Counted from the first letter of the stretch, positions 1 to 64,000 are shown. The stretch is 64,000 bases of DNA from a virus (IMGVR_UViG_3300027710_000009); one strand, 5' to 3'. The notes: generated from the letters alone by a model not told the origin. Translations and numbers: made by a program.

Positions 1-34
1 CCAACCCTAGACCATACGGATGCCTAGAGCGACA

Positions 35-55
35 CTAGAGTTTACCTCGTTTCAT
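35..55 (-). CDS. Minigene MKRGKL*
   Basis: AAGGAG Shine-Dalgarno (67-62), then ATG AAA CGA GGT AAA CTC TAG, followed by a long hairpin running off the window edge. Confidence 0.4.
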   Translation of the reverse strand: MKRGKL

Positions 56-78
56 GTCAATCTCCTTGATTAAATAAA

Positions 79-269
79 ATGCTCTGCGAACCCCGGTGGT
101 AATTATACCGTATCAGACCTTTGGAGTCATCACGCACGGCCTCCACCCACTTCCCGACGGGTTCCGTTGTCGCATTGCCAGCGGCCTTTCGGTAGGAAGA
201 CTACCACCCTTGGCTATCACACCACTTCTCATCGTGCGGGTCACACTATCTGCTGATTAGGCAGAACGT
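79..269 (-). ncRNA. ~190-nt structured ncRNA, possibly manA-motif-like
   Basis: No credible ORF; GC-rich; ends pair (GTTCTGC/GCAGAGC); internal hairpins; lies in the tRNA cluster. manA resemblance is from recall only. Confidence 0.5.
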
Positions 270-331
270 TCTAGCTACAGGACACTTGTGTTGTTTAAGC
301 CTGAGCACGGATGCAAGGCTCCTCTAAAAAT

Positions 332-406
332 TGGCGGTGCCAAGGGGTAACGATCCCCTTCTTCGAGCGTGACAGGCTCGTGTGCGTCCATGAACACTTT
401 GGCACC
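332..406 (-). tRNA. tRNA-Asp(GTC)
   Basis: Cloverleaf GGTGCCA...TGGCACC-G-CCA; anticodon loop CT-GTC-AC; atypical T-loop ATCGTTA. Confidence 0.9.
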
Positions 407-412
407 TAAAAA

Positions 413-488
413 TGGTACACGGTACGGGAATCGAACCCGTCTTACTAACGTGAAAGGCTAGTGTCCTAAACCGATAGACGAACCGTGC
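413..488 (-). tRNA. tRNA-Glu(TTC)
   Basis: Cloverleaf; loop CT-TTC-AC; GGTTCGATTCC; CCA encoded. Confidence 0.93.
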
Positions 489-493
489 ATAAA

Positions 494-578
494 TGGTGGA
501 GGTGGCTGGACTTGAACCAACAATGCACAAGGGCGGCGGATTTACAGTCCACTGGGGATACCATTTTCCTACACCTCC
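494..578 (-). tRNA. tRNA-Tyr(GTA)
   Basis: Cloverleaf with long variable arm; loop CT-GTA-AA; CCA encoded. Confidence 0.93.
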
Positions 579-586
579 AAATTTTT

Positions 587-720
587 ACCATATAGAAACA
601 CACTCGGCTCCCCTTACAACCTTGTTCCTGTCAATTCAGGATGCACCTGGAATGAACCCAGCGGATCTCCTTGGTTGTTTGTATCTGTCAATTCAGATTG
701 AAAATGTGTTCTTATATAAT
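587..720 (-). ncRNA. Stem-bracketed small RNA cassette 1
   Basis: Arms 703-720 and 587-604 pair on the minus strand (G-U pairs, one mismatch); two internal hairpins share the loop AATTGA. Confidence 0.55.
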
Positions 721-804
721 ACCATATAGAAACACACTGGCTGTTGCTTGTCATTGTCTTTAACTACCTCTCGGTGGCGGTAGACCAGTGTGTTTTTATA
801 TGGT
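721..804 (-). ncRNA. Stem-bracketed small RNA cassette 2
   Basis: 20-bp terminal stem ACCATATAAAAACACACTGG/CCAGTGTGTTTCTATATGGT with one mismatch; 18-nt arm identical to cassette 1. Confidence 0.55.
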
Positions 805-1687
805 GGAGGACTGAGAATACATCTCTCCCATAAGCACCTCAAGCATTATTGTACACCTTGCGAGCGTACTTTCTCTTGACTTCCACTCGGGTCCTTGCGG
901 ATCTCCTAGTCTGCTTACAGTATCGCCGTTTTTAACGTCAAGCAGTAGACGTGTCATCATATGCTATTCTGCGGATTCCATTCCGTTAGCCTTGCGAGCT
1001 ATTCAGGTGCGCTAACACCTTACGAACCCCCCTCCACAAACTAATGTCACCTTGCGAGCTTCATTAGACTTGATTCACTTGCGTGTCAAGTATTAGATAC
1101 TTTTCACATATGACCGAGGCAGTCTTTGCGTTTTTGTAATGATAGTTGGGATTTGAACCCGACTGCATCCAGCTTAAAAGGCTAGCGTTCAACCATTGAA
1201 CTTTATCAACCTACCGTGATGAGCTACCTCTGTTGCTATATAATCTTTTGGACTACATAATACAACTCACCACATACCTTTCCTCTTGCGGAGTAATCAG
1301 TGATGTTTCACGACCAGTGTCCTGCTTCAAAACAGTCCACCACCCATTAACATTGCACACGAGCCCTTGGGTGCAACCCCTCGAACCAATATACTACCCT
1401 TTCTCATACCTGTTGACAAGTTGGTTTTGTATGGAAGTCAGCACCACCTGTTACTTTTCATGCACCCTGGTTCCCTTACGGGCCAGTCGATACACATTCT
1501 TCCCCATACACTTGCTTCACAGTTACAACCACCGGTCTTATCAGTGATCGCTACCTTGCGATAGTGAGCAGGCTTGTTTACATGAACCATCTCTGGCGCA
1601 GGAGTGTAGGACTCATCTGCTTTGGGTAGGTCACCCTACTTATTCTTCGTAGACGGCAAGCCGCCTACAGGACAATAAACTGCCCCG
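801..1687 (-). ncRNA. GOLLD-like giant structured RNA
   Basis: ~890 nt without a credible ORF inside a tRNA cluster; at least 7 C(GCAA)G tetraloop hairpins on the minus strand; internal tRNA-like domain; AGGTGGTGCTG and 3' TGTATTCTCAG motifs that I recall from GOLLD; ends in CCACCA. Confidence 0.8.
1140..1208 (-). tRNA. tRNA-Lys(TTT)-like domain embedded in the GOLLD-like RNA (no CCA, short acceptor stem)
   Basis: D arm GTTC/GAAC; anticodon arm CTAGC-CTTTTAA-GCTGG; T arm GGG-TTCAAAT-CCC; closing stem only TGATA/TATCA. Confidence 0.7.
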
Positions 1688-1690
1688 AAA

Positions 1691-1817
1691 CTTTATTTGT
1701 TCTGCCATCTGCACTATATGCCTCGCTCAACAGCTTTACTCGAGTTTACTGTTTATTGCTTTGGTTACATAACGCTTGATCTTGCCTCTGTGCTTACAGA
1801 AGGCAGAACAAATAAAG
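1691..1817 (-). ncRNA. Small RNA candidate bracketed by a perfect 16-bp inverted repeat
   Basis: CTTTATTTGTTCTGCC (1691-1706) and GGCAGAACAAATAAAG (1802-1817); strand inferred from context. Confidence 0.45.
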
Positions 1818-1818
1818 C

Positions 1819-2030
1819 CCATATCAAAACATACTACAGGAACTCCACTTACCTCACAGGACCGTCTCCTGCTACTTCCGTTTCGTCATTACAGTCTAAC
1901 ATACTCCACCGTGTCATACTTGGGTTTCCCCTCAACTTTCATGTGACTTGCACAGAGCCAGTCCGTCAACTGGTTATCCTCAGTGCAAGCACCTAGTGGT
2001 GTTAGCAACCTCTAATACATTTAGATATGG
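1819..2030 (-). ncRNA. Stem-bracketed small RNA cassette 3 (GGA-rich)
   Basis: CCATATCTAAATGTATT pairs with AGTATGTTTTGATATGG (3 G-U pairs, mismatch at the same position as cassettes 1 and 2). Confidence 0.55.
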
Positions 2031-2104
2031 TGCCCAAGGAGAGACTCGAACTCTCAAAATTTGGCTTCTAAGACCAACACGTATACCAATTCCGTCACCT
2101 GGGC
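2028..2104 (-). tRNA. tRNA-Leu(TAG) with short variable loop
   Basis: 77-nt cloverleaf; loop CT-TAG-AA; 5-nt variable region; CCA encoded. Confidence 0.9.
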
Positions 2105-2165
2105 ATTGCTTTTTAACGATGTTAAAGAACATTTGTTCGTCTGCAAACGATGTTGCAGTTGGGTT

Positions 2166-2194
2166 AGTGTAACTGCAATTTGCATTGCTGTCAA
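2166..2194 (-). promoter_or_regulatory. sigma70-type promoter
   Basis: TTGACA-17-TACACT. Confidence 0.8.
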
Positions 2195-2267
2195 CTAATT
2201 TTTCTACTGTGTTGCAAAACAACAACAGCACCCTTGTTAGCAACACGATGTTTGCTACAGTTTCACA

Positions 2268-2296
2268 AGTATATGTGATCCTGGCATTGCTGTCAA
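2268..2296 (-). promoter_or_regulatory. sigma70-type promoter
   Basis: TTGACA-17-TATACT. Confidence 0.8.
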
Positions 2297-2391
2297 CTGC
2301 TTTTTTAACATGTTGCAAAAATACTACACTGGTTGTTGACTTTGCAACACTTACAGATTCACAGTCGGTAAGTCATGTTCGTCCAATGTAG

Positions 2392-2455
2392 GTATCAAAG
2401 CACTCTTCATGGATGAACCCACTTGTCCCCTCGCGGGTAGAGAATGCTTTGATAC
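2392..2455 (-). ncRNA. Stem-bracketed small RNA cassette 4
   Basis: 15-bp stem GTATCAAAGCATTCT/AGAGTGCTTTGATAC, related in sequence to the cassette 1-3 arms; inner hairpin ACCCGC-GAGGGGACAA-GTGGGT. Confidence 0.5.
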
Positions 2456-2575
2456 GTTACCATTTTACCATCTGCGTTTCCACCACAGACTTCTCATCCG
2501 GTAAGCCGCCCACATTAATAGCCGATGTTTTGAGTGCCAGCAGGGTCGCGTTCCCTATACACACTTTTCATGATC

Positions 2576-2614
2576 CTAAAAACAAAAAACCCCAGGGTTT
2601 TAAGCCTAGGGTCC
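2576..2614 (-). terminator. Intrinsic terminator (attenuator)
   Basis: ACCCTAGG-loop-CCTGGGGT followed by TTTTTGTTTTT; its left arm can alternatively pair with 2654-2665. Confidence 0.8.
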
Positions 2615-2639
2615 TTGGAGTTTGCTGAGTTAATTTGTG

Positions 2640-2780
2640 TTAACTGTGCGAGTCTCCTGGACCCTTGGTGCCTGGTAGTGTGCGATCATTACTAATCTCA
2701 GTCGCAGACCACAAGGCCACTGGCATAAATGAATATGCTTGGCTATGCTGTTTGCAGTTGAGAACGAATGTCGGTTTCAT
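2640..2780 (-). CDS. Putative attenuator leader peptide, 46 aa (MKPTFVLNCKQHSQAYSFMPVALWSATEISNDRTLPGTKGPGDSHS)
   Basis: AAAGGA SD with a 12-nt spacer; promoter directly upstream; 3' codons overlap the antiterminator strand; below the ORF-track cut-off. Confidence 0.65.
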   Translation of the reverse strand: MKPTFVLNCKQHSQAYSFMPVALWSATEISNDRTLPGTKGPGDSHS

Positions 2781-2834
2781 TTTGTTTCTTTTTCCTTTGA
2801 TACTCAGTACATTATTGCACTGTGTAAGTCTTGT

Positions 2835-2863
2835 ATTGTAGAGATATTTAGCAATGCTGTCAA
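2835..2863 (-). promoter_or_regulatory. sigma70-type promoter with an embedded TAAATA late box
   Basis: TTGACA-gcattgcTAAATAtctc-TACAAT. Confidence 0.8.
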
Positions 2864-2909
2864 CCTCTTATGGTTTATTTAGTCTTTTGTTGTTTTTTCA
2901 CAATGTATC

Positions 2910-2999
2910 TGGTCCCCCGTTGCAGAATCGAACTGCATCCTGGACCTTATCTAGATTAATCGTGTATAAAACGACCTGCTCTCCATGAGCTAACGGGGG
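2910..2999 (-). tRNA. Atypical tRNA, anticodon TAT (Ile-like), with long variable arm
   Basis: CCCCCGT/ACGGGGG-A-CCA acceptor; GCTC/GAGC D arm; GGTCGT-TTTATAC-ACGATT; extra arm; TGCAG-TTCGATT-CTGCA. Confidence 0.7.
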
Positions 3000-3009
3000 A
3001 TTAAAAACT

Positions 3010-3094
3010 TGGTACCCCCGACCGGACTCGAACCGGTACGCCTCAACGGCGGCAGATTTTAAGTCTGCTATGTCTACCATTCCATCACAGGGGC
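3010..3094 (-). tRNA. tRNA-Leu(TAA)
   Basis: Class II cloverleaf; loop CT-TAA-AA; CCA encoded. Confidence 0.93.
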
Positions 3095-3155
3095 ACGATC
3101 ATCATAAAGATGATATTCGTAATCGGCCTATGTAGAATGGAGTGTTCATGTGTGT

Positions 3156-3184
3156 ACTATAACTTGAATATTTATTTATGTCAA
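3156..3184 (-). promoter_or_regulatory. sigma70-type promoter with embedded TAAATA boxes
   Basis: TTGACA-17-TATAGT. Confidence 0.7.
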
Positions 3185-3658
3185 CCGCGATTCTTCAATT
3201 TCTAACCAGGTGTGGTCACCCATGTATTTCACTTGCGTTTGGTATTCGTAGTCTTCGGGTGCAGAGCTTGACCAATCGTTAGGCCCATGGTGTGTCAGTA
3301 GAACATGTTGTTTGCGCTTGTCCCAGACCAACCAGTAAGTCTGGCCCATCACAGGACTGAACTGATATACAGCGGCATGCACTGCATCTGTGACATCTAG
3401 TCGTCGTTTGATTGACTGTGCTTGTTTTTCCAGTACTGAGACCAGTTCCATGATCCTGTCGTACTCTTGCTGGGCATACATCCTAGCATGGTTGATCATG
3501 AGATCTTTTTGCTGTGTAACGGGCACAAGATCAAACTTGGGTCCACCTGCTTCAGTTGGGTAAGGTGTTACATTACGATTAAAAAACGGAATAATCCCGC
3601 CTGTGGTGGTAGAGTCATAACTGTCTCTGCCCTTGGCTAGGTTTGATTTTTTTTCCAT
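3176..3658 (-). CDS. Conserved hypothetical protein (DUF2452-like)
   Basis: 160-aa ORF; YPTEAGGPKF motif, coiled coil, FSPVMGQTYWL; family from recall. Confidence 0.6.
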   Translation of the reverse strand: MEKKSNLAKGRDSYDSTTTGGIIPFFNRNVTPYPTEAGGPKFDLVPVTQQKDLMINHARMYAQQEYDRIMELVSVLEKQAQSIKRRLDVTDAVHAAVYQFSPVMGQTYWLVWDKRKQHVLLTHHGPNDWSSSAPEDYEYQTQVKYMGDHTWLEIEESRLT

Positions 3659-3674
3659 GTAATTACTTATGTCT

Positions 3675-3749
3675 TGGTCCGGCGTGAAGGAATCGAACCC
3701 TCATTCTGGGAGTAGAAATCCCATGCATTATCCATTATACTAACGCCAG
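3675..3749 (-). tRNA. tRNA-Arg(TCT)
   Basis: Cloverleaf; TGGGA-TTTCTAC-TCCCA; CCA encoded. Confidence 0.92.
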
Positions 3750-3754
3750 ATGTT

Positions 3755-3829
3755 TGGTGGGCTCACTGTGAATTGAACACAGACTCAATCGATTATGAGT
3801 CGACTGCTTTACCATTAAGCTATGAGCCC
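3755..3829 (-). tRNA. tRNA-CAT, probably Ile2 (lysidine type); Met not excluded
   Basis: GGGCTCA acceptor; TCGA-CTCATAA-TCGA arm typical of Ile2; CCA encoded. Confidence 0.85.
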
Positions 3830-3837
3830 AAATTGCT

Positions 3838-3866
3838 ATTGTATGATTTATTTAGATTGCTGTCAA
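3838..3866 (-). promoter_or_regulatory. sigma70-type promoter with an embedded TAAATA
   Basis: TTGACA-gcaatcTAAATAaatca-TACAAT. Confidence 0.8.
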
Positions 3867-3869
3867 CCG

Positions 3870-5204
3870 TCATCTAGCACGTGGAAACACGGGTCTCTGT
3901 GCAGATGGTGCTGGTGTTGCCGCTGTTTGCGCTGATGGCGCCATGGTTCGTGCTGGTATTGCAACCGGAGCTGGTGCTGTTGCATCAGGTTCTGATTTTT
4001 TGGTTTTAGGAAACATTTTGTAAACCATTTTACCAATTTTGGCTGGATCGGTCCCTTTGGTGTATTCTTGTGCAATCATATTAGTTATGTTGGCAATAGA
4101 TTGCGGATCCGACACACCTCGCTCATAGGCCATTTCTTTGGCTGCTGCCTGAGCAATGGTCATAATTTTTTGTTTAGATAACTTTTGCCCAGTTTGTGGC
4201 AAAGATTTGGCCACGTCAAAACGTCCAGCACGTATAGACGCACCCGGTGCTAGTTCCACTTGCGGCATCATTTCTGCTTCTGGTGCCAGAATGTAAGCAG
4301 TTTTCACGCTGATCTGGCCTTCCATGTCGTCAAAGTCTTTGAAGTATTGTACTTGTTCTGTGGGCAGGTCCATGATCAACATGCCTTCAAATTGACTGTA
4401 CTTTTTGTAGTTATTATAACCAACCCTGGCAATGGCACGTAGGATGGAGTTTTCATCACCGTCCATGAGTGCTTTTTGATATTCACCATTGGGCACATGA
4501 TTGAATGTGCCGTCTGCAATGGCTTTACAAACTGTTTTTAAGTTCTTGGGATTGATTCTTGGACGAATAGTGTTTACCCAGTTGTCCAAACCCACACGAT
4601 CACCAATTTTTACAAGGCGGCCTGCTGAGTTTGCAATAGCACTACGAATACCTGTTAGATCTAAGTTGGCTTTGCGGGCATTGATCCAGCGGCCACCTTT
4701 GGCTGCACGTGCTTTGACTTCAACTGGCATCTTGTTAACGATAATATCGCCGCCGCCTTTGATACGGCCACTCCAGGCAATGTTGGGATGTAGTACTGCC
4801 AGTGCCACCTCGCACGGACCCACACCTTGCGCAGTTAATTCTGTTGATAAATCTTTGAATAACTCTTTACCAAATCCTGTGCCAATTACGTCGTCAAATG
4901 AATGCAACGATCCGTCTAACAGTTTACCTACATCGATTCCGTTGCCGTTTTTTACAAGCTCTAGGAAAGCATCTTTTTCTTCAATTGGAGCATCAATGTC
5001 AATGATTGAACGTGCGATCTTTGATAGAAACACACTGGCGTCAGCATCTTTGCCCAGCACTGATTTGATGCGTTCTTCAATGTTTCCTGCTTTGAGCGTT
5101 CGCAAGACTTTTTGCAGAACAGATGGATCATCGGTGGATTTTACCACTGCGATAATCTCTTTCTTAAGTGCAGGATCTTCTAGTACCAGGTCTGTATAGC
5201 GCAT
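3870..5204 (-). CDS. Hypothetical protein with a PD-(D/E)XK-like motif; possible internal head protein
   Basis: 444 aa; GVGPCE...GGGDIIVNKMPVEVK; N-terminus MRYTDLVLE; TAAATA at 5225-5230. Confidence 0.55.
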   Translation of the reverse strand: MRYTDLVLEDPALKKEIIAVVKSTDDPSVLQKVLRTLKAGNIEERIKSVLGKDADASVFLSKIARSIIDIDAPIEEKDAFLELVKNGNGIDVGKLLDGSLHSFDDVIGTGFGKELFKDLSTELTAQGVGPCEVALAVLHPNIAWSGRIKGGGDIIVNKMPVEVKARAAKGGRWINARKANLDLTGIRSAIANSAGRLVKIGDRVGLDNWVNTIRPRINPKNLKTVCKAIADGTFNHVPNGEYQKALMDGDENSILRAIARVGYNNYKKYSQFEGMLIMDLPTEQVQYFKDFDDMEGQISVKTAYILAPEAEMMPQVELAPGASIRAGRFDVAKSLPQTGQKLSKQKIMTIAQAAAKEMAYERGVSDPQSIANITNMIAQEYTKGTDPAKIGKMVYKMFPKTKKSEPDATAPAPVAIPARTMAPSAQTAATPAPSAQRPVFPRAR

Positions 5205-5234
5205 TGTTTAACTCGTAATAAGAGTATTTATGCG

Positions 5235-5984
5235 CTAGTGATCAATACGGTAAAGAGCTTTGTCCAGCCACGGAAACAGCGCATCCTGCTGGCGCACATG
5301 CCCGTAAGTGCGAACACTGTTGGCAATGCTGTCGTTTACCAAGCCTTTTTCTATTAGCTCAAACCATGTGGTTTTTGCCGGATCCATAGGAGCAACATCT
5401 GATTTGAACACAGCCACATGCAACCAAGGATCATCTATGGCCTTGCGAAAATACGCATCTTTACAATCAAATCCATTCACAGCCAGCATGTACAGCATGG
5501 TCACAAATGTATGATTAAAAAACTGAAAATTTTCGCCACGACTTTGCCAGCGTCCGTATTCATGATAGGTCAGCATGGGCATGCCCAGATACAGCATGCC
5601 GTTTACATTCATTTGTTCGCTGAACAGTCGCATGGTTTTTATTGGATTCACTGCATACTGAAATGCATCGTGACACCAGATTACATCAACAGTCTGTGGT
5701 AAACATGCTGTTTCAAAATCTTTTTGGATGTACAACATGTTGGTTGGTTGCTCAAAGTCAATCAACTTTGGCCTGCGATCCACTGCATAGCATTGCAGAT
5801 TCAACGGATCTCGTACATCATCTCTGGTGGATGCTTGTGCCCACCAAAGTGTATCCAGACATGCACCAGCACCCATGTCTGCTACGCTACTGATACTTTC
5901 CATGAACGTATCATGTTCTCGTAAGAGATTCAACACCATTTGACTATGGTTGTGACTTTGTATTGCATTATCAAACTGAGCCAT
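5235..5984 (-). CDS. SAM-dependent methyltransferase-fold protein
   Basis: VADMGAG motif I; VDVIWCHDAFQY...P; NGMLYL. Confidence 0.7.
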   Translation of the reverse strand: MAQFDNAIQSHNHSQMVLNLLREHDTFMESISSVADMGAGACLDTLWWAQASTRDDVRDPLNLQCYAVDRRPKLIDFEQPTNMLYIQKDFETACLPQTVDVIWCHDAFQYAVNPIKTMRLFSEQMNVNGMLYLGMPMLTYHEYGRWQSRGENFQFFNHTFVTMLYMLAVNGFDCKDAYFRKAIDDPWLHVAVFKSDVAPMDPAKTTWFELIEKGLVNDSIANSVRTYGHVRQQDALFPWLDKALYRIDH

Positions 5985-6228
5985 GTGTCAATATCTCAAC
6001 TATTATTTTTTCTCTGTAGCTTTTTAATCTTGACTCAAATTGGTAGATAGACTCTGCGGTGTCCGTGTGCGTTGGATTCCATGAAAGATTCCTGGACATA
6101 TAATTTGCCCAGTGTTCAAGTGCATCTCTTTCAATTTGCAAATTGATAGCATCGCTTTTGGGCTTGGCATTTTTGCACAAGGTCCATTCTTCCAACAGTT
6201 GTTCGCCACGTTGCTGTATGGTCATCAA
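5971..6228 (-). CDS. Hypothetical protein
   Basis: 85-aa ORF overlapping its neighbours in the operon. Confidence 0.6.
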   Translation of the reverse strand: MMTIQQRGEQLLEEWTLCKNAKPKSDAINLQIERDALEHWANYMSRNLSWNPTHTDTAESIYQFESRLKSYREKIIVEILTHGSV

Positions 6229-6677
6229 ACACTCACGTCTTCCATGCCAGCTGTGCGTAATCTAACAATGTGCCCAAGCATGAAGTTTTTACTTTCAATG
6301 CCTTTCATGATACCCAACCAACGGTTACGCAACAAAGCCACTTCATTGATGATTGTTTCAAAATCAATCACTTCGTCTTCACCATCCACATACTTTTCAG
6401 CATCACGTGATGTAAGTGCTCGATTGTAAGATTCAAGATACTTCTGAAAGTGTTTTCTACGTATTTTCCGCAATTGAATATTCAGGTGTTCAAGCACCGC
6501 TTCAATCTCTTGTAGCTGATTAAATCGATGCTCGGTCAGCCCTGGCAAATCGCTTATGCGTTGTTCAACACGGCCAGCAATGGCCACGTCTCGCTTGGCA
6601 GCAATCATTTCTGCTTCATAGAAAGCAATGAAGTCAGGAATATTACCAAGGTCCTGAACTACCTTGTTATACCACAT
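6225..6677 (-). CDS. uvsY: Recombination mediator UvsY
   Basis: Helical 150 aa with YLESYNRALTSRDAEKYVDGE; next to uvsX and gp32. Confidence 0.8.
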   Translation of the reverse strand: MWYNKVVQDLGNIPDFIAFYEAEMIAAKRDVAIAGRVEQRISDLPGLTEHRFNQLQEIEAVLEHLNIQLRKIRRKHFQKYLESYNRALTSRDAEKYVDGEDEVIDFETIINEVALLRNRWLGIMKGIESKNFMLGHIVRLRTAGMEDVSV

Positions 6678-6920
6678 TTAGTCTTCTTCGCCGTCGTCAA
6701 AGTTATCTTCGTCAACTTCCTCATCGTCATGGAAGTATTCTTCGCATGAACGTTGAAGATATGAGTCGCATCCAGAAAATGCCTTAAGGTCTTTTTCGGA
6801 TATACCATCCATATCGGTTAGTATACTAAACAAATGGTCTGCCACCGCCTGGCGATCTTTTGAGCTAATGTATTCTTTCATTACTCCATAAGTTTCGCAC
6901 AAAACTTCTACATCAATCAT
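6678..6920 (-). CDS. Hypothetical acidic protein
   Basis: 80-aa ORF coupled to uvsX (ATGA overlap). Confidence 0.7.
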   Translation of the reverse strand: MIDVEVLCETYGVMKEYISSKDRQAVADHLFSILTDMDGISEKDLKAFSGCDSYLQRSCEEYFHDDEEVDEDNFDDGEED

Positions 6921-7984
6921 TCTACTGGTTCCTCTTCTGATAATTGGGCAGTAACCACGTGATGTGGATTCTTTACAAAGTCCTCCATGACCTTGTCTAG
7001 TGAACTGTTTTCATTGCGTTCCCAAGCCTTGCGAAACTGCTTGATAACTGTGCCATCGCCCAGGGTGTATTTAAGACTGTTGCCTTCTTTGGTCAATAAA
7101 CCTTTTGCTTCCAACATGTCTGTCATGCCCGAGTATGGACTCATGCCTGACTCATATGGAATCTTGACCTGTACTGATTCAAACGGTTTAGCATAACGAG
7201 TTTTCATGACCTTGCAAGCGGCACGAATACCTTTTACTTCTGAAATCTTGTTGCCGTCTTCGTCTTCCTTCAGTTTCAATTTACGCATGGCAACCACAAT
7301 TGAGCTGGCATAGATAAAGCCTTGTCCACCACTGATTTTATCATCTGGATCAAACATGTCCTGACTTGCATAAGTGTGATTTGTACAAACCAAACCTAAA
7401 TTCAAATCGCCAAACATGTTAACACAGTTTCTTACTAGAGCAGTAAGTGCTTTGGGTTTACGACCAAGATCGCCTTTCATTTCACCTGCTTCAAACTGAT
7501 TCACGTCAGTTGGAGTAAGCAACATGCCCAAGCTGTCAATAACAAACAGCACCTTAGGACGTTCTGTTTCAGGAATAGTTTTGTATTCCTTTACAAAGTC
7601 TGAGATAACTTTGGCCAGGTCATCGATCATGGCCATGTTCAACTTGAGCAGTTTGTCGTCTGTGGTTTGTACACCAAGAGCATGCAACCACTTTTCATCC
7701 AGTGCGTTTTCACTATCTACCAAGATAACATAGATACCTTGATCTTGTGCGTTCTTAATCAAATTGCCCGAACAGATAAAAGATTTGCCTGCACCTGATT
7801 CGCCAGCAAACACAGTAACTTTGCCCATTGGAATACCTCGATCAAAGGCTCCAGAGATCAGATAGTTTAGTGTGTAGTTGCCTGTGCTGATCCATGTGTC
7901 GGGATCTTTGAAGCCAACACTGATACCGTCAATGCTTTTTGTAATTGATTTTCTAAATTTACTTACGTCAAAAGGTTTTGCCAT
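6917..7984 (-). CDS. uvsX: RecA-like recombinase UvsX
   Basis: Walker A GESGAGKS; DSENALD; VIDSLG; ISGGQG. Confidence 0.95.
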   Translation of the reverse strand: MAKPFDVSKFRKSITKSIDGISVGFKDPDTWISTGNYTLNYLISGAFDRGIPMGKVTVFAGESGAGKSFICSGNLIKNAQDQGIYVILVDSENALDEKWLHALGVQTTDDKLLKLNMAMIDDLAKVISDFVKEYKTIPETERPKVLFVIDSLGMLLTPTDVNQFEAGEMKGDLGRKPKALTALVRNCVNMFGDLNLGLVCTNHTYASQDMFDPDDKISGGQGFIYASSIVVAMRKLKLKEDEDGNKISEVKGIRAACKVMKTRYAKPFESVQVKIPYESGMSPYSGMTDMLEAKGLLTKEGNSLKYTLGDGTVIKQFRKAWERNENSSLDKVMEDFVKNPHHVVTAQLSEEEPVE

Positions 7985-8052
7985 ATTTTTCTCCGTGTTG
8001 ATATATTAGCAGAAAGAGAGCTAGAGGTCAACCCTAGCTCTCTCATGATAGA

Positions 8053-9048
8053 TTACTGCTTTTGACGATTGCGGATCATGGCCAGGATATCTTCTGCGCG
8101 AGCATTAGATTTTGCTGGTTGAACCGGTGCTGTTGCTTCAGGAGCATCCTCGTCGGGTGTTGCTACTGGTGCTGGACGAGCCGCAGTTGTTGCAACTGGT
8201 ACGTCATCCTCAGCGTCATCATGAGCCACTCGTGTTGCCGCTGCCGGCTTGTCGCCACCTGCAAAGCCTGCTGGCTTGTAGTACTGGCTCCAACGATCTG
8301 GATCATATGCTTGGCCGTCAACTGAAGCTTCAAACATTTCTTTGATCACTTTGAGTTCAACATCGCTAGGCTTCTTGGGCAAGAAGTCTGACAAATTAAA
8401 CAAACCGAATTGGTCAATTGATGCTTGTTCTGCACTTGTGATTGCAGATTCTTTACGTGCCCAGCTAGAAGTGCTGTAGTCAGCGTAACCACCTTTGGAT
8501 GTTTTCTTGATAGTAAAATCAAGTCCGCCAGTGTAGTCAGTTGGCAAGTTCTCCATTTCAGGATCCATCAACGCATTTTTAATGATGTTGAAGATCTGTG
8601 GACTAATGATGAAACGACGGATTGGATTCTCCGGTGTCTTGTCATCGCCCATTGGGTTTTCGTGTACAAAGCCCTGGAACAAATAACTTTTCTTCTTCCA
8701 GTACTTGCGACCCATTTCTTCCAAACTCTTGTCTTTGAACCATGTGCGCACTTCTGCAAGCACAGGGCATGCTTCACCATACATCTCCACGCATGGAACT
8801 TGTACGATAACAGGCTTTGAGTCTGCTTGACCTTTGATGCCAGCAAATGGCAAACGGATCATTAGACGTTCGACCCAGAAGAAAGAATTTTTGGAATTGC
8901 CGTCTGGTAGAAAACGGACTTTTGCTGTGGAACCTTCTGCAATGTTCCAGTGAGCGTAGATGGCATTGTCGCCACCTGTTGAGTTACCGCCTGTGCGGCT
9001 TTCTTGCGCTTGTAGTTTTGCGCGGATTTCTGCGAGAGATGTAGCCAT
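8053..9048 (-). CDS. Single-stranded DNA-binding protein, gp32-like
   Basis: VRFLPD, CPV, YWKKKSY, DF.IKKTSKGGYADYSTS; acidic Pro/Ala-rich tail. Confidence 0.9.
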   Translation of the reverse strand: MATSLAEIRAKLQAQESRTGGNSTGGDNAIYAHWNIAEGSTAKVRFLPDGNSKNSFFWVERLMIRLPFAGIKGQADSKPVIVQVPCVEMYGEACPVLAEVRTWFKDKSLEEMGRKYWKKKSYLFQGFVHENPMGDDKTPENPIRRFIISPQIFNIIKNALMDPEMENLPTDYTGGLDFTIKKTSKGGYADYSTSSWARKESAITSAEQASIDQFGLFNLSDFLPKKPSDVELKVIKEMFEASVDGQAYDPDRWSQYYKPAGFAGGDKPAAATRVAHDDAEDDVPVATTAARPAPVATPDEDAPEATAPVQPAKSNARAEDILAMIRNRQKQ

Positions 9049-9142
9049 GATAATTTTCCTTTATAGTTTAAGATGGTCTTTATGTGCCTAGATACACACT
9101 AGCACCGTGCTAGTATATAACATTAGTATTTAGCAAGTCAAT

Positions 9143-9168
9143 AAAAAAGGCGCAAATTTTGCGCCTTT
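9143..9168 (-). terminator. Intrinsic terminator
   Basis: AAAGGCGCAAAATTTGCGCCTTTTTT. Confidence 0.75.
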
Positions 9169-9184
9169 GGTAGAATAGTTCGAA

Positions 9185-9580
9185 TCACATGTTTGGTTGT
9201 GTTTGTGTTATGGCAATAGTAAACTCGCCGCCCACGGGTTGATCGAATCGCCAACCTTTTTGTCTAAACATGTTGTAGTAAGGATCAATCACTTTGCTAA
9301 CATTCTGAGGACTTACTACGCCTTCTTGGTTGGCGTGTTGTGGATCCATGGTGCCTGGGTGACCCTGAATCACAGTTGCTGATCCGTCTTGATTGAATTT
9401 ATGACTAAATCCATATTGTCCTGGCGTTGTGCCAAAATAACCATTCAATTTGTTAACAATTTCTTCAGCGTATTTGGCTGTGGCCTGTGGATCAATTGGT
9501 GCATTTGCCGCAGGCATTGCTTCTTCAACAGAAGCTTCAGTAATTAGATCTGCGTATTTTCTAAAAAACTTTGGGTCCAT
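9185..9580 (-). CDS. Hypothetical protein, possible internal head protein
   Basis: 131 aa; N-terminus MDPKFFRKYADLITE. Confidence 0.65.
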   Translation of the reverse strand: MDPKFFRKYADLITEASVEEAMPAANAPIDPQATAKYAEEIVNKLNGYFGTTPGQYGFSHKFNQDGSATVIQGHPGTMDPQHANQEGVVSPQNVSKVIDPYYNMFRQKGWRFDQPVGGEFTIAITQTQPNM

Positions 9581-9595
9581 GTTATTTCCTCAATT

Positions 9596-11377
9596 TTATT
9601 TTACAAGGAGACCAGCAATTCGAAGCATCTGAACTAGATCTGCATCCTCGCTGACCACGCCACCTGAGTTTTGGCCAGCTGGTGTATTGGCCGCAGTTGG
9701 TTGTGGTGGTGGTGGAGTTTCTGGTGCAGGCTGTGCAGGCGGTGTATCAAACTCAGATGTTTCCAATCCTAGTTTTTGGTATATGTTTGGCCAGTTGTCT
9801 TTGAGCCATTCTTTGATTGCTGGCACAGCATCTGCATCCTCGCCAAGGTCATCCACTAGATCATGCAAGGTGTCAAACAAAGTGTCGTCGCCAATGATGT
9901 CATACAACACTGACGTTACATTGGTTGCGTCCATGCCAAACGGCAGTGGCTTGGCCAATAGTTGTTGTAGTTGTTGCAGGTCTTCAGGCGTTTCAGGAAT
10001 AGCCCAGGTGCCTTCGTCTAGTAGATCCACACCTGGGTCAAGGTCTTCTGCCACTTGATATTCTGCTTCGTAACGTAGATTTTGATTTTCTTTGAGATTG
10101 CGTAGGTCGCGTAGATAGTGTGTGGCCAATTGTACTGCTAGTGTACGTGAGGGTGATTGACTGTCGTCTTCGGTTATTGTATCGTATTGTGTTGCCCAGT
10201 GTTTTGCAAATTCTGCTACCTCAGGCATGGTGGTAGCACGATTGGCAATATCTTCTAAAACAGATTTTACCAAGGTGCTGGGGTCTGAGAATCTGAGCAT
10301 CTTCATGTATTCATCCATGCCTTCATTGGTTGCTAGTGCAAGTACAGATTGGCCTTCAATGATATCCGTGATGGACTGAATTTGATTTTGTTTTCTTTGC
10401 TCGTGTAGCTGATATGCTTTGTATACATGTGGTAATGCCGCTGTCATGCGGTCATCAAAAATTTTCTTGACAAAACGTTCTTTGAGATCGTTCACGTCCA
10501 TTTCGTCCAATTGAGTTGTTTGTGGCTCAAACGATTCAATAAATTGATTGTATGATCTTGTGCCGCGCAAAGAATTCAATTGATGGTGCAGGTGATTATA
10601 GTGTGCAACTGCGGCTTCAACCATGGTCTTGGTCACGTTGTCTTCAAACACACGACGGCGCATGCCTCGTACAAATGTACCAAGCTCATTCATCTCTTTG
10701 ACAGTTTCATTGATGAACGATCCAACATCATCATAAGGATTGCCGCCTTCGCTGATGTGTCGTGCCATTGCACGTGCGGCGCTTAGTTTGTTGTGTTCTA
10801 GTTTGAAACGTTCACCTTGTGAATTTTCAACATAGATAGCGTTGATGTGTCTTGCACGACTACCGCGCACTTCTGGATTGACACTTTCGGTGTGTACAAT
10901 ACGAATACGGGCAGAGCCAATATTTTCAAAACTGTGCTTGGGTGTGCCGTACAGCCTGCTCTCAGTCACTTTTACATCACCTGAGTCAAATGTAGAATCT
11001 GCGTGTGTCACTTGCTGTATGTCCTTGATGTTAAGGTTGCTCCTGGTTATATCTCGAGTGTCAAATGTCATTAGGTTGCGCCGAGCAAATTTGCGCATTT
11101 CATATAAAAAGGCATACCACTCTTTGAGTTGGTCAGGGTCAAGTTTATCGCTGATATTTTTGCTAAAGTAGATTTTTAAGCTGTCATTGTCAATGATGCT
11201 GAGTGTTATATTTCCAAACTCTTCGCCATCTTTGCTGGTGTAATTAAAGTTGAAAAATCTAGCTTTTTCGGGTGCGGCAGTAGCTTGTGCTTTATCGTCG
11301 CCCAAGCTCACATCTTCAAATCTGCTACGGACTTTTTCAAACAATGCTTCTGCAATTTTATCAATATCTTGTGCCAT
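9596..11377 (-). CDS. Hypothetical protein, probably head-associated
   Basis: 593 aa; late box 5 nt upstream; C-terminal MLRIAGL resembles the scaffold C-terminus. Confidence 0.65.
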   Translation of the reverse strand: MAQDIDKIAEALFEKVRSRFEDVSLGDDKAQATAAPEKARFFNFNYTSKDGEEFGNITLSIIDNDSLKIYFSKNISDKLDPDQLKEWYAFLYEMRKFARRNLMTFDTRDITRSNLNIKDIQQVTHADSTFDSGDVKVTESRLYGTPKHSFENIGSARIRIVHTESVNPEVRGSRARHINAIYVENSQGERFKLEHNKLSAARAMARHISEGGNPYDDVGSFINETVKEMNELGTFVRGMRRRVFEDNVTKTMVEAAVAHYNHLHHQLNSLRGTRSYNQFIESFEPQTTQLDEMDVNDLKERFVKKIFDDRMTAALPHVYKAYQLHEQRKQNQIQSITDIIEGQSVLALATNEGMDEYMKMLRFSDPSTLVKSVLEDIANRATTMPEVAEFAKHWATQYDTITEDDSQSPSRTLAVQLATHYLRDLRNLKENQNLRYEAEYQVAEDLDPGVDLLDEGTWAIPETPEDLQQLQQLLAKPLPFGMDATNVTSVLYDIIGDDTLFDTLHDLVDDLGEDADAVPAIKEWLKDNWPNIYQKLGLETSEFDTPPAQPAPETPPPPQPTAANTPAGQNSGGVVSEDADLVQMLRIAGLLVK

Positions 11378-11405
11378 GTGTGTATTTAGCTTTTTGACTC
11401 TAACG

Positions 11406-12968
11406 TTAGATCATGATAAAAGGCATGGGTTCTACAAAATCTTCCACGCTGTCACGTACATAGCTATCTAAACTGGCGTCAAATTCCTTGACAAACTGTA
11501 GCATACGCACAACCAACAGCATGCTCATGACCAAATCATCAGTTTCGCCTTCTTTGGCTTCGTAGCCAGCACCTTTGGCAATGAACGTTTTTAATTCTGA
11601 TATTAAGTTTTTGCTGGCAATTTTTAATTTGCTGTTTTCAACCAGTTGCTTGAATTTGGCACAAGCCGCCAGCTTGGATTTGTTGCTGGTATTAAAGCCC
11701 TTGCGCCAGATGTTGTTTGATCCAGGTCTGCGTGGCTCGCTGATAAAAATACCTGGAATGTTTTCTTCGCCAATTTCTGCAATCGCAACCAGTGCGGCTT
11801 CGCCCAGCGTGTTGTTTTCTACAGAGTAGTAAACATCAATATTGCTGCCTATTGCGTCAACAATGTACTTGTTGATTTCTTTGAGAATGACCACTTGCTT
11901 TTGTATGGGTGTTTTGTTATGTTGCCATTCAGCCACTTGCATGAGGCTAGGCAATTCCACAACTTGTATGGCGCTGGGATCTCCACCTGTGCCCAAGCTG
12001 GGATCTAGTCCTACCAAATAGGTACAACCTTTTTGTGGTTTTTTATACCAGCGCACTTGTCCTTGACGTTCCAGTGGCTCAATGCCTGCCATTTCAATCA
12101 GGTGAATTGGATTAATCAGTGTTTCATCAAAGATCAAGAATTCACATTCCATTTCACGACGGAAACGTTCTTCGCCTAGTTGGGCTTTCATTTCATGTGC
12201 CCATGCATCGTCACGGTCTGGATGTTCTTGCCATTTTGAACGATAGGCTTTGAAGCCATTGGTGCCCACTTCTGTTTCGTTGCCAAACTCATCCATGCAT
12301 TTGTTTGCCTGGCGCCAGATTTGTGAGAATTGATCTTCGTCAGAGTTGGGTGTGCTTGTGATAATACACTTACCACCTGTTGACAGTGTGGGCGCAATAG
12401 AAGTCCAAAACTCAGTGGCAATGCTGGGGCGTACGAATGCAAACTCGTCCATGTACAGCAATGAAATACTCATACCACGACCAGTATTTTCTGTTGTGGT
12501 TTGTGCCACTATACGTGACCCGTTGTCAAAATCAATTGAACCTTTGTTGTAGCTGGTAACACCTGCTCGAATAAAGTCAGGACAGTTTTCATATGCATAA
12601 CGAATACGTTGCATGATTTCCTGCGCACCCAAATACTTGTGAGCCGCTACTAGAATAGTACTATCAGCTACAAACATTGCATACCATAATAAATACCCTG
12701 CGGCAGACGTTGATTTCCCCGTTTGTCTTGGCATTAAGCTGATAGAGTATCTATAATTGTGATACGTGTCAATGAGACGTTTTTGATAGTCCCATGGATG
12801 ATACTGCATGCTACCCTTCATAGGATGCTGTATGTAAAAGTAGTTGTCCATGAAGTATTGTGGACCCGTGATAGGGTCTGCACAACGGGCAATTTCAAGG
12901 ATCTGCTGTTCGGTAAAGCTCTCCTGTTGGTGAGCTTTTTTTACAATAACGCTTTCAAGTGTAGACAT
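11406..12968 (-). CDS. Terminase large subunit (gp17-like)
   Basis: PRQTGKS Walker A; LLYMDEFAF Walker B; ITSTPN; nuclease GLDPS...DDLVM. Confidence 0.96.
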   Translation of the reverse strand: MSTLESVIVKKAHQQESFTEQQILEIARCADPITGPQYFMDNYFYIQHPMKGSMQYHPWDYQKRLIDTYHNYRYSISLMPRQTGKSTSAAGYLLWYAMFVADSTILVAAHKYLGAQEIMQRIRYAYENCPDFIRAGVTSYNKGSIDFDNGSRIVAQTTTENTGRGMSISLLYMDEFAFVRPSIATEFWTSIAPTLSTGGKCIITSTPNSDEDQFSQIWRQANKCMDEFGNETEVGTNGFKAYRSKWQEHPDRDDAWAHEMKAQLGEERFRREMECEFLIFDETLINPIHLIEMAGIEPLERQGQVRWYKKPQKGCTYLVGLDPSLGTGGDPSAIQVVELPSLMQVAEWQHNKTPIQKQVVILKEINKYIVDAIGSNIDVYYSVENNTLGEAALVAIAEIGEENIPGIFISEPRRPGSNNIWRKGFNTSNKSKLAACAKFKQLVENSKLKIASKNLISELKTFIAKGAGYEAKEGETDDLVMSMLLVVRMLQFVKEFDASLDSYVRDSVEDFVEPMPFIMI

Positions 12969-12982
12969 AATAAGTATTTAAC
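12969..12982. promoter_or_regulatory. Overlapping divergent late-type promoter boxes
   Basis: TAAGTA (+, 12971-12976) and TAAATA (-, 12980-12975), each 6 nt from an ATG. Confidence 0.6.
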
Positions 12983-13513
12983 ATGAACTGCCTTCTTCTA
13001 AACTCTAATTACGAGCCTATTTCTATCCTGCCATTGAGCATTATCAATTGGCAACATGCTATCAAATTGATGTTTCTGGATAGAATCACTGTGCTCGAAG
13101 AATACGAGAATCACGTTGCTCGTAGCGCCAGCTTGACTATTCATTACCCTGCGGTTGCTGTGACCAAAAACTATTTCAACAACAAGAAGGGTGTGCGCTT
13201 TAGCCGTGCTAACTTGTACTTACGTGACTTGTATCAGTGCCAATACTGCGGCGATACATTTGACAACAACGAGCTGACCATTGATCACATGGTTCCAAAA
13301 GCATCAGGTGGTAAAGTAAACTGGGAAAATGCGGTAACTGCTTGCAAGACTTGCAATCACAAAAAAGGCACCAAGCTGTGGAAGCCAATGAACATGCCTT
13401 ACAAGCCAGACTACTACCAATTGGTCAACAAGTGGAAAGGCCGTCCTGTGCATATCCAGCACTCAAGTTGGTACCAGTATCTGGGTATTGAAGATCAACG
13501 GGCCACTGGCTAG
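12983..13513 (+). CDS. HNH endonuclease
   Basis: RDLYQCQYCG...TIDHMVPKASGG...WENAVTACKTCNHKKG. Confidence 0.92.
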   Translation: MNCLLLNSNYEPISILPLSIINWQHAIKLMFLDRITVLEEYENHVARSASLTIHYPAVAVTKNYFNNKKGVRFSRANLYLRDLYQCQYCGDTFDNNELTIDHMVPKASGGKVNWENAVTACKTCNHKKGTKLWKPMNMPYKPDYYQLVNKWKGRPVHIQHSSWYQYLGIEDQRATG

Positions 13514-13710
13514 ACTGGTTTTTCGCCTGTCCAGTAAGGCAGACTGAACCACAGGCGAAACCATTCAGGTGTGCCTGGTTGTATGTTGTGCTGTTTTTCT
13601 AGCTCTCGCTTTTCCGTACCAGTAACACTGATGTTCATGCCAGTATACTGCGACCAGTCTGGTTGCTGGCATGTGCCACTCAGCTTGCGGAGTTCTTCAA
13701 TTGGATCCAT
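13510..13710 (-). CDS. Small hypothetical protein (66 aa; start moved to MDPIEEL)
   Basis: TAATG coupling with the upstream gene; HNIQPGTPEWFRLWF motif. Confidence 0.7.
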   Translation of the reverse strand: MDPIEELRKLSGTCQQPDWSQYTGMNISVTGTEKRELEKQHNIQPGTPEWFRLWFSLPYWTGEKPV

Positions 13711-13961
13711 TATTTGCCAAACCATAAAGCAAACCACGCAGGGGTGCCTGGTTTGATATTGTGCTCTTTCATGTAACGAGCTTTGTTGTTTTGTGGATTG
13801 TCTTTTTGCCAGGCTTGCAATTGAGAGTAGTCACGCTTGGGTGCTTCTTCTCCGCGGGCAATTTGAAAGATAGGATCGTTTACATCTAGTACAGCATCTT
13901 CATGCCCAGCATCATGTTCAGCTAAGCCAAAATCTGACCTAGTGAATACTCGCTGTTTCAT
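13710..13961 (-). CDS. Small hypothetical protein, paralogue of the downstream gene
   Basis: HNIKPGTPAWFALWF motif. Confidence 0.7.
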   Translation of the reverse strand: MKQRVFTRSDFGLAEHDAGHEDAVLDVNDPIFQIARGEEAPKRDYSQLQAWQKDNPQNNKARYMKEHNIKPGTPAWFALWFGK

Positions 13962-14038
13962 TAGTGTTGTCCGTAAGGATTAACAGGGCGGTCGTATCCG
14001 TCTGGCTCAGGATACACAGGATATTGATTTGGGTTCAT
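13961..14038 (-). CDS. 25-aa microprotein MNPNQYPVYPEPDGYDRPVNPYGQH
   Basis: Fills the gap exactly: ATGA overlap upstream, TAATG overlap downstream. Confidence 0.65.
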   Translation of the reverse strand: MNPNQYPVYPEPDGYDRPVNPYGQH

Positions 14039-14856
14039 TCAGCGGTGCCCTTGCACTTGGCACGTTTGGCATTGGTCAATGCACCGTAGTCCACTGGCCA
14101 AATTTGTCCGCCCGGCACTTCTTTGGCATTAGCAGGGAAAGCAAATGCAACACCCGATGCTTTTTCAACAGCATCAATACTTGCACGAACTGCAACCAAG
14201 TCGTTGCCTTGTCCTGGACGATGGTCAAATGCAAATGCCATTACTTCGCCTGTTACTGTGTCAGTTACAATCTTGTAAAAGCCACGTGGTACTACAACTT
14301 GATTGGCGCCAATGGTTTTGTCACCAGCGCCATATATAGCTCCAACGTATACCACAAGGGTATGGCCACGTTGAACTGCCCACCCGCGGGTCGCAGTTTC
14401 TAATAATTTCCAAATTCCACGATTGAACCCCGGGAGTTGTGGATACATGTTTGTTAGTAAAAAACTTTCTTTTTCCGCACGGTCATTAAAACTCATGTCA
14501 CCATTGGGTGCCACGTGTCCAATATCATATCCTGACTTGGCATAGTCTGCTAGTTCAGCACGAGATCCTTTGGGAATACTTTGATCTGGTGCAAAGCCAT
14601 TTGAACGTGGTACACAGCCCAGTGCGTTCTGTGGGGTTAGTGTGTAACTGACCCACACAGGAATACGTGCGGCTGTGTCGTTTAGTGTAACATAACTTTG
14701 ACGACAAATAGCCACTCCGGGTTTTTTGGTTTGTGGAAAACCGTACGGTGCTTGTGCCTGGCATTGTGCTACAGGTAATGGTGGCCATTGTTCCCAGGCA
14801 TGTGCTGTGGTAGCAAATAGTGCTATCGCTATAATTGAAATCCAGTGTTTCATCAA
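14035..14856 (-). CDS. DNA/RNA non-specific endonuclease (NucA/EndoG family) with signal peptide
   Basis: SGYDIGHVAP; SFLLTNMYPQLPGFNRGIWK.LE; signal peptide ending AHA. Confidence 0.9.
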   Translation of the reverse strand: MMKHWISIIAIALFATTAHAWEQWPPLPVAQCQAQAPYGFPQTKKPGVAICRQSYVTLNDTAARIPVWVSYTLTPQNALGCVPRSNGFAPDQSIPKGSRAELADYAKSGYDIGHVAPNGDMSFNDRAEKESFLLTNMYPQLPGFNRGIWKLLETATRGWAVQRGHTLVVYVGAIYGAGDKTIGANQVVVPRGFYKIVTDTVTGEVMAFAFDHRPGQGNDLVAVRASIDAVEKASGVAFAFPANAKEVPGGQIWPVDYGALTNAKRAKCKGTAE

Positions 14857-14867
14857 TGATCCTTGAG

Positions 14868-17696
14868 TTACTCAGCGTTTCTAATTTTGTCCAGCATGCG
14901 AGCCAGTCGTGCTTCCAAATAGTTGTTGCCTTCTGGAATTGCCATTGGGTTGTCACTTTGCTTGTAGCTGTGTTTGTACATGACTTTGCTCTTGTGCATG
15001 TCATTGCCACTGGCAGTCACAGCAGATACAGGTGCAGTGCGCTCATCAGGCTCATTGGCGTATTCGTCCAAGTCACCAACTCTTACCACTTGTGGTTCTG
15101 GCTTTTTGCCTATCATGCCTGCCATCTTGAGCATACTGGCTAACTCTTCTGCGGCTTCACCGTCAGCAGTTACAGTAACAGTCTTGCGACCTGTCTTGGT
15201 GTCCATGCTGGTATTGATGCTGACACCATCTTCTTGGCTCATTCCGCCCATGCCCATGTCGCCGCATTCCTCTAGCTCTTCTTTGTCCTTGGCAGCGTCT
15301 TTCATGGACTCTTTTTCATCATTGTCACCGTCAATATCAGCATAGTCTGGCTTTTCTTCACTTTCCATCATGCCGCATTCGTTCATGCCATGCATTTCGC
15401 AGTACTGCCCTTCAGCAGTCATGTTGCATCCGCCTTCATTCATTTGTTCGTCTTCGGCGCCTGTGACACTGAAAGACTTGCCGCCTACTTCAAAAGAGTC
15501 TTTGCCTGCACGAATGGCATTGGCACGAGCACCTGAAAATTCATTGCCTTCGTCAGTGGCCACTTCATCCATTGCGCTAGGCAATCCCGCAAGTCTTGCC
15601 AGTTCGTTTAGGCTGTCATGAACTTTGGTTTCACTAATTTCTACATCGCCGCCTTCAATCGCATTATGGAATTCATCAGCAACCCATTCATACGGATCAC
15701 CATCACGACCTTTTTTAACACCGTATGGCATGTCGTCAAAGTAATAGTCATACAATGCTTCAAACAAGTCTTGATCAAAATGTCCGCCTTGTGCAAATTC
15801 GCGAACTTCTTTACCAAAGCGGCGAACGATTGCTTGTAACGTACTTTCTGTCAGAACGCTTTCGTCAACTTTTTTCTTTTTAACTTTGTCTGGCAAACCT
15901 TTGTGCTTGGTAGATGCAAAATCTTCAGCATCTTTTTTGCCTATGTCTTTGGCAACCTTGCCGACTTCTTTGCTGGCTGGCTTTTCGCCTTTTTGTGCGG
16001 CGTGTACCATACCAAAGAATTTTTGTTGTGACTTGCTCTTGGCTTTTTCCATTACGAAAATTGCTTCAAGTTCAGCCATGGTGTCTTCAACATAAGTTTC
16101 AAGATTGATAGACTCAGCAACACGTGAACCTTTGTGTTTGTATGCCTTGGCTGTGGTACGCTCTGGGCCAAAGTTTTTCTTTGGACGACCTTTGGTCTTG
16201 GGTGCATCACCGGGTGCAGTTTTTTTCACACCTTTCTTTTCGTTGCCGTACTCGTCGTAGTCATCATCGTTGCCTGTGTCGTCACGATCACTGCGAGCAC
16301 CATATTTCTTGTTGCGATTGCGTTCGCTTTCAGGATCAGTGTTAACACCTCTCATGCCGCCTTGTGCGCCTTTGAGTAGATTCATGTCTAGGCCAGCTTC
16401 ATCAATGGTCTCATGATGCTTTGCGCATTTCTTGCAAGCGTTTTTGACTTCGTCAGTCAACGTGTCATCATGCTTGCTGTCCAAGTTGTCCATGATGTAT
16501 TTCATTGCTGGTTTGAATTCACTCTTGGGATCCCACCCACGCTTACGCATCCACTTGCGAACAGTATGTGCTGCCGCATCGTATTCACTGTGTTCTTCTT
16601 CTGTGGTTTTACGTGTGCCTGGCAATGAACTGTTGGCATTGTTCTCGTCGTACTGTTCTTCTTTGACTTCGTCATTCAATGCATCATCATCGTAAACACC
16701 GTGGCCACTGGTCTTTGATTCATCGTCGTAGCGGAATACCATTACATTTACATCGTCAATGTAGCCACGCACTTCCATGCCGTCGTCACTTTCTTCTTCA
16801 CGATCCAACCAGTCACCTTCAATGGTACTAAAGAAATCATCTGCATTGTCATAGTGGCGGCCATCGTCAGCTTGTAATTCTTCATTCATGCCTAGTCGTG
16901 CTTTGGCTTTGGCCAAACCTGCAGAACCAGTTGGGCTCTTGCTGGCTTCGTCGTCTAGGTCTTTTGTAGTTGTCTTCCAGCTGTCGTCACCAGGAGCGGC
17001 TTTGGCTTTGCGTTGGAAAGCAGGAATGTCACTCTTGTTAGGGCCGTCTTGATATTCGCCTTCATAAACTGTATCAACATCGGGTCTGGAACCCAAGTAA
17101 GTGAAACGATTTGTGCTGTCCCATTCTTGAAACGCTGCCTTTGCTTCAACTGCACTAGTAGCCTTGACTTGAGTGCTGTGTGATTTGCCTGGCTTCTTAG
17201 AATCTTTGTAGGCTACTGTGTATGTGCTGGCGCCTTTAGTTTCGCCTTCGTTGACATCGTCTTTATATTTGTTATATTTGTCTCTTACTTTGTCTAGGTC
17301 TTTGCCTTCACGTCCGGCCTTGGCTAGTGCTTCCATGCCTTTTTTGCCGTACTTTTCATAACCTTTGGCAGCACGACTCATTGTGCGCTCTTCAGCTTCA
17401 TCTACTATGTTCTTTTTACCCATGGCTTTTTTAATAGCTTTGTCTTTGCTACCCATGTACTCATCTTTACCAGATTCTTTTTTGCCGTCGCCGTCATAGT
17501 CTTTCTTGGCAAGCATGTCTTCATCAACTTCTTTTGCTTCAGCCAGTTTCTTGGCCAAACGGTCTTTCAACGAAAGAGGATTAGATGCAACAGCACCTTC
17601 ATTCAATTGCTTGAGCAGGCTCTCTTGCCTAGGAGGTTGTGGTTCCAGCGAGGCTAGTTTGTTCAATATATTGTAAATGTTATTACTTGTGGTCAT
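14868..17696 (-). CDS. Large charged modular protein, probable internal head protein
   Basis: 942 aa; modules separated by (V/I/L/M)xE; DxDGD motifs; AKSKSQQKFFG...FASTKHKGLP module (DUF3008-like, recall). Confidence 0.65.
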   Translation of the reverse strand: MTTSNNIYNILNKLASLEPQPPRQESLLKQLNEGAVASNPLSLKDRLAKKLAEAKEVDEDMLAKKDYDGDGKKESGKDEYMGSKDKAIKKAMGKKNIVDEAEERTMSRAAKGYEKYGKKGMEALAKAGREGKDLDKVRDKYNKYKDDVNEGETKGASTYTVAYKDSKKPGKSHSTQVKATSAVEAKAAFQEWDSTNRFTYLGSRPDVDTVYEGEYQDGPNKSDIPAFQRKAKAAPGDDSWKTTTKDLDDEASKSPTGSAGLAKAKARLGMNEELQADDGRHYDNADDFFSTIEGDWLDREEESDDGMEVRGYIDDVNVMVFRYDDESKTSGHGVYDDDALNDEVKEEQYDENNANSSLPGTRKTTEEEHSEYDAAAHTVRKWMRKRGWDPKSEFKPAMKYIMDNLDSKHDDTLTDEVKNACKKCAKHHETIDEAGLDMNLLKGAQGGMRGVNTDPESERNRNKKYGARSDRDDTGNDDDYDEYGNEKKGVKKTAPGDAPKTKGRPKKNFGPERTTAKAYKHKGSRVAESINLETYVEDTMAELEAIFVMEKAKSKSQQKFFGMVHAAQKGEKPASKEVGKVAKDIGKKDAEDFASTKHKGLPDKVKKKKVDESVLTESTLQAIVRRFGKEVREFAQGGHFDQDLFEALYDYYFDDMPYGVKKGRDGDPYEWVADEFHNAIEGGDVEISETKVHDSLNELARLAGLPSAMDEVATDEGNEFSGARANAIRAGKDSFEVGGKSFSVTGAEDEQMNEGGCNMTAEGQYCEMHGMNECGMMESEEKPDYADIDGDNDEKESMKDAAKDKEELEECGDMGMGGMSQEDGVSINTSMDTKTGRKTVTVTADGEAAEELASMLKMAGMIGKKPEPQVVRVGDLDEYANEPDERTAPVSAVTASGNDMHKSKVMYKHSYKQSDNPMAIPEGNNYLEARLARMLDKIRNAE

Positions 17697-18310
17697 TTTT
17701 GCTTTCCTCGCGGATTAGGGTTTTTTGTGTTCACAGGACTTGTGTTGTTCTGTGCAATGTCTGCTGTGGTCTTTGCAGTTTTTTCTTTGTGCAAAGATGC
17801 GGCCAAGATGTTGTCGTTGACATTTTTAACTTGTTGCGGCTCACTGCGATTTTTTTGTAATTCTTTGAGAAGACTGTCCACACGTTTTAATCCCACGTGC
17901 TCTTGTGCTTGATCATCTTCTTTGAAGTTATCCTTGCCAGGCTCGAGACTCTCTTCTGGATGCACATGCAAGTCGGCACCGTTTATTTCATCTTCGAGAG
18001 TGAAACGTGCCACAATCTGTACAGCAGGTATTCCTGTGCTGGCATGAATGGCAGCACGTACAGCTTCAGCTGTGGTTGGATAGTTTAGCTTTACTTCGAA
18101 CTGTTGTCGTGCAACAGGACCAAGACTATTAAATTCTCTGGTCACTGTGATTGGCTGTGCTTTGGGCTTGCTGATGTCCACTAGATCAAATGCGCTGAGT
18201 CCACGCTCAATTTTGTCCAGCAGTTCATTATCAAGCTCGCAATCAGCAATACGCACACGAAAATCAAATGTTCGGTGGCTTTCTGCTAGGTATTTCTTAA
18301 ACGCTTTCAT
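17693..18310 (-). CDS. Hypothetical protein, possible head protein
   Basis: 205 aa; N-terminus MKAFKKYLAE resembles the T4 capsid-targeting sequence. Confidence 0.65.
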   Translation of the reverse strand: MKAFKKYLAESHRTFDFRVRIADCELDNELLDKIERGLSAFDLVDISKPKAQPITVTREFNSLGPVARQQFEVKLNYPTTAEAVRAAIHASTGIPAVQIVARFTLEDEINGADLHVHPEESLEPGKDNFKEDDQAQEHVGLKRVDSLLKELQKNRSEPQQVKNVNDNILAASLHKEKTAKTTADIAQNNTSPVNTKNPNPRGKQK

Positions 18311-18341
18311 TACAGGATCCTATATCACATATTTAGCATTA

Positions 18342-18821
18342 TCATGCCTTTTTATTCTGGCCAAGTATCTCTTTGAGCAGGGTATTACGGTCCAACACTA
18401 CACCTTGACCATCAATCGGCGGTTCTTTAGTACCTTCTTTTTGTGCAACTTGATCTATGCGTAGCTTTTTGAGCTGTAGATCTACCATGCGCAGTTTCTT
18501 ATCCAACTTGGCTTGCTTGGCAGTAATTGCATGTCCCAACAACACACCTGCTGTTTGAAAGATTGTACCAGCATAACGTGCTTCTACATTCATGCCCAGA
18601 TCCATTAGATCTTGAAACTTGTCTTGAGCAAGTGCCGCTAGGTCATCCATCTCTTGATCAGCAACTTCTAAATCACGCACACCAGGCAGTGCGGCATCAA
18701 TTTTGTCAATGGCCGCATCAATGTCACGTATGTGTTCCTTATGATCACTGATAGTGGATTTTGGGTCCTCTATAAATGTTTCTGCAGGAAGGTCAAAAAG
18801 TTGTTCTAATTTTTTGGTCAT
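18342..18821 (-). CDS. Probable terminase small subunit (gp16-like)
   Basis: 159 aa helical; MNVEARYAG...; C-terminal DRNTLLK; late box 5 nt upstream. Confidence 0.55.
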   Translation of the reverse strand: MTKKLEQLFDLPAETFIEDPKSTISDHKEHIRDIDAAIDKIDAALPGVRDLEVADQEMDDLAALAQDKFQDLMDLGMNVEARYAGTIFQTAGVLLGHAITAKQAKLDKKLRMVDLQLKKLRIDQVAQKEGTKEPPIDGQGVVLDRNTLLKEILGQNKKA

Positions 18822-18829
18822 GCAGGTAT

Positions 18830-19264
18830 TTACCGCTTGGCACCTTGGTGGAAAATCTCATTTTCAGTTACTACCCTAAAACGCATACCGTTTTGTTTGC
18901 ACCAGGCATTGGCTGCGGCCCATTTTGCATGATTAAGCGCCACATAGGCTTTGTCTCTCATGCTACGTGCGCTTTCCATTGTGGTTTCAGTTGACGGTTT
19001 GATTTCAATTACCTCAGCATGTTTTTGCTGATTCTTGTCTGCGTAGATTATTAAAAAATCTGGAATGTACACTGTGTTTTTGTTTGTGAAAGGATTGCGA
19101 TAAGGTATACTAATTGCTTCACTTGCCCATTGCAGTATCGCAGGGTTGTTGTCGCAGAATTGCATAAACGCAAATTCCCATCCTGATCGATAGGTGGGAG
19201 TTCCTTTACCAATGTACTTGGCAGGATTGCGTACTTGAAATTTGCCTTGTGCGTATTTTGCCAT
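18830..19264 (-). CDS. Head completion nuclease (gp4/TnsA-like)
   Basis: NPAKYIG...YRSGWE; WASE; YIPDF; IEIKP; NHAKWAAA. Confidence 0.9.
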   Translation of the reverse strand: MAKYAQGKFQVRNPAKYIGKGTPTYRSGWEFAFMQFCDNNPAILQWASEAISIPYRNPFTNKNTVYIPDFLIIYADKNQQKHAEVIEIKPSTETTMESARSMRDKAYVALNHAKWAAANAWCKQNGMRFRVVTENEIFHQGAKR

Positions 19265-19644
19265 TATGCCAAGATGCTACGTTTGACAAACACGCTGGCT
19301 CTTGGTTGATTGGTTAGGCCAAGCAAGCTGGTGTTTATTCTATTGAGATTAAGAAAAGTTGCTAGATACAAATTAAGTTCACCAGGTGGCACTTTCTTGA
19401 AGTCTGCTAAAATTTTCATAGGAGTACTTCCACTGGCTAGACTAGTGAACACCACTGCATTGGTTAAATTTTTTGCACTTTCTTTATCGCCAGTTACACT
19501 TTCAAAGTAACTTAGTATAGCACCTTCAGCATCCACTGGCACATTCAATGTTGGTTGGAACAAGTTATTAAAATATTGTTCTACGTCTTTGCGAGCGCCT
19601 GGTGTCAGGTCCACACTGTTTGGTAGATTGCTAGATGTTGACAT
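19264..19644 (-). CDS. Hypothetical protein
   Basis: 126-aa ORF with TAATG coupling on both sides. Confidence 0.7.
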   Translation of the reverse strand: MSTSSNLPNSVDLTPGARKDVEQYFNNLFQPTLNVPVDAEGAILSYFESVTGDKESAKNLTNAVVFTSLASGSTPMKILADFKKVPPGELNLYLATFLNLNRINTSLLGLTNQPRASVFVKRSILA

Positions 19645-21056
19645 TATACTGTTTTACCTTGTGATAAATTTCTTAATAGGGTATCAGCATCATTGATGTT
19701 GATTTCATATCTGGCTGCAATCTCAGCTGTGAGTTCTTCAACACTAAATTGAGGAAGAGTGCGAGCACTGGTTGCCAATGTGTTTGTTGTAGCTTGCGGC
19801 AACTGAGGAAACGGTGCTGGCGTAAATGGTCCAGTGCTCGAAGGCACAGTTGATACCAATGCACCATCACTACTGGCTCTGTAATCTATTGAAGGCAGTG
19901 TTTCGTCGCGCAGTTGTTCTCTATTGAGAACATCAACAATAGTAGTTCCGTTAGGTAGTCGTGGATTATTACCACTGGCATTTAATGCATTGATACCAGT
20001 GCCTGGCTGTACGCCTGATGATTCTGCAATGATTGGCGAGCCACTACCACGTATGGTATTTGTTGAGTCAGCAACACTAGGCACGGTGACTCGAGACAAA
20101 GGATTTGCACCACTGCCAAGTGCCACTTGAATAGTGTTCAACCCTTCATTGATTGCCATGTCTCCAATGTTTTTACCTTTGAATGTTTGCTGTGCTTTGT
20201 TTAGTTTTAAGAATGCTGCACCAAAGTTGCCTGTGGCCAGGTCTGCCATAACGTTGTCTAGAGTATCTACCAGACCGCCAGTACCAAACACACTAGAAGT
20301 AACACCAGTTTTAAGAGGACTTGGCACATTATCGTACAACAATAAAAAACTGTCGCTGAAATTGTCCTGCGTGACTGCACCTCTAAAATACTTTACTGTT
20401 TCGTAGGCAACAACCATGTCATGTTCTAGTAGATTAGATCCGTCATTGGTATGTTCGCCATGGCGGAATGCTGTAATAATTGGATTGATTAAAACATACT
20501 CGCTGAATCGACCAAGACTAAAACTAAAGATGCGAATGGCTCGCAGTGGGTTATAACTTTGAGTTCCTGCCAGCTCGTCAAAACCTGGACGAGGATTATA
20601 ACCCCATCCATCTTTATTTCTAGGAAAACTTTTATTAGTAGTTAGATACTGTCCCAGTACATAGTCACTATCTCTATAGTAAAATGACATATAGTCATAC
20701 CAAAATTCTCTAATGATATCACTGCTGTCGTCATGAAACTTCAGTGTCACCGGATCATACTTTAATTTCTTCTGAATAATATTGGCACGATTGTAGGCAT
20801 TTACAGTTTGAGTATCAATGGTAAACTTTGGAAGCTGTGCAGACTTGGCCAAGGCGCCCATTTGGATTGCTGATTTTGCATTTGTCAATAGACCTTGCGG
20901 GCCATCGTCAAAATCAAATTGCACATAGAACATGAACGCATATTTGGGACTGCGAATAAATTTGCCGTCCACAAATATTTTTGAAGCGTGTTGATACGAC
21001 TTCAAAGTGTCTTGTGAGTTTAATCCTTGGGTAAGGGTTTCTAGTAAATTGGCCAT
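19644..21056 (-). CDS. Tail-tube-like / baseplate tube initiator (gp54-like); start moved to MANLLE
   Basis: AKSAQLPKF...YNR...YDPVTLKFHDD tube-fold pattern; adjacent to the tube gene; AGGA SD. Confidence 0.65.
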   Translation of the reverse strand: MANLLETLTQGLNSQDTLKSYQHASKIFVDGKFIRSPKYAFMFYVQFDFDDGPQGLLTNAKSAIQMGALAKSAQLPKFTIDTQTVNAYNRANIIQKKLKYDPVTLKFHDDSSDIIREFWYDYMSFYYRDSDYVLGQYLTTNKSFPRNKDGWGYNPRPGFDELAGTQSYNPLRAIRIFSFSLGRFSEYVLINPIITAFRHGEHTNDGSNLLEHDMVVAYETVKYFRGAVTQDNFSDSFLLLYDNVPSPLKTGVTSSVFGTGGLVDTLDNVMADLATGNFGAAFLKLNKAQQTFKGKNIGDMAINEGLNTIQVALGSGANPLSRVTVPSVADSTNTIRGSGSPIIAESSGVQPGTGINALNASGNNPRLPNGTTIVDVLNREQLRDETLPSIDYRASSDGALVSTVPSSTGPFTPAPFPQLPQATTNTLATSARTLPQFSVEELTAEIAARYEININDADTLLRNLSQGKTV

Positions 21057-21084
21057 TGGTGTTTTCCTAGTAGTATTTATGACC

Positions 21085-21114
21085 AAAAAAAAGCCCAGCA
21101 AATGCCGGGCTTTT
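21085..21114 (-). terminator. Intrinsic terminator after the tube gene
   Basis: AAAAGCCCGGC-ATTT-GCTGGGCTTTTTTTT. Confidence 0.75.
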
Positions 21115-21134
21115 GTAGTGTGTTGCCGTCTGGA

Positions 21135-21761
21135 TCAACCAGTCATTGTTGTACCCAATGTTCTTCCAATAGCGGCTCCTACTCCTGAGACGCCTTGTGT
21201 TTGAATTGCATTGTCATATTTCATTGTTAACTGAATTTTGACAGGATCGTTTGATGTGTAGTTTAGTTCACCATAGTTGACTGCGCTCAGCAAGCAACCA
21301 TAGATTTCCCAAGTTTCAAGCACGTTTGGTCCACCACCACTAGCAGTACCGTTACCGCCATCTAGCATTTCACAAACTGTGATAAACTTATAATCAATAC
21401 CCGAAGCGGCAGAAGCCTGCTCCATAAAGTCAAACTGTTTCTGTAATTGCTCGCCCACTAAACGGCTTACGTTACCTTGCGCATCGTCGCGTAGGTTAAT
21501 TGTAATGTCTTGCCAAGCTGGTTTTCCAAGTAGTTTCACACGACTGTTGTAAGCATCGACTGTGACTTCGTCGAATGTTACTTGAGGGCGAGTAAAATCC
21601 ATAACCTGTTTGGTAAGTTCTGTTTTAGGGTTGCTTACCCCAAAGCCGTTAAATGTAATGCGGAATCGGTAGGACAGTTTGGGCATCAACAGACCTTGCG
21701 TTGACGCACTTTGGCTGGTAGCCAACGGTACTGTAAATTTTGTTAATGATGCAACAGCCAT
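21135..21761 (-). CDS. Tail tube protein (gp19-like)
   Basis: PKLSYRFR; RPQV; GKPAWQDITINLRDD; follows the sheath gene. Confidence 0.85.
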   Translation of the reverse strand: MAVASLTKFTVPLATSQSASTQGLLMPKLSYRFRITFNGFGVSNPKTELTKQVMDFTRPQVTFDEVTVDAYNSRVKLLGKPAWQDITINLRDDAQGNVSRLVGEQLQKQFDFMEQASAASGIDYKFITVCEMLDGGNGTASGGGPNVLETWEIYGCLLSAVNYGELNYTSNDPVKIQLTMKYDNAIQTQGVSGVGAAIGRTLGTTMTG

Positions 21762-21841
21762 TTTTGTAATCTCCTATTACTTTTATTTATCCTTTTTGGA
21801 GAGTTATAAATCAGCCCCAGCTGACCTATAACTCATTCCAA

Positions 21842-24800
21842 TTACCTTCCGCCTGCCGCAATATCACCTGGATTCTTCAAGCGAATTGGGATGTAGATAA
21901 ACTCAACATCTTTCATTGGCTCGATAGCAATATCCACATACAGCTCATTACGTGCAATACGATCTGACGTATTGTTGGTGGTGTCACAAACTACTAGGTA
22001 GTCGTAAATACCACGTTTTGCTACTAGATCGTTCATTGCGCCATCAATTGCATTCTTGATCTGGTCACGTGTGCCTTTGTCGTTTGGCTCAAACAAATAA
22101 GCATTACTGATACCTGTTAAAGTGGTACGAATAAAGTTTACCAAACGACTTACGTTCACGCGATCTGTGCTCTGAGCAACTGCGCTACGTGTTTTGTTAC
22201 CATACACAGTGATACCTGCACCTGGCAACAAACTGATTGGGTTGATACGATTGATGTACAACATATCGCGTTGGCTTTGTGTGATACCAGTGCGTACAAA
22301 CTGCCCAGTAGTGTAGTTTACATAACCAATTGCATTGGCATTGTCAATCTGTCCACGGCGTGTTCCAGCTGGTGCGAACCAAGGAAAGCTGATGTTATCG
22401 CTGTAGATGAATGTACGCAATGCCATATGACTTGCTGGGACTACAATTTCGTTGCCGTTGATATCATTGGTCAATCCATGTGGATAATATGTACCTAGGT
22501 ACACATGTCCAGACACTTCTGATGTTTCGCTCCACTGAGTTACTGCTGTGCTAACAGGAGTAAGATCAAGTGGTGTGTCGCCAATGATAAATGCAGTTTC
22601 GTTACGGTCCTTGTTCAAGGTTACCATGTTAGGAATCAGCTCTGGATAACCTGGGCAAACGATCAAGTTGTAGTTGTATTGCTCTTCACGGATGTCAGTA
22701 TTGCTATCAATGGCGCTTCGCAGAGCCTTGATAACCATTTGGCGTTGAGCTTTGTGTCCATGATATGGAGTTCCGTCGCTTTGTACACCGCTGGCATTTA
22801 CCCATGTGCTGGTATAAGTTGGAATAGTACCAATTTCGTTGCTGCCATCATCTGTTGCTTCTGGATAAGCTGTGGCTGTGAATTTGGCGCTGACAAATTG
22901 TTTTACATTCATGCCGTTGCGGCGTGTGTTCCACAACAATGTACCACGTGGATACAAGCGATAGTCTGGGCAGTCAAGGTCAATGTAGTTGCTGAGCAAC
23001 ATGGTTGCAACCTCTGGTAGATCGCCTGCTACTGGGTCAACAATGCCACCAACACTGGTTGCACCATCAAGACTTGCGTCCCAACGTGCATCAGCAAATA
23101 TCACACCGTTTTGGCTGATCTTGTCGGTGTTGTCAAGCAATGTCCAGTTTGCACCTGTGTAACGATACAATACTGGGAAGTTTTCCAAGTCAGCTGTGTC
23201 AATCCACAAGTCACCTGCCACAAGAGCAGTGCCGTCACTTTGCAGTGTTGGTTGTGTTGTTGCAAACAATGGACCAGCTGGGTCGGTGTTGGTCAGATTG
23301 TAACCACGAGCATCGTTGGTTACTGTGCGATACCCTTTCCAACCGTCTGTGCCACAGATCATTACATCTGCTTCAGTAGCATTTCCATAGTACCACAGTG
23401 CGCCATCTTCTGGAGCAATGTATGGTGTTTCGGTGCTGTAAGTCAAGTCTGTCAGTGTTGTCCACTTGCTGGCAACCAAACTACCAAAATATGAACCACT
23501 TTCGATACGTTCAATACCAGATATAGTAGTGCTAAAGCCTGCTTCACTGATTTGATTGTTACCCACACCCTGGTTACCAGTTGTGTCAGTTAAAATAATG
23601 TCACCACCTGAACGATGAATTAAACTTACTGCGCCAGTGGTTTCCTTTTGTGCAAACACATTTGGAATATTCTTGGCCAGGACCAATGCTACAAAAGCAT
23701 CAGCTGTGGTACCATTGGTAGTAAATGTATAGTCAGAAACTGTAGGACTACCTGCTTGTGTTACACTGAGAGTAAATGTACGTCCAATAGTAAATGTTGG
23801 ACTTGTGGTACCTGTTACTTTTGTTTGGCCTGTACCGTTGCGTTTGAACACACGGAATGTTGCAGGATATGATGTTTTGGCATTTGGACTGTAAGGATTG
23901 GCTCCGCCATCTGTTGTGATATCCAATGATCCGTATTGAATAAACACACTGGAATCAACAATGCTTGCTCCGCCGTTCAGTGCATCAATACCCGCAAGTG
24001 CGGCTGCACGTGAAGCATACAAAGGAGCACTTTGTGTGGTAAAGGTTGATGTTGAACTATTGTATTTTTTAACTGCCCAGCTTGCGCCGCCGCCTGTGGC
24101 ACCAGTCTTGATCCAGATACTACCGCTTGGTGCAGGTGTTGCTTCGCCTGTGGCAAATGTTGGCACTTGAGTATAAGTACCAAATTTTAGCATTGGTGCA
24201 TAGTATGTTTTGCTGGCCACGCCTGCTGCCAACAATCCCAAAGTCACAGCGGTGTTGTTGCTGCCTTCTTGAATAGTGACTGTTCCAGCGCCGCTGGCTG
24301 CTGTTGCATCTGCACGAATAATCAAACGCAATCCAGTTGCTGTATCAGTGTCAGCAGTGATACCAGTCAATCCTGCGGTGTTGTTAATACTGCTAACAAC
24401 TTCCGCTACAGTTTCTGCTGTAATACTGTTTGTAGCGTTGATAGTAACTTGTACACCATTGATGCTAAAATAGTCACCATCGTTAACTTTGTCTGTGGTG
24501 TAATCAACCACAGTGCTTTCCACTGTTGGCCATGTTTCTTGCCAAGCACTGGTACCTAGTGGTACCCAGGTATTGGTATGATCTTTATAGAACATTGGGT
24601 TGTTTGCATTACGCACCACAACAGCATATGATCCAATGCTACCCACGCTGGTTTTTGGTGTGTTCAAATCATCATTTTGAACATCGTTTACGCTGGTAAT
24701 TATTGTAGGAGTAATTTTGCTGTAGGCCTGGGTTGCCGCGCTCCACTGGAACAAACCAAAATCTGTTGCAGTAAGATCAAGGTACAGGAAGTTGTTGGCA

Positions 24801-25189
24801 ACTTCGCCTTTGGGACGAATGCTAGTGGCTGTGAGAGCATTGAGATCAATGTCAGCACGGATGGCATATACCTGACTGCCAATTCCCAAAGCACTGTATG
24901 CGGCTTGTAGACCATATTCGTTGCGCTCATCGCCGTGTAGTGGACTGCCACCCGAAGTACGGAATGTTGGATATCCTAATGCGTTGATTAGTTCGCGTTG
25001 ACTACCAAACGACTGAAGTCTGCCTGCGTTAGCTTTGGTAGTACCAGTAGCAGTGCCACCGGTAGCAGGACTAGTTTTGTCTTGTTGTGTAGCAAGTAGG
25101 AGCAGAGGAATGGTTCCTGTTCCGGCAGTAACATATTGACTTTCGTCTGTTACTGTAATGCTTACACCTGGTGAAGTTAAAGTTGCCAT
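21842..25189 (-). CDS. Tail sheath protein (gp18-like) with a large central insertion
   Basis: LTSPGVSI; PWFAPAGTRRG; RINPI; DRVNVSRL; LFEPND; VVCDTTNNT..RI.RNEL. Confidence 0.95.
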   Translation of the reverse strand: MATLTSPGVSITVTDESQYVTAGTGTIPLLLLATQQDKTSPATGGTATGTTKANAGRLQSFGSQRELINALGYPTFRTSGGSPLHGDERNEYGLQAAYSALGIGSQVYAIRADIDLNALTATSIRPKGEVANNFLYLDLTATDFGLFQWSAATQAYSKITPTIITSVNDVQNDDLNTPKTSVGSIGSYAVVVRNANNPMFYKDHTNTWVPLGTSAWQETWPTVESTVVDYTTDKVNDGDYFSINGVQVTINATNSITAETVAEVVSSINNTAGLTGITADTDTATGLRLIIRADATAASGAGTVTIQEGSNNTAVTLGLLAAGVASKTYYAPMLKFGTYTQVPTFATGEATPAPSGSIWIKTGATGGGASWAVKKYNSSTSTFTTQSAPLYASRAAALAGIDALNGGASIVDSSVFIQYGSLDITTDGGANPYSPNAKTSYPATFRVFKRNGTGQTKVTGTTSPTFTIGRTFTLSVTQAGSPTVSDYTFTTNGTTADAFVALVLAKNIPNVFAQKETTGAVSLIHRSGGDIILTDTTGNQGVGNNQISEAGFSTTISGIERIESGSYFGSLVASKWTTLTDLTYSTETPYIAPEDGALWYYGNATEADVMICGTDGWKGYRTVTNDARGYNLTNTDPAGPLFATTQPTLQSDGTALVAGDLWIDTADLENFPVLYRYTGANWTLLDNTDKISQNGVIFADARWDASLDGATSVGGIVDPVAGDLPEVATMLLSNYIDLDCPDYRLYPRGTLLWNTRRNGMNVKQFVSAKFTATAYPEATDDGSNEIGTIPTYTSTWVNASGVQSDGTPYHGHKAQRQMVIKALRSAIDSNTDIREEQYNYNLIVCPGYPELIPNMVTLNKDRNETAFIIGDTPLDLTPVSTAVTQWSETSEVSGHVYLGTYYPHGLTNDINGNEIVVPASHMALRTFIYSDNISFPWFAPAGTRRGQIDNANAIGYVNYTTGQFVRTGITQSQRDMLYINRINPISLLPGAGITVYGNKTRSAVAQSTDRVNVSRLVNFIRTTLTGISNAYLFEPNDKGTRDQIKNAIDGAMNDLVAKRGIYDYLVVCDTTNNTSDRIARNELYVDIAIEPMKDVEFIYIPIRLKNPGDIAAGGR

Positions 25190-25291
25190 GTTCGTCTTTC
25201 CTTTATATGATGACGTTTTAGATATTTATTTGGTTTCGGCAAAAGACACCCATTACAGGTACCTTTATAAAGGTCACCGCATAAATACCAT

Positions 25292-25645
25292 ATGACAACA
25301 CGTAAATTGTGCCCAAAATGCAATCAACATCCGGTTGCAATCAACTACATACGCAACGAAAAAACCTATTATCGAGGTTTATGTGGGTATTGTAGTAAAA
25401 AGGGCAAGAAAGTCAAACACCAACCACCGCAATGGTATCGGTCTGGATATAGAAAAAAACCACAGTGCGAACGCTGTAGCTTCAAGGCTGAAATGCCCGG
25501 TGACCAGTTGTTAGTATATCACGTTGACGGTAACCTGCACAACAACGACCGTAGTAATCTAAAAACTATCTGCTTAAACTGTCGGCCAGCGGTTTATAAA
25601 TCGCGGCTTCCGTGGCGACCTGCTGAGGTTGTACAAGACTTCTAA
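25292..25645 (+). CDS. Zn-binding HNH-like protein
   Basis: Four CxxC pairs; YHVDGNLHNN...NLKTICLNC; TAAATA 4 nt upstream. Confidence 0.75.
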   Translation: MTTRKLCPKCNQHPVAINYIRNEKTYYRGLCGYCSKKGKKVKHQPPQWYRSGYRKKPQCERCSFKAEMPGDQLLVYHVDGNLHNNDRSNLKTICLNCRPAVYKSRLPWRPAEVVQDF

Positions 25646-26240
25646 TCTGAGTGTACAAGGATTCGATAGTGCCATTGTTATCAATTATGGCATCAAAGTC
25701 TGTGCCTACCCAGGCTGTTTCACTTGCATGGATAGCATTGTCAGTTAGCCACTGTTGTGCTTTTGTATCACCTCGATTGGCCATACAAGCAATGTCATGC
25801 CAATGCGGCATGACGCCACGTTGTACCCATACTATACGGCCACCTTGTTCTTTGATTGCTTTGATTTCATTAGGAAAACGCACATCACTAATAACTGTAT
25901 GATCACTGCGCCGGGCAAGTCTTGATTGCAGTGCGGCAATCCAGATATCATCGTGGAAGTGGTTACGGCATACCTCTGTACCCCACCACTGCAAAATCCA
26001 CCGTGGCGTCAAGAGTGGCATTTGCAATCTTTCTGCCCACCAGGTGTCCACTTGCTCGCGCCAGGCACGAGCTTCAGGAGTACGTCCTTCAATTAGTTCT
26101 CGATCCCAACCAAACACCGCGCTTACTGCATCCTTGAGTGTGCCAGCAAAGCTGTCGCGTCTGAAGCCATGAAAGCCCACAAGATAGTCTGCCGCTGTGT
26201 CTTTGCCACTACCAATGAAACCGCAAATTCCTATGATCAT
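25566..26240 (-). CDS. Deoxynucleoside monophosphate kinase (gp1-like)
   Basis: IIGICGFIGSGKDT; FAGTLKD; PRWILQWWGTE; SDVRFPNE; HASE. Confidence 0.93.
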   Translation of the reverse strand: MIIGICGFIGSGKDTAADYLVGFHGFRRDSFAGTLKDAVSAVFGWDRELIEGRTPEARAWREQVDTWWAERLQMPLLTPRWILQWWGTEVCRNHFHDDIWIAALQSRLARRSDHTVISDVRFPNEIKAIKEQGGRIVWVQRGVMPHWHDIACMANRGDTKAQQWLTDNAIHASETAWVGTDFDAIIDNNGTIESLYTQIRSLVQPQQVATEAAIYKPLADSLSR

Positions 26241-26266
26241 AAAAAAGCCCCTAGTATATAGAGGCT

Positions 26267-26295
26267 AGTTTACACAAATAAATGGCAAAAGTCAA
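26267..26295 (-). promoter_or_regulatory. sigma70-type promoter for the kinase
   Basis: TTGACT-17-TAAACT. Confidence 0.6.
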
Positions 26296-26672
26296 ACGCC
26301 GTATTTGTTCTTTTTCTTGGGTGCAACAGGACTTTGTTTATGAGTGTCTTGCATTTCTAAACTTTTCATGTTGCCTTTGTTCATGTCTTTGTAGTTGGCC
26401 CCTACCAGTTTGTAGCTTTGTTTCAGCATGTCTGCTTCTTCTTGTGTGTAAGGATGTGCTGTGTGTTTCTTGCCGTAGAAAGTTTTAGGATCCATGTCAG
26501 CAAGATTGCCTTTGCCATCTGCACAAGCCAAGGCCAATCCTAATCTAAAATGTGTGTAATCTGTGTTTGCTCGTTCTGCATCGCTAAAGGTATGCAGTCC
26601 CGGGTTCGACTCCTTGTAATTTTTAGGAATGTCTCCGGCTTTCACTTCCGTGATAATTTCATTAATTTTCAT
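26292..26672 (-). CDS. Hypothetical protein, possible internal head protein
   Basis: N-terminus MKINEIITE. Confidence 0.7.
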   Translation of the reverse strand: MKINEIITEVKAGDIPKNYKESNPGLHTFSDAERANTDYTHFRLGLALACADGKGNLADMDPKTFYGKKHTAHPYTQEEADMLKQSYKLVGANYKDMNKGNMKSLEMQDTHKQSPVAPKKKNKYGV

Positions 26673-27689
26673 TTAGCAATTCCATTTACGTAATGCCAAT
26701 GCTTTGCGAGTTGGCTTGCCATTGGGCTTTTTCATAGGCCCTTTGACTCCGCCCATTCTAGCACAAAATGATTTGCGGCGCTTGGCTGCTTTAGAGCCTG
26801 GCTTCAACTTGCTGGGTTTAGTAGTCACTGCCATTTGTAGTTTGCTACCTGGATTTTCTCTACGATAGCTAGCAACACCTTTTGCGTTGAGTCCACCTTT
26901 TTTGCTTTTGCCAGCACTGCGTCTCCAGGCTGCTGTTTCAAACAAAGCACGATCGTCCATGGCTTCAAATGTTTCCCATACTGCATCAGCACTGGTCTGT
27001 GTGTTGGTTGCAATTTCTTCAGCAAACAATTCCATTGCTTCGTACATTTCTGCAATCTCTGGATCTTCATTACCTTCTTCAGACTTCATGTAGTCCCATA
27101 CTGTAACCAGCATTGACTTTGCCACAGCAATCTTTTCTTGACACCATTCAGGCAAGTTATCGCCAGCTTGAATTAAATCATCAATGCCGTCGACTGCACG
27201 TTCTAGTGTTTCAAGGTTATTGTCTGCCATGCCTGCTTCGTCGTCATACTCAGGATTGAACTGATCGTGTTCACCTAAGGCTCCTTTAATGTTACCCTTG
27301 GCTAGTTTGGCAATAGGACCACCGATGTCTTTTTTGATTTTTTGAACTATGTTTGTTGGTTGGCCAGCACGTGCGGCCAAACGCTGTTCAGCATCATCAG
27401 CACGATTTTGTATTTGCATTGATCGAACTTTGGCATCCATTTCTAGTTCTTGTGGGTGCGGAGCGGCCTCGTCAACGTTCTTTGGCTTCTTGCCTGCCTT
27501 CTTCATGCTGATAGCAATAGCCGCTTGCTGTGCAGGGTTGGCAGCTTCTTCCACTGACTCAGCAGGTACGCAGTTGTTTACACGTACTCCACCCTTCATT
27601 TTGGTTTTAGGGTTGCCAATTTTTTTACCTGTCCAACACTTGGGATCCAAACGGACTTTTTCTTCTACAACAATTTCAGTTACTTTCAT
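26673..27689 (-). CDS. Modular hypothetical protein with a basic C-terminal domain (DUF6321-like, recall)
   Basis: MKVTEIVVE; CWTG...NNCVP module; GGLNAKG...RRKSFCARM...ALRKWNC. Confidence 0.65.
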   Translation of the reverse strand: MKVTEIVVEEKVRLDPKCWTGKKIGNPKTKMKGGVRVNNCVPAESVEEAANPAQQAAIAISMKKAGKKPKNVDEAAPHPQELEMDAKVRSMQIQNRADDAEQRLAARAGQPTNIVQKIKKDIGGPIAKLAKGNIKGALGEHDQFNPEYDDEAGMADNNLETLERAVDGIDDLIQAGDNLPEWCQEKIAVAKSMLVTVWDYMKSEEGNEDPEIAEMYEAMELFAEEIATNTQTSADAVWETFEAMDDRALFETAAWRRSAGKSKKGGLNAKGVASYRRENPGSKLQMAVTTKPSKLKPGSKAAKRRKSFCARMGGVKGPMKKPNGKPTRKALALRKWNC

Positions 27690-27699
27690 TTTTGTTCCT

Positions 27700-28833
27700 T
27701 TATCCTGTTACCCAGGTATATGGTTCACTGCCGTCGATAAAACGCTTGAGCTCTTCTTCCAGCGCATCCATTTCGGCTTTGGCTTCTGATTTGAGTGCCG
27801 CACCATTCAATTGCGTTCCGCCCTGTGGACCAGCAATGGTAGCAAACTTTTCACGTGCTTGACCCAACATGTCTTTGGCCGCAGCCAAGGCATAGTCTTG
27901 TATCCAAGGCAACACTCGGTAGTCGTTGAATATCATGCTGTCAGGTTTTTTGTTATATATCCAAAGCAGTACTGTTTCTGATGGATCTTCATTGGCTGGT
28001 GCATAGATGTTGGTCACATTGAGATCAAATCCAGTCACTGCTGTAGTATTCAATATTTCTTTGCTTTCAACTGTGAACAAGGTATTGTTGTTGCTGGCTG
28101 TTAGTACTTCATAGGTATTGTTATAGCCGTTCTTGGGGCAATTGATAATGGCAATGGTACTGCCCACAGTTGCAATATCCCAAGGGTCGTACAGTTCAAA
28201 TGTGATAGTGCTACCAACTGCGGTGCCACTGGCGCTGAGTGTCTTCATGCGCTTGTAGGTATGACCAGTGTTTGGCATCTTGCGGACAATGGTCAGTTTT
28301 CTAGTGACTGGGTTGAATGTAAAATTCATATAGCCACCAAACATACGCATGGCCAGCTCTTGATACTGCGAGAACAATTCGTAGTTGACCAAGCCGCCCA
28401 CGCGACCTGCTACCAACATATAGGTATTTAGATAGCCTGATGCAAACGGTTCAAATTGACTGGCAGTTGTGCCAGTGACACTGCCAATGCCACGACGAAA
28501 CACTTGCCGTACCATTTGTATTTCTGCTGGCAGTATGTATTCTTGTGTTTCTGGCAGTAGCTCAAGAAACGCATAGCTTTCTTCTTGGCTGTTTTGTGCT
28601 CGTTGACGATACCGGCTTAGTGCCTTGTCAATGGCCACTTTGTAGTGTGCAGGATCTAGTTCAACATCAACCATGCCGTCACCCAGACGGAAACGGATAT
28701 AGTCTTCAATTTCTTTGCGCTTTAGCGCATTTGAATCAACGGTGGTTTCATCGTAGGCAATTGGACCCGGCCCGCCTAGGCTGTCCGTTAATAGTGCTTG
28801 TCTACCATTTAACCCTGTTTTGAGTGTGGCCAT
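27700..28833 (-). CDS. Neck protein (gp13-like)
   Basis: RLGDGMVDVEL; WIQDYALAAAK.MLGQAREKF...PQGGTQLNG. Confidence 0.85.
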   Translation of the reverse strand: MATLKTGLNGRQALLTDSLGGPGPIAYDETTVDSNALKRKEIEDYIRFRLGDGMVDVELDPAHYKVAIDKALSRYRQRAQNSQEESYAFLELLPETQEYILPAEIQMVRQVFRRGIGSVTGTTASQFEPFASGYLNTYMLVAGRVGGLVNYELFSQYQELAMRMFGGYMNFTFNPVTRKLTIVRKMPNTGHTYKRMKTLSASGTAVGSTITFELYDPWDIATVGSTIAIINCPKNGYNNTYEVLTASNNNTLFTVESKEILNTTAVTGFDLNVTNIYAPANEDPSETVLLWIYNKKPDSMIFNDYRVLPWIQDYALAAAKDMLGQAREKFATIAGPQGGTQLNGAALKSEAKAEMDALEEELKRFIDGSEPYTWVTG

Positions 28834-28872
28834 AAAAAATCCCTGTATGCTGTATTTAGCACACAGGGATTT
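28834..28872 (-). terminator. Terminator hairpin containing the late promoter box of the neck gene
   Basis: AAATCCCTGTGTGC-TAAATACA-GCATACAGGGATTTTTT, immediately followed by ATG. Confidence 0.65.
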
Positions 28873-28885
28873 GGAACAGTCCTTG

Positions 28886-30109
28886 TTACTGTACTCGAAG
28901 CAACATCACGTCTGCATTTATGCGTCCGTTTAGTTTGGTTTCTGTGGCTTTGATACTGTTAAGGAAAGTGCGCAATGCCACTTTGCCGGCTTTCATAAAA
29001 TCAGCCAATTGCTGATCTGGTTTGCGCAGGGTCTTGCTTGCGCTTTTGGCAGTGTAGTTGTCAATACTGGTACCTTTGATAGCCAGCCCAGAACTTGACA
29101 TTGCCATGTACTGTCCTAGCTTGCGAGTTTTTGTATTGTAAACCCACAGCTCTTGAGCACCAATGATATCCACAGGATTAACACTGACCAATTTCAATGT
29201 GTTATCTTGCTTGAGATACTTGAGCTTGGCCACCAGTTTTTCTTTGCTAGGGCTCTTTTTAACTCTAGCTTTCTTTGTGGCTTTTTTCACACCACGATAC
29301 TGCTCAACTGCTTTTTGCAGTTCATCCAACCAGGCGTAGATACGCTTGTAGTCAGCGGCTTTGAAATGTTTGTAACCTTCAACCAATTGCTCATCTTCTC
29401 GGGCCTGTGCGGCTTCTAACTCTGCACGGGTAGAGTCAAACGCTGATTCAAGTTTGCCCAACTGGGCTTGCGCAACATTTTGTGCAACAAGGAAGTCATA
29501 GGGCTTGAACGTGCTCTTGGTGTTGGTCACAACATCATCAAAGTGACCTTCAAGTTCACCAATGGTAGCGGACAACTTTTCATTCAAACGGTCTTGAATG
29601 GTTGGTACGTATACTTTGGGCGTGTCTTCTTTTACTGCCAGGTCATCTTCTTCTTCGTTGTATTCGGTGTATTTTTCAACGACGTCACGAACTGCTGTTT
29701 CAAGATATTGCAATGCACGAGGCTTGAGTGGCATGCCTTTGCCATGTGCGGCAATGATACTACATGCAGTGATTGGTACCCAACGGCTTTTGATCACCTT
29801 GCTGAGATCAGATTTAGTGACCACAAAGTGTTTTTGCTCTTGGAGCCATGTGATAAAATCAGGCTTCAAGTCTTTAACACTGAAGTGATAATTGTAGTAG
29901 TAAAAACTACGGCGCAGGTGGTGATCAAAATCTGCATCACTCATTGCAAGTGCTCGTTCAGTGTCCCACTGAGGTTCACCACCTGTGTACTTTTCGTCTG
30001 CTAAGTGAGCTCTGCGTACACTTACTTTTTTCTTTGCAATTTTAACGCCCGCCACTGTTTTGCCAGTGTTGGCTTTTTTAACGGGTGCTTTTTTAGTGGC
30101 CGTTGCCAT
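28886..30109 (-). CDS. Hypothetical protein (early/middle)
   Basis: 407 aa; AAGGAG SD; own sigma70 promoter. Confidence 0.8.
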   Translation of the reverse strand: MATATKKAPVKKANTGKTVAGVKIAKKKVSVRRAHLADEKYTGGEPQWDTERALAMSDADFDHHLRRSFYYYNYHFSVKDLKPDFITWLQEQKHFVVTKSDLSKVIKSRWVPITACSIIAAHGKGMPLKPRALQYLETAVRDVVEKYTEYNEEEDDLAVKEDTPKVYVPTIQDRLNEKLSATIGELEGHFDDVVTNTKSTFKPYDFLVAQNVAQAQLGKLESAFDSTRAELEAAQAREDEQLVEGYKHFKAADYKRIYAWLDELQKAVEQYRGVKKATKKARVKKSPSKEKLVAKLKYLKQDNTLKLVSVNPVDIIGAQELWVYNTKTRKLGQYMAMSSSGLAIKGTSIDNYTAKSASKTLRKPDQQLADFMKAGKVALRTFLNSIKATETKLNGRINADVMLLRVQ

Positions 30110-30140
30110 TTTTGCTCCTTGGAAAATTGATTACCTAGTA

Positions 30141-30169
30141 ATTATACAATAAAACGGAAAAAAGGTCAA
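30141..30169 (-). promoter_or_regulatory. sigma70-type promoter
   Basis: TTGACC-17-TATAAT. Confidence 0.75.
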
Positions 30170-30435
30170 CCATGTTGCAAATGAGCTAACATTAGCCATT
30201 TTTCGTACTCTATAATACTTTCGTTTATACGGGCCAGCAACTCTTGTTGTCGTGGACTTGATTCTTTTCGGTTGCGCCGGAGCTCAACTTCTTCACTGCC
30301 CAATTTGTGTACCAGGCTTTCAATGCCACCTATCATACGGGCTAGATCTTTGCGGCAATTGGTTGGTGCGGAGTGCATCTGGGCACGAAGTTCCGTACTA
30401 ATTGGGTTCCAATCCAGGGCTGTTTTTACACGCAT
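30166..30435 (-). CDS. Hypothetical protein (89 aa; start moved to MRVKTALD, probably leaderless)
   Basis: ATG lies 6 nt after the -10 box of TTGACA-17-TACAAT (30470-30442). Confidence 0.7.
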   Translation of the reverse strand: MRVKTALDWNPISTELRAQMHSAPTNCRKDLARMIGGIESLVHKLGSEEVELRRNRKESSPRQQELLARINESIIEYEKWLMLAHLQHG

Positions 30436-30500
30436 AGCAGTATTGTAGCACCGTTTGGACATAGTGTCAATCCTGATAAATATCACAATAAGGATCCAAA

Positions 30501-31697
30501 ATGCCTCGTTTGAGCTTATGGCGTGAAAATCACGGCGCCGATTACAAGTTTATAGATCGCCGCATAAGCGAAATGTTTACCATTGGCGGAACTGGTGTGT
30601 TGATCCACAAATATCTGGGCACCACAAACGACAGCACCGAAGCAGATGCAACTCGTCCTGCCTATGCCAATCAAAGCGAACTAAACATTCAAGATTTATT
30701 GTTTTTGGAAAACCGCGATAGAAAGTACGAACCAGATGTGTACAGCATGCGCGGTATATATCAATTGACTGACAGCGATTTTGATCTAAAACAATTTGGT
30801 ATTTTTCTTGCTACTGGCACAACTTTCATGACGTTTCACATCAACGACATGATACAACTGCTAGGTCGTAGACTCATGGCAGGTGATGTACTTGAACTCA
30901 TGCACCTCAAAGACTATGATAGTCTGGACACGTCAGTTCCTTACGCACTCAAAAGATTCTACGTTATTGCTGAAGCCACTAGAGCCGCAGAAGGATTCTC
31001 ACCAACTTGGTGGCCGCACCTGTGGCGTTGCAAACTACAACCGCTAGTGGACTCGCAAGAATACAAAGACATCTTGGACAAACTTTCTGCCAGCTCTGAT
31101 CCATTTGCTGGTAACATAAATGCAAACACCAATCCAAGCATTGGTTCAGTACTCAGTACCTACAGCAAGTACATGAGCATCAATGAAGCTATCATTGAAC
31201 AAGCTGAAATAGAATTACCCAAGAGTGGATACGATACCAGCAAATATTACACAGTTCCAGCCGAAGGCAAAGAGCTTGGAGACCCCGATGGTGTTAATGT
31301 TGCTGATCCAAATGTAAATGTTGCTACAGATTCGTTGACCGCAGACAGTGGAATAACATCACCGGCTGGCAAGATCCAAGGCTATTTGGCCGGAGATGGT
31401 TTGGCACCAAATGGACTGGATGTAAGCATGGGTGTGGCATTTCCTAGCTCATCACTCAAAGGCGATTATTTCTTGCGTTTGGATTTTGTGCCCAATAGGC
31501 TGTTCCGATATGATGGCAAACGCTGGGTCAAGATTGAAGATGCAGTTCGCACCAATCTTACCCCTGGCGCAGTAGACAACAAAACGGCACGAAATCTTTA
31601 TGTTAATAACACCAACACCTACACTGATTTGCAAGGCAACGTGCATCCACAAAGACAAAGCCTTAGCAAGGCACTTACCCCTGAGGCAGATAATTAA
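30501..31697 (+). CDS. Neck / head-closure protein (gp14-like)
   Basis: MPRLSLW; IQDLLFLENRDRKY; DLKQFG; GDVLEL; next to gp15-like gene. Confidence 0.7.
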   Translation: MPRLSLWRENHGADYKFIDRRISEMFTIGGTGVLIHKYLGTTNDSTEADATRPAYANQSELNIQDLLFLENRDRKYEPDVYSMRGIYQLTDSDFDLKQFGIFLATGTTFMTFHINDMIQLLGRRLMAGDVLELMHLKDYDSLDTSVPYALKRFYVIAEATRAAEGFSPTWWPHLWRCKLQPLVDSQEYKDILDKLSASSDPFAGNINANTNPSIGSVLSTYSKYMSINEAIIEQAEIELPKSGYDTSKYYTVPAEGKELGDPDGVNVADPNVNVATDSLTADSGITSPAGKIQGYLAGDGLAPNGLDVSMGVAFPSSSLKGDYFLRLDFVPNRLFRYDGKRWVKIEDAVRTNLTPGAVDNKTARNLYVNNTNTYTDLQGNVHPQRQSLSKALTPEADN

Positions 31698-33106
31698 TGG
31701 CTGTGCAATTTTTCTACGATAATCAAATCAGACGTTTTCTACTACAGTTCACACGTTTGGTCAGTAACTTCCAGGTGCAGTTTTCAACCACTGATGCCGC
31801 TACAGGCAAACTGGCGTTACAAACTGTACCAGTGTTCTATGGTGACGGTAGTCGTCAAGCATCTGCAATACTTCGCAACAACAGTGAGAATGCACTCAGC
31901 GCAGTTCCTGCCATGGCATTTTATATTGCCAATCTACAGTATGATCGTCAACGCATACAGGATCCAAGTTTTATTGGAACAATGAACATACGAGAAAGAC
32001 GCTACGATCCCAATACTGGCATGCAAACACACGAGCAAGGCGATACCTATACTGTTGAGCGTCCAATGCCAGTGCCGTATCTGATGACCTTGAAGTTGGA
32101 TATCTGGACCAGCAACACTGATCAAAAACTGCAACTTATTGAACAAATTGCCACACTGTTTAATCCCAGCTTGGAAATACAAAGCACTGACAACTACATT
32201 GACTGGACCAGTTTGAGCTATGTTATGTTAAGCGACATGACTTGGAGTAGCCGTAGTGTTCCAGTGGGCACCGATGATCCAATTGACATTGCCACAATGA
32301 CTTTTGAGATGCCAATTTGGATTGCACCTCCTGCCAAAGTTACACACATGAATGTTATACAACGTATTATTGCCAGTGTGTACGACAATGCAGGCAATTT
32401 GGACAAAGATATATTTGATCCAGATAAAATTTTAATTCGTCGTGTTATGACTTTGCTTGGTTACGGTGTGGTGTTGGTTGGTAACAAACTCAAACTAGTA
32501 AAACAACAACAGGGCCTATCATCTGAAGAATTTGATATTACCACAGAAGTCTACGGCACTGACAAAGTTGTATGGCGCAATGTTCTAAACCAATACGGCA
32601 CTATCACCAATGGTGTTAGTCAGATTCGATTAGAAACAGAAACTGGTGCAGAAGTAATTGGCACAGTGGCATTTGATCCAACTGATGAAGCACAGCTATT
32701 GTTTAATGTAATCAGCGACACTGTTCCTACCAATACCTTGAATTCAATCAATGCAATTATTGACCCATTCAAAAGCAACATTATCGAACTGCTGTTCAAC
32801 AACGATGGTACATATAAAGTAACTGCTGGAACCAGGTTCTTGATACTGAATGATATAGGATCAGAGTCTAGTACAGAATTTGCAAAAGCATGGGCACCGA
32901 ACAATATTCCGGTTGTGGCACATGCCAATGATATTGTACAATATGATGGTTCGCGTTGGTCAGTGTCTTTCAACAGCAGAGATGCAACCACAGCGCACTA
33001 TGTAACTAACACCACTACCAATGTGCAGTATCGTTGGGATGGGGAAAATTGGGTAAAAAGCTATGAAGGCCTGTACAGAGAATCATCATGGAGACTAGTG
33101 TTGTAG
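31697..33106 (+). CDS. Tail sheath stabiliser / tail terminator (gp15-like) with C-terminal extension
   Basis: FFYDNQIRRFLLQF; VPVFYG; PVPY; QLIEQIATLFNP. Confidence 0.85.
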   Translation: MAVQFFYDNQIRRFLLQFTRLVSNFQVQFSTTDAATGKLALQTVPVFYGDGSRQASAILRNNSENALSAVPAMAFYIANLQYDRQRIQDPSFIGTMNIRERRYDPNTGMQTHEQGDTYTVERPMPVPYLMTLKLDIWTSNTDQKLQLIEQIATLFNPSLEIQSTDNYIDWTSLSYVMLSDMTWSSRSVPVGTDDPIDIATMTFEMPIWIAPPAKVTHMNVIQRIIASVYDNAGNLDKDIFDPDKILIRRVMTLLGYGVVLVGNKLKLVKQQQGLSSEEFDITTEVYGTDKVVWRNVLNQYGTITNGVSQIRLETETGAEVIGTVAFDPTDEAQLLFNVISDTVPTNTLNSINAIIDPFKSNIIELLFNNDGTYKVTAGTRFLILNDIGSESSTEFAKAWAPNNIPVVAHANDIVQYDGSRWSVSFNSRDATTAHYVTNTTTNVQYRWDGENWVKSYEGLYRESSWRLVL

Positions 33107-33519
33107 AAAGCTCCGGAGCATTGATCTATGCCAAGAACACGCATAGGTACTTGTTCCTGCTGAGAACCAGCAGTAAGTATCGAAACAGTTGGGGACTTGT
33201 GGGCGGCAAAATTGAAGCAGGAGAAACCATAGTACAAGGCCTGCGACGAGAAATACTTGAAGAACTTGGCGGTGAAATCAAAGATGCAAAAATTCGCCCA
33301 ATTGAAAAATTCACCAGCGACAACAACCAATTTTGTTATCACACTTTTTTAATTGTAGTTGATGAGGAATTTATTCCCCAACTCAACAACGAGCACGACG
33401 GCTATTGTTGGGTTCCGTTAGAAAAATATCCAAAGCCATTACACCCAGGAGTTTGGCGTACATTCAAATTTGATGTAATCATCAATAAAATAAAAACAAT
33501 TGAAAAAATTGTCAAGTGA
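33088..33519 (+). CDS. Nudix hydrolase
   Basis: Nudix box GGKIEAGETIVQGLRREILEELG. Confidence 0.92.
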   Translation: METSVVESSGALIYAKNTHRYLFLLRTSSKYRNSWGLVGGKIEAGETIVQGLRREILEELGGEIKDAKIRPIEKFTSDNNQFCYHTFLIVVDEEFIPQLNNEHDGYCWVPLEKYPKPLHPGVWRTFKFDVIINKIKTIEKIVK

Positions 33520-34258
33520 CGCCAAGGTCGGCTTCAATGATATATTGGTTAAAACTAATCTGTCTAAAATTAGATAACTTGCGCCACGCTGGCGGGCATA
33601 CATAATTTGGTGTGCTGGTGACTCTAACAAATTCTACTTCGTTATAAACTGACATCACATGCTCCATGGACAGTATCCAGTAGTCGTCACTGTAGTTGTG
33701 TGATGGATCTGCATAGCCTGGAGTGCCAGCATAGACATTGTTGTTGTAGTTGGCGCCAGCTGAATTGTCAAAACCCAGTAGATATATTTTTTCATGTCCA
33801 TCAAAGCAAGCCAAGTACACAGCAACCGTACCTGCATTGCTCACGTAGTCTTGCGGAACTAGATAAAATTTATTTGGATATTTAAGAATTTTGTCGCTGT
33901 TGGCATACACAATGTTTCTGTCACAGTAGCCATTGTCTGCAATTTCATCGCATATGTCGTTGCCAACTGCAACTAAGAATGTTGGGTTGATATCTCTATA
34001 TGCGGCATTACATGCATAGGTCTGCATGCTCTTAGCACCTAGCCTTCCGGCTAAGTGCGTCATGAGTAACTTGGTAGGGAATGTTTTTCTAGAACTACCA
34101 TTGCCAATGATTGTGGCAATTTTGGAGAGTTGGTTGTTGGCTACTGCTGTAGGAACCCACTCGGTTTTGTAAAGCCATTCAGATCCTCGAAACGCGGCCT
34201 CGGTGGTAATACGCTCACCACCGTAATTGGCCCTATAGATCTTGTTTAGCTTTTGCAA
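33512..34258 (-). CDS. DUF115/sialyltransferase-like fold protein (TTG start)
   Basis: IIGNGSSR; YACNAAYRD; GTVAVYLA...IYLLGFD pattern. Confidence 0.55.
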   Translation of the reverse strand: MQKLNKIYRANYGGERITTEAAFRGSEWLYKTEWVPTAVANNQLSKIATIIGNGSSRKTFPTKLLMTHLAGRLGAKSMQTYACNAAYRDINPTFLVAVGNDICDEIADNGYCDRNIVYANSDKILKYPNKFYLVPQDYVSNAGTVAVYLACFDGHEKIYLLGFDNSAGANYNNNVYAGTPGYADPSHNYSDDYWILSMEHVMSVYNEVEFVRVTSTPNYVCPPAWRKLSNFRQISFNQYIIEADLGVT

Positions 34259-34260
34259 CT

Positions 34261-34599
34261 TTAGACACCGAAGATAATCCCAACGGAGTCAACGTAGCTC
34301 TTTGGAACAATGCTGTTTGCTGTGAACGCACTAGTTGGTGCGGATGCGTAACTCAATGTACCACTAACTGTAAAGTTCTGTACAGTCATGTTGCCAGTAA
34401 AAGTAGGACTAGTCAATGTTTTATTGGCCAGTGTCTGTGTGGCTGTTAGGCTAACCAACTCAGAGATACCACCAGCGGTTGAACCGTCGTGAACAATCAG
34501 AGTTTGTTTATTTGTATCGAGAGTAACTTCACCAACCGCACCAGTGAATGTGCTGTGTTGTACTGATGTACCTCTGCGAAATTGTACTTGTGCAGTCAT
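34261..34599 (-). CDS. Small fibre-associated protein with Mtd_N/HylP-like N-terminal domain
   Basis: VQFRRGT...FTGAVGEVTLDT...VHDG.TAGG. Confidence 0.75.
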   Translation of the reverse strand: MTAQVQFRRGTSVQHSTFTGAVGEVTLDTNKQTLIVHDGSTAGGISELVSLTATQTLANKTLTSPTFTGNMTVQNFTVSGTLSYASAPTSAFTANSIVPKSYVDSVGIIFGV

Positions 34600-34600
34600 T

Positions 34601-35158
34601 TTATGCTATACTCCCGTAATCTTGTTGGAAATTTGGTGCGTTGGTAATTAAGCCGTAATCAGCTGTGAAATTGTTTGTGGTAACTGGCGCACCGTTAATT
34701 GTAACGATACCTTTGAAATCCCAATTTTCTGGACTTACCCATTGTCCATCATAAACGCTGATGTTACCGTATATGCCGCCTGGACCAATGCTGATTCCGC
34801 CGCCTCGTGCTTGTGTTGCACTGGCTGCGTTATTTGCCAGGGTAATATTCTTGTCATTGGTTGTGATTTCTGTGGTACCTACAGTAGTAGTGTTACCTGC
34901 AATAAACAAGTTACCAATAACATAAACATCGCTTAACGCACTTACTAATCCGCCCACGTTTAGTCGTCCAACAACACCAGCGCCGCCTGTAACTACTAAA
35001 GCACCTGTTGTTGGGCTTAGGCTGGTTGCACCAGCAATAGTTACGTTGGAAATCTGGGTAGCTTGACGTGTCCACGTACCGTAGGTGGAGTTATAGGTAT
35101 ACAGAATGTTATTAACTGTAGCCTGTTGTCCATTAACTGGTGATGATGGAAATGCCAT
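34601..35158 (-). CDS. Fibre-associated structural protein
   Basis: MAFPSSPVNGQ...YTYN...W; TTGALVVTGGAG repeat shared with the giant fibre. Confidence 0.7.
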   Translation of the reverse strand: MAFPSSPVNGQQATVNNILYTYNSTYGTWTRQATQISNVTIAGATSLSPTTGALVVTGGAGVVGRLNVGGLVSALSDVYVIGNLFIAGNTTTVGTTEITTNDKNITLANNAASATQARGGGISIGPGGIYGNISVYDGQWVSPENWDFKGIVTINGAPVTTNNFTADYGLITNAPNFQQDYGSIA

Positions 35159-35205
35159 TTTTACCGTACCTTTTTCTTGTCAAAGTATTTATGCCGAACT
35201 CAAAA

Positions 35206-38200
35206 TTACCATGTGTACAAGCCTGCACGTACCCAGCTATTTGGTGCTACGCACACGTACAACCAGCCGCCATCCCAGGTAATTTCCCCAGTAAGTCCTG
35301 GGCTACCCGGAGTGGCAGGGCTTTGAGTTTTGGTTACACGGAAACGCTCTACTTTGAGAGTGCCCGTAGTTTTATCAAAAGCAAAGTTTGCATTTGCTCC
35401 AAAAGTGCCATTGTCGTTGAACTGTACTTCGCCGTCTCCGCCAGCAATATCCTGACTTGGAAGTACAGCACGTAGCGGAGTAGAGAACAGATCTATCCAG
35501 TATTCATTTGTGCCATCAAATATGTAACGGTATAAAATGTCTGTGCCACTTTGATACCACATGTCGCCGTTGACTGGGCCAGGCGGTGGGGTCGGGCTTG
35601 TGGTAGTTTTGATACCACCGCCTTGGTATATTAAGTTGCCGTTTACTGTGAAATCAGTGAAGCTAATATTTGGTGTAAAACCAATGCTGATTGTATTGCC
35701 AGCAACTGTGGTACTGATTTGATTTGGTACGCCAACAACAACCAGTGTGTTGCCACCATTGATTGAGCTGGTTCCTACATTACCAACCAAGCCAAATGTT
35801 GTGCTAACTGAATTACTTGTGATGCTGGTGATACGACCTTTGTCGTCTACAACCACAGTTGGTATACTTGTTGCACTTCCGTAGTTGCCTGCCGCAACAC
35901 CTGTAGGTGTTAGGTCAAGTCCTAGGTTAAAACCGTTTGTAATATTAGCAACAATATTCTGTGTGTTAGCAACAGTTGTAGTTACAAAACTCACACCGTT
36001 CGCATAGTAGTAGTTGTCGCTGACAATACCATTACCAATCACGTTTCCAATAGTTTGAAAGTCGCCAAGCCCATCAAAATCGTTTGTGATATTTGCCACA
36101 GTGGCAGACGCAAAGTCAACCCAGTATGTGTTTGTACCATCATCAATGTATTGATACAAGATATCAGTATCAGTCTTGTACCACTGGTCACCCACAGTTG
36201 GACTTGCTGGAGCACTGATACTGGTTGTCTTACGAATACCACCACCTACTACGTTGCCGGTAATTGTTACATTGCCGCCAATTGTGGCACTACCAATCAC
36301 ATCCAAACTAGCAATAGATCCAAAGCCACCGTTGGCAATAGTCAACCCACCAATGACGGCAGTTGTACCTGTTGCCGTGATATTACCGTTTAGCGCAGTA
36401 AAACCATTGACAGCCAAGTATGAGCCTGTTGCACTCAGGTTACCAGGTACAACAGATAGTCCACCAACTGTCAGTTGCCCAGTTGCTGTTACATTACCAT
36501 TATTTGTGCTGAATCCATATGCTGTAATATTACCAGCAGTTAGATTACCAACCACTGCATTGCCTGCAATACTTAAAGTTGCACCAGCAACACTTGTGTT
36601 AGAAACAATGCTTTGCCCAGTAATGGTGTCTAACGCAGTTACCTTACCAGTCAAGTTAATGTTGCCTGTTATGCCAACACCGCCAATCACAACCACAGCG
36701 CCGGTTGTTTGATCTGTACTCAATGTGCCAGAAACAAATCCTACGTCACTGCCATACTGTGAGTTTGCCACCGTGATGTTGGCAATTGCCGCACTAGTAT
36801 AGTCAATCCAGTATGTGCTTGTGCCATCATTGACAAATTGATAGTACACATCTGTGTCTGTTTTGTACCAAACATCGCCCACAATTGGATTTGCTGGGGT
36901 AAAAGTTTGAGCATACTTGCGAAGTCCGCCACCAGATATATTGCCAGTAACAATGACATCACCACCTGCTGTGATGTTGCCAATTACTCCTAGACTTGTA
37001 ATGTCTGCAAACGATCCATTTTCAATTGTGAGTCCACCAACAACAGCGCGAGCACCTGTTGACAATATGTTGCCATTGCTGGTACTAAACCCTTGAGCTG
37101 TGATATTGCCAGCTGTGACACTTAGCCCGGCTGCTGAGAAATACTGTCCTGTAGCAACAAGATTTCCGCCTGTTGTGGTAATTCCTTGTGCTGTTAAATA
37201 TCCGCCAACATTGGCATTTGAGTATGTGCCAAAATAATATCCGTCTAGGATACTTGCGCCATTTGGATATGTGAACGCAGTTGCACGTATTGCTGGAGTG
37301 TACACAGTGCCGGCAATAACATTGCCAACTGTGATATTGGCACTGATGTTTACATCGCCTACAACACCAACACCACCTGCAACACGCAATGCACCAGAGG
37401 TTGAATCTATACTAGGCGTGCCGCTAACAATTTCTAAATCACTAACTGTTTCTGCGCTTTGTGTTACATTTGCAACAGTTGGACTGACCATGTCAACCCA
37501 ATAAGTGCCAGTTCCATCATTGATGTACTCATAGTAGACATCAGTATCTGTTTTGTACCAGATGTCTCCTACTATTGGATTCACAGGAGCATTAGTGCTT
37601 GTGGTTTTACGAATACCACCGCCCGTGACATTGCCTGTGATTGTAACATCACCACCAATTGTAGCTGAGCCAACTACACCTAAACTTGCCAGTGAGCCAA
37701 AGCCACCATTGATAATTTCAAGTCCACCAATCTGAGCATAGGTACCAGTTGCAATTACATTACCGTTGCTGGTTGAGAATCCATAAGCTGTGATATTGCC
37801 TGCTGTGACACTCAATCCACCAGCTGAAAAATAAGAACCAGTTGCGCTTAGATTACCCGGAATTTGTGCTAGGCCGCCAACTGTCAGTTGCCCAGTTGCT
37901 GTTACATTGCCATTGTTAGTGGAGAATCCATAGCCTGTGATATTACCAGCAGTTAGATTACCAACTACGGCAGCACCTGCAATACTCAGTGTTGCACCTG
38001 TGATGCTGGTATTAGATACAATGCGTTGACCAGTAACGGTATCTAGTGCTGTCACTTGTCCGGTTAAATTAATATTTCCTGTGACGCCAACACCACCAAT
38101 CACAACCACAGCACCTGTTGTTTGGTCTGTACTCAATGTGCCGGAAACAAATCCTACATCAGTTCCGTATTGAGCATTGGCTGTGCTGATATTTGCTACT

Positions 38201-41200
38201 GTGGCGCTAGTGTAGTCAATCCAGTAGGTATTGGTACCGTCATTGACATATTGATAAAATACGTCAGTGTCTGTTTTGTACCAAACATCTCCTTGTACTG
38301 GATTTACTGGAGCAGTAGTGCTTTGTGTTTTGCGGATGCCGCCGCCTGTGATGTTACCAGTTACTGCAAGGTCGTTGCCAATTGTGACTGAGCCAATTAC
38401 TCCCAAACTTGCAACATTTCCAAACGCACCATTTTCAATGGTGAGTCCACCAACAACTGCTCGAGAACCTGTGGTAATCAAATTGCCGTTGTTGGTTGAG
38501 AATCCATACCCAACAATGTTGCCTAGAGTTACATTTCCTGCTAGAGCAGTTAGACCGCCTGCTGAAAAATACTGTCCTGTAGCAGTGACATTGCCGTATT
38601 CTGCTTGGAATCCGCCGCCGGTAATTTTGTTACCGCGACCAATAATGTTTCCATTGACGCCAACAAACTCGCCAAACTCGGCATAGCTTTGTGACACAAA
38701 ATATCTGTCAATTTCAATAGCCCCTTGGATAAACAAGTTGCCACCAATACTGGCACCACCATTGCCTGCAATTACCAGTGCACCAGTGTTGTGCTGTGTT
38801 GCTCTAGCGTCGCCATCAATAACAACATTACCGCTAATGGTTGCATTAGCGCCAAGATTTAGATTTCCAGTTGCACCAATGCCGCCAACCACAGTGAGTG
38901 CGCCTGTGCTGGTGCTGGTACTTTCTGTGCCGCTGGCAATTGAAAAATTACTATTGGTACTGTTGTCAACTGCGGCGTTACTTACTGTTGCGCCTGCATA
39001 ATCAATCCAGTAACTGGCAGTGCCATCATTGATGTATTGATAGTACACATCTGTGTCTGTCTTGTACCAAACATCGCCTTGCACTGGGTTCACAGGAGGT
39101 GTTGTGCTTTGTGTTTTGCGTAGGCCACCACCAGTGATGTTGCCAGTTACTGCAAGATCAGCGCCCACAGTTGCTGAACCAATCACGCCCAAACTTGCAA
39201 GACTGCTCAACCCACCGTTGCTGATAACTAGTCCGCCAATATTAGCACTTGGTGCAAAAATATTACCAGCTGTTGCTGTAAATCCACCTGCGCTCAAATA
39301 ACTGCCTGTGGCAACAATATTTCCGTCAGCAATAGTAACGTTACGAGCTGTTAGGTAAGCAGTGACATTGGCATTGGAGTAGGTACCTTCATTGCCAACC
39401 AAAATGCTCACACCATTGGCATAAGTGAATGCAGTACCTGTAACAGTGCCGTCTGCTTTTAAGTTTCCACCTAGATTTACATTACCAACAACACCAACAC
39501 CTCCTACAACTTGTAGTGCGCCGGTTGAATTACTAGTGCTGAGTGTGCCGCTAGCAATTAAAAAATCACTGTTGGTGCTGTTGTTAACAGTGGCATTGGA
39601 AATAGTAGCGCCAATGTAGTCTACCCAATAGTTGTTTGTACCGTCATTGATGTACTGATAGTACACATCAGTATCAGTTTTGTACCAAACATCACCCACC
39701 ACTGGATTTGCAGGAGCACCTAATTGTGCATACTTGCGTAGTCCACCGCCAGTGATATTGCCAGACAATGTGACATCTCTAGCAACAATATCCAATGCTG
39801 AAACATTGGCAGCAATTATATTACCAGCCGCAATGTTACCAGTTGTGATTGCTCCAGTCAAGTAAGCGGCTACATTGGTATTGCTGAATGTACCTGTGAT
39901 ACGCGATGCTAAAGATTGACCGTTTGCAAATATAAAATTGTCTGAACGGAAACTGGTTGCTGTTGCATTGCCAGCAAATACATTTCCAGTTATGCCAACA
40001 CCGCCAACAACAGTCAACGCACCTGTATCAACATCAGTGCTTTCTGTACCGCTGGCAACACGATAATCATTATTGGTGCTTGCAGAAACTGCGGCATTAG
40101 AAACAGTTGCACCTACATAGTCAATCCAGTATTTGTTGGTACCATCTGATGTGTACTGATAGTACACATCCGTATCAGTTTTGTACCACAGGTCACCAAC
40201 TGTTGGATTAACAGGAGCAGTTGTGCTTTGTGTTTTACGCACACCGCCAGCAACAATGTTTCCTGTAACAGTTACATCACCACCAACTGCAAGTGCGCCA
40301 GCTATGTCAGCACGAGCAATGGATGCAATACCTGTGGACAAATTGGCACTGGTTAAATTACCGCCAATTGTGCCTGCACCTGTTACTGCAAGAGTAGCAG
40401 ACTGTAGGTTGAGATTTGCTGTGATGTTGTTTGCAACCAGGTTGGCACCAATTATTGACAAACCACCCACATACAAGTTTTCAGTGATGCCCACACCGCC
40501 AGTGATTCTTGCCGCACCTGTTATGGTGCTGGTGCTAGAGGTGCCAGTCACAACCTCCAAATCAGACAACAAGCCAGTGCTTGGACTTGCGTTACTTACA
40601 CTAGGACCAACATAGTCAATCCAGAAATTGTTTGTGCCATCGTGTGTGTATTGGTACAAAACGTCTGTGTCAGTCTTGTACCAAATATCACCCACTGTTG
40701 GGTTGGCTGGTGCGTTGATACTTGTGGTCTTGCGAATACCACCACCAACCACTCGTCCTGTGACATCCAAGTTGCCGCCAATGGTTGCAGCGCCACTGAT
40801 AGCCATTGCTCCAGCAATGTCAGCACGGCCAGCTAGGCTCATGTTGGTACCAGATAGGTTACCAGATAAGTTTGTTGGGCCAGCTACTGTTAAACTGTCT
40901 GCGGCAAGAGCACCACCAATATTGGTGTTGGCACTTACACCAAGTCCACCAGTGACTACCAATGCACCTGTTGTGGTACTAGTACTTTGAACACCGCTAA
41001 TGGCACGTAGTTGTCCTTGTGCGCTTACAATACCGCCTGCAAAGATATTACCAACAACACCTACACCACCAACAACTGTAATTGCACCAGTATCGGTATT
41101 GATGCTTTCTGTACCACTTGCCACACGCAAGTCAACTGATTGGCTTGCAGTAGTTGCGGCATTGCTTACTGTGGCACTTACATAGTCAATCCAATAATTG

Positions 41201-44200
41201 GTTGTTCCGTCATTGACATAGGTGTAGTAAACATCTGTGTCTGTTTTGTACCATACATCGCCCACTGCTGGGGAAACTGGAGCAGTTGTCTGTGCATACT
41301 TACGGATACCAGGAGCATCAATGCTTGTGGTTACATTTAGAGTTGGTACTGTCAGTGTACTACTCAGATTCAATGTTGTCAAGTTTGCAGAAGAAGCAAA
41401 CAACGATGTGAATGTACCCACGCCTGCATTTACATTGCCTGTTACGTTTACATGCTGACCAACACTCAAAGTTTTGGCTACGCTGGCATTGCCTGCTGTG
41501 TTAATTTTGAACGCATCAGCTTGTACTGTGGATCCAATTGCATTCTTAATGCCAATACTGAATGTGTTGGCGTTGATACCAAATGGAGTTGCACCAGTTA
41601 GTTCATTGTTCAGTGCATCAATTTCAAAGCCGCCACCTGCCACGCTGGTCTTGATTCCAAGTACGTCATCTGCGGCATCGCTAGAACGAACTTGTACTGT
41701 GTAATTTGGTGTGCCTGGGCCGTGAATAACAACGTTACCGTAGCTGTCAATACCATCTGCAACGTTTAGATAACCTGCGGTCACTGCGGTACATGCTGTG
41801 AATGTACCATCAATTGAGAAGTCGCCGGTGACATTGATATCACCTGTTACTCCAACTCCACCAACCACTACCAACGCACCAGTGTCAGCATCTGTGCTTG
41901 CTGTTCCACTTGCAATGGTAAAATCATTATTTGTACTGTTGTCAACTGCGGCGTTGGAAACAGTAGCACCTACATAGTCAATCCAATAACTGCTGGTACC
42001 GTCATTGACATAGGTGTAGTAAACATCAGTATCAGTTTTGTACCAAACATCTCCTGGTACTGCATTGGCGGGTTTGGTAGTTTGAGCATACTTGCGCACA
42101 CCGCCTGCAACGATATTGCCAGATGCAATAATGTCGCGAGTTATGTTTACGTTACCAGTTACATCTACGTTGGCACCAAATGTTGCGGCACCAATCACAC
42201 CCAAAGTTGGTAGGCTTGGCAAGCCACCATTGTTGATAACTAGTCCGCCAATTGTGGCTGTTGTACCAGTGGCAACTACATTACCATTTGTTACGCTGAT
42301 ACCACCTGCAGAAAAATATGTGCCAGAGCTGGTGATATTACCAACTGCTGTTAGTTTGTTTACATTGGTGTCACCAATTACCTGCAAGGTTGTTGTCTGC
42401 AGGTTGTTGTTTGCTAGAATATTGCCAGCAGTTAAATTGCCACCAAAGTCAGCAATACCAGTGGTATAGATATTGCCAATTAAACCAATACCACCTTGGA
42501 CTCGAACAGCACCTGTTGTTGTGCTTGTGCTTTGAGTATCAGTTGTGATAACAATATCGTAGGCAATTTGATCGCTTGTGATAGACGCATTAGAAACTGT
42601 AGCACCAGCAACGTCAACCCAATATTTGGTTGTGCCATCGTTGATGTATTGGTACAGTGTATCAGTATCTGACTTGTACCACTGATCACCCACAACAGGG
42701 TTGACTGGTGCAGATGCACTGGTGGTCTTGCGAATACCGCCACCAGTAACATTGCCAGTGATTGTGACATCACCACCAATGGTGGCTCCACCAATCACAT
42801 TCAAACTTGCAAGCGAACCAATGCCACCTGCTTCAATTATTACGCCGCCAATGTTGGCAGATGCGGTTTTCAAGTTACCTGCGGTAACTGTCATACCAGC
42901 TGTGCTCAAGAAGCCATCGCTGATGGTTGTGGTACGAGCTGTTAGGTAAGCAGTGACATTGGCGTTGGAGTACGTGCCTTCATTGCCAACCAGGATACTT
43001 ACACCATTTGCATAAGTGAATCCTGTACCAACAACAACTCCAGATGAATTCACTGTTGTGGCTGTTATTGTACCTGTTGTTACATTTCCTGCATTGACAT
43101 TGCCAGAAATGCCTGCGCCGCCAGTTACTTGTAATGCACCGCTTGTGGTGTTTGTGCTTGGTGTACCAGAAACAATTTGTAAATCCTGCAAGCTCTGTGG
43201 ACTTGTGGGATTTGCATTAGAAACTGTGGCACTGGTGTAATCAATCCAGTACTTGCTAGTACCGTCATCAACGTATTGATAAAATACATCGGTGTCTGTT
43301 TTGTACCAAACGTCACCAACTATTGGGTTGGCAGGGGCTCCTGGTTGAGCATACTTGCGAAGGCCACCTGCGCTAATATTGCCAGTAATAGCAACATCAC
43401 CAGTAATAGCAACATTGCCACCAATTGTTGCTGCACCCAACACGCCCAAACTTGCCAGCTGACCAATACCACCTGACTCAATAACAACACCACCAATGTT
43501 GGCAGATGTAGTTTTTAGATTGCCTGCTGTGACAGTCATGCCTGCTGAAGACAGGAAGCCATCACTTATAGTTGTTGTACGTGCTGTTAGATATGCTGTT
43601 ACATTTGCGTTGGAGTATGTGCCTTCGTTACCAACCAGGATACTTACACCATTGGCATAGGTAAAGTTACCAGCAGATACTGTGGCAGTGGATAGGTTGC
43701 CAACAAATACATTTCCGCTTGCGCCAATTCCGCCTTGTACAACCAATGCACCAGTTGATGTACTTGTGCTTGGTGTGCCGCTTACGATCTGTAGGTCTTG
43801 CAGGCTTTGTGATGTGGTTGGACTTGCATTAGAAACTGTGGCACTTGAGTAGTCAACCCAGTACTTGTTTGTGCCATCATTGATGTATTGATAGTACACA
43901 TCTGTGTCTGTCTTGTACCACACATCGCCCACAACAGGGTTAGTAGGTGCGCCTGCCTGGGCATACTTGCGCAGTCCGCCACCTGTTATGTTGCCTGTAA
44001 CAGCTAGGTCAGCACCAATAGTGGCAGCACCCAACACACCCAAACTTGCCAGCTGACCAATGCCGCCTGACTCAATGATAACACCGCCAATGTTGGCAGA
44101 TGTTGTGCGAATGTTACCTGCTGTGGCTATGAAACCACCTGCGGCCAGATAGCCGCCGGTTGCTGTGATGTTGCCGTCAGCAATGGTGACACTGCGAGCA

Positions 44201-47028
44201 GTTAGGTAAGCAGTGACATTGGCGTTGGAGTACGTGCCTTCGTTGCCGGTCAAAATGCTCACACCATTGGCATAAGTGAATTGATCTGCGGCAATGGTTG
44301 CTGTTGTTAGGTTACCTGTGAATACGTTGCCTGTTACTGCGGCACCGCCTGTTACTTGTAATGCGCCTGTGCCAGAACCTGTTGAGGGTGTGCCCGAAAC
44401 AATTTGTAAATCTTGTAAACTTTGTGGGCTGGTTGGGCTGGCGTTAGAAACTGTGGCACTGGTATAATCAATCCAATACTTGTTGGTTCCATCGTTGACA
44501 TATTGATAGAATACGTCAGTATCCGTTTTGTACCAAACGTCACCCACTATTGGGTTGGCAGGTGCTCCTACTTGTGCGTATTTTCTTAAGCCGCCAGCGG
44601 TAATGTTACCAGTGATTGCAAAGTCGCCACCTAAGGTGCCTGAACCAATGACATTTAGACTTGCAAGGCTGCTAATACCGCCGTTCTCGATGGTCAAACC
44701 ACCAATAACTGCCCTGGCTCCTGTTGCTAGTATATTGCCCGCTGTAACGCTTAATCCACCTGCAGAAAAGAATGATCCGCTGGCAGTTAGGTTACCAGTT
44801 GCCAAAATGCTTCCGCCAACACTGATGTTGCTTGCGGCCAAATATGCCGTAACGTTGGCGTTTGAATAAGTGCCTTGATTGCCTTCTAAAATACTTACGC
44901 CGTTTGCATAAGTGAAGTTGGTTGCAGAAACGGTTGCTGTGTTTAGATTTCCAGTAAACACGTTACCAGTAATACCTGCTCCGCCTTGTACTTGTAAGGC
45001 ACCACTTGTTGTATCTGTTGCAGGAGTACCACTTACAATTACAATATCGCTAAGTGTCTGATTTGTTTGTGGACTGATGTTGGCCACAGTGGCGCCTGCA
45101 TAGTCAACCCAGTATTTGTTTGTGCCATCATTGATGTATTGATAAAATACGTCTGTGTCTGTTTTGTACCAAACATCGCCCACAACTGGATTGGTAGGAG
45201 TATTAATTTGTGCGTACTTGCGAAGTCCACCACCTGCAATGTTGCCACTTGTACTGATATCACCAGTTGCAATCAGTGCGCCGCCAAGTGTAATGTTGCC
45301 GGTTACACCAAGATTGGTAAGTCCGCTGATTGCACCTGCGGTAATTGTTAGCCCACCAATTTGTGCTGTTGTTCCACTGGCAACTACGTTGCCGTTGGTT
45401 ACACTGAGTCCACCACCAGTAAAGTATGTGCCACTTGAAATCAAGTTAGCAGAAATGATTACGTTTTGTAGGAAACTGGCAGTTTGTGCAACACTTAGGT
45501 TACCGCCAACGTTGATATTGCCACCAACGCCAACACCACCTTGCCCAGTAACAACCATTGATCCTGTGGTAGTGTCAATGCTGGTAACATTTTGATTGGC
45601 AACAATATTACCGCTGGTAATATTAAATCCACCTTGTAGATTCAAGTTGCCTTGAATCCCAACACCACCGCTGACTGTTAGTGCGCCTGTGCTGGCGCTG
45701 GTACTTGGAGTACCACTCACAATTTGTATGTCAGTTAAACTTTGTTGGCTTTGTGCAGAAATGTTTGCAACTGTTGCACCAGCAATGTCAACCCAATAGC
45801 TACCAGTACCATCACTCACATACTGATATAAAATATCTGTGCCCAGCTGGTACCATTGGTCACCAACCACAGGATTTGCAGGAGCACCAGAACTGATAGT
45901 TTGACGTACACTGCCACCAGTGATATTTCCAGCTACATTTAAGTTTTGGCCAACAAACACATTGCCGCCAACGCCCAATCCACCTATGCCAGGAACAACA
46001 ATTGCACCAGTTGTGATACTGGTACTTGGAATTCTACTATTGGCAACAATGGCGCCGCCAGCCCAGATGTTACCACCCACACCCAGCCCGCCTGGACTGG
46101 CAATACGAATGGCACCTGTTGTTTCGCTAGTGCTGGTTGTGTTTGATGATATTACTAGATCGCTGCCTAGCTGACCGCCACCAAAAGATACTGACCCACC
46201 CACATTTAGATTGCCAGTAATACCAACACCACCAACAACTTGTAGAGCACCTGTGGTTGTGCTTGTGCTTTCGTCACCACTGTTGACTACCAGTGTGCCA
46301 ACGTTTTGCCCAGTGATTGGATTGATGTTGGCAATGGTTGCACCGCTGATGTCAATCCAGTATGCTGTTGCGCCGTCTTGCAACCATTCGTATAAAATGT
46401 CTGTGCCAACCTGATACCATTGGTCGCCCACTGCCGGAGTAGACGGAGGTGTTGCACTGGTAAACACCTGCGGCACACGTTTGCCGTTTTGATACAGTAG
46501 CGTGGTGTTTACATTGCCTGTTAGAACCAAGTTGCCTGTTACATAATCGTAGCTGGTGGTTGTTGCACCACCAATCACGTTGTTGACGTTGGCAAACTGT
46601 AGCTGTCCTGTTGCGCCCGCTGGTTCTGCGGCTTGTATTCCAAAACTTAAATTTGTTGTGCCAAGATCAATATTACCTGTTGTGGTTAACTTGAAGGTAC
46701 GATTTTTATTAACAGTACCTTCTTCAACTTGAGTAACAATAGAAGGAGTAACTGCACCCAGTGCGCCACCAGAACTGGCATCTTTGGTACGTTCCCAAAT
46801 GCCGTTGACACCTGTGCCCACTGCTTTGACATAGTAGATACCATTCTGTGCCGCATTGGCCTGTGACGTTAGAAGAACACGATCGTAGAAATTAAGTGTA
46901 ACGCCATCAACTGAGTTTGGCATTGCTGCCAACATCACGTTACCTACATCGGCAGTCGTGGCCACCCGGACACTTTGTTTCCAATCGGTGTCAGGTATCT
47001 GACTATAGCGCGGTCTTGTTAATGCCAT
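35206..47028 (-). CDS. Giant repetitive fibre protein (3940 aa)
   Basis: DWKQSVRVATT...DRVLL..Q..AQNGIY fibre-type N-terminus; Gly/Thr/Asn beta repeats; 18 GDxWY modules. Confidence 0.85.
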   Translation of the reverse strand: MALTRPRYSQIPDTDWKQSVRVATTADVGNVMLAAMPNSVDGVTLNFYDRVLLTSQANAAQNGIYYVKAVGTGVNGIWERTKDASSGGALGAVTPSIVTQVEEGTVNKNRTFKLTTTGNIDLGTTNLSFGIQAAEPAGATGQLQFANVNNVIGGATTTSYDYVTGNLVLTGNVNTTLLYQNGKRVPQVFTSATPPSTPAVGDQWYQVGTDILYEWLQDGATAYWIDISGATIANINPITGQNVGTLVVNSGDESTSTTTGALQVVGGVGITGNLNVGGSVSFGGGQLGSDLVISSNTTSTSETTGAIRIASPGGLGVGGNIWAGGAIVANSRIPSTSITTGAIVVPGIGGLGVGGNVFVGQNLNVAGNITGGSVRQTISSGAPANPVVGDQWYQLGTDILYQYVSDGTGSYWVDIAGATVANISAQSQQSLTDIQIVSGTPSTSASTGALTVSGGVGIQGNLNLQGGFNITSGNIVANQNVTSIDTTTGSMVVTGQGGVGVGGNINVGGNLSVAQTASFLQNVIISANLISSGTYFTGGGLSVTNGNVVASGTTAQIGGLTITAGAISGLTNLGVTGNITLGGALIATGDISTSGNIAGGGLRKYAQINTPTNPVVGDVWYKTDTDVFYQYINDGTNKYWVDYAGATVANISPQTNQTLSDIVIVSGTPATDTTSGALQVQGGAGITGNVFTGNLNTATVSATNFTYANGVSILEGNQGTYSNANVTAYLAASNISVGGSILATGNLTASGSFFSAGGLSVTAGNILATGARAVIGGLTIENGGISSLASLNVIGSGTLGGDFAITGNITAGGLRKYAQVGAPANPIVGDVWYKTDTDVFYQYVNDGTNKYWIDYTSATVSNASPTSPQSLQDLQIVSGTPSTGSGTGALQVTGGAAVTGNVFTGNLTTATIAADQFTYANGVSILTGNEGTYSNANVTAYLTARSVTIADGNITATGGYLAAGGFIATAGNIRTTSANIGGVIIESGGIGQLASLGVLGAATIGADLAVTGNITGGGLRKYAQAGAPTNPVVGDVWYKTDTDVYYQYINDGTNKYWVDYSSATVSNASPTTSQSLQDLQIVSGTPSTSTSTGALVVQGGIGASGNVFVGNLSTATVSAGNFTYANGVSILVGNEGTYSNANVTAYLTARTTTISDGFLSSAGMTVTAGNLKTTSANIGGVVIESGGIGQLASLGVLGAATIGGNVAITGDVAITGNISAGGLRKYAQPGAPANPIVGDVWYKTDTDVFYQYVDDGTSKYWIDYTSATVSNANPTSPQSLQDLQIVSGTPSTNTTSGALQVTGGAGISGNVNAGNVTTGTITATTVNSSGVVVGTGFTYANGVSILVGNEGTYSNANVTAYLTARTTTISDGFLSTAGMTVTAGNLKTASANIGGVIIEAGGIGSLASLNVIGGATIGGDVTITGNVTGGGIRKTTSASAPVNPVVGDQWYKSDTDTLYQYINDGTTKYWVDVAGATVSNASITSDQIAYDIVITTDTQSTSTTTGAVRVQGGIGLIGNIYTTGIADFGGNLTAGNILANNNLQTTTLQVIGDTNVNKLTAVGNITSSGTYFSAGGISVTNGNVVATGTTATIGGLVINNGGLPSLPTLGVIGAATFGANVDVTGNVNITRDIIASGNIVAGGVRKYAQTTKPANAVPGDVWYKTDTDVYYTYVNDGTSSYWIDYVGATVSNAAVDNSTNNDFTIASGTASTDADTGALVVVGGVGVTGDINVTGDFSIDGTFTACTAVTAGYLNVADGIDSYGNVVIHGPGTPNYTVQVRSSDAADDVLGIKTSVAGGGFEIDALNNELTGATPFGINANTFSIGIKNAIGSTVQADAFKINTAGNASVAKTLSVGQHVNVTGNVNAGVGTFTSLFASSANLTTLNLSSTLTVPTLNVTTSIDAPGIRKYAQTTAPVSPAVGDVWYKTDTDVYYTYVNDGTTNYWIDYVSATVSNAATTASQSVDLRVASGTESINTDTGAITVVGGVGVVGNIFAGGIVSAQGQLRAISGVQSTSTTTGALVVTGGLGVSANTNIGGALAADSLTVAGPTNLSGNLSGTNMSLAGRADIAGAMAISGAATIGGNLDVTGRVVGGGIRKTTSINAPANPTVGDIWYKTDTDVLYQYTHDGTNNFWIDYVGPSVSNASPSTGLLSDLEVVTGTSSTSTITGAARITGGVGITENLYVGGLSIIGANLVANNITANLNLQSATLAVTGAGTIGGNLTSANLSTGIASIARADIAGALAVGGDVTVTGNIVAGGVRKTQSTTAPVNPTVGDLWYKTDTDVYYQYTSDGTNKYWIDYVGATVSNAAVSASTNNDYRVASGTESTDVDTGALTVVGGVGITGNVFAGNATATSFRSDNFIFANGQSLASRITGTFSNTNVAAYLTGAITTGNIAAGNIIAANVSALDIVARDVTLSGNITGGGLRKYAQLGAPANPVVGDVWYKTDTDVYYQYINDGTNNYWVDYIGATISNATVNNSTNSDFLIASGTLSTSNSTGALQVVGGVGVVGNVNLGGNLKADGTVTGTAFTYANGVSILVGNEGTYSNANVTAYLTARNVTIADGNIVATGSYLSAGGFTATAGNIFAPSANIGGLVISNGGLSSLASLGVIGSATVGADLAVTGNITGGGLRKTQSTTPPVNPVQGDVWYKTDTDVYYQYINDGTASYWIDYAGATVSNAAVDNSTNSNFSIASGTESTSTSTGALTVVGGIGATGNLNLGANATISGNVVIDGDARATQHNTGALVIAGNGGASIGGNLFIQGAIEIDRYFVSQSYAEFGEFVGVNGNIIGRGNKITGGGFQAEYGNVTATGQYFSAGGLTALAGNVTLGNIVGYGFSTNNGNLITTGSRAVVGGLTIENGAFGNVASLGVIGSVTIGNDLAVTGNITGGGIRKTQSTTAPVNPVQGDVWYKTDTDVFYQYVNDGTNTYWIDYTSATVANISTANAQYGTDVGFVSGTLSTDQTTGAVVVIGGVGVTGNINLTGQVTALDTVTGQRIVSNTSITGATLSIAGAAVVGNLTAGNITGYGFSTNNGNVTATGQLTVGGLAQIPGNLSATGSYFSAGGLSVTAGNITAYGFSTSNGNVIATGTYAQIGGLEIINGGFGSLASLGVVGSATIGGDVTITGNVTGGGIRKTTSTNAPVNPIVGDIWYKTDTDVYYEYINDGTGTYWVDMVSPTVANVTQSAETVSDLEIVSGTPSIDSTSGALRVAGGVGVVGDVNISANITVGNVIAGTVYTPAIRATAFTYPNGASILDGYYFGTYSNANVGGYLTAQGITTTGGNLVATGQYFSAAGLSVTAGNITAQGFSTSNGNILSTGARAVVGGLTIENGSFADITSLGVIGNITAGGDVIVTGNISGGGLRKYAQTFTPANPIVGDVWYKTDTDVYYQFVNDGTSTYWIDYTSAAIANITVANSQYGSDVGFVSGTLSTDQTTGAVVVIGGVGITGNINLTGKVTALDTITGQSIVSNTSVAGATLSIAGNAVVGNLTAGNITAYGFSTNNGNVTATGQLTVGGLSVVPGNLSATGSYLAVNGFTALNGNITATGTTAVIGGLTIANGGFGSIASLDVIGSATIGGNVTITGNVVGGGIRKTTSISAPASPTVGDQWYKTDTDILYQYIDDGTNTYWVDFASATVANITNDFDGLGDFQTIGNVIGNGIVSDNYYYANGVSFVTTTVANTQNIVANITNGFNLGLDLTPTGVAAGNYGSATSIPTVVVDDKGRITSITSNSVSTTFGLVGNVGTSSINGGNTLVVVGVPNQISTTVAGNTISIGFTPNISFTDFTVNGNLIYQGGGIKTTTSPTPPPGPVNGDMWYQSGTDILYRYIFDGTNEYWIDLFSTPLRAVLPSQDIAGGDGEVQFNDNGTFGANANFAFDKTTGTLKVERFRVTKTQSPATPGSPGLTGEITWDGGWLYVCVAPNSWVRAGLYTW

Positions 47029-47084
47029 GGGAATCTATCTCGTTTGTACTATTTATGGAAAAGCGTCCAAATGAAAAACAGCCC

Positions 47085-47112
47085 AAAGAAAAAGGCCCTT
47101 GCGGGCCTTTCT
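47085..47112 (-). terminator. Intrinsic terminator
   Basis: AAAGGCCC-GCAA-GGGCCTTTTTCTTT. Confidence 0.8.
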
Positions 47113-47128
47113 CTCGAGTGGCTTTGGA

Positions 47129-50100
47129 TTAAGCCTGTGATTCAACGTATGTAACTTGAATGTCAACGTTAGCTTGTGAGCCCTGAGCAGGCACAATGTT
47201 AAACGCAACAATTTCGTTACCGTTTGGATAGAAGCCAGTTCCTGGAAGAATAGCACCACCAATTTCCTTAACGTTGGTCAAGTCAATGAAGCCAGAGTTC
47301 TGAGCTGACACTGGAATGGAGAACAACTGCTCACCACCCTGTGCATATGGCTGACCGTTGTGCTGGCCGCTTGCACGTGTGTCAAACAACACGTTGTTAA
47401 CACCATGTAGTGTTGTTGGCTTGTCACTGGCTGGATACACGTTAGCAACGAACTGTGTAAACGATGGTTGGTTGAAACCACCAGTTTGGTTGGTACCACC
47501 AATTGAACCACCTACGTTGAAACGTTGATTCAACGGTGCCCAGTTACATGACAATACGTTGGTTGGATTCAAAATCGCTTGCAACAAGAAGCGTGGCTTC
47601 AAGCTGGCTGATGTGTCAGCAACGTTGATGTACATGTTCTGCAACAACATCTGTGCGCGGTTGATAATGTCTTTGGATCCCAAGTCGCCTGTGATAGCGT
47701 TTGTAATACTTGGTGCCAAGCGCATCATGAACAGAGTCTGCACTGCTGTTCCAAGCACGTTAACGTTGGCCAGGTTGTATGTGAACTGGTATGAACGGTC
47801 CTTGGTAAATCCACCGTCTAGAATAACAGCAGAGCCCCAGTGATTCAAGTCTGGTGAAGCTGTTACACTGAACAAGCGAACTGCAACACCTACTGCATGC
47901 TGAACACCCGAACCTTGTGGCTGCACACCTATACTCAATGAACGATTTTGACCAAGGTTGTAGTTGGAGATAACTGCACTACGTGTTAGAGTACAAATGT
48001 TACCGTTGGCTGCAAATGGACCTGCGCTGTAGGTAATCAATTCATCTGTGTCAGTTCCAAATCCAGAAACAAGTACTGTTGCTGGGTAGGTCACGTTGGC
48101 TGTTGGGAATCCAACAATGCTGGCTAGGTTGATGTTGCCTGTTTCGTTTGGTGCCAGGCCAAGATTCAAACGTGTGTACGCTGTGTTATTAGCTGTCTTA
48201 TAACGAGCTGGCAAGTTACCAGAACGCATAAAAGCTTCATCGTTTGTGTTGTTGTTTTTGCTACGATGTGCCCAGATCATTTGACCGTCTGTGGCTCTCA
48301 TGCCCCAGTCAATAAAACCAGCACCGTACCAGGTGTACTGAATGGCCACCATCTGCATCTTGGTCTTGTCCATTACATAGCCGCTTGGGCCTGTACCGTC
48401 CAGTCGATCTTTGTTGAACTGGTCTTGTGGAATCAAGAACTCGTCAACCACAACCATACGTGCATCTTCTGCGTTTACCACACCACGATATGCTGGTGAA
48501 ACGTACATGGTGTTTTGACTTTCAATGCGACTCACAGTGTGACTCATACCGCGGATAACAATTTGATCACCTGCTAGCACTTGATCCTGGAAGCGAGTGA
48601 ATTGGTTACCGTTCACACGATATGTGTTGGTACCAATGTTCACACGGCCTAGAATTTCACGTGTTGAAGTACGACGACCTGCGTAGACCTTTTGACCATC
48701 ATAGTGCCAGAACACACCGTTTTGGTCATCAAACATACCCACACGCACTTTACCACCGTGCCAGTTGAGCACTGCGAATTTAGGGAATGTGCCATATTGT
48801 GGTGTTGTTGCACCCAATGTAGCTGTGGCTAGAACTGTGAATGAGTTCTGTGACACCACAGTGGCCACACGATAGAATGTGTTGTAACCTGAAGTTGTAA
48901 CGCCTGTAATCTGAACGTTGGCACCAACTTGTAAACCATGGTCTAGTTCTGTAACAATAGTAATTGCACTGCCAACGCTGGTGCCAGCGGCTGCAATGTT
49001 GGTCACAGTAAATTGTGGACACATGCTGATACCAGTTGTGAACATCATGCCTTTACCAGACTGGTAGCGGAAGTATTTCTTGGTTTGACGAGCAACTTCG
49101 TAACCAAACGCTGGAGCATTAACACCAATGTTTGTACCGCCGTCAATTGGACGGTGACGTACCAAGCTGGTTGGGAACATCACAATGTTACCAAACAATG
49201 TTGATTGTGTGCCTAGTGCGGCAACCAATGCGTTTGGTTGTGTGATAGTTGCACCTGGTTTTGCAATAAACGTAAACTGGTTCAAATACGGAACACTGTT
49301 AACTGTGAAAATACCAGAAGCGTGTGTGTTGGCATTTACTGCACCATACATCACTGTTTGTATCAACTGTCCTGGGAACACACCATGTGGCTCGTTTGTG
49401 GTCACTGTGATTGAACTTGGTGAACCACCGTTGGACACAAAGCTGATGTACTGAATGTTGGCACCAGTAAACACGCCGCCTTTGCGGATTGTCACGTCAG
49501 TTTGATTGCTGACTGGATTCAACTGCTGACCAATTTCACGATTTGGCCATACTTTTGGATAGTAGGCTGCGTAGTGAATGTCATTGATTTGGTTGAAGTA
49601 AACACCTTCTACGTTGGCGTTGTTTAGACCCAAGGTAGAAACATAAGCGTTGGCGTTGCCTGTACCAGCAACTGCGGCACTTAGACCAAATGGGCCTGCG
49701 CCTTGTACAGCACTGGCAATACCGTGTGAGTTGGCGTTGATACCAATGACCGGAACGTTAATGTTACCTGCTACGAACACACCTGCGGCAGTCACAACCA
49801 ATGATCCTGCAGTAATTGAGCTCAATGCTGTGGTACCCAGTGCGCCACGAACAACAGTTTGTGAACCGTTTAGGCCAACTGCTGGAGTTGTAACACGAAC
49901 AATTTCAATGTTACCTGTAGCGCCTGTACCAACTGCGGCAGGGCCATTGCCCATGCCAGGACCACGATCGTTGAACATGTTAACACGTACGATAGCAGAA
50001 CCTGGATTGAACTGTGGTGCGGCATTGGTGTTCATGAAGCCACGAGTGACTGTTAGTGAGTTTGTGCCTTGATCCACTGAGTCAACGCGAACAATTTCAA

Positions 50101-51196
50101 TGTTGGATGCGTCAGCGGCTGTGGCAGTTGGAATCAAACGCTTCAAACGTGCGCCTGCTGAAAGATTAGCGGCTCTTTGGTTTGTGCCAAGCACTTGGCG
50201 AACCACTGTCAATGAACTTGTGCCGCCACCTGATGTGACGCTCATCAATTCATATTCACCTGGATCAACAGTTTCAACAGCAATAATATCACCGTTGAGC
50301 ACAGCAGTACCACTAATGGCCACTGTGGTAGTACCAGTACTGGTCAGACCAGCTGTGATTGTTGTTGTGTCTGTGGTTGGAATACCAATCAAGGCTGCAA
50401 CGTCACCTGCGTTCCACGATGTGATATCACGTGTCACAGTGAAAGTACGTTGGCTAGGGCCACCGTTGGCAGTAGTAATACTTCTTGCACCTGCTATAAC
50501 AGCAGAGTTGGCCAAAGAAGTAGTACCACGTGGTGCTGTTGCGCCTGTGCCTGTGCCTTGGTTGATAACAATTTTGTAATCGCCAGTGAAGTGTATTGGT
50601 GCAGTGTTACCACCGTAACCAGCTGCTGGTGTAAAACCTTGATTCAACAAGGTCATTGATGTTGTGGTTGCGGCAGAAATTGCAGTGGTAAGCAATGTGG
50701 CATAACCAAACACGTTGGCTTGAACGTCTGTACCAGGAACTTCAAAAGTGGTTGGGTAGTTGAACACTGTGGTCCAGCTGGCCCATTTGGTTTGTTGTAG
50801 ACCGTATTCAAAGTCAGCGTCAATCAATGATTCTGGCTGAGCAACACGTTGGCGTTCAACCGCATCAATACCAAAGTCATGAGTGCGAACACGCATTTCG
50901 GTGGCTTCAACATAGATCATCAGCTTGTCATTGGCGCTCATGGCGCTGGTGTCAAGATCCAAAGTCAGTGTTGTTACACCGTTTTGATAGTTAGGGAATG
51001 TGGTTGTATCATTCTCGTTGTACGAGAATGCAAACGCACCGCGAGTGGCGTCGCTGAAGTTGTAGATCACCGTGTTTGTGGTCACGTTTGTGATCATTAG
51101 GATGTCTTTTAATTGATAAACATCTGGAATTTTCACTGTTCCGGTGTTAGCGGCTCCAGGTGTGAAAATATAGTATTGTATGCTCTTTCTTGCCAT
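47129..51196 (-). CDS. Large beta-rich virion structural protein
   Basis: 1355 aa; YIFTPG...LMITNVTTNTVIYNF; SLIDADFEYGLQ; RQTKKYFRYQSGKG. Confidence 0.7.
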   Translation of the reverse strand: MARKSIQYYIFTPGAANTGTVKIPDVYQLKDILMITNVTTNTVIYNFSDATRGAFAFSYNENDTTTFPNYQNGVTTLTLDLDTSAMSANDKLMIYVEATEMRVRTHDFGIDAVERQRVAQPESLIDADFEYGLQQTKWASWTTVFNYPTTFEVPGTDVQANVFGYATLLTTAISAATTTSMTLLNQGFTPAAGYGGNTAPIHFTGDYKIVINQGTGTGATAPRGTTSLANSAVIAGARSITTANGGPSQRTFTVTRDITSWNAGDVAALIGIPTTDTTTITAGLTSTGTTTVAISGTAVLNGDIIAVETVDPGEYELMSVTSGGGTSSLTVVRQVLGTNQRAANLSAGARLKRLIPTATAADASNIEIVRVDSVDQGTNSLTVTRGFMNTNAAPQFNPGSAIVRVNMFNDRGPGMGNGPAAVGTGATGNIEIVRVTTPAVGLNGSQTVVRGALGTTALSSITAGSLVVTAAGVFVAGNINVPVIGINANSHGIASAVQGAGPFGLSAAVAGTGNANAYVSTLGLNNANVEGVYFNQINDIHYAAYYPKVWPNREIGQQLNPVSNQTDVTIRKGGVFTGANIQYISFVSNGGSPSSITVTTNEPHGVFPGQLIQTVMYGAVNANTHASGIFTVNSVPYLNQFTFIAKPGATITQPNALVAALGTQSTLFGNIVMFPTSLVRHRPIDGGTNIGVNAPAFGYEVARQTKKYFRYQSGKGMMFTTGISMCPQFTVTNIAAAGTSVGSAITIVTELDHGLQVGANVQITGVTTSGYNTFYRVATVVSQNSFTVLATATLGATTPQYGTFPKFAVLNWHGGKVRVGMFDDQNGVFWHYDGQKVYAGRRTSTREILGRVNIGTNTYRVNGNQFTRFQDQVLAGDQIVIRGMSHTVSRIESQNTMYVSPAYRGVVNAEDARMVVVDEFLIPQDQFNKDRLDGTGPSGYVMDKTKMQMVAIQYTWYGAGFIDWGMRATDGQMIWAHRSKNNNTNDEAFMRSGNLPARYKTANNTAYTRLNLGLAPNETGNINLASIVGFPTANVTYPATVLVSGFGTDTDELITYSAGPFAANGNICTLTRSAVISNYNLGQNRSLSIGVQPQGSGVQHAVGVAVRLFSVTASPDLNHWGSAVILDGGFTKDRSYQFTYNLANVNVLGTAVQTLFMMRLAPSITNAITGDLGSKDIINRAQMLLQNMYINVADTSASLKPRFLLQAILNPTNVLSCNWAPLNQRFNVGGSIGGTNQTGGFNQPSFTQFVANVYPASDKPTTLHGVNNVLFDTRASGQHNGQPYAQGGEQLFSIPVSAQNSGFIDLTNVKEIGGAILPGTGFYPNGNEIVAFNIVPAQGSQANVDIQVTYVESQA

Positions 51197-51231
51197 TTTG
51201 GTCTACCTTATGGTTAATATGCTTCTTTTAT

Positions 51232-51603
51232 TTATACACCGAACACAATTCCAATGGAATCCACGTAACTTTTAGGCACAATTGAATTGGCCGTAGTTGA
51301 GAAGGTTCCAAGGGTTGGATTGTTAAAAGTTGCGGCGGTGAAAGTTTCTACACCACTGAAAGTTGCAGTTCCTGCAAAAGTCGTATTGTTTAGTGTAGCA
51401 CTATTGATCGTAGGGCTGGTCAGTGTCTTGTTGGTCAGCGTTTGGTTGGCAGTTAGTCCAACCATTTGTTGACCACCTGCCGCGGAGCCGTCATGCACAC
51501 GCAGTACTTTTAGCGTGGTGTCAACGGTAACTTCACCGACAGCGCCGGTAAAACTGTTGTTTTGGGTCGTTGTCCCTCTTCGGAACTGTACTTGTGTTGG
51601 CAT
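51232..51603 (-). CDS. Small Mtd_N-like fibre-associated protein, paralogue of 34261-34599
   Basis: QVQFRRGT...; shared C-terminus ANSIVPKSYVDS.GI.FGV. Confidence 0.75.
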   Translation of the reverse strand: MPTQVQFRRGTTTQNNSFTGAVGEVTVDTTLKVLRVHDGSAAGGQQMVGLTANQTLTNKTLTSPTINSATLNNTTFAGTATFSGVETFTAATFNNPTLGTFSTTANSIVPKSYVDSIGIVFGV

Positions 51604-51639
51604 TTGTTAACCGACTCCTGATTCGTATTTATATGGTAT

Positions 51640-52038
51640 TTATGCGAGCTCGCCTAGATCCACTGTTTCAATTGACCCAATGGGCTCCATGCAATCATAA
51701 ATGTCTGTTGCGCCGCCGGCGCTTTCTGCGGTAACAACGCCAAATGCATCTGTTACAGCTATTAAAGTTGCTAGCCCTGCCACTGTTTCGTCAACGGTTG
51801 TTGCTACTCCGTCAACTGTTGTGGTAGTTTGGGCATAATCTGTTGACCCGCCTTGCACGCCTGGAAAATACAAAGTGGTTGAATTGACAAATCCAGTGCT
51901 GGGGGATGTAATTGAAGTATCTGGGCCACTTTGTGTGTAAACAATATTGCCGCTGGTTCGTATATCGCCGTTTGAGGCAAAGATTGTCAATGGTCCTACC
52001 ACTAACCCAGTGTCAACTACAAATTTACTGTTAGCCAT
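51640..52038 (-). CDS. Hypothetical structural protein
   Basis: 132 aa; AGGA SD; within the fibre cluster. Confidence 0.65.
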   Translation of the reverse strand: MANSKFVVDTGLVVGPLTIFASNGDIRTSGNIVYTQSGPDTSITSPSTGFVNSTTLYFPGVQGGSTDYAQTTTTVDGVATTVDETVAGLATLIAVTDAFGVVTAESAGGATDIYDCMEPIGSIETVDLGELA

Positions 52039-52072
52039 TTTTATTCCTGTCCATCTTATTTATTCATTTAGA

Positions 52073-55000
52073 TCAGAACGGCTCCCATGGTTGGTCATTG
52101 CTGATCATGTCTGCACGAAGTTTTATTGTGCAGTTGCTGGTAACTGCTGATGTATAATACAAGCTGACATTTCCAGCACTGAGTGCCGCAGTAATTGACC
52201 CAAGAGCTGCCGCATTGGCAAATGTACTGATCATGTTGTATTGTGTTCTGTATGCATAGGTGCCATTGTGAATTACCATCACATCACTGACTTCATATGC
52301 ATTAACTGTGTCATTTTCAACCTGCACAACATATTTTGCACTGCGATATCGTCCAGCATCAAATGTGTGAATCAGTGTTGGTGTGTTGTATGCAACAGGA
52401 ATTTGTGGTGTTCCATTCCACCCAACTGTGCCGTCATGTTTGAACAATATGGTGTTGGCAGTGAGAGTACCGTTGGCTCCGGTGACTAGTACACCTTCGT
52501 CAATTGATTGTACAGTTACCAAACCTTGTGCAGCCGACATACCTGCTGTGACTGACAACGCCAGGTATCTACTGCTAATCACATCGCCCGGAGCAGGTGG
52601 CTCAGTGAATGTAATCACATTTCCGGTCACACTGTAGGCAGTAACTGGTTGTTGTAGTGTACCGTTAATGGCAATAAATGTGGCGGCTGTGGTTGCTTCA
52701 CGAGAAGTTGTGAACTGTGTTGTTAAGCCGTCACCGCTGAATGTTTCTGCCACAATGGTTGCTGTTTGGCCGCTTTGTGGTTGATACCATTTGCCGCCAT
52801 CCCAATATTCCATGTCATTGACAATGGTATTGAAACGCATCATACCAGCACTTGGCGAACCGTATCCTGCAAAGCCTGGACGTTGTGCTTCTGTACCACG
52901 TGGTATTAGAATTGCATCAGTTGAGTTGATTTGTAACTTTGCACCGGTTACCAGGTTGGCACCAATTGCTGAATTACCAATTATTACTTGATTGTATGCA
53001 CTTGATGTGCTGGCCCAGATCAGTGTTGCATCATTGCCACCACGAACATAAAAATCTCTGTTGTGGTTCTGTTGATCGTTAAAACGTGCGCCTTGGCTGA
53101 CGTTTAGGTTACCACCAATTGCTGTGCCACCCTGTACATAGAATGCGCCACTTGAAGTGGTTGTGCTTGCGGTACTGTTGGCAATAGACACTTGACCGTA
53201 GAAGGTGGCTTTCTGATTGTTGTCCACACGCAGAGCAAGAGTAGTTGACGCTAGGCCATCTGTCTTGGTCCAAAGTTGAGCTTCACCGCCGAGGCCGTTG
53301 CTGACAACTGTGGTGCCTTGTGCCACATGGCGCCAACCAGACAGTTCTCTATATGCACCAGCACTGTATCCGTATGCGCCAACCACACCAGTGAAATCAC
53401 CGTCTTGTAAGTTGGCAGGAGCATGGCCTGTGCCACGACTTGATGATGTGGTCCATCCAGGTGCTTGTCCCACAGTGTTTGCAGAGATTGCGCTCTGTGG
53501 CAAGTAAGCATCACCTTGATAGTAGATGTTTAGCGTGTCAGTACCAGTGAAGTCGCCATTGGTACCAATGCTCAGGCTCACAGTAGAAATTGTGTTGCCA
53601 GTTGCACGTTGGTAATTGAAGTTTTCGTTGTTTTGATCAACTGCTAGATTGCCGCTTGGACTCATGAACAAAATAGAGTTTGCTTCAAATGATCCTAGTA
53701 GGAAATCGTATTGTACATTGGCAGTGGTGAATGTTGCACCACGTGGAGTACTGTTACCAATGTAGATATTGTTCATATCACCTGGCAGTGTTGGATTCAA
53801 TACCAAGTTACCAGATGGAGAAATGTTACCGCTACCGCTGCCACTGATAGTCAATGTATCAGTGATTGTGACGTTGGTAAAGGTTGCCCTAACTGGCGTA
53901 CTGCTGCCAATGATCATGTTGTCAATGGTGCCAGTGGTTGTTGGGTTAATTGTTACATAACCATTGGCAGTTGGAGCAAATGTAATAATAGCATTTGATC
54001 CACTTGCTGTTAGATTGTTGTCAACAACAGCGTTGTTGGCAGTTAGTCTGCCTTCAATACCAACTCCGCCCACAACTTGCAAGGCGCCGGTTGTTTGACT
54101 TGTGCTGGGATTTACATTGCTGAGTTTCAGCTGACCAAACTGTACGCTGCCATATGTGCCTGTGAACACGTTACCAGCACTTTCAACTGCGGCTTGCAGG
54201 TAAACCAAGTTGCTGGTGGTATTTTGCCAACCCAGGAAGGTACTGCGATCAGCACCTTCATAATAGTGCATGCGCAGGCCACGGTCTTTGCCATCATTGG
54301 TTGTTAGTACGCTGGCATTGGCTAGTCCACCCATTTCAATAACAGGATCAACCACAGTCATGAACGTGGAATTGATTGTGCTTACTGTGCCAATCACATT
54401 CAAGTTGCCTGTAACTGTTAGGTTGCCACCAATGCGTGTGTTCTTGTAAACACTCAGTCCACCGTCAACAATCAATGCACCTGTGCCAATTGAATCAGTT
54501 TCGACTGTGCTGGTGATTTCTGTAGAACCTGTGTTGGTGATGTTGATTCTGGCAATGCCTTGACCATCAGCAATGATAATTTGGTTGCTCAACGTGTCAA
54601 TTGTGCTGCCAGTGTTACCACCAAGAATCACATTGTTGTTGCCTGTTGATATTTGGCTACCAGCACGATAACCAAAAAATTGATTCTGTAGTGCTGTGCT
54701 TTGTAGACTCAAGCCAGCTTGTGATCCAATGGCAGTTGTGTTTTGTCCAGGACCTGCGGTACCAGTACGATAACCAACCAGGGTTATCTCAGCGCCGTTT
54801 GTGTTTGTTGCGGCTGCTTCGCTACCAATGATAGTAGACTTGGCGCCAAAATTTGTGCCACTGCCAATCTTCTGACCAATAATAACTGAGTCTGTTGATA
54901 GGTATGATGTGGCAGTGTTGCCTGCTAGTACAATAGAAGTTTGAGTTGCTTCAAGAACAGCTCTGCCGCTTGATACACCAATCACTCCACCAACATTTAA

Positions 55001-56389
55001 GTTGCCACCAATACCAGTGCCACCTTGAACAACAAACGCACCAGTGTTGGCAGTTGTGGAATTTACACCGCTGACAACAAATGTGTTGCCAGTGGCATCA
55101 ATGCGAATACGTGGAGCACCGCTACCATCTGCCACAACCACTTGATTGTTCAAGTCAGCAATTACATTGCCGTCATACGAGCCAAGGATTACGTTAAATG
55201 ATCCGCTGGTGATCAGTCGCCCGGAGTTGTGACCAAAGAATTGATTGTCTGTGCCTGTGACAATGTTGCCAGAGCTTTTACCAACCAAGGTAGAGTTTGC
55301 GCCAGGAGCACCTGCGCCTGCACCCATACCAATGATGGTTGTGTTTTCGCCAATGCTGGTTATGCCTTGTGCGGCGCCCAGTGCTGTTACATTTGCACCA
55401 ATGCCTATCTTGAGTTGATCTTTACCAATTACAACGTCATTGGTCTTGTTGCTTTGAACATAAACATTTTTGCTTTCAAAGCTGGCGCTGGTACCAATAT
55501 TCAAATTGCCGCCAATGCCTGCGCCGCCTGATCCAGTCACTACCAGTGCGCCAATGTTTGCACTTGAACTGTTGAGACCGTTGTCTACCAGTACACTGGC
55601 ATTGCCTGCGGGCAACCAGATGCTCTTTTTACGATCTGGCTGTATGTATATGTCGTTGTTGGTTCCACCAAATGTGTGTATCTCTGCGCCAGAGCCTGTA
55701 CTTGTTTTGACAGCAAGCGCACCAGCATTGCTGGTATCTGTTATCATCAGACCATAACGTGTGCTTGACTCTTGTGTGATTTGCACAACAGGTATGTTGC
55801 CGTTGATTGCAACTGCACCTGTGTTGGCTCCAAATACTGATCCGCTGCCACCAACCTGCAAATTTTGTGTAAAACTTGCTCCGCCTTTTACCTGCAGAGC
55901 ACCTGTGTTGGTGTCAGTTGCTTCGACCACGCTGGAGTCTGTTCCAGCTGTTCTAATTGTGGTATTGCCAATTATCAAATTGGCATAGGCTGTTCTGTTG
56001 ATTACACCCTGTGTGGTTCCTGTTTCTGTTGTTAGCAGGCCTTGAAAACTGCCATCTGCTTCGCGCCAGACCCAGGCTGAATTCAGTGGGCCATAATTGG
56101 TTGGTGTAACTGGTTGAAGGTTTCTATCTATTAGAATACCCACATCATAGCTGGGAGTGCCTGCGTATCCATTGTTGAATATCACCAGCGGATCATTGAC
56201 CAGTGTGTTTGTGCTGTTGATTGTGTTGGTGTTTCCAGAAACCGTAAGGTTTCCAACAATAGCAATATTAGAATTGATTGTTACATCTGGGTTAAACAAA
56301 GACCCAACGATTGTACCTGGAGCAATTTTTACGTTAGCAAAAATAGTTGCATCAGTGATCTGATTATTTTTAATCCGCGTTACGGCCAT
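52073..56389 (-). CDS. Fibre-like structural protein (1438 aa)
   Basis: TGAL.V.GG repeats; adhesin-like (I/V)G repeats; C-terminal YRSAKY domain. Confidence 0.75.
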   Translation of the reverse strand: MAVTRIKNNQITDATIFANVKIAPGTIVGSLFNPDVTINSNIAIVGNLTVSGNTNTINSTNTLVNDPLVIFNNGYAGTPSYDVGILIDRNLQPVTPTNYGPLNSAWVWREADGSFQGLLTTETGTTQGVINRTAYANLIIGNTTIRTAGTDSSVVEATDTNTGALQVKGGASFTQNLQVGGSGSVFGANTGAVAINGNIPVVQITQESSTRYGLMITDTSNAGALAVKTSTGSGAEIHTFGGTNNDIYIQPDRKKSIWLPAGNASVLVDNGLNSSSANIGALVVTGSGGAGIGGNLNIGTSASFESKNVYVQSNKTNDVVIGKDQLKIGIGANVTALGAAQGITSIGENTTIIGMGAGAGAPGANSTLVGKSSGNIVTGTDNQFFGHNSGRLITSGSFNVILGSYDGNVIADLNNQVVVADGSGAPRIRIDATGNTFVVSGVNSTTANTGAFVVQGGTGIGGNLNVGGVIGVSSGRAVLEATQTSIVLAGNTATSYLSTDSVIIGQKIGSGTNFGAKSTIIGSEAAATNTNGAEITLVGYRTGTAGPGQNTTAIGSQAGLSLQSTALQNQFFGYRAGSQISTGNNNVILGGNTGSTIDTLSNQIIIADGQGIARINITNTGSTEITSTVETDSIGTGALIVDGGLSVYKNTRIGGNLTVTGNLNVIGTVSTINSTFMTVVDPVIEMGGLANASVLTTNDGKDRGLRMHYYEGADRSTFLGWQNTTSNLVYLQAAVESAGNVFTGTYGSVQFGQLKLSNVNPSTSQTTGALQVVGGVGIEGRLTANNAVVDNNLTASGSNAIITFAPTANGYVTINPTTTGTIDNMIIGSSTPVRATFTNVTITDTLTISGSGSGNISPSGNLVLNPTLPGDMNNIYIGNSTPRGATFTTANVQYDFLLGSFEANSILFMSPSGNLAVDQNNENFNYQRATGNTISTVSLSIGTNGDFTGTDTLNIYYQGDAYLPQSAISANTVGQAPGWTTSSSRGTGHAPANLQDGDFTGVVGAYGYSAGAYRELSGWRHVAQGTTVVSNGLGGEAQLWTKTDGLASTTLALRVDNNQKATFYGQVSIANSTASTTTSSGAFYVQGGTAIGGNLNVSQGARFNDQQNHNRDFYVRGGNDATLIWASTSSAYNQVIIGNSAIGANLVTGAKLQINSTDAILIPRGTEAQRPGFAGYGSPSAGMMRFNTIVNDMEYWDGGKWYQPQSGQTATIVAETFSGDGLTTQFTTSREATTAATFIAINGTLQQPVTAYSVTGNVITFTEPPAPGDVISSRYLALSVTAGMSAAQGLVTVQSIDEGVLVTGANGTLTANTILFKHDGTVGWNGTPQIPVAYNTPTLIHTFDAGRYRSAKYVVQVENDTVNAYEVSDVMVIHNGTYAYRTQYNMISTFANAAALGSITAALSAGNVSLYYTSAVTSNCTIKLRADMISNDQPWEPF

Positions 56390-56483
56390 TATTCTGGTTC
56401 CTAGAGCATCGGTTATAGCTATTTAGCAGACCAAATAGCTTTTGATTCTAGCTTGGTTTTGACGCAAAATTTGTAAATTTTGG

Positions 56484-58421
56484 TTAGATAACTGGGTCTG
56501 TGATGTACATCGCGTGATATTTTATCTGCGTGTCTGCATTGGTGCCCTGTGCTTTGATATTCATTATAGCAGTAAAGCTAACTTCAGTGCTCCAGGTTAG
56601 CATGGACGACCCAGTCTTGCTCACAAACGTGCTGGTGTGAAATCCTGCCAGGTCATCATGCACAACATACAATTCACCTATTTCGTAATTGTCACCTGTT
56701 ACAGTTTTGGCTGTGTAGGTATATTTGGCAGCACGGTATAAATGAATGTCCCAAGTGTCAACAGTAAAAGTAGAAACACCTACATTGGCATACGCTGTGT
56801 CCACCACAATTGGATTTGTTGCAACCGATATTCCAGCTGAAAGAGAACGTATTTCAATAATGTCTGTGGTCAACGGAACTGTGGAAAAAGTAATTATGTT
56901 TCCTGCCACAGAGTATGTGGTGCTTGGTCGCTGTATCACACCGTTGAAATTGACCAGTACAGATGTTGTGGTACTTTCTTGTGCCAGGCTAAACGATGCT
57001 GATGTTCCGTCTGGAACTATAGTTTCGCTAGTGATTACATTGGTTGTGGGATTGATCCAGCCAGCACCATCGTACCATTCAATTGATCCTAGATCTGTGC
57101 TGAATCTAAGATCGCCCACTTGTTCCAGTCCTGGAGTTGGACGTTGTGCTTCTGTGCCAACTGGCAATCTCAAAACACTGCTGGTATCAATTACCACACG
57201 ATCATTGTTGAAGCCAGTTAGTCTTAGTTCACCTGCAACAGTGCTAACAGTGTTGTCAGCGATGGTTATGTCCTGCCAGGTTATTTTGCCATCTTCAATC
57301 CTGCCCTGTTCCACACCTCTCACGCTAAAAATCACGTTGCCTGCAAAGATTCCGCCTGCGTCACTGTTGTCGTTTACAATAACTCTACTGCGTCCCAATG
57401 GACCATCAAAAATACTTCTAGTAGATGCCGCGCTAACACTGATAAGAGAATCAACATATGATTTGGTTGCCGCATCACTGGCCAGCGTTGGCACACCAAC
57501 ATCTGTTACTCTGTGGTTGTTAACAGTGATTACGCCATTGCCGTTGGGATCTAAAATCAAGTCTTGATTGGTAGTAGCAGTTCTTATTCTGTTGTTGAGA
57601 ACTTCAACATCACCCATTCTGGTAATACCGTTGGCTCGTAAATTTTGCCCGTCATAGGTTAAAAAGCTGGTTCCTTTGATCTTGCTATTTTCAGCTGCAT
57701 CAGCAAACAACACCTGATTGGTGTTGACGTTGTCCAATCTTATATTGCCAGTTCTTAATAAACTGTTGCTGTTAAAGAAGGTCAAGTTGGTAGTGGTCAC
57801 TACCCAGTTGTTTGCCGCAATGTATGCAATACTGGTTGGATTGCTGTTTTGTATCACTAGGTTAGCAGGTGCTAGTGTGTCAAATGTTTGAGAACCTGTG
57901 ACAGTGAGATTGGCCAAAACCATGGCACTGTTGGCATTAAAAAATTTAAGGCCAGGGTTGTCAATCAATATGTTGTTGTTGGCAGCAACAAAGGGAATGC
58001 GATCAGCTGATAAATTACTGATGTTGGCTGTGGCAAATGTTCCTAGTACATTTGCATTCAAATATGTAAAAGTAGCTGGACGAGGATCTAGTCCACCAAT
58101 AACAGTTCCGTCCACACGACCACTGATAACATTTGCATTGATAACTGTTACGTTGGCAATACCATTGGCTTGTAGCGTAAGATTTTGATTTAGTCCTTGG
58201 GTAGTAACTAGAGCACCTGCGTCTAGCACCACGTTGCCTATTGCGGCATTGCCGCCAACGTTGAAAACATATGGACCACCGCTGCCACCTCGCAACGCCA
58301 TTATGAACTCTGAGAAATTCAAAGTAACCAACTCAAACGAATTGGTCGTAAAAGTCAGATCTATGCCTTGCCGGTCTAATTCCTGCAATAGCATGGGTCC
58401 TGCAACTCTTCCAATGGCCAT
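56484..58421 (-). CDS. Fibre-like structural protein (645 aa)
   Basis: DAATKSYVD; LPVGTEAQRP...RF; YRAAKY domain shared with the 1438-aa protein. Confidence 0.75.
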   Translation of the reverse strand: MAIGRVAGPMLLQELDRQGIDLTFTTNSFELVTLNFSEFIMALRGGSGGPYVFNVGGNAAIGNVVLDAGALVTTQGLNQNLTLQANGIANVTVINANVISGRVDGTVIGGLDPRPATFTYLNANVLGTFATANISNLSADRIPFVAANNNILIDNPGLKFFNANSAMVLANLTVTGSQTFDTLAPANLVIQNSNPTSIAYIAANNWVVTTTNLTFFNSNSLLRTGNIRLDNVNTNQVLFADAAENSKIKGTSFLTYDGQNLRANGITRMGDVEVLNNRIRTATTNQDLILDPNGNGVITVNNHRVTDVGVPTLASDAATKSYVDSLISVSAASTRSIFDGPLGRSRVIVNDNSDAGGIFAGNVIFSVRGVEQGRIEDGKITWQDITIADNTVSTVAGELRLTGFNNDRVVIDTSSVLRLPVGTEAQRPTPGLEQVGDLRFSTDLGSIEWYDGAGWINPTTNVITSETIVPDGTSASFSLAQESTTTSVLVNFNGVIQRPSTTYSVAGNIITFSTVPLTTDIIEIRSLSAGISVATNPIVVDTAYANVGVSTFTVDTWDIHLYRAAKYTYTAKTVTGDNYEIGELYVVHDDLAGFHTSTFVSKTGSSMLTWSTEVSFTAIMNIKAQGTNADTQIKYHAMYITDPVI

Positions 58422-58454
58422 TTGCTTCCTCCTACTCTGTATTTACCGAGTAGA

Positions 58455-58871
58455 TTATGCCGCTACTGTGCTGGCGTATCCGTGCAAAACTATTACAGTT
58501 TGTCCAAACGGAGGTGCTGAAGTAAATGTAATTGTTGTACCGCTGACTGTGTATGCCACACCAGGATTTTGAAAAATGTTACCAACAACCACAATAATAC
58601 GAGTTTCTTGTCCTGCAGAATAACTCTGACTCATTGTAAATGGTGTGGTGAATCCATCGCCAGTGAATGTGTCTTTAGTAACGTTAACCGGACCTTCACG
58701 TGTGAGCGTGTTCCATTGAGCACTGTAGTATACTTCTACCAAGTTGGTATCTGTGTTGAATCTAAAGTCACCTGAAATTGGTGTGAGTGGACGTAGACTT
58801 GTTGGGCCAAATGGCATGACTGCGCCACTGCCAGCTGTTCTAATCCTGTCGTTTTTAAGATGTCGTCCCAT
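58455..58871 (-). CDS. Small structural protein
   Basis: P.G...RP...GDFRFNT; FTGDG...Y.V.G..ITF..APP modules shared with its neighbours. Confidence 0.7.
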   Translation of the reverse strand: MGRHLKNDRIRTAGSGAVMPFGPTSLRPLTPISGDFRFNTDTNLVEVYYSAQWNTLTREGPVNVTKDTFTGDGFTTPFTMSQSYSAGQETRIIVVVGNIFQNPGVAYTVSGTTITFTSAPPFGQTVIVLHGYASTVAA

Positions 58872-58872
58872 A

Positions 58873-59199
58873 TTAGATATTTGTAAAGCTCACTGTGGCA
58901 ATGAGCAAATTGTCAGTTAGATTATCCACCCCCACGTTGCCTTGAATTGAATCGCCTGTGTCTAATAGAATACGTTCATTTTCTAAAATGTATGTATCAC
59001 CGCCTGCAATTCGCAAGTTATGGTAAATGACTGTGTTTGCATAATCTGTACTGCCGCTTGGCATTAAAAATATATTGCAAGTCAAAGTGTTTGCAGATTT
59101 ATTACACAAGTACATGGTGGTAACCGCAACATTGCTGTTTGCAGTCAAGATAGGCAATGCTGTTGCCGAGTACTTCATTGGAGAATTGGTAATTGCCAT
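58873..59199 (-). CDS. Small beta-sandwich structural protein
   Basis: 108 aa, beta-rich; coupled in the operon. Confidence 0.65.
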   Translation of the reverse strand: MAITNSPMKYSATALPILTANSNVAVTTMYLCNKSANTLTCNIFLMPSGSTDYANTVIYHNLRIAGGDTYILENERILLDTGDSIQGNVGVDNLTDNLLIATVSFTNI

Positions 59200-59211
59200 T
59201 CTTTATTTTTC

Positions 59212-59880
59212 CTAAAATATAATTGAGTAAACGATTGCTCTTTTTTTGCTAATAAGTTCTTCGCCAACCACTGTGCCATCACCGGTGGTAACATACACAC
59301 CTGTTCCACCAGCGGCAACATTGCCACCGTGAACGGTATTTCTGTCGCTGACCACGGCAGGAGCACTTGGATATATTTGCAAAGCTAGATTGCTGTTTAC
59401 TTTTATATACTGAGTGGTAACTCCTTCTGCGGCAATGCTCACATTGGTATTACTGGTCACCCAGTTTGGTCCTACATTCAAGTTGGCGCTCAACTCTGGT
59501 GCAAGATCTTCGTTTAATTTTGTTAGGCCTGTGCTGGTGGCAACAATGTTAGATTCAAGTCCGCTAGGGTCTTTTACTGTCCACGAATCAAAATCTTCAT
59601 TCCACAACAAATATGTGTTTGGAGAGCTGCCACGATTGACTTCAATACCAGCACTTAATGAAGGTGCCGCATCTGGCGCCAAATTTGCAGTAAGTGTAAT
59701 CTGGTTGTCAGTTATGTAAGTGTTTTGGATGTTTGCGGCAGTGTAGTTCAACAGGTATGTATCGCCATTGATACGCAGATTTCCGTTGATAATTACCACA
59801 TTTGAATCCAAAGTGATAGGATCACTTCTATTGACTGTGTTAATTGTGTATGGACCGCTAACGTTTTTAATAATGCTCAT
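59212..59880 (-). CDS. Structural protein
   Basis: TDNQITL...AGIEVNRG...LLWNE..DSW fibre-type motif. Confidence 0.7.
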   Translation of the reverse strand: MSIIKNVSGPYTINTVNRSDPITLDSNVVIINGNLRINGDTYLLNYTAANIQNTYITDNQITLTANLAPDAAPSLSAGIEVNRGSSPNTYLLWNEDFDSWTVKDPSGLESNIVATSTGLTKLNEDLAPELSANLNVGPNWVTSNTNVSIAAEGVTTQYIKVNSNLALQIYPSAPAVVSDRNTVHGGNVAAGGTGVYVTTGDGTVVGEELISKKRAIVYSIIF

Positions 59881-59920
59881 ATGAATTCGCCATTTGCTTT
59901 ATTTATGCGGTAAGGAGCTC

Positions 59921-59948
59921 AAACAAAAAGAGGGCCGAAGCCCTCTTT
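59921..59948 (-). terminator. Intrinsic terminator
   Basis: AAAGAGGGC-TTCG-GCCCTCTTTTTGTTT. Confidence 0.8.
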
Positions 59949-59971
59949 AGGATCCACTGCAAACGAGGATA

Positions 59972-60700
59972 TTAAGCGTTGGCTAACACAACAGTAGGTA
60001 GTTCTACTACTGATGGGCCGTCTGCGGCTGATGGGTTTCCACCGCTGGTGCCTGCTTCTGCAGATCCAGTAATGGTCCATTTTGCAGTATCACCATCAGG
60101 AACATCAAATCCTGTGCCGCCGTCGGTGTTTTGTACCAATTCAACTTTGTTCTTGTTGATCTTCTTGACCCAGTATGTGCTGCTTTGGCTGTCTGTAGCA
60201 ACAATGGCCATTTCGCCAGCGGCGCTTGGTGTAGCGGCCACTAGCTTGCAAACTGCGGTGCCGTCTTGCGATCTAACTCTAAAACGCTTGCTACCAACTT
60301 GTTTCAAAATGTCGTTGCCAGTGGTGCGGTTTGTGGAACTGATACGCACTTGCGGTGCCAGTGCATTAGCACGAGCAGTTGCAGCCGATACGGAAGTTAA
60401 TACTGCTGTCAAAGTTAGTGTACCTTGTGTGCCTGTGTCTGCAGAGATAGTTGCTGATGTGTAGCCAGAACCAACTGTGCTAATGGACACGTTGCCAATT
60501 ACACCGTTTGCAAAAGCATTGACAGTACCAACTGCTTGTGTACTACCTGCAATCTGCGGTGCAGAAATTGTTAGTGCATCACCTGTTGTGTAGCCAGATG
60601 AATTGTTAGTGCCACCTAATGTGACACTGGAGATACCTTCACCGCCAATGTTGTCGGGGTTTGATTCACCAAAGAATTTTTTATTTAGAGGACGTCCCAT
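59972..60700 (-). CDS. Probable capsid decoration / structural protein (start moved to MGRPLNKK)
   Basis: AGGAG SD before ATG 60700; directly downstream of the capsid gene; Thr/Gly-rich. Confidence 0.65.
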   Translation of the reverse strand: MGRPLNKKFFGESNPDNIGGEGISSVTLGGTNNSSGYTTGDALTISAPQIAGSTQAVGTVNAFANGVIGNVSISTVGSGYTSATISADTGTQGTLTLTAVLTSVSAATARANALAPQVRISSTNRTTGNDILKQVGSKRFRVRSQDGTAVCKLVAATPSAAGEMAIVATDSQSSTYWVKKINKNKVELVQNTDGGTGFDVPDGDTAKWTITGSAEAGTSGGNPSAADGPSVVELPTVVLANA

Positions 60701-60797
60701 TTGTTTTCTCCTTAATATGATTAGCGTTCTAGGCCTACGCGGTGGGTACCGCATAAGTTACTTGAGTGTCAAGTGAACATTATATTTACCTAATAGT

Positions 60798-60826
60798 TTG
60801 CTTTGTAGTTGTGTCTGCTATATAAT
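60798..60826 (+). promoter_or_regulatory. sigma70-type promoter for a small RNA
   Basis: TTGCTT-17-TATAAT. Confidence 0.7.
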
Positions 60827-60830
60827 AGCT

Positions 60831-60900
60831 ACAGGTGCTAGTCAGACAGCATCCTGTTTAGTTGGTACCCGAGTGTAGAAATATGCTCGGGTATTTTTTT
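60831..60900 (+). ncRNA. ~70-nt small RNA candidate
   Basis: Promoter, hairpin ACAGGTGCT...AGCATCCTGT, short linker, terminator TACCCGAG...CTCGGGTA-T7; no ORF. Confidence 0.65.
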
Positions 60901-60907
60901 AGCCAAC

Positions 60908-60930
60908 AAAAAAGCGCCTTGCGGCGCTTT
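60908..60930 (-). terminator. Intrinsic terminator after the capsid gene
   Basis: AAAGCGCC-GCAA-GGCGCTTTTTT. Confidence 0.85.
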
Positions 60931-60969
60931 CCTGCTCTTCCCATCCCTGAGTCGATTTTACTTTTGTGA

Positions 60970-62151
60970 TTACTGGAAAGACAAAGTACCAGAAGTGATA
61001 CCAATCTTGCCCAGGTAGTCGCCAGCATTGCCAAGAGACGATGCTGTGTTGGTCAATTCTACATAACCATAACGTGTCATAAAGCCCACGACTGGTTCGA
61101 ATGTAGCTGGATCCAGCACAACGCCAGAGCTCATTAGCGGTACGTATGGGCAATAGAACGCGGCAGCATCTGCCTCGCTAGAACCTTTGTAACCGATAAG
61201 AACTGCTGTGCCTGTGTTAGCATAGCTGTCAACGTAAACACGCATTGCGCCGTTCAATGTACCAACAAACTTGGTGTTTGTAGGTGCTTCGAAAGTGCCT
61301 TCTGTAGTGCGAGCAAAAGCAGAAGTTGTAGCAGACTGAAGAACTGTTAGAGCCTCAGCAGATACAACTGCCCAGTTTGCCGCGCCACGACGTGTACGCT
61401 GAGCGATCAAGTTAGCAGTACGGTTGATTAGAACTGCCAATGCGGCATGCTCGTCACCAACGAATGTAGCTGTACCAGAAACGCTTGACTGGTCATATGT
61501 GAATTCAGTTGCGGCCAAAGAACGTAGGCTAGCTAGGATTTCTTGGTCAATTTCAACTGTGATTTCTTGTGCAAGTGCGGCCATGATTTCTGCCTCAACA
61601 TCCAAACCATGCATGGCTTGTGCGTCTTGAGCAGCTTCAAATGTCCAACGTGCTGACAACTTACGAGTCTTAGCTTCAACAACTTGTTTCAAGATTTGAA
61701 CATTGATACGATTACCTGGTACGCCTTCTAGTGTAGCTGTGTTGCTAGCTCTAGAAGTTGCGCTGTTACCGGAGTAAGCAGTAGCAATACGGAATGGGCT
61801 TAGAGCCTCATCACCGGCTGTTGCGCCATCACCGCTTGTGGTTGCGCTAACTGTGTCAGCGTAACGTACACGTAGTGTATGGATTTGTGCAACTGGACCT
61901 GTCATAGGTTGTACACCAACGATTTCGTTAGCAATAACGGTTGGCATAACGCGACGGATCACTGGCAGAATCACGCGATTCAATGTAGCTACGTTGCTTG
62001 AAGCTGTAGCGCCACCTGTTGCATTTTCTGACAGATACTTGCGGGTGTTCTCTAGGATTACACCCATTGTAGTTCTTTTAGAACCATTTAGGCCTTCTAA
62101 CAGGGCATCTTTTGTTTCGCCCCAACGGCTCTCTAGTAGTGCGGTTGTCAT
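60970..62151 (-). CDS. Major capsid protein (gp23-like)
   Basis: ILPVIRRVMP..IA.EIVGVQPMTGP; AKTRKLSARWT.E.AQD; EIDQEI; FYCPYVPL; GFMTRYG. Confidence 0.97.
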   Translation of the reverse strand: MTTALLESRWGETKDALLEGLNGSKRTTMGVILENTRKYLSENATGGATASSNVATLNRVILPVIRRVMPTVIANEIVGVQPMTGPVAQIHTLRVRYADTVSATTSGDGATAGDEALSPFRIATAYSGNSATSRASNTATLEGVPGNRINVQILKQVVEAKTRKLSARWTFEAAQDAQAMHGLDVEAEIMAALAQEITVEIDQEILASLRSLAATEFTYDQSSVSGTATFVGDEHAALAVLINRTANLIAQRTRRGAANWAVVSAEALTVLQSATTSAFARTTEGTFEAPTNTKFVGTLNGAMRVYVDSYANTGTAVLIGYKGSSEADAAAFYCPYVPLMSSGVVLDPATFEPVVGFMTRYGYVELTNTASSLGNAGDYLGKIGITSGTLSFQ

Positions 62152-62178
62152 TTCTTTTTCCTTCTCCTGTTTAGGGTT

Positions 62179-63276
62179 TTACTTTAGCCCTGCTAAACGC
62201 TTGATTTCAATCACGTTAGTGAAATCTTCAGTGGCGCTGACCTTAGCAGTCTTATCACCAGTTACTGCCGAACGACCTTCGCTGAGCATAGCTTTTGGCT
62301 GCGCTTTAACTGGGGTGTTGTTCAACACGGCTGGAAGATACTTATCAAATGCTTGCTGAAGTTTGTCAGCTTGCACTGATTCAAGAAGTTCGCTCATGAT
62401 TGAAGCTTTCTCCTTGTTCAAAGGCTTCAACAAGTTTACAAGGATTTCCTTGCGAGTTGTTGACTCTTTGATAATCTTAATTTCTTTTTCTTTACTTTCC
62501 ACCAGTGCGGTTTTTTCTTCTGCCGCACGTGTAGCTTCTGCTAACTTCTGTGACTGAGTGTTCATTTCTACACGTAGTTTAGCAATCTCACGATTCTCAT
62601 TGAGGTGTGTGACTGCAAACTCACTAGCAAAAGCTTCAAACAAACGACGACCAAACATGTTCTCGCGAGCAACTTGGATGTCTTCTTTGAGCTGAACCAT
62701 TTCAGTTTGTAGATTATTAGCAATAGCTTCCTTTACCAACTTGGCGCTACGTGTAACAAACTGACCTTTTAACTTGGTCAATTCTTGCTTGGCTTCTGAC
62801 ACCAAACGAACACGAGCTTCTACCACTGCTCTCTTATCTGTTTCAAATTCTTGAATTTCTTCGGCCAGAGCAGAAACAACAAACTTCTCAAGACGGCTTA
62901 CGCTTTCTTGATAGTTTTTGCGATCTGCACGTAGTTCTTTCAATTCTTCGGCTAGCTTGCTAACCATGAACTGATCAAACTTGTTTGCGTTCTCAACCAT
63001 GCGAGTTTGGAACTTCACACGATCTTCAGCAAGGGCACGTTTTTCTTCTGCGAACTCTTTAATTTCAGTAGAGAGAGCTTCGGTAACCATGTTGTCTAAG
63101 GCATCAACCATTACACTTTTATCATGCTCGTAGCGTTGCGCAAATTCTTCACGCAACTCTGCACGTATAGTTTCACGTGCTTCGTGAAGCTTGGTTTCCC
63201 ATGCTTCTGAAATAGCTTGATGGGTGTCTTCGTTAACAATACCGGCGTCAACCAGCGGTTTGATAGCATCAAACAT
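62179..63276 (-). CDS. Prohead core scaffold (gp22-like)
   Basis: Long Glu/Lys coiled coil between the protease and capsid genes. Confidence 0.85.
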   Translation of the reverse strand: MFDAIKPLVDAGIVNEDTHQAISEAWETKLHEARETIRAELREEFAQRYEHDKSVMVDALDNMVTEALSTEIKEFAEEKRALAEDRVKFQTRMVENANKFDQFMVSKLAEELKELRADRKNYQESVSRLEKFVVSALAEEIQEFETDKRAVVEARVRLVSEAKQELTKLKGQFVTRSAKLVKEAIANNLQTEMVQLKEDIQVARENMFGRRLFEAFASEFAVTHLNENREIAKLRVEMNTQSQKLAEATRAAEEKTALVESKEKEIKIIKESTTRKEILVNLLKPLNKEKASIMSELLESVQADKLQQAFDKYLPAVLNNTPVKAQPKAMLSEGRSAVTGDKTAKVSATEDFTNVIEIKRLAGLK

Positions 63277-63286
63277 TACCTATCTC

Positions 63287-63922
63287 CTATAGTTTCAAAT
63301 CATTGATCAGGCGCACAACTGCCTCTTTCAGATACTTCTGAACTTTTTGATTATGTACTGCATCACCTGCTACCTCCATCACTCTATGACCGCCTCTCAT
63401 GTTGAGTAGACCTTCATAAATTGCTTTTGGATATGCGTGAGGTGCAGATGGTTGTGCTACAATGTCCACAGTGATTATTTCAAAATCACTGACATGACCA
63501 GAGCCTTCGTTTACGTTTCCGCTTCCACGACTGCTCACTCCTAACTTAACACCACTAGTTAACATGGCTTTCACCAGTTCACCCATTGGGGTTGGTAGAA
63601 TCTTTAGTTTACCTATGCCCGCATGTCCGTCCATGTACATTTCTGTAATCATGTGGCTCACGCGGTCAAGGTTAATTTTTAAGTCATCTGGATGATCAAC
63701 TTCACCCAGTACACTTTTTCCGCTTCTTAGTTGCTCGTTGATTTGGCCTACAGCTTTTTCAATCTCAGGAATTGGATAGATACGTTTGTTCTCGTTTCTA
63801 ATTCCACCCTCGATGCATGTACCCTTAAGATACCAGTTTTTCTTGCCGTCTGGAGCTTCTTCGTTGAGAAGCTCCAGCTTGGCTGCATCAAAGGTAAGAT
63901 TTTCTTTTAAGTACACTGCCAT
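63287..63922 (-). CDS. Prohead protease (gp21-like)
   Basis: N.NKRIYP; LGEVDHP; RVSH; TPMG; LGVSSRGSG; DIVAQPSAP.A. Confidence 0.95.
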   Translation of the reverse strand: MAVYLKENLTFDAAKLELLNEEAPDGKKNWYLKGTCIEGGIRNENKRIYPIPEIEKAVGQINEQLRSGKSVLGEVDHPDDLKINLDRVSHMITEMYMDGHAGIGKLKILPTPMGELVKAMLTSGVKLGVSSRGSGNVNEGSGHVSDFEIITVDIVAQPSAPHAYPKAIYEGLLNMRGGHRVMEVAGDAVHNQKVQKYLKEAVVRLINDLKL

Positions 63923-63935
63923 ATAATTTGCCTAA

Positions 63936-64000
63936 TTACTTTGCGCGGCCAGGTGCGCCATTTAGTGGGCTGTTAGCATTTACGCTTTGCTCACCAGTTT
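63936..64000 (-). CDS. 3' end of an upstream gene (probably a prohead core protein), truncated by the window
   Basis: Open frame ...TGEQSVNANSPLNGAPGRAK* ending 14 nt before the protease start. Confidence 0.55.
   Translation of the reverse strand, partial: TGEQSVNANSPLNGAPGRAK

Follow-up and report, generated by a model that had tools for sequence, protein, structure and literature searches.

A conserved leader unit of uncultured freshwater jumbo phages as a candidate ribosome-dependent attenuator ahead of a structured non-coding RNA

The window, i.e. the whole stretch of 64,000 nucleotides that was analysed, looks like part of an uncultured jumbo phage from lake water. It encodes a UvsX/RecA-like protein of 355 aa (6917-7984, minus strand), which shares 60-69% identity with the proteins of several phages, among them Vibrio phage 2.275.O, Sinorhizobium phage Phosso, Agrobacterium phage Atu_ph07, Cronobacter phage GAP32 and relatives of these. 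Near and distant DNA searches of deposited phages matched the region only at tRNA-Leu. An RNA island extends on the minus strand from 3870 down to 300 and carries eight tRNA genes, a GOLLD RNA and five near-consensus sigma-70-type promoters, at 3866, 3184, 2863, 2296 and 2194. The third of these promoters opens the unit described here (2863-2317, minus strand; Table 1), which has a gene of the DUF2452 family as its neighbour. One member of the leader family is present in the 64-kb window.

An initial annotation of the unit had named a promoter, a 46-codon ORF, two competing hairpins and an intrinsic terminator, and every one of these elements was found on the minus strand at the positions given for it. 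The ATG of the ORF lies 54 nt past the -10 box. The spacer between the SD-like AAGGA and the ATG is indeed long (12 nt), as had been cautioned. Motifs of the AGGA type closer to the ATG are common in the window, as GGAG, GAGG or AGGA occurs 4-10 nt upstream in 18 of 41 long ORFs. The AAGGA motif is not kept in all homologues, and the SD of the leader is weak. In free RNA the core of the ORF is predicted to form a hairpin with 2692-2671. Segment 2, which would be the 5' arm of an antiterminator, ends 11 nt short of the leader stop codon, and the terminator-like hairpin (2616-2585) is followed by TTTTTTGTTTTT.

Table 1. Elements of the leader unit and neighbouring genes (positions counted along the window)
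Feature	Position	Strand	Basis or remark
Sigma-70-type promoter, TTGACA (2863-2858), 17 nt, TACAAT (2840-2835)	2835-2863	-	11/12 matches
5' stem-loop at the predicted transcript start	2801-2826	-	predicted fold; homologues have other letters and a hairpin at the same place
SD-like AAGGA in A-rich surroundings, 12 nt 5' of the ATG	2793-2797	-	sequence
Leader ORF, 46 sense codons and TAA (2642-2640), peptide MKPTFVLNCKQHSQAYSFMPVALWSATEISNDRTLPGTKGPGDSHS	2640-2780	-	translation
Nucleotide-invariant core ATGCCAGTGGCCTTGTGGTCTGCGA, codons M19-A26 and first base of T27	2702-2726	-	
Segment 2, AGGGTCC-A-GGAG, codons 39-42, putative antiterminator 5' arm	2654-2665	-	
Apical hairpin GTTAAC...TTAAC containing the stop codon	2629-2644	-	GTTAA kept in 11 close homologues
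Segment 3, CTCC-AA-GGACCCT, predicted to pair with segment 2 or, as terminator 5' arm, with segment 4	2608-2620	-	
Intrinsic terminator, stem-loop 2616-2585 and U tract 2589-2578	2578-2616	-	
ncRNA-X, structured RNA, putative cargo; 3' hairpin 2391-2324 and TATTTTT	2317-2576	-	
DUF2452 gene	3176-3658		neighbour of the leader unit
GOLLD RNA	808-1273		inside the RNA island

Sequence comparison indicates that the leader unit is a member of a large family in uncultured freshwater jumbo phages. Among 537 DUF2452 relatives in IMG/VR, 80 loci were kept and nhmmer detected the element in 5 of them. A 23-mer of the core matched 10 viral loci, and a 19-mer gave 12 metagenome matches, of which 5 were true loci and 7 were unrelated. 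A divergent branch (L012/L016) was recovered by a scan for small ORFs. Profile searches of predicted proteins yielded 25 and then 143 peptides, 120 of them among the matches listed, and an alignment of the commonest subfamily brought in 40 further loci with DNA. The final sets comprise 45 distinct ORF sequences with DNA context and 157 unique peptides. An exact 24-mer from the segment-2 region had no match in viral contigs, and tblastn of deposited phages with two leader peptides gave no credible match. No informative family was found in Pfam or PHROGs for the leader or for the small protein of the relatives. A 6-kb Rfam scan returned nothing in 2292-2863 at E <= 1, and a 631-nt scan returned chance-level matches only (E 0.55-6.6, far under the gathering scores).

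The layout of the unit is shared throughout the family. A promoter of the form TTGACA-N17-TAnnnT lies upstream in all 45 distinct DNA copies, and the terminator was recognised by the script's pattern in 44 of them. The initial annotation had suggested looking in homologous loci for a conserved leader ORF, and it was found that all 45 copies retain both the frame and the ATG. The order of leader ORF, antiterminator and terminator is likewise conserved in the 45 distinct DNA copies, and it is followed by a cargo that lacks a promoter of its own. The 5' end exists in two forms. In 25 copies it consists of a hairpin and an A-rich stretch, and in the other 20 the ATG lies at most 12 nt past the -10 box, so that the mRNA would be almost leaderless.

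The reading frame is maintained in a manner that is not expected by chance. All 11 close homologues have an open frame when read from the aligned ATG. When ungapped alignment columns were shuffled, all sequences stayed open in 0.2% and at least 10 in 0.7% of 20,000 trials; shuffling of all columns gave an all-open result in 0 of 5,000. The two other frames of the close homologues contain 0-2 and 3-8 stops per sequence. Insertions and deletions within the leader either have lengths divisible by three or are offset within about 25 nt, and the frame is thereby restored. The 20 copies without the 5' leader also keep the frame.

In spite of this, the usual signature of a coding sequence is restricted to a small part of the ORF. 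Variable sites in the close set are distributed over the three codon positions as 23/25/21, and minor-allele counts in the 45 ORFs as 521/564/568, i.e. with no third-position excess in either case. The eight columns with a conserved amino acid behave differently (11/15/40 by codon position). These are mostly Pro and Arg codons, in which synonymous change is confined almost entirely to the third position (0/1/17 and 0/0/13, respectively). The core ATGCCNGTGGCCTTGTGGTCTGCGA is invariant as nucleotides, with only the third position of Pro varying among the close homologues, and a codon-degenerate scan for the core found no synonymous variants and added just 4 unrelated loci. Lineages use two different frames for the block CAAGGGTCCAGGAGAC, which reads ..KGPGD in the window and ..RVQET in members of the L083 group. 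Constraint at the RNA level therefore dominates. In our reading the frame has to stay open, and most of the peptide itself would be invisible to selection.

The transcript of the leader region folds better than its shuffled versions in 11 of 11 homologues (z -2.9 to -7.0). The basis for a switch lies in the complementarity of segment 2 (AGGGTCC-A-GGAG, 2665-2654) to segment 3 (CTCC-AA-GGACCCT, 2620-2608), and a segment at the 3' end of the ORF that is complementary to the 5' arm of the terminator is kept in nearly all of the 45 copies. The 2:3 hairpin alone (2668-2606) has a predicted energy of -23.4 kcal/mol (z -7.1), compared to -15.9 kcal/mol for the terminator. Nascent RNA extending to 2598 is predicted to fold into the core hairpin and the 2:3 hairpin, and RNA without segment 2 into the terminator, so that the predicted default in the absence of a ribosome is read-through. 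A trp-like 1:2 pairing of GGCCUUG with CAAGGGUC was proposed by RNAalifold. It is not the preferred fold of the window itself and was rejected, because the core pairs with 2692-2671 in the window and L090 has a separate partner.

Comparison between lineages, which the initial annotation had suggested as a check for covariation, shows that both helices are largely kept. The 7-bp core of the 2:3 helix is paired in 97.7% of cells (38 distinct sequences), and the terminator in 96.2%. Covariation within the 2:3 helix is limited to its outermost pair, which is GC in 18, AU in 16, GU in 1 and unpaired in 3 sequences; in the terminator the same segment-3 base faces G or A. The GC and AU states are interspersed on a tree of the ORF body, and independent pairs gave 3 changes in the same and 0 in the opposite direction, with 2 unchanged (p 0.25). 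It should be noted here that L110 and L111 differ by the whole 3' module, which means that recombination, besides point compensation, moves helix states. Whole 3' modules thus seem to be exchanged by recombination, and the helix switches do not appear to be clean independent compensations. The best comparative support for a switch comes from the L012/L016 branch, where the same topology is built from other letters (GGGGUG in segment 2, CACCCC in segment 3 and CCGGGG in segment 4).

The two structures had also been described as mutually exclusive. This is so for GGACCCU, which can pair either way, but the long hairpin also makes use of the 3' arm of the terminator. In the minimum free energy fold of the window, CCAGG (2674-2670) at the base of this hairpin is paired to the terminator 3' arm beside the U tract. 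Given this pairing the 'on' state might still terminate.

The initial annotation had assumed that the leader controls transcription toward the tRNA/GOLLD cluster. This part of the proposal has to be revised, since the direct cargo is ncRNA-X, which has a terminal hairpin and U run of its own. In the window these are followed by two promoters (2296 and 2194), of which the annotation had rightly warned, before tRNA-Leu and GOLLD are reached. Direct gating would therefore be confined to ncRNA-X, and we infer that the tRNA and GOLLD genes are affected at most indirectly. Of the 36 pairs predicted for ncRNA-X, 26 show compensatory changes. In the loci examined, ncRNA-X is always downstream of a leader and never elsewhere. 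It follows the terminator directly in 19 of the 45 copies. In 23 of 45 a small gene (51-58 aa; 65 aa in one case) comes first and ncRNA-X follows it; two copies were left unclassed by the script, and one of the 45 lacks a terminator by its pattern. The distance from the U tract to ncRNA-X is 10-30 nt, and in most copies with the small gene its SD and ATG lie 15-19 nt past the U tract. Such short spacing leaves no room for a promoter ahead of the cargo. In some relatives a tRNA-like sequence is found immediately 3' of ncRNA-X.

Transcription across the terminator was observed in metatranscriptomes. Part of 2250-2900 is contained in 24 listed runs, 21 of them recorded as RNA, and 8 were compared, all as assembled contigs. 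The terminator is crossed in 5 of 7 RNA runs (X1, X2, X3, X4 and X8), with at least 31 nt on each side, and contigs reach across it into ncRNA-X. In contigs of relatives (one from X2 and one from X8) the RNA runs from the terminator to the start of the small gene. In the two other RNA runs, X7 and X9, the contigs reach no further than 2611 and 2629. Read-through RNA therefore exists, and being assembled contigs these data give no read-through ratio and say nothing on regulation. Contigs from three runs (X1, X2 and X3) break off at 2820 and have no loose ends, and that of the DNA-like X5 continues through the promoter, as do the contigs of X7 and X9; this is a weak hint of a transcript start near 2820-2828. 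RNA cover is also absent from the promoter (2840-2886) in X1-X4 and X8, and from a protein gene at 3122-3300 in all RNA runs; these gaps were given no weight as evidence.

The initial annotation drew its interest from codon usage. The leader ORF uses 40 distinct codons in 46 and encodes all 20 amino acids. Repeats are limited to ATG, AAA, ACA and AGT (twice each) and CCA (three times), with no codon used more than three times, and runs of regulatory codons were looked for in the ORF and not found. The expectation of 32-33 distinct codons quoted earlier is accurate, as uniform sampling of 61 codons gives a mean of 32.5 (sd 2.2; P(>=40) = 5.6e-4). The six frames of the window contain 30,939 stop-free stretches of 46 codons, which average 27.3 distinct codons, and 40 is reached at the leader locus only. 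In 15,934 such stretches from 37 long minus-strand ORFs, taken as genes, the mean is 26.8 and the maximum 37, and 0.33% contain all 20 amino acids. The codon count is thus real and extreme for this window, though it was picked post hoc.

Codon diversity was considered as a family trait and rejected. Distinct codons number 32-40 in the 45 related ORFs. The top value of 40 is shared by three of them, namely that of the window (P 0.005) and those of L128 and L130. For the given peptides, the mean excess of distinct codons over the 45 ORFs, which are not independent, is 0.65 sd relative to uniform synonym choice and 1.77 sd relative to codon usage in the phage. The leaders therefore ignore the codon bias of the phage, which fits equally with a weak selection for diversity and with no selection for efficient codons. 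Under a conditional null in which randomisation is limited to positions that differ from a relative, P values of 0.001-0.004 were reached by the window group only, and the close homologues were ordinary (P 0.17-0.98). The pan-codon part of the earlier proposal is consequently not borne out for the family, the mean z being +0.65 and the close homologues unremarkable.

A different picture was obtained at the level of amino acids, where the evidence is strongest. The 157 unique peptides are 41-53 aa long (median 47), after trimming of 14 gene-caller N-terminal extensions to an internal Met. All 20 amino acids are present in 121 of them, 19 in 31 and 18 in 5. The residue lacking is most often Cys (25 peptides), then Val (7), Leu (4), Trp (3), Gln (1) and Phe (1). 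For comparison, 4.6% of random peptides with the family's composition would be complete, and 2.4% of those from uniform random codons. Clustering at 60% identity leaves 32 representatives, of which 24 are complete, as against 6.0 +/- 2.0 in shuffles within columns (maximum 14 in 2,000), which preserve the make-up of each column and are confounded by shared descent. His, Phe, Tyr, Asp, Lys and Val are absent from no representative, with absence expected in 12-28%. Cys occurs in 25 of the 32 representatives and is spread over 21 alignment columns. Despite shared descent, we take this different placement of Cys in many lineages to be itself the signal. The number of complete peptides, the complete clusters and the wandering Cys together argue that completeness is maintained at the amino-acid level, and by these comparisons the family is kept complete for 20 amino acids far beyond chance.

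The distribution of the residues along the leader bears on whether all of them could act in a switch. In the structural model, the residue following NDR (NDR+1) is roughly the last stall position that would leave segment 2 free. Completeness up to this point was found in 28 of the 121 complete peptides, as against 9.7 +/- 3.1 when the order of residues was shuffled. Some residues are often supplied by the tail alone, mainly Glu (69) and Val (22) and also Gly (7), and in the leader of the window Gly is encoded at codons 37, 40 and 42 only. Residues that complete the set thus also lie outside the stretch in which stalling could act, which weakens the case for a sensor.

We consider it somewhat more probable than otherwise that this conserved phage unit is a ribosome-dependent attenuator, which releases transcription of ncRNA-X if the 46-codon leader is not fully translated. 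The leader ORF would be translated, and a ribosome reaching the stop codon would cover segment 2, so that the 3:4 terminator forms. Termination would need the ribosome to be at the stop codon, 11 nt past segment 2. If the ribosome is absent, or is held before about codon 34, segment 2 would be free, the more stable 2:3 hairpin would form first and the polymerase could continue into ncRNA-X (2576-2317). Each amino acid is present, mostly once to three times, and so the unit would be turned on when nearly any charged tRNA runs short or when translation fails in general. A broader proposal, to which we give rather less than even credence, is that freshwater jumbo phages possess a universal decoding gauge, in which selection maintains at least one codon per amino acid in a leader of about 47 codons and the loss of any charged tRNA flips an RNA switch. 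Starvation, host anticodon nucleases, other defences that target tRNA and a collapse of translation could all act as triggers. The module driven in this way would comprise the structured RNA, the protein of 51-58 aa and, in some relatives, tRNA genes. Of the general shortage sensor suggested by the initial annotation, it is the amino-acid completeness and the conserved architecture that stand, whereas codon diversity does not.

Other readings of the same locus have to be weighed against this attenuator. The leader could be translated without being a sensor, serving to set a fixed ratio of terminated to read-through RNA or to unfold or stabilise the RNA, with completeness kept for something else. 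Its architecture would be identical to that of the attenuator, the five RNA runs crossed the terminator without any known stress, and many of the completing residues stand in the tail, too far 3' for a stalled ribosome to leave segment 2 free. Such a leader would leave unexplained the strong selection for all 20 amino acids and the presence of Cys at 21 columns, and we consider it unlikely. It is also rather unlikely that the locus is simply a gene for a small protein, transcribed from its own promoter and ended by a leaky terminator, with the 46-aa peptide as the relevant product. MP..W and NDRTPE are kept as amino acids while Pro and Arg codons change synonymously, and gene callers predict 143 such proteins. 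On the other hand the N- and C-terminal thirds show no codon periodicity, one conserved nucleotide block is used in two frames, and a wandering Cys together with an all-20 composition is unexpected for a folded protein of 46 aa. Pfam and PHROG have no match for it, and the cargo needs read-through of its terminator.

The ORF could also be a by-product, with leader and ncRNA-X forming a single long structured RNA of about 510 nt whose 5' domain is untranslated. The strong folding of all 11 homologues, the nucleotide-invariant core, the constant association of leader and ncRNA-X in the loci examined and the position of the locus within a non-coding RNA island would all agree with this. Yet an open frame is maintained (P about 0.002 or less), the ATG is retained in two different 5' contexts, 23 of 45 copies have a protein gene with a strong SD between leader and ncRNA-X, and completeness for 20 amino acids is meaningful in a reading frame only; we regard such an RNA as quite improbable. 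Least probable in our estimate is an arrest peptide like TnaC and SecM, in which FMPxxW ... NDRTPE would stall the ribosome upon one specific signal. M19/P20, W24, N31 and R33 are invariant or nearly so in the whole family, and the motif ends 3-5 codons 5' of segment 2. The same positions are conserved as nucleotides too, however, and are paired in predicted helices, and an arrest peptide does not account for the 20-amino-acid completeness.

Attenuators of several kinds are known in bacteria. The trpL, hisL, pheL and thrL leaders repeat the cognate codon in runs and regulate the biosynthetic genes for the same amino acid. The phage unit resembles them in its short and presumably translated leader, in its alternative hairpins between which the position of the ribosome would decide, and in the lack of an intervening promoter. 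It differs in having no codon runs, each amino acid occurring about 1-5 times, and in having a non-coding RNA as cargo. In the trp system the absence of a ribosome leads to super-attenuation, whereas read-through is the predicted default here. In the erm, vmlR and bmrCD leaders, drug-bound ribosomes stall at specific peptide motifs, and many of these leaders act on translation. They share the two-hairpin logic, in which any stall in the leader blocks the off-structure. To our knowledge no leader of this type has been described as complete for 20 amino acids.

The closest known system is the uORF attenuator of whiB7. The whiB7 uORF of M. smegmatis contains every amino acid except Cys, deletion of its single Trp codon or of its His codons abolishes the corresponding starvation response, and whiB7 is activated by hits for 18 of 20 amino acids (bioRxiv 10.1101/2023.06.02.543512). 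The same source describes the uORF as Ala-rich and different in content among species, that of M. tuberculosis being without several amino acids (bioRxiv 10.1101/2023.06.02.543512). The two systems have in common a uORF of broad amino-acid content, an antiterminator and a terminator ahead of the regulated gene. They differ in that whiB7 is cellular and the present unit is from phages, where Ala makes up 6.6% of the residues of the leader family and completeness is kept (121 of 157 peptides). The cargo in the whiB7 system is a transcription factor, and that of the phage unit is a structured RNA with or without a protein of 51-58 aa. An ORF of the WhiB7 type was looked for downstream of the phage leader and not found; ncRNA-X is present there instead.

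A full-text literature search, judged by its listings and the starts of abstracts, returned no phage leader complete for 20 amino acids and, within the same scope, no attenuation ahead of phage tRNA or non-coding RNA genes. The initial annotation did not know a general translation-stress sensor of this kind to be described. That statement has to be narrowed, as the uORF of whiB7 already responds to many amino-acid shortages by way of single codons.

ncRNA-X is itself an undescribed RNA with strong covariation. The sigma-70-type promoters and the length of about 290 nt make laboratory testing feasible, and the element could possibly be used as a compact reporter of decoding stress. If the proposed mechanism is true, it would be the first attenuator with a leader kept complete for 20 amino acids. 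It would likewise be the first such switch in a virus, and the first with a non-coding RNA module as cargo beside phage tRNA genes. It would then provide a handle on how large phages control the islands of tRNA and non-coding RNA in their genomes, the surroundings of GOLLD among them, and on how phages may sense host attacks on translation.

Compensatory changes were found in 26 of the 36 predicted pairs of ncRNA-X, the RNA that follows the terminator of the leader unit in the window. At the loci compared, ncRNA-X always lies 3' of a member of the leader family, and no Rfam match was found for it. In an assembled contig of the DNA-like run X5, 154 other letters stand in place of its middle part (2333-2469).

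Features of the RNA island and its surroundings in the window
Feature	Position	Strand	Remarks
GOLLD RNA	808-1273	-	bit score 198 (gathering score 150)
tRNA-Leu	2028-2104	-	
ncRNA-X	2317-2576	-	structured RNA, about 260 nt
tRNA-Ile	2910-2999	-	anticodon TAT, 90 nt; ARAGORN call
DUF2452 protein gene	3176-3658	-	160 aa; flanked by two pairs of tRNA genes
Five promoters	3866, 3184, 2863, 2296, 2194	-	TTGACA-17-TAnAnT form

The five promoters, four of which start with TTGACAGCA, split the tRNA/RNA island into short units. Downstream of the promoter at 2296, and again of that at 2194, comes a short stretch with a hairpin in it, ahead of tRNA-Leu. The tRNA-Ile call was not listed by the Rfam tRNA model in a scan of the same region. 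Within the GOLLD RNA there is a match to the tRNA model (1137-1210). The 755 nt separating GOLLD from tRNA-Leu gave no tRNA genes or Rfam matches, and the ORFs listed there overlap one another in several frames and on both strands. The DUF2452 protein of the window has 537 relatives in IMG/VR; when the loci of 80 of these were examined, the leader unit was present at only 7.

Related loci bearing the leader unit differ in what follows the terminator. A gene coding for a small protein of 51-58 aa (65 aa at one locus) lies between the terminator and ncRNA-X in L107 (1716-1877) and in 22 other loci, and is not present in the window. It has a strong SD, and its product carries the motif HTLT..Q..KLI..K.ERA; no Pfam or PHROG function was found for this small protein. 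In one relative (L144:1465-1623) a deletion, which apparently arose by recombination between complementary repeats, fuses the antiterminator 5' arm straight onto the terminator 3' arm, and the ORF now continues across the U tract. In three others (L133, L134 and L146) a tRNA-like sequence comes directly after the first ~190 nt of ncRNA-X, and in these the leader unit may lead straight into tRNA genes.
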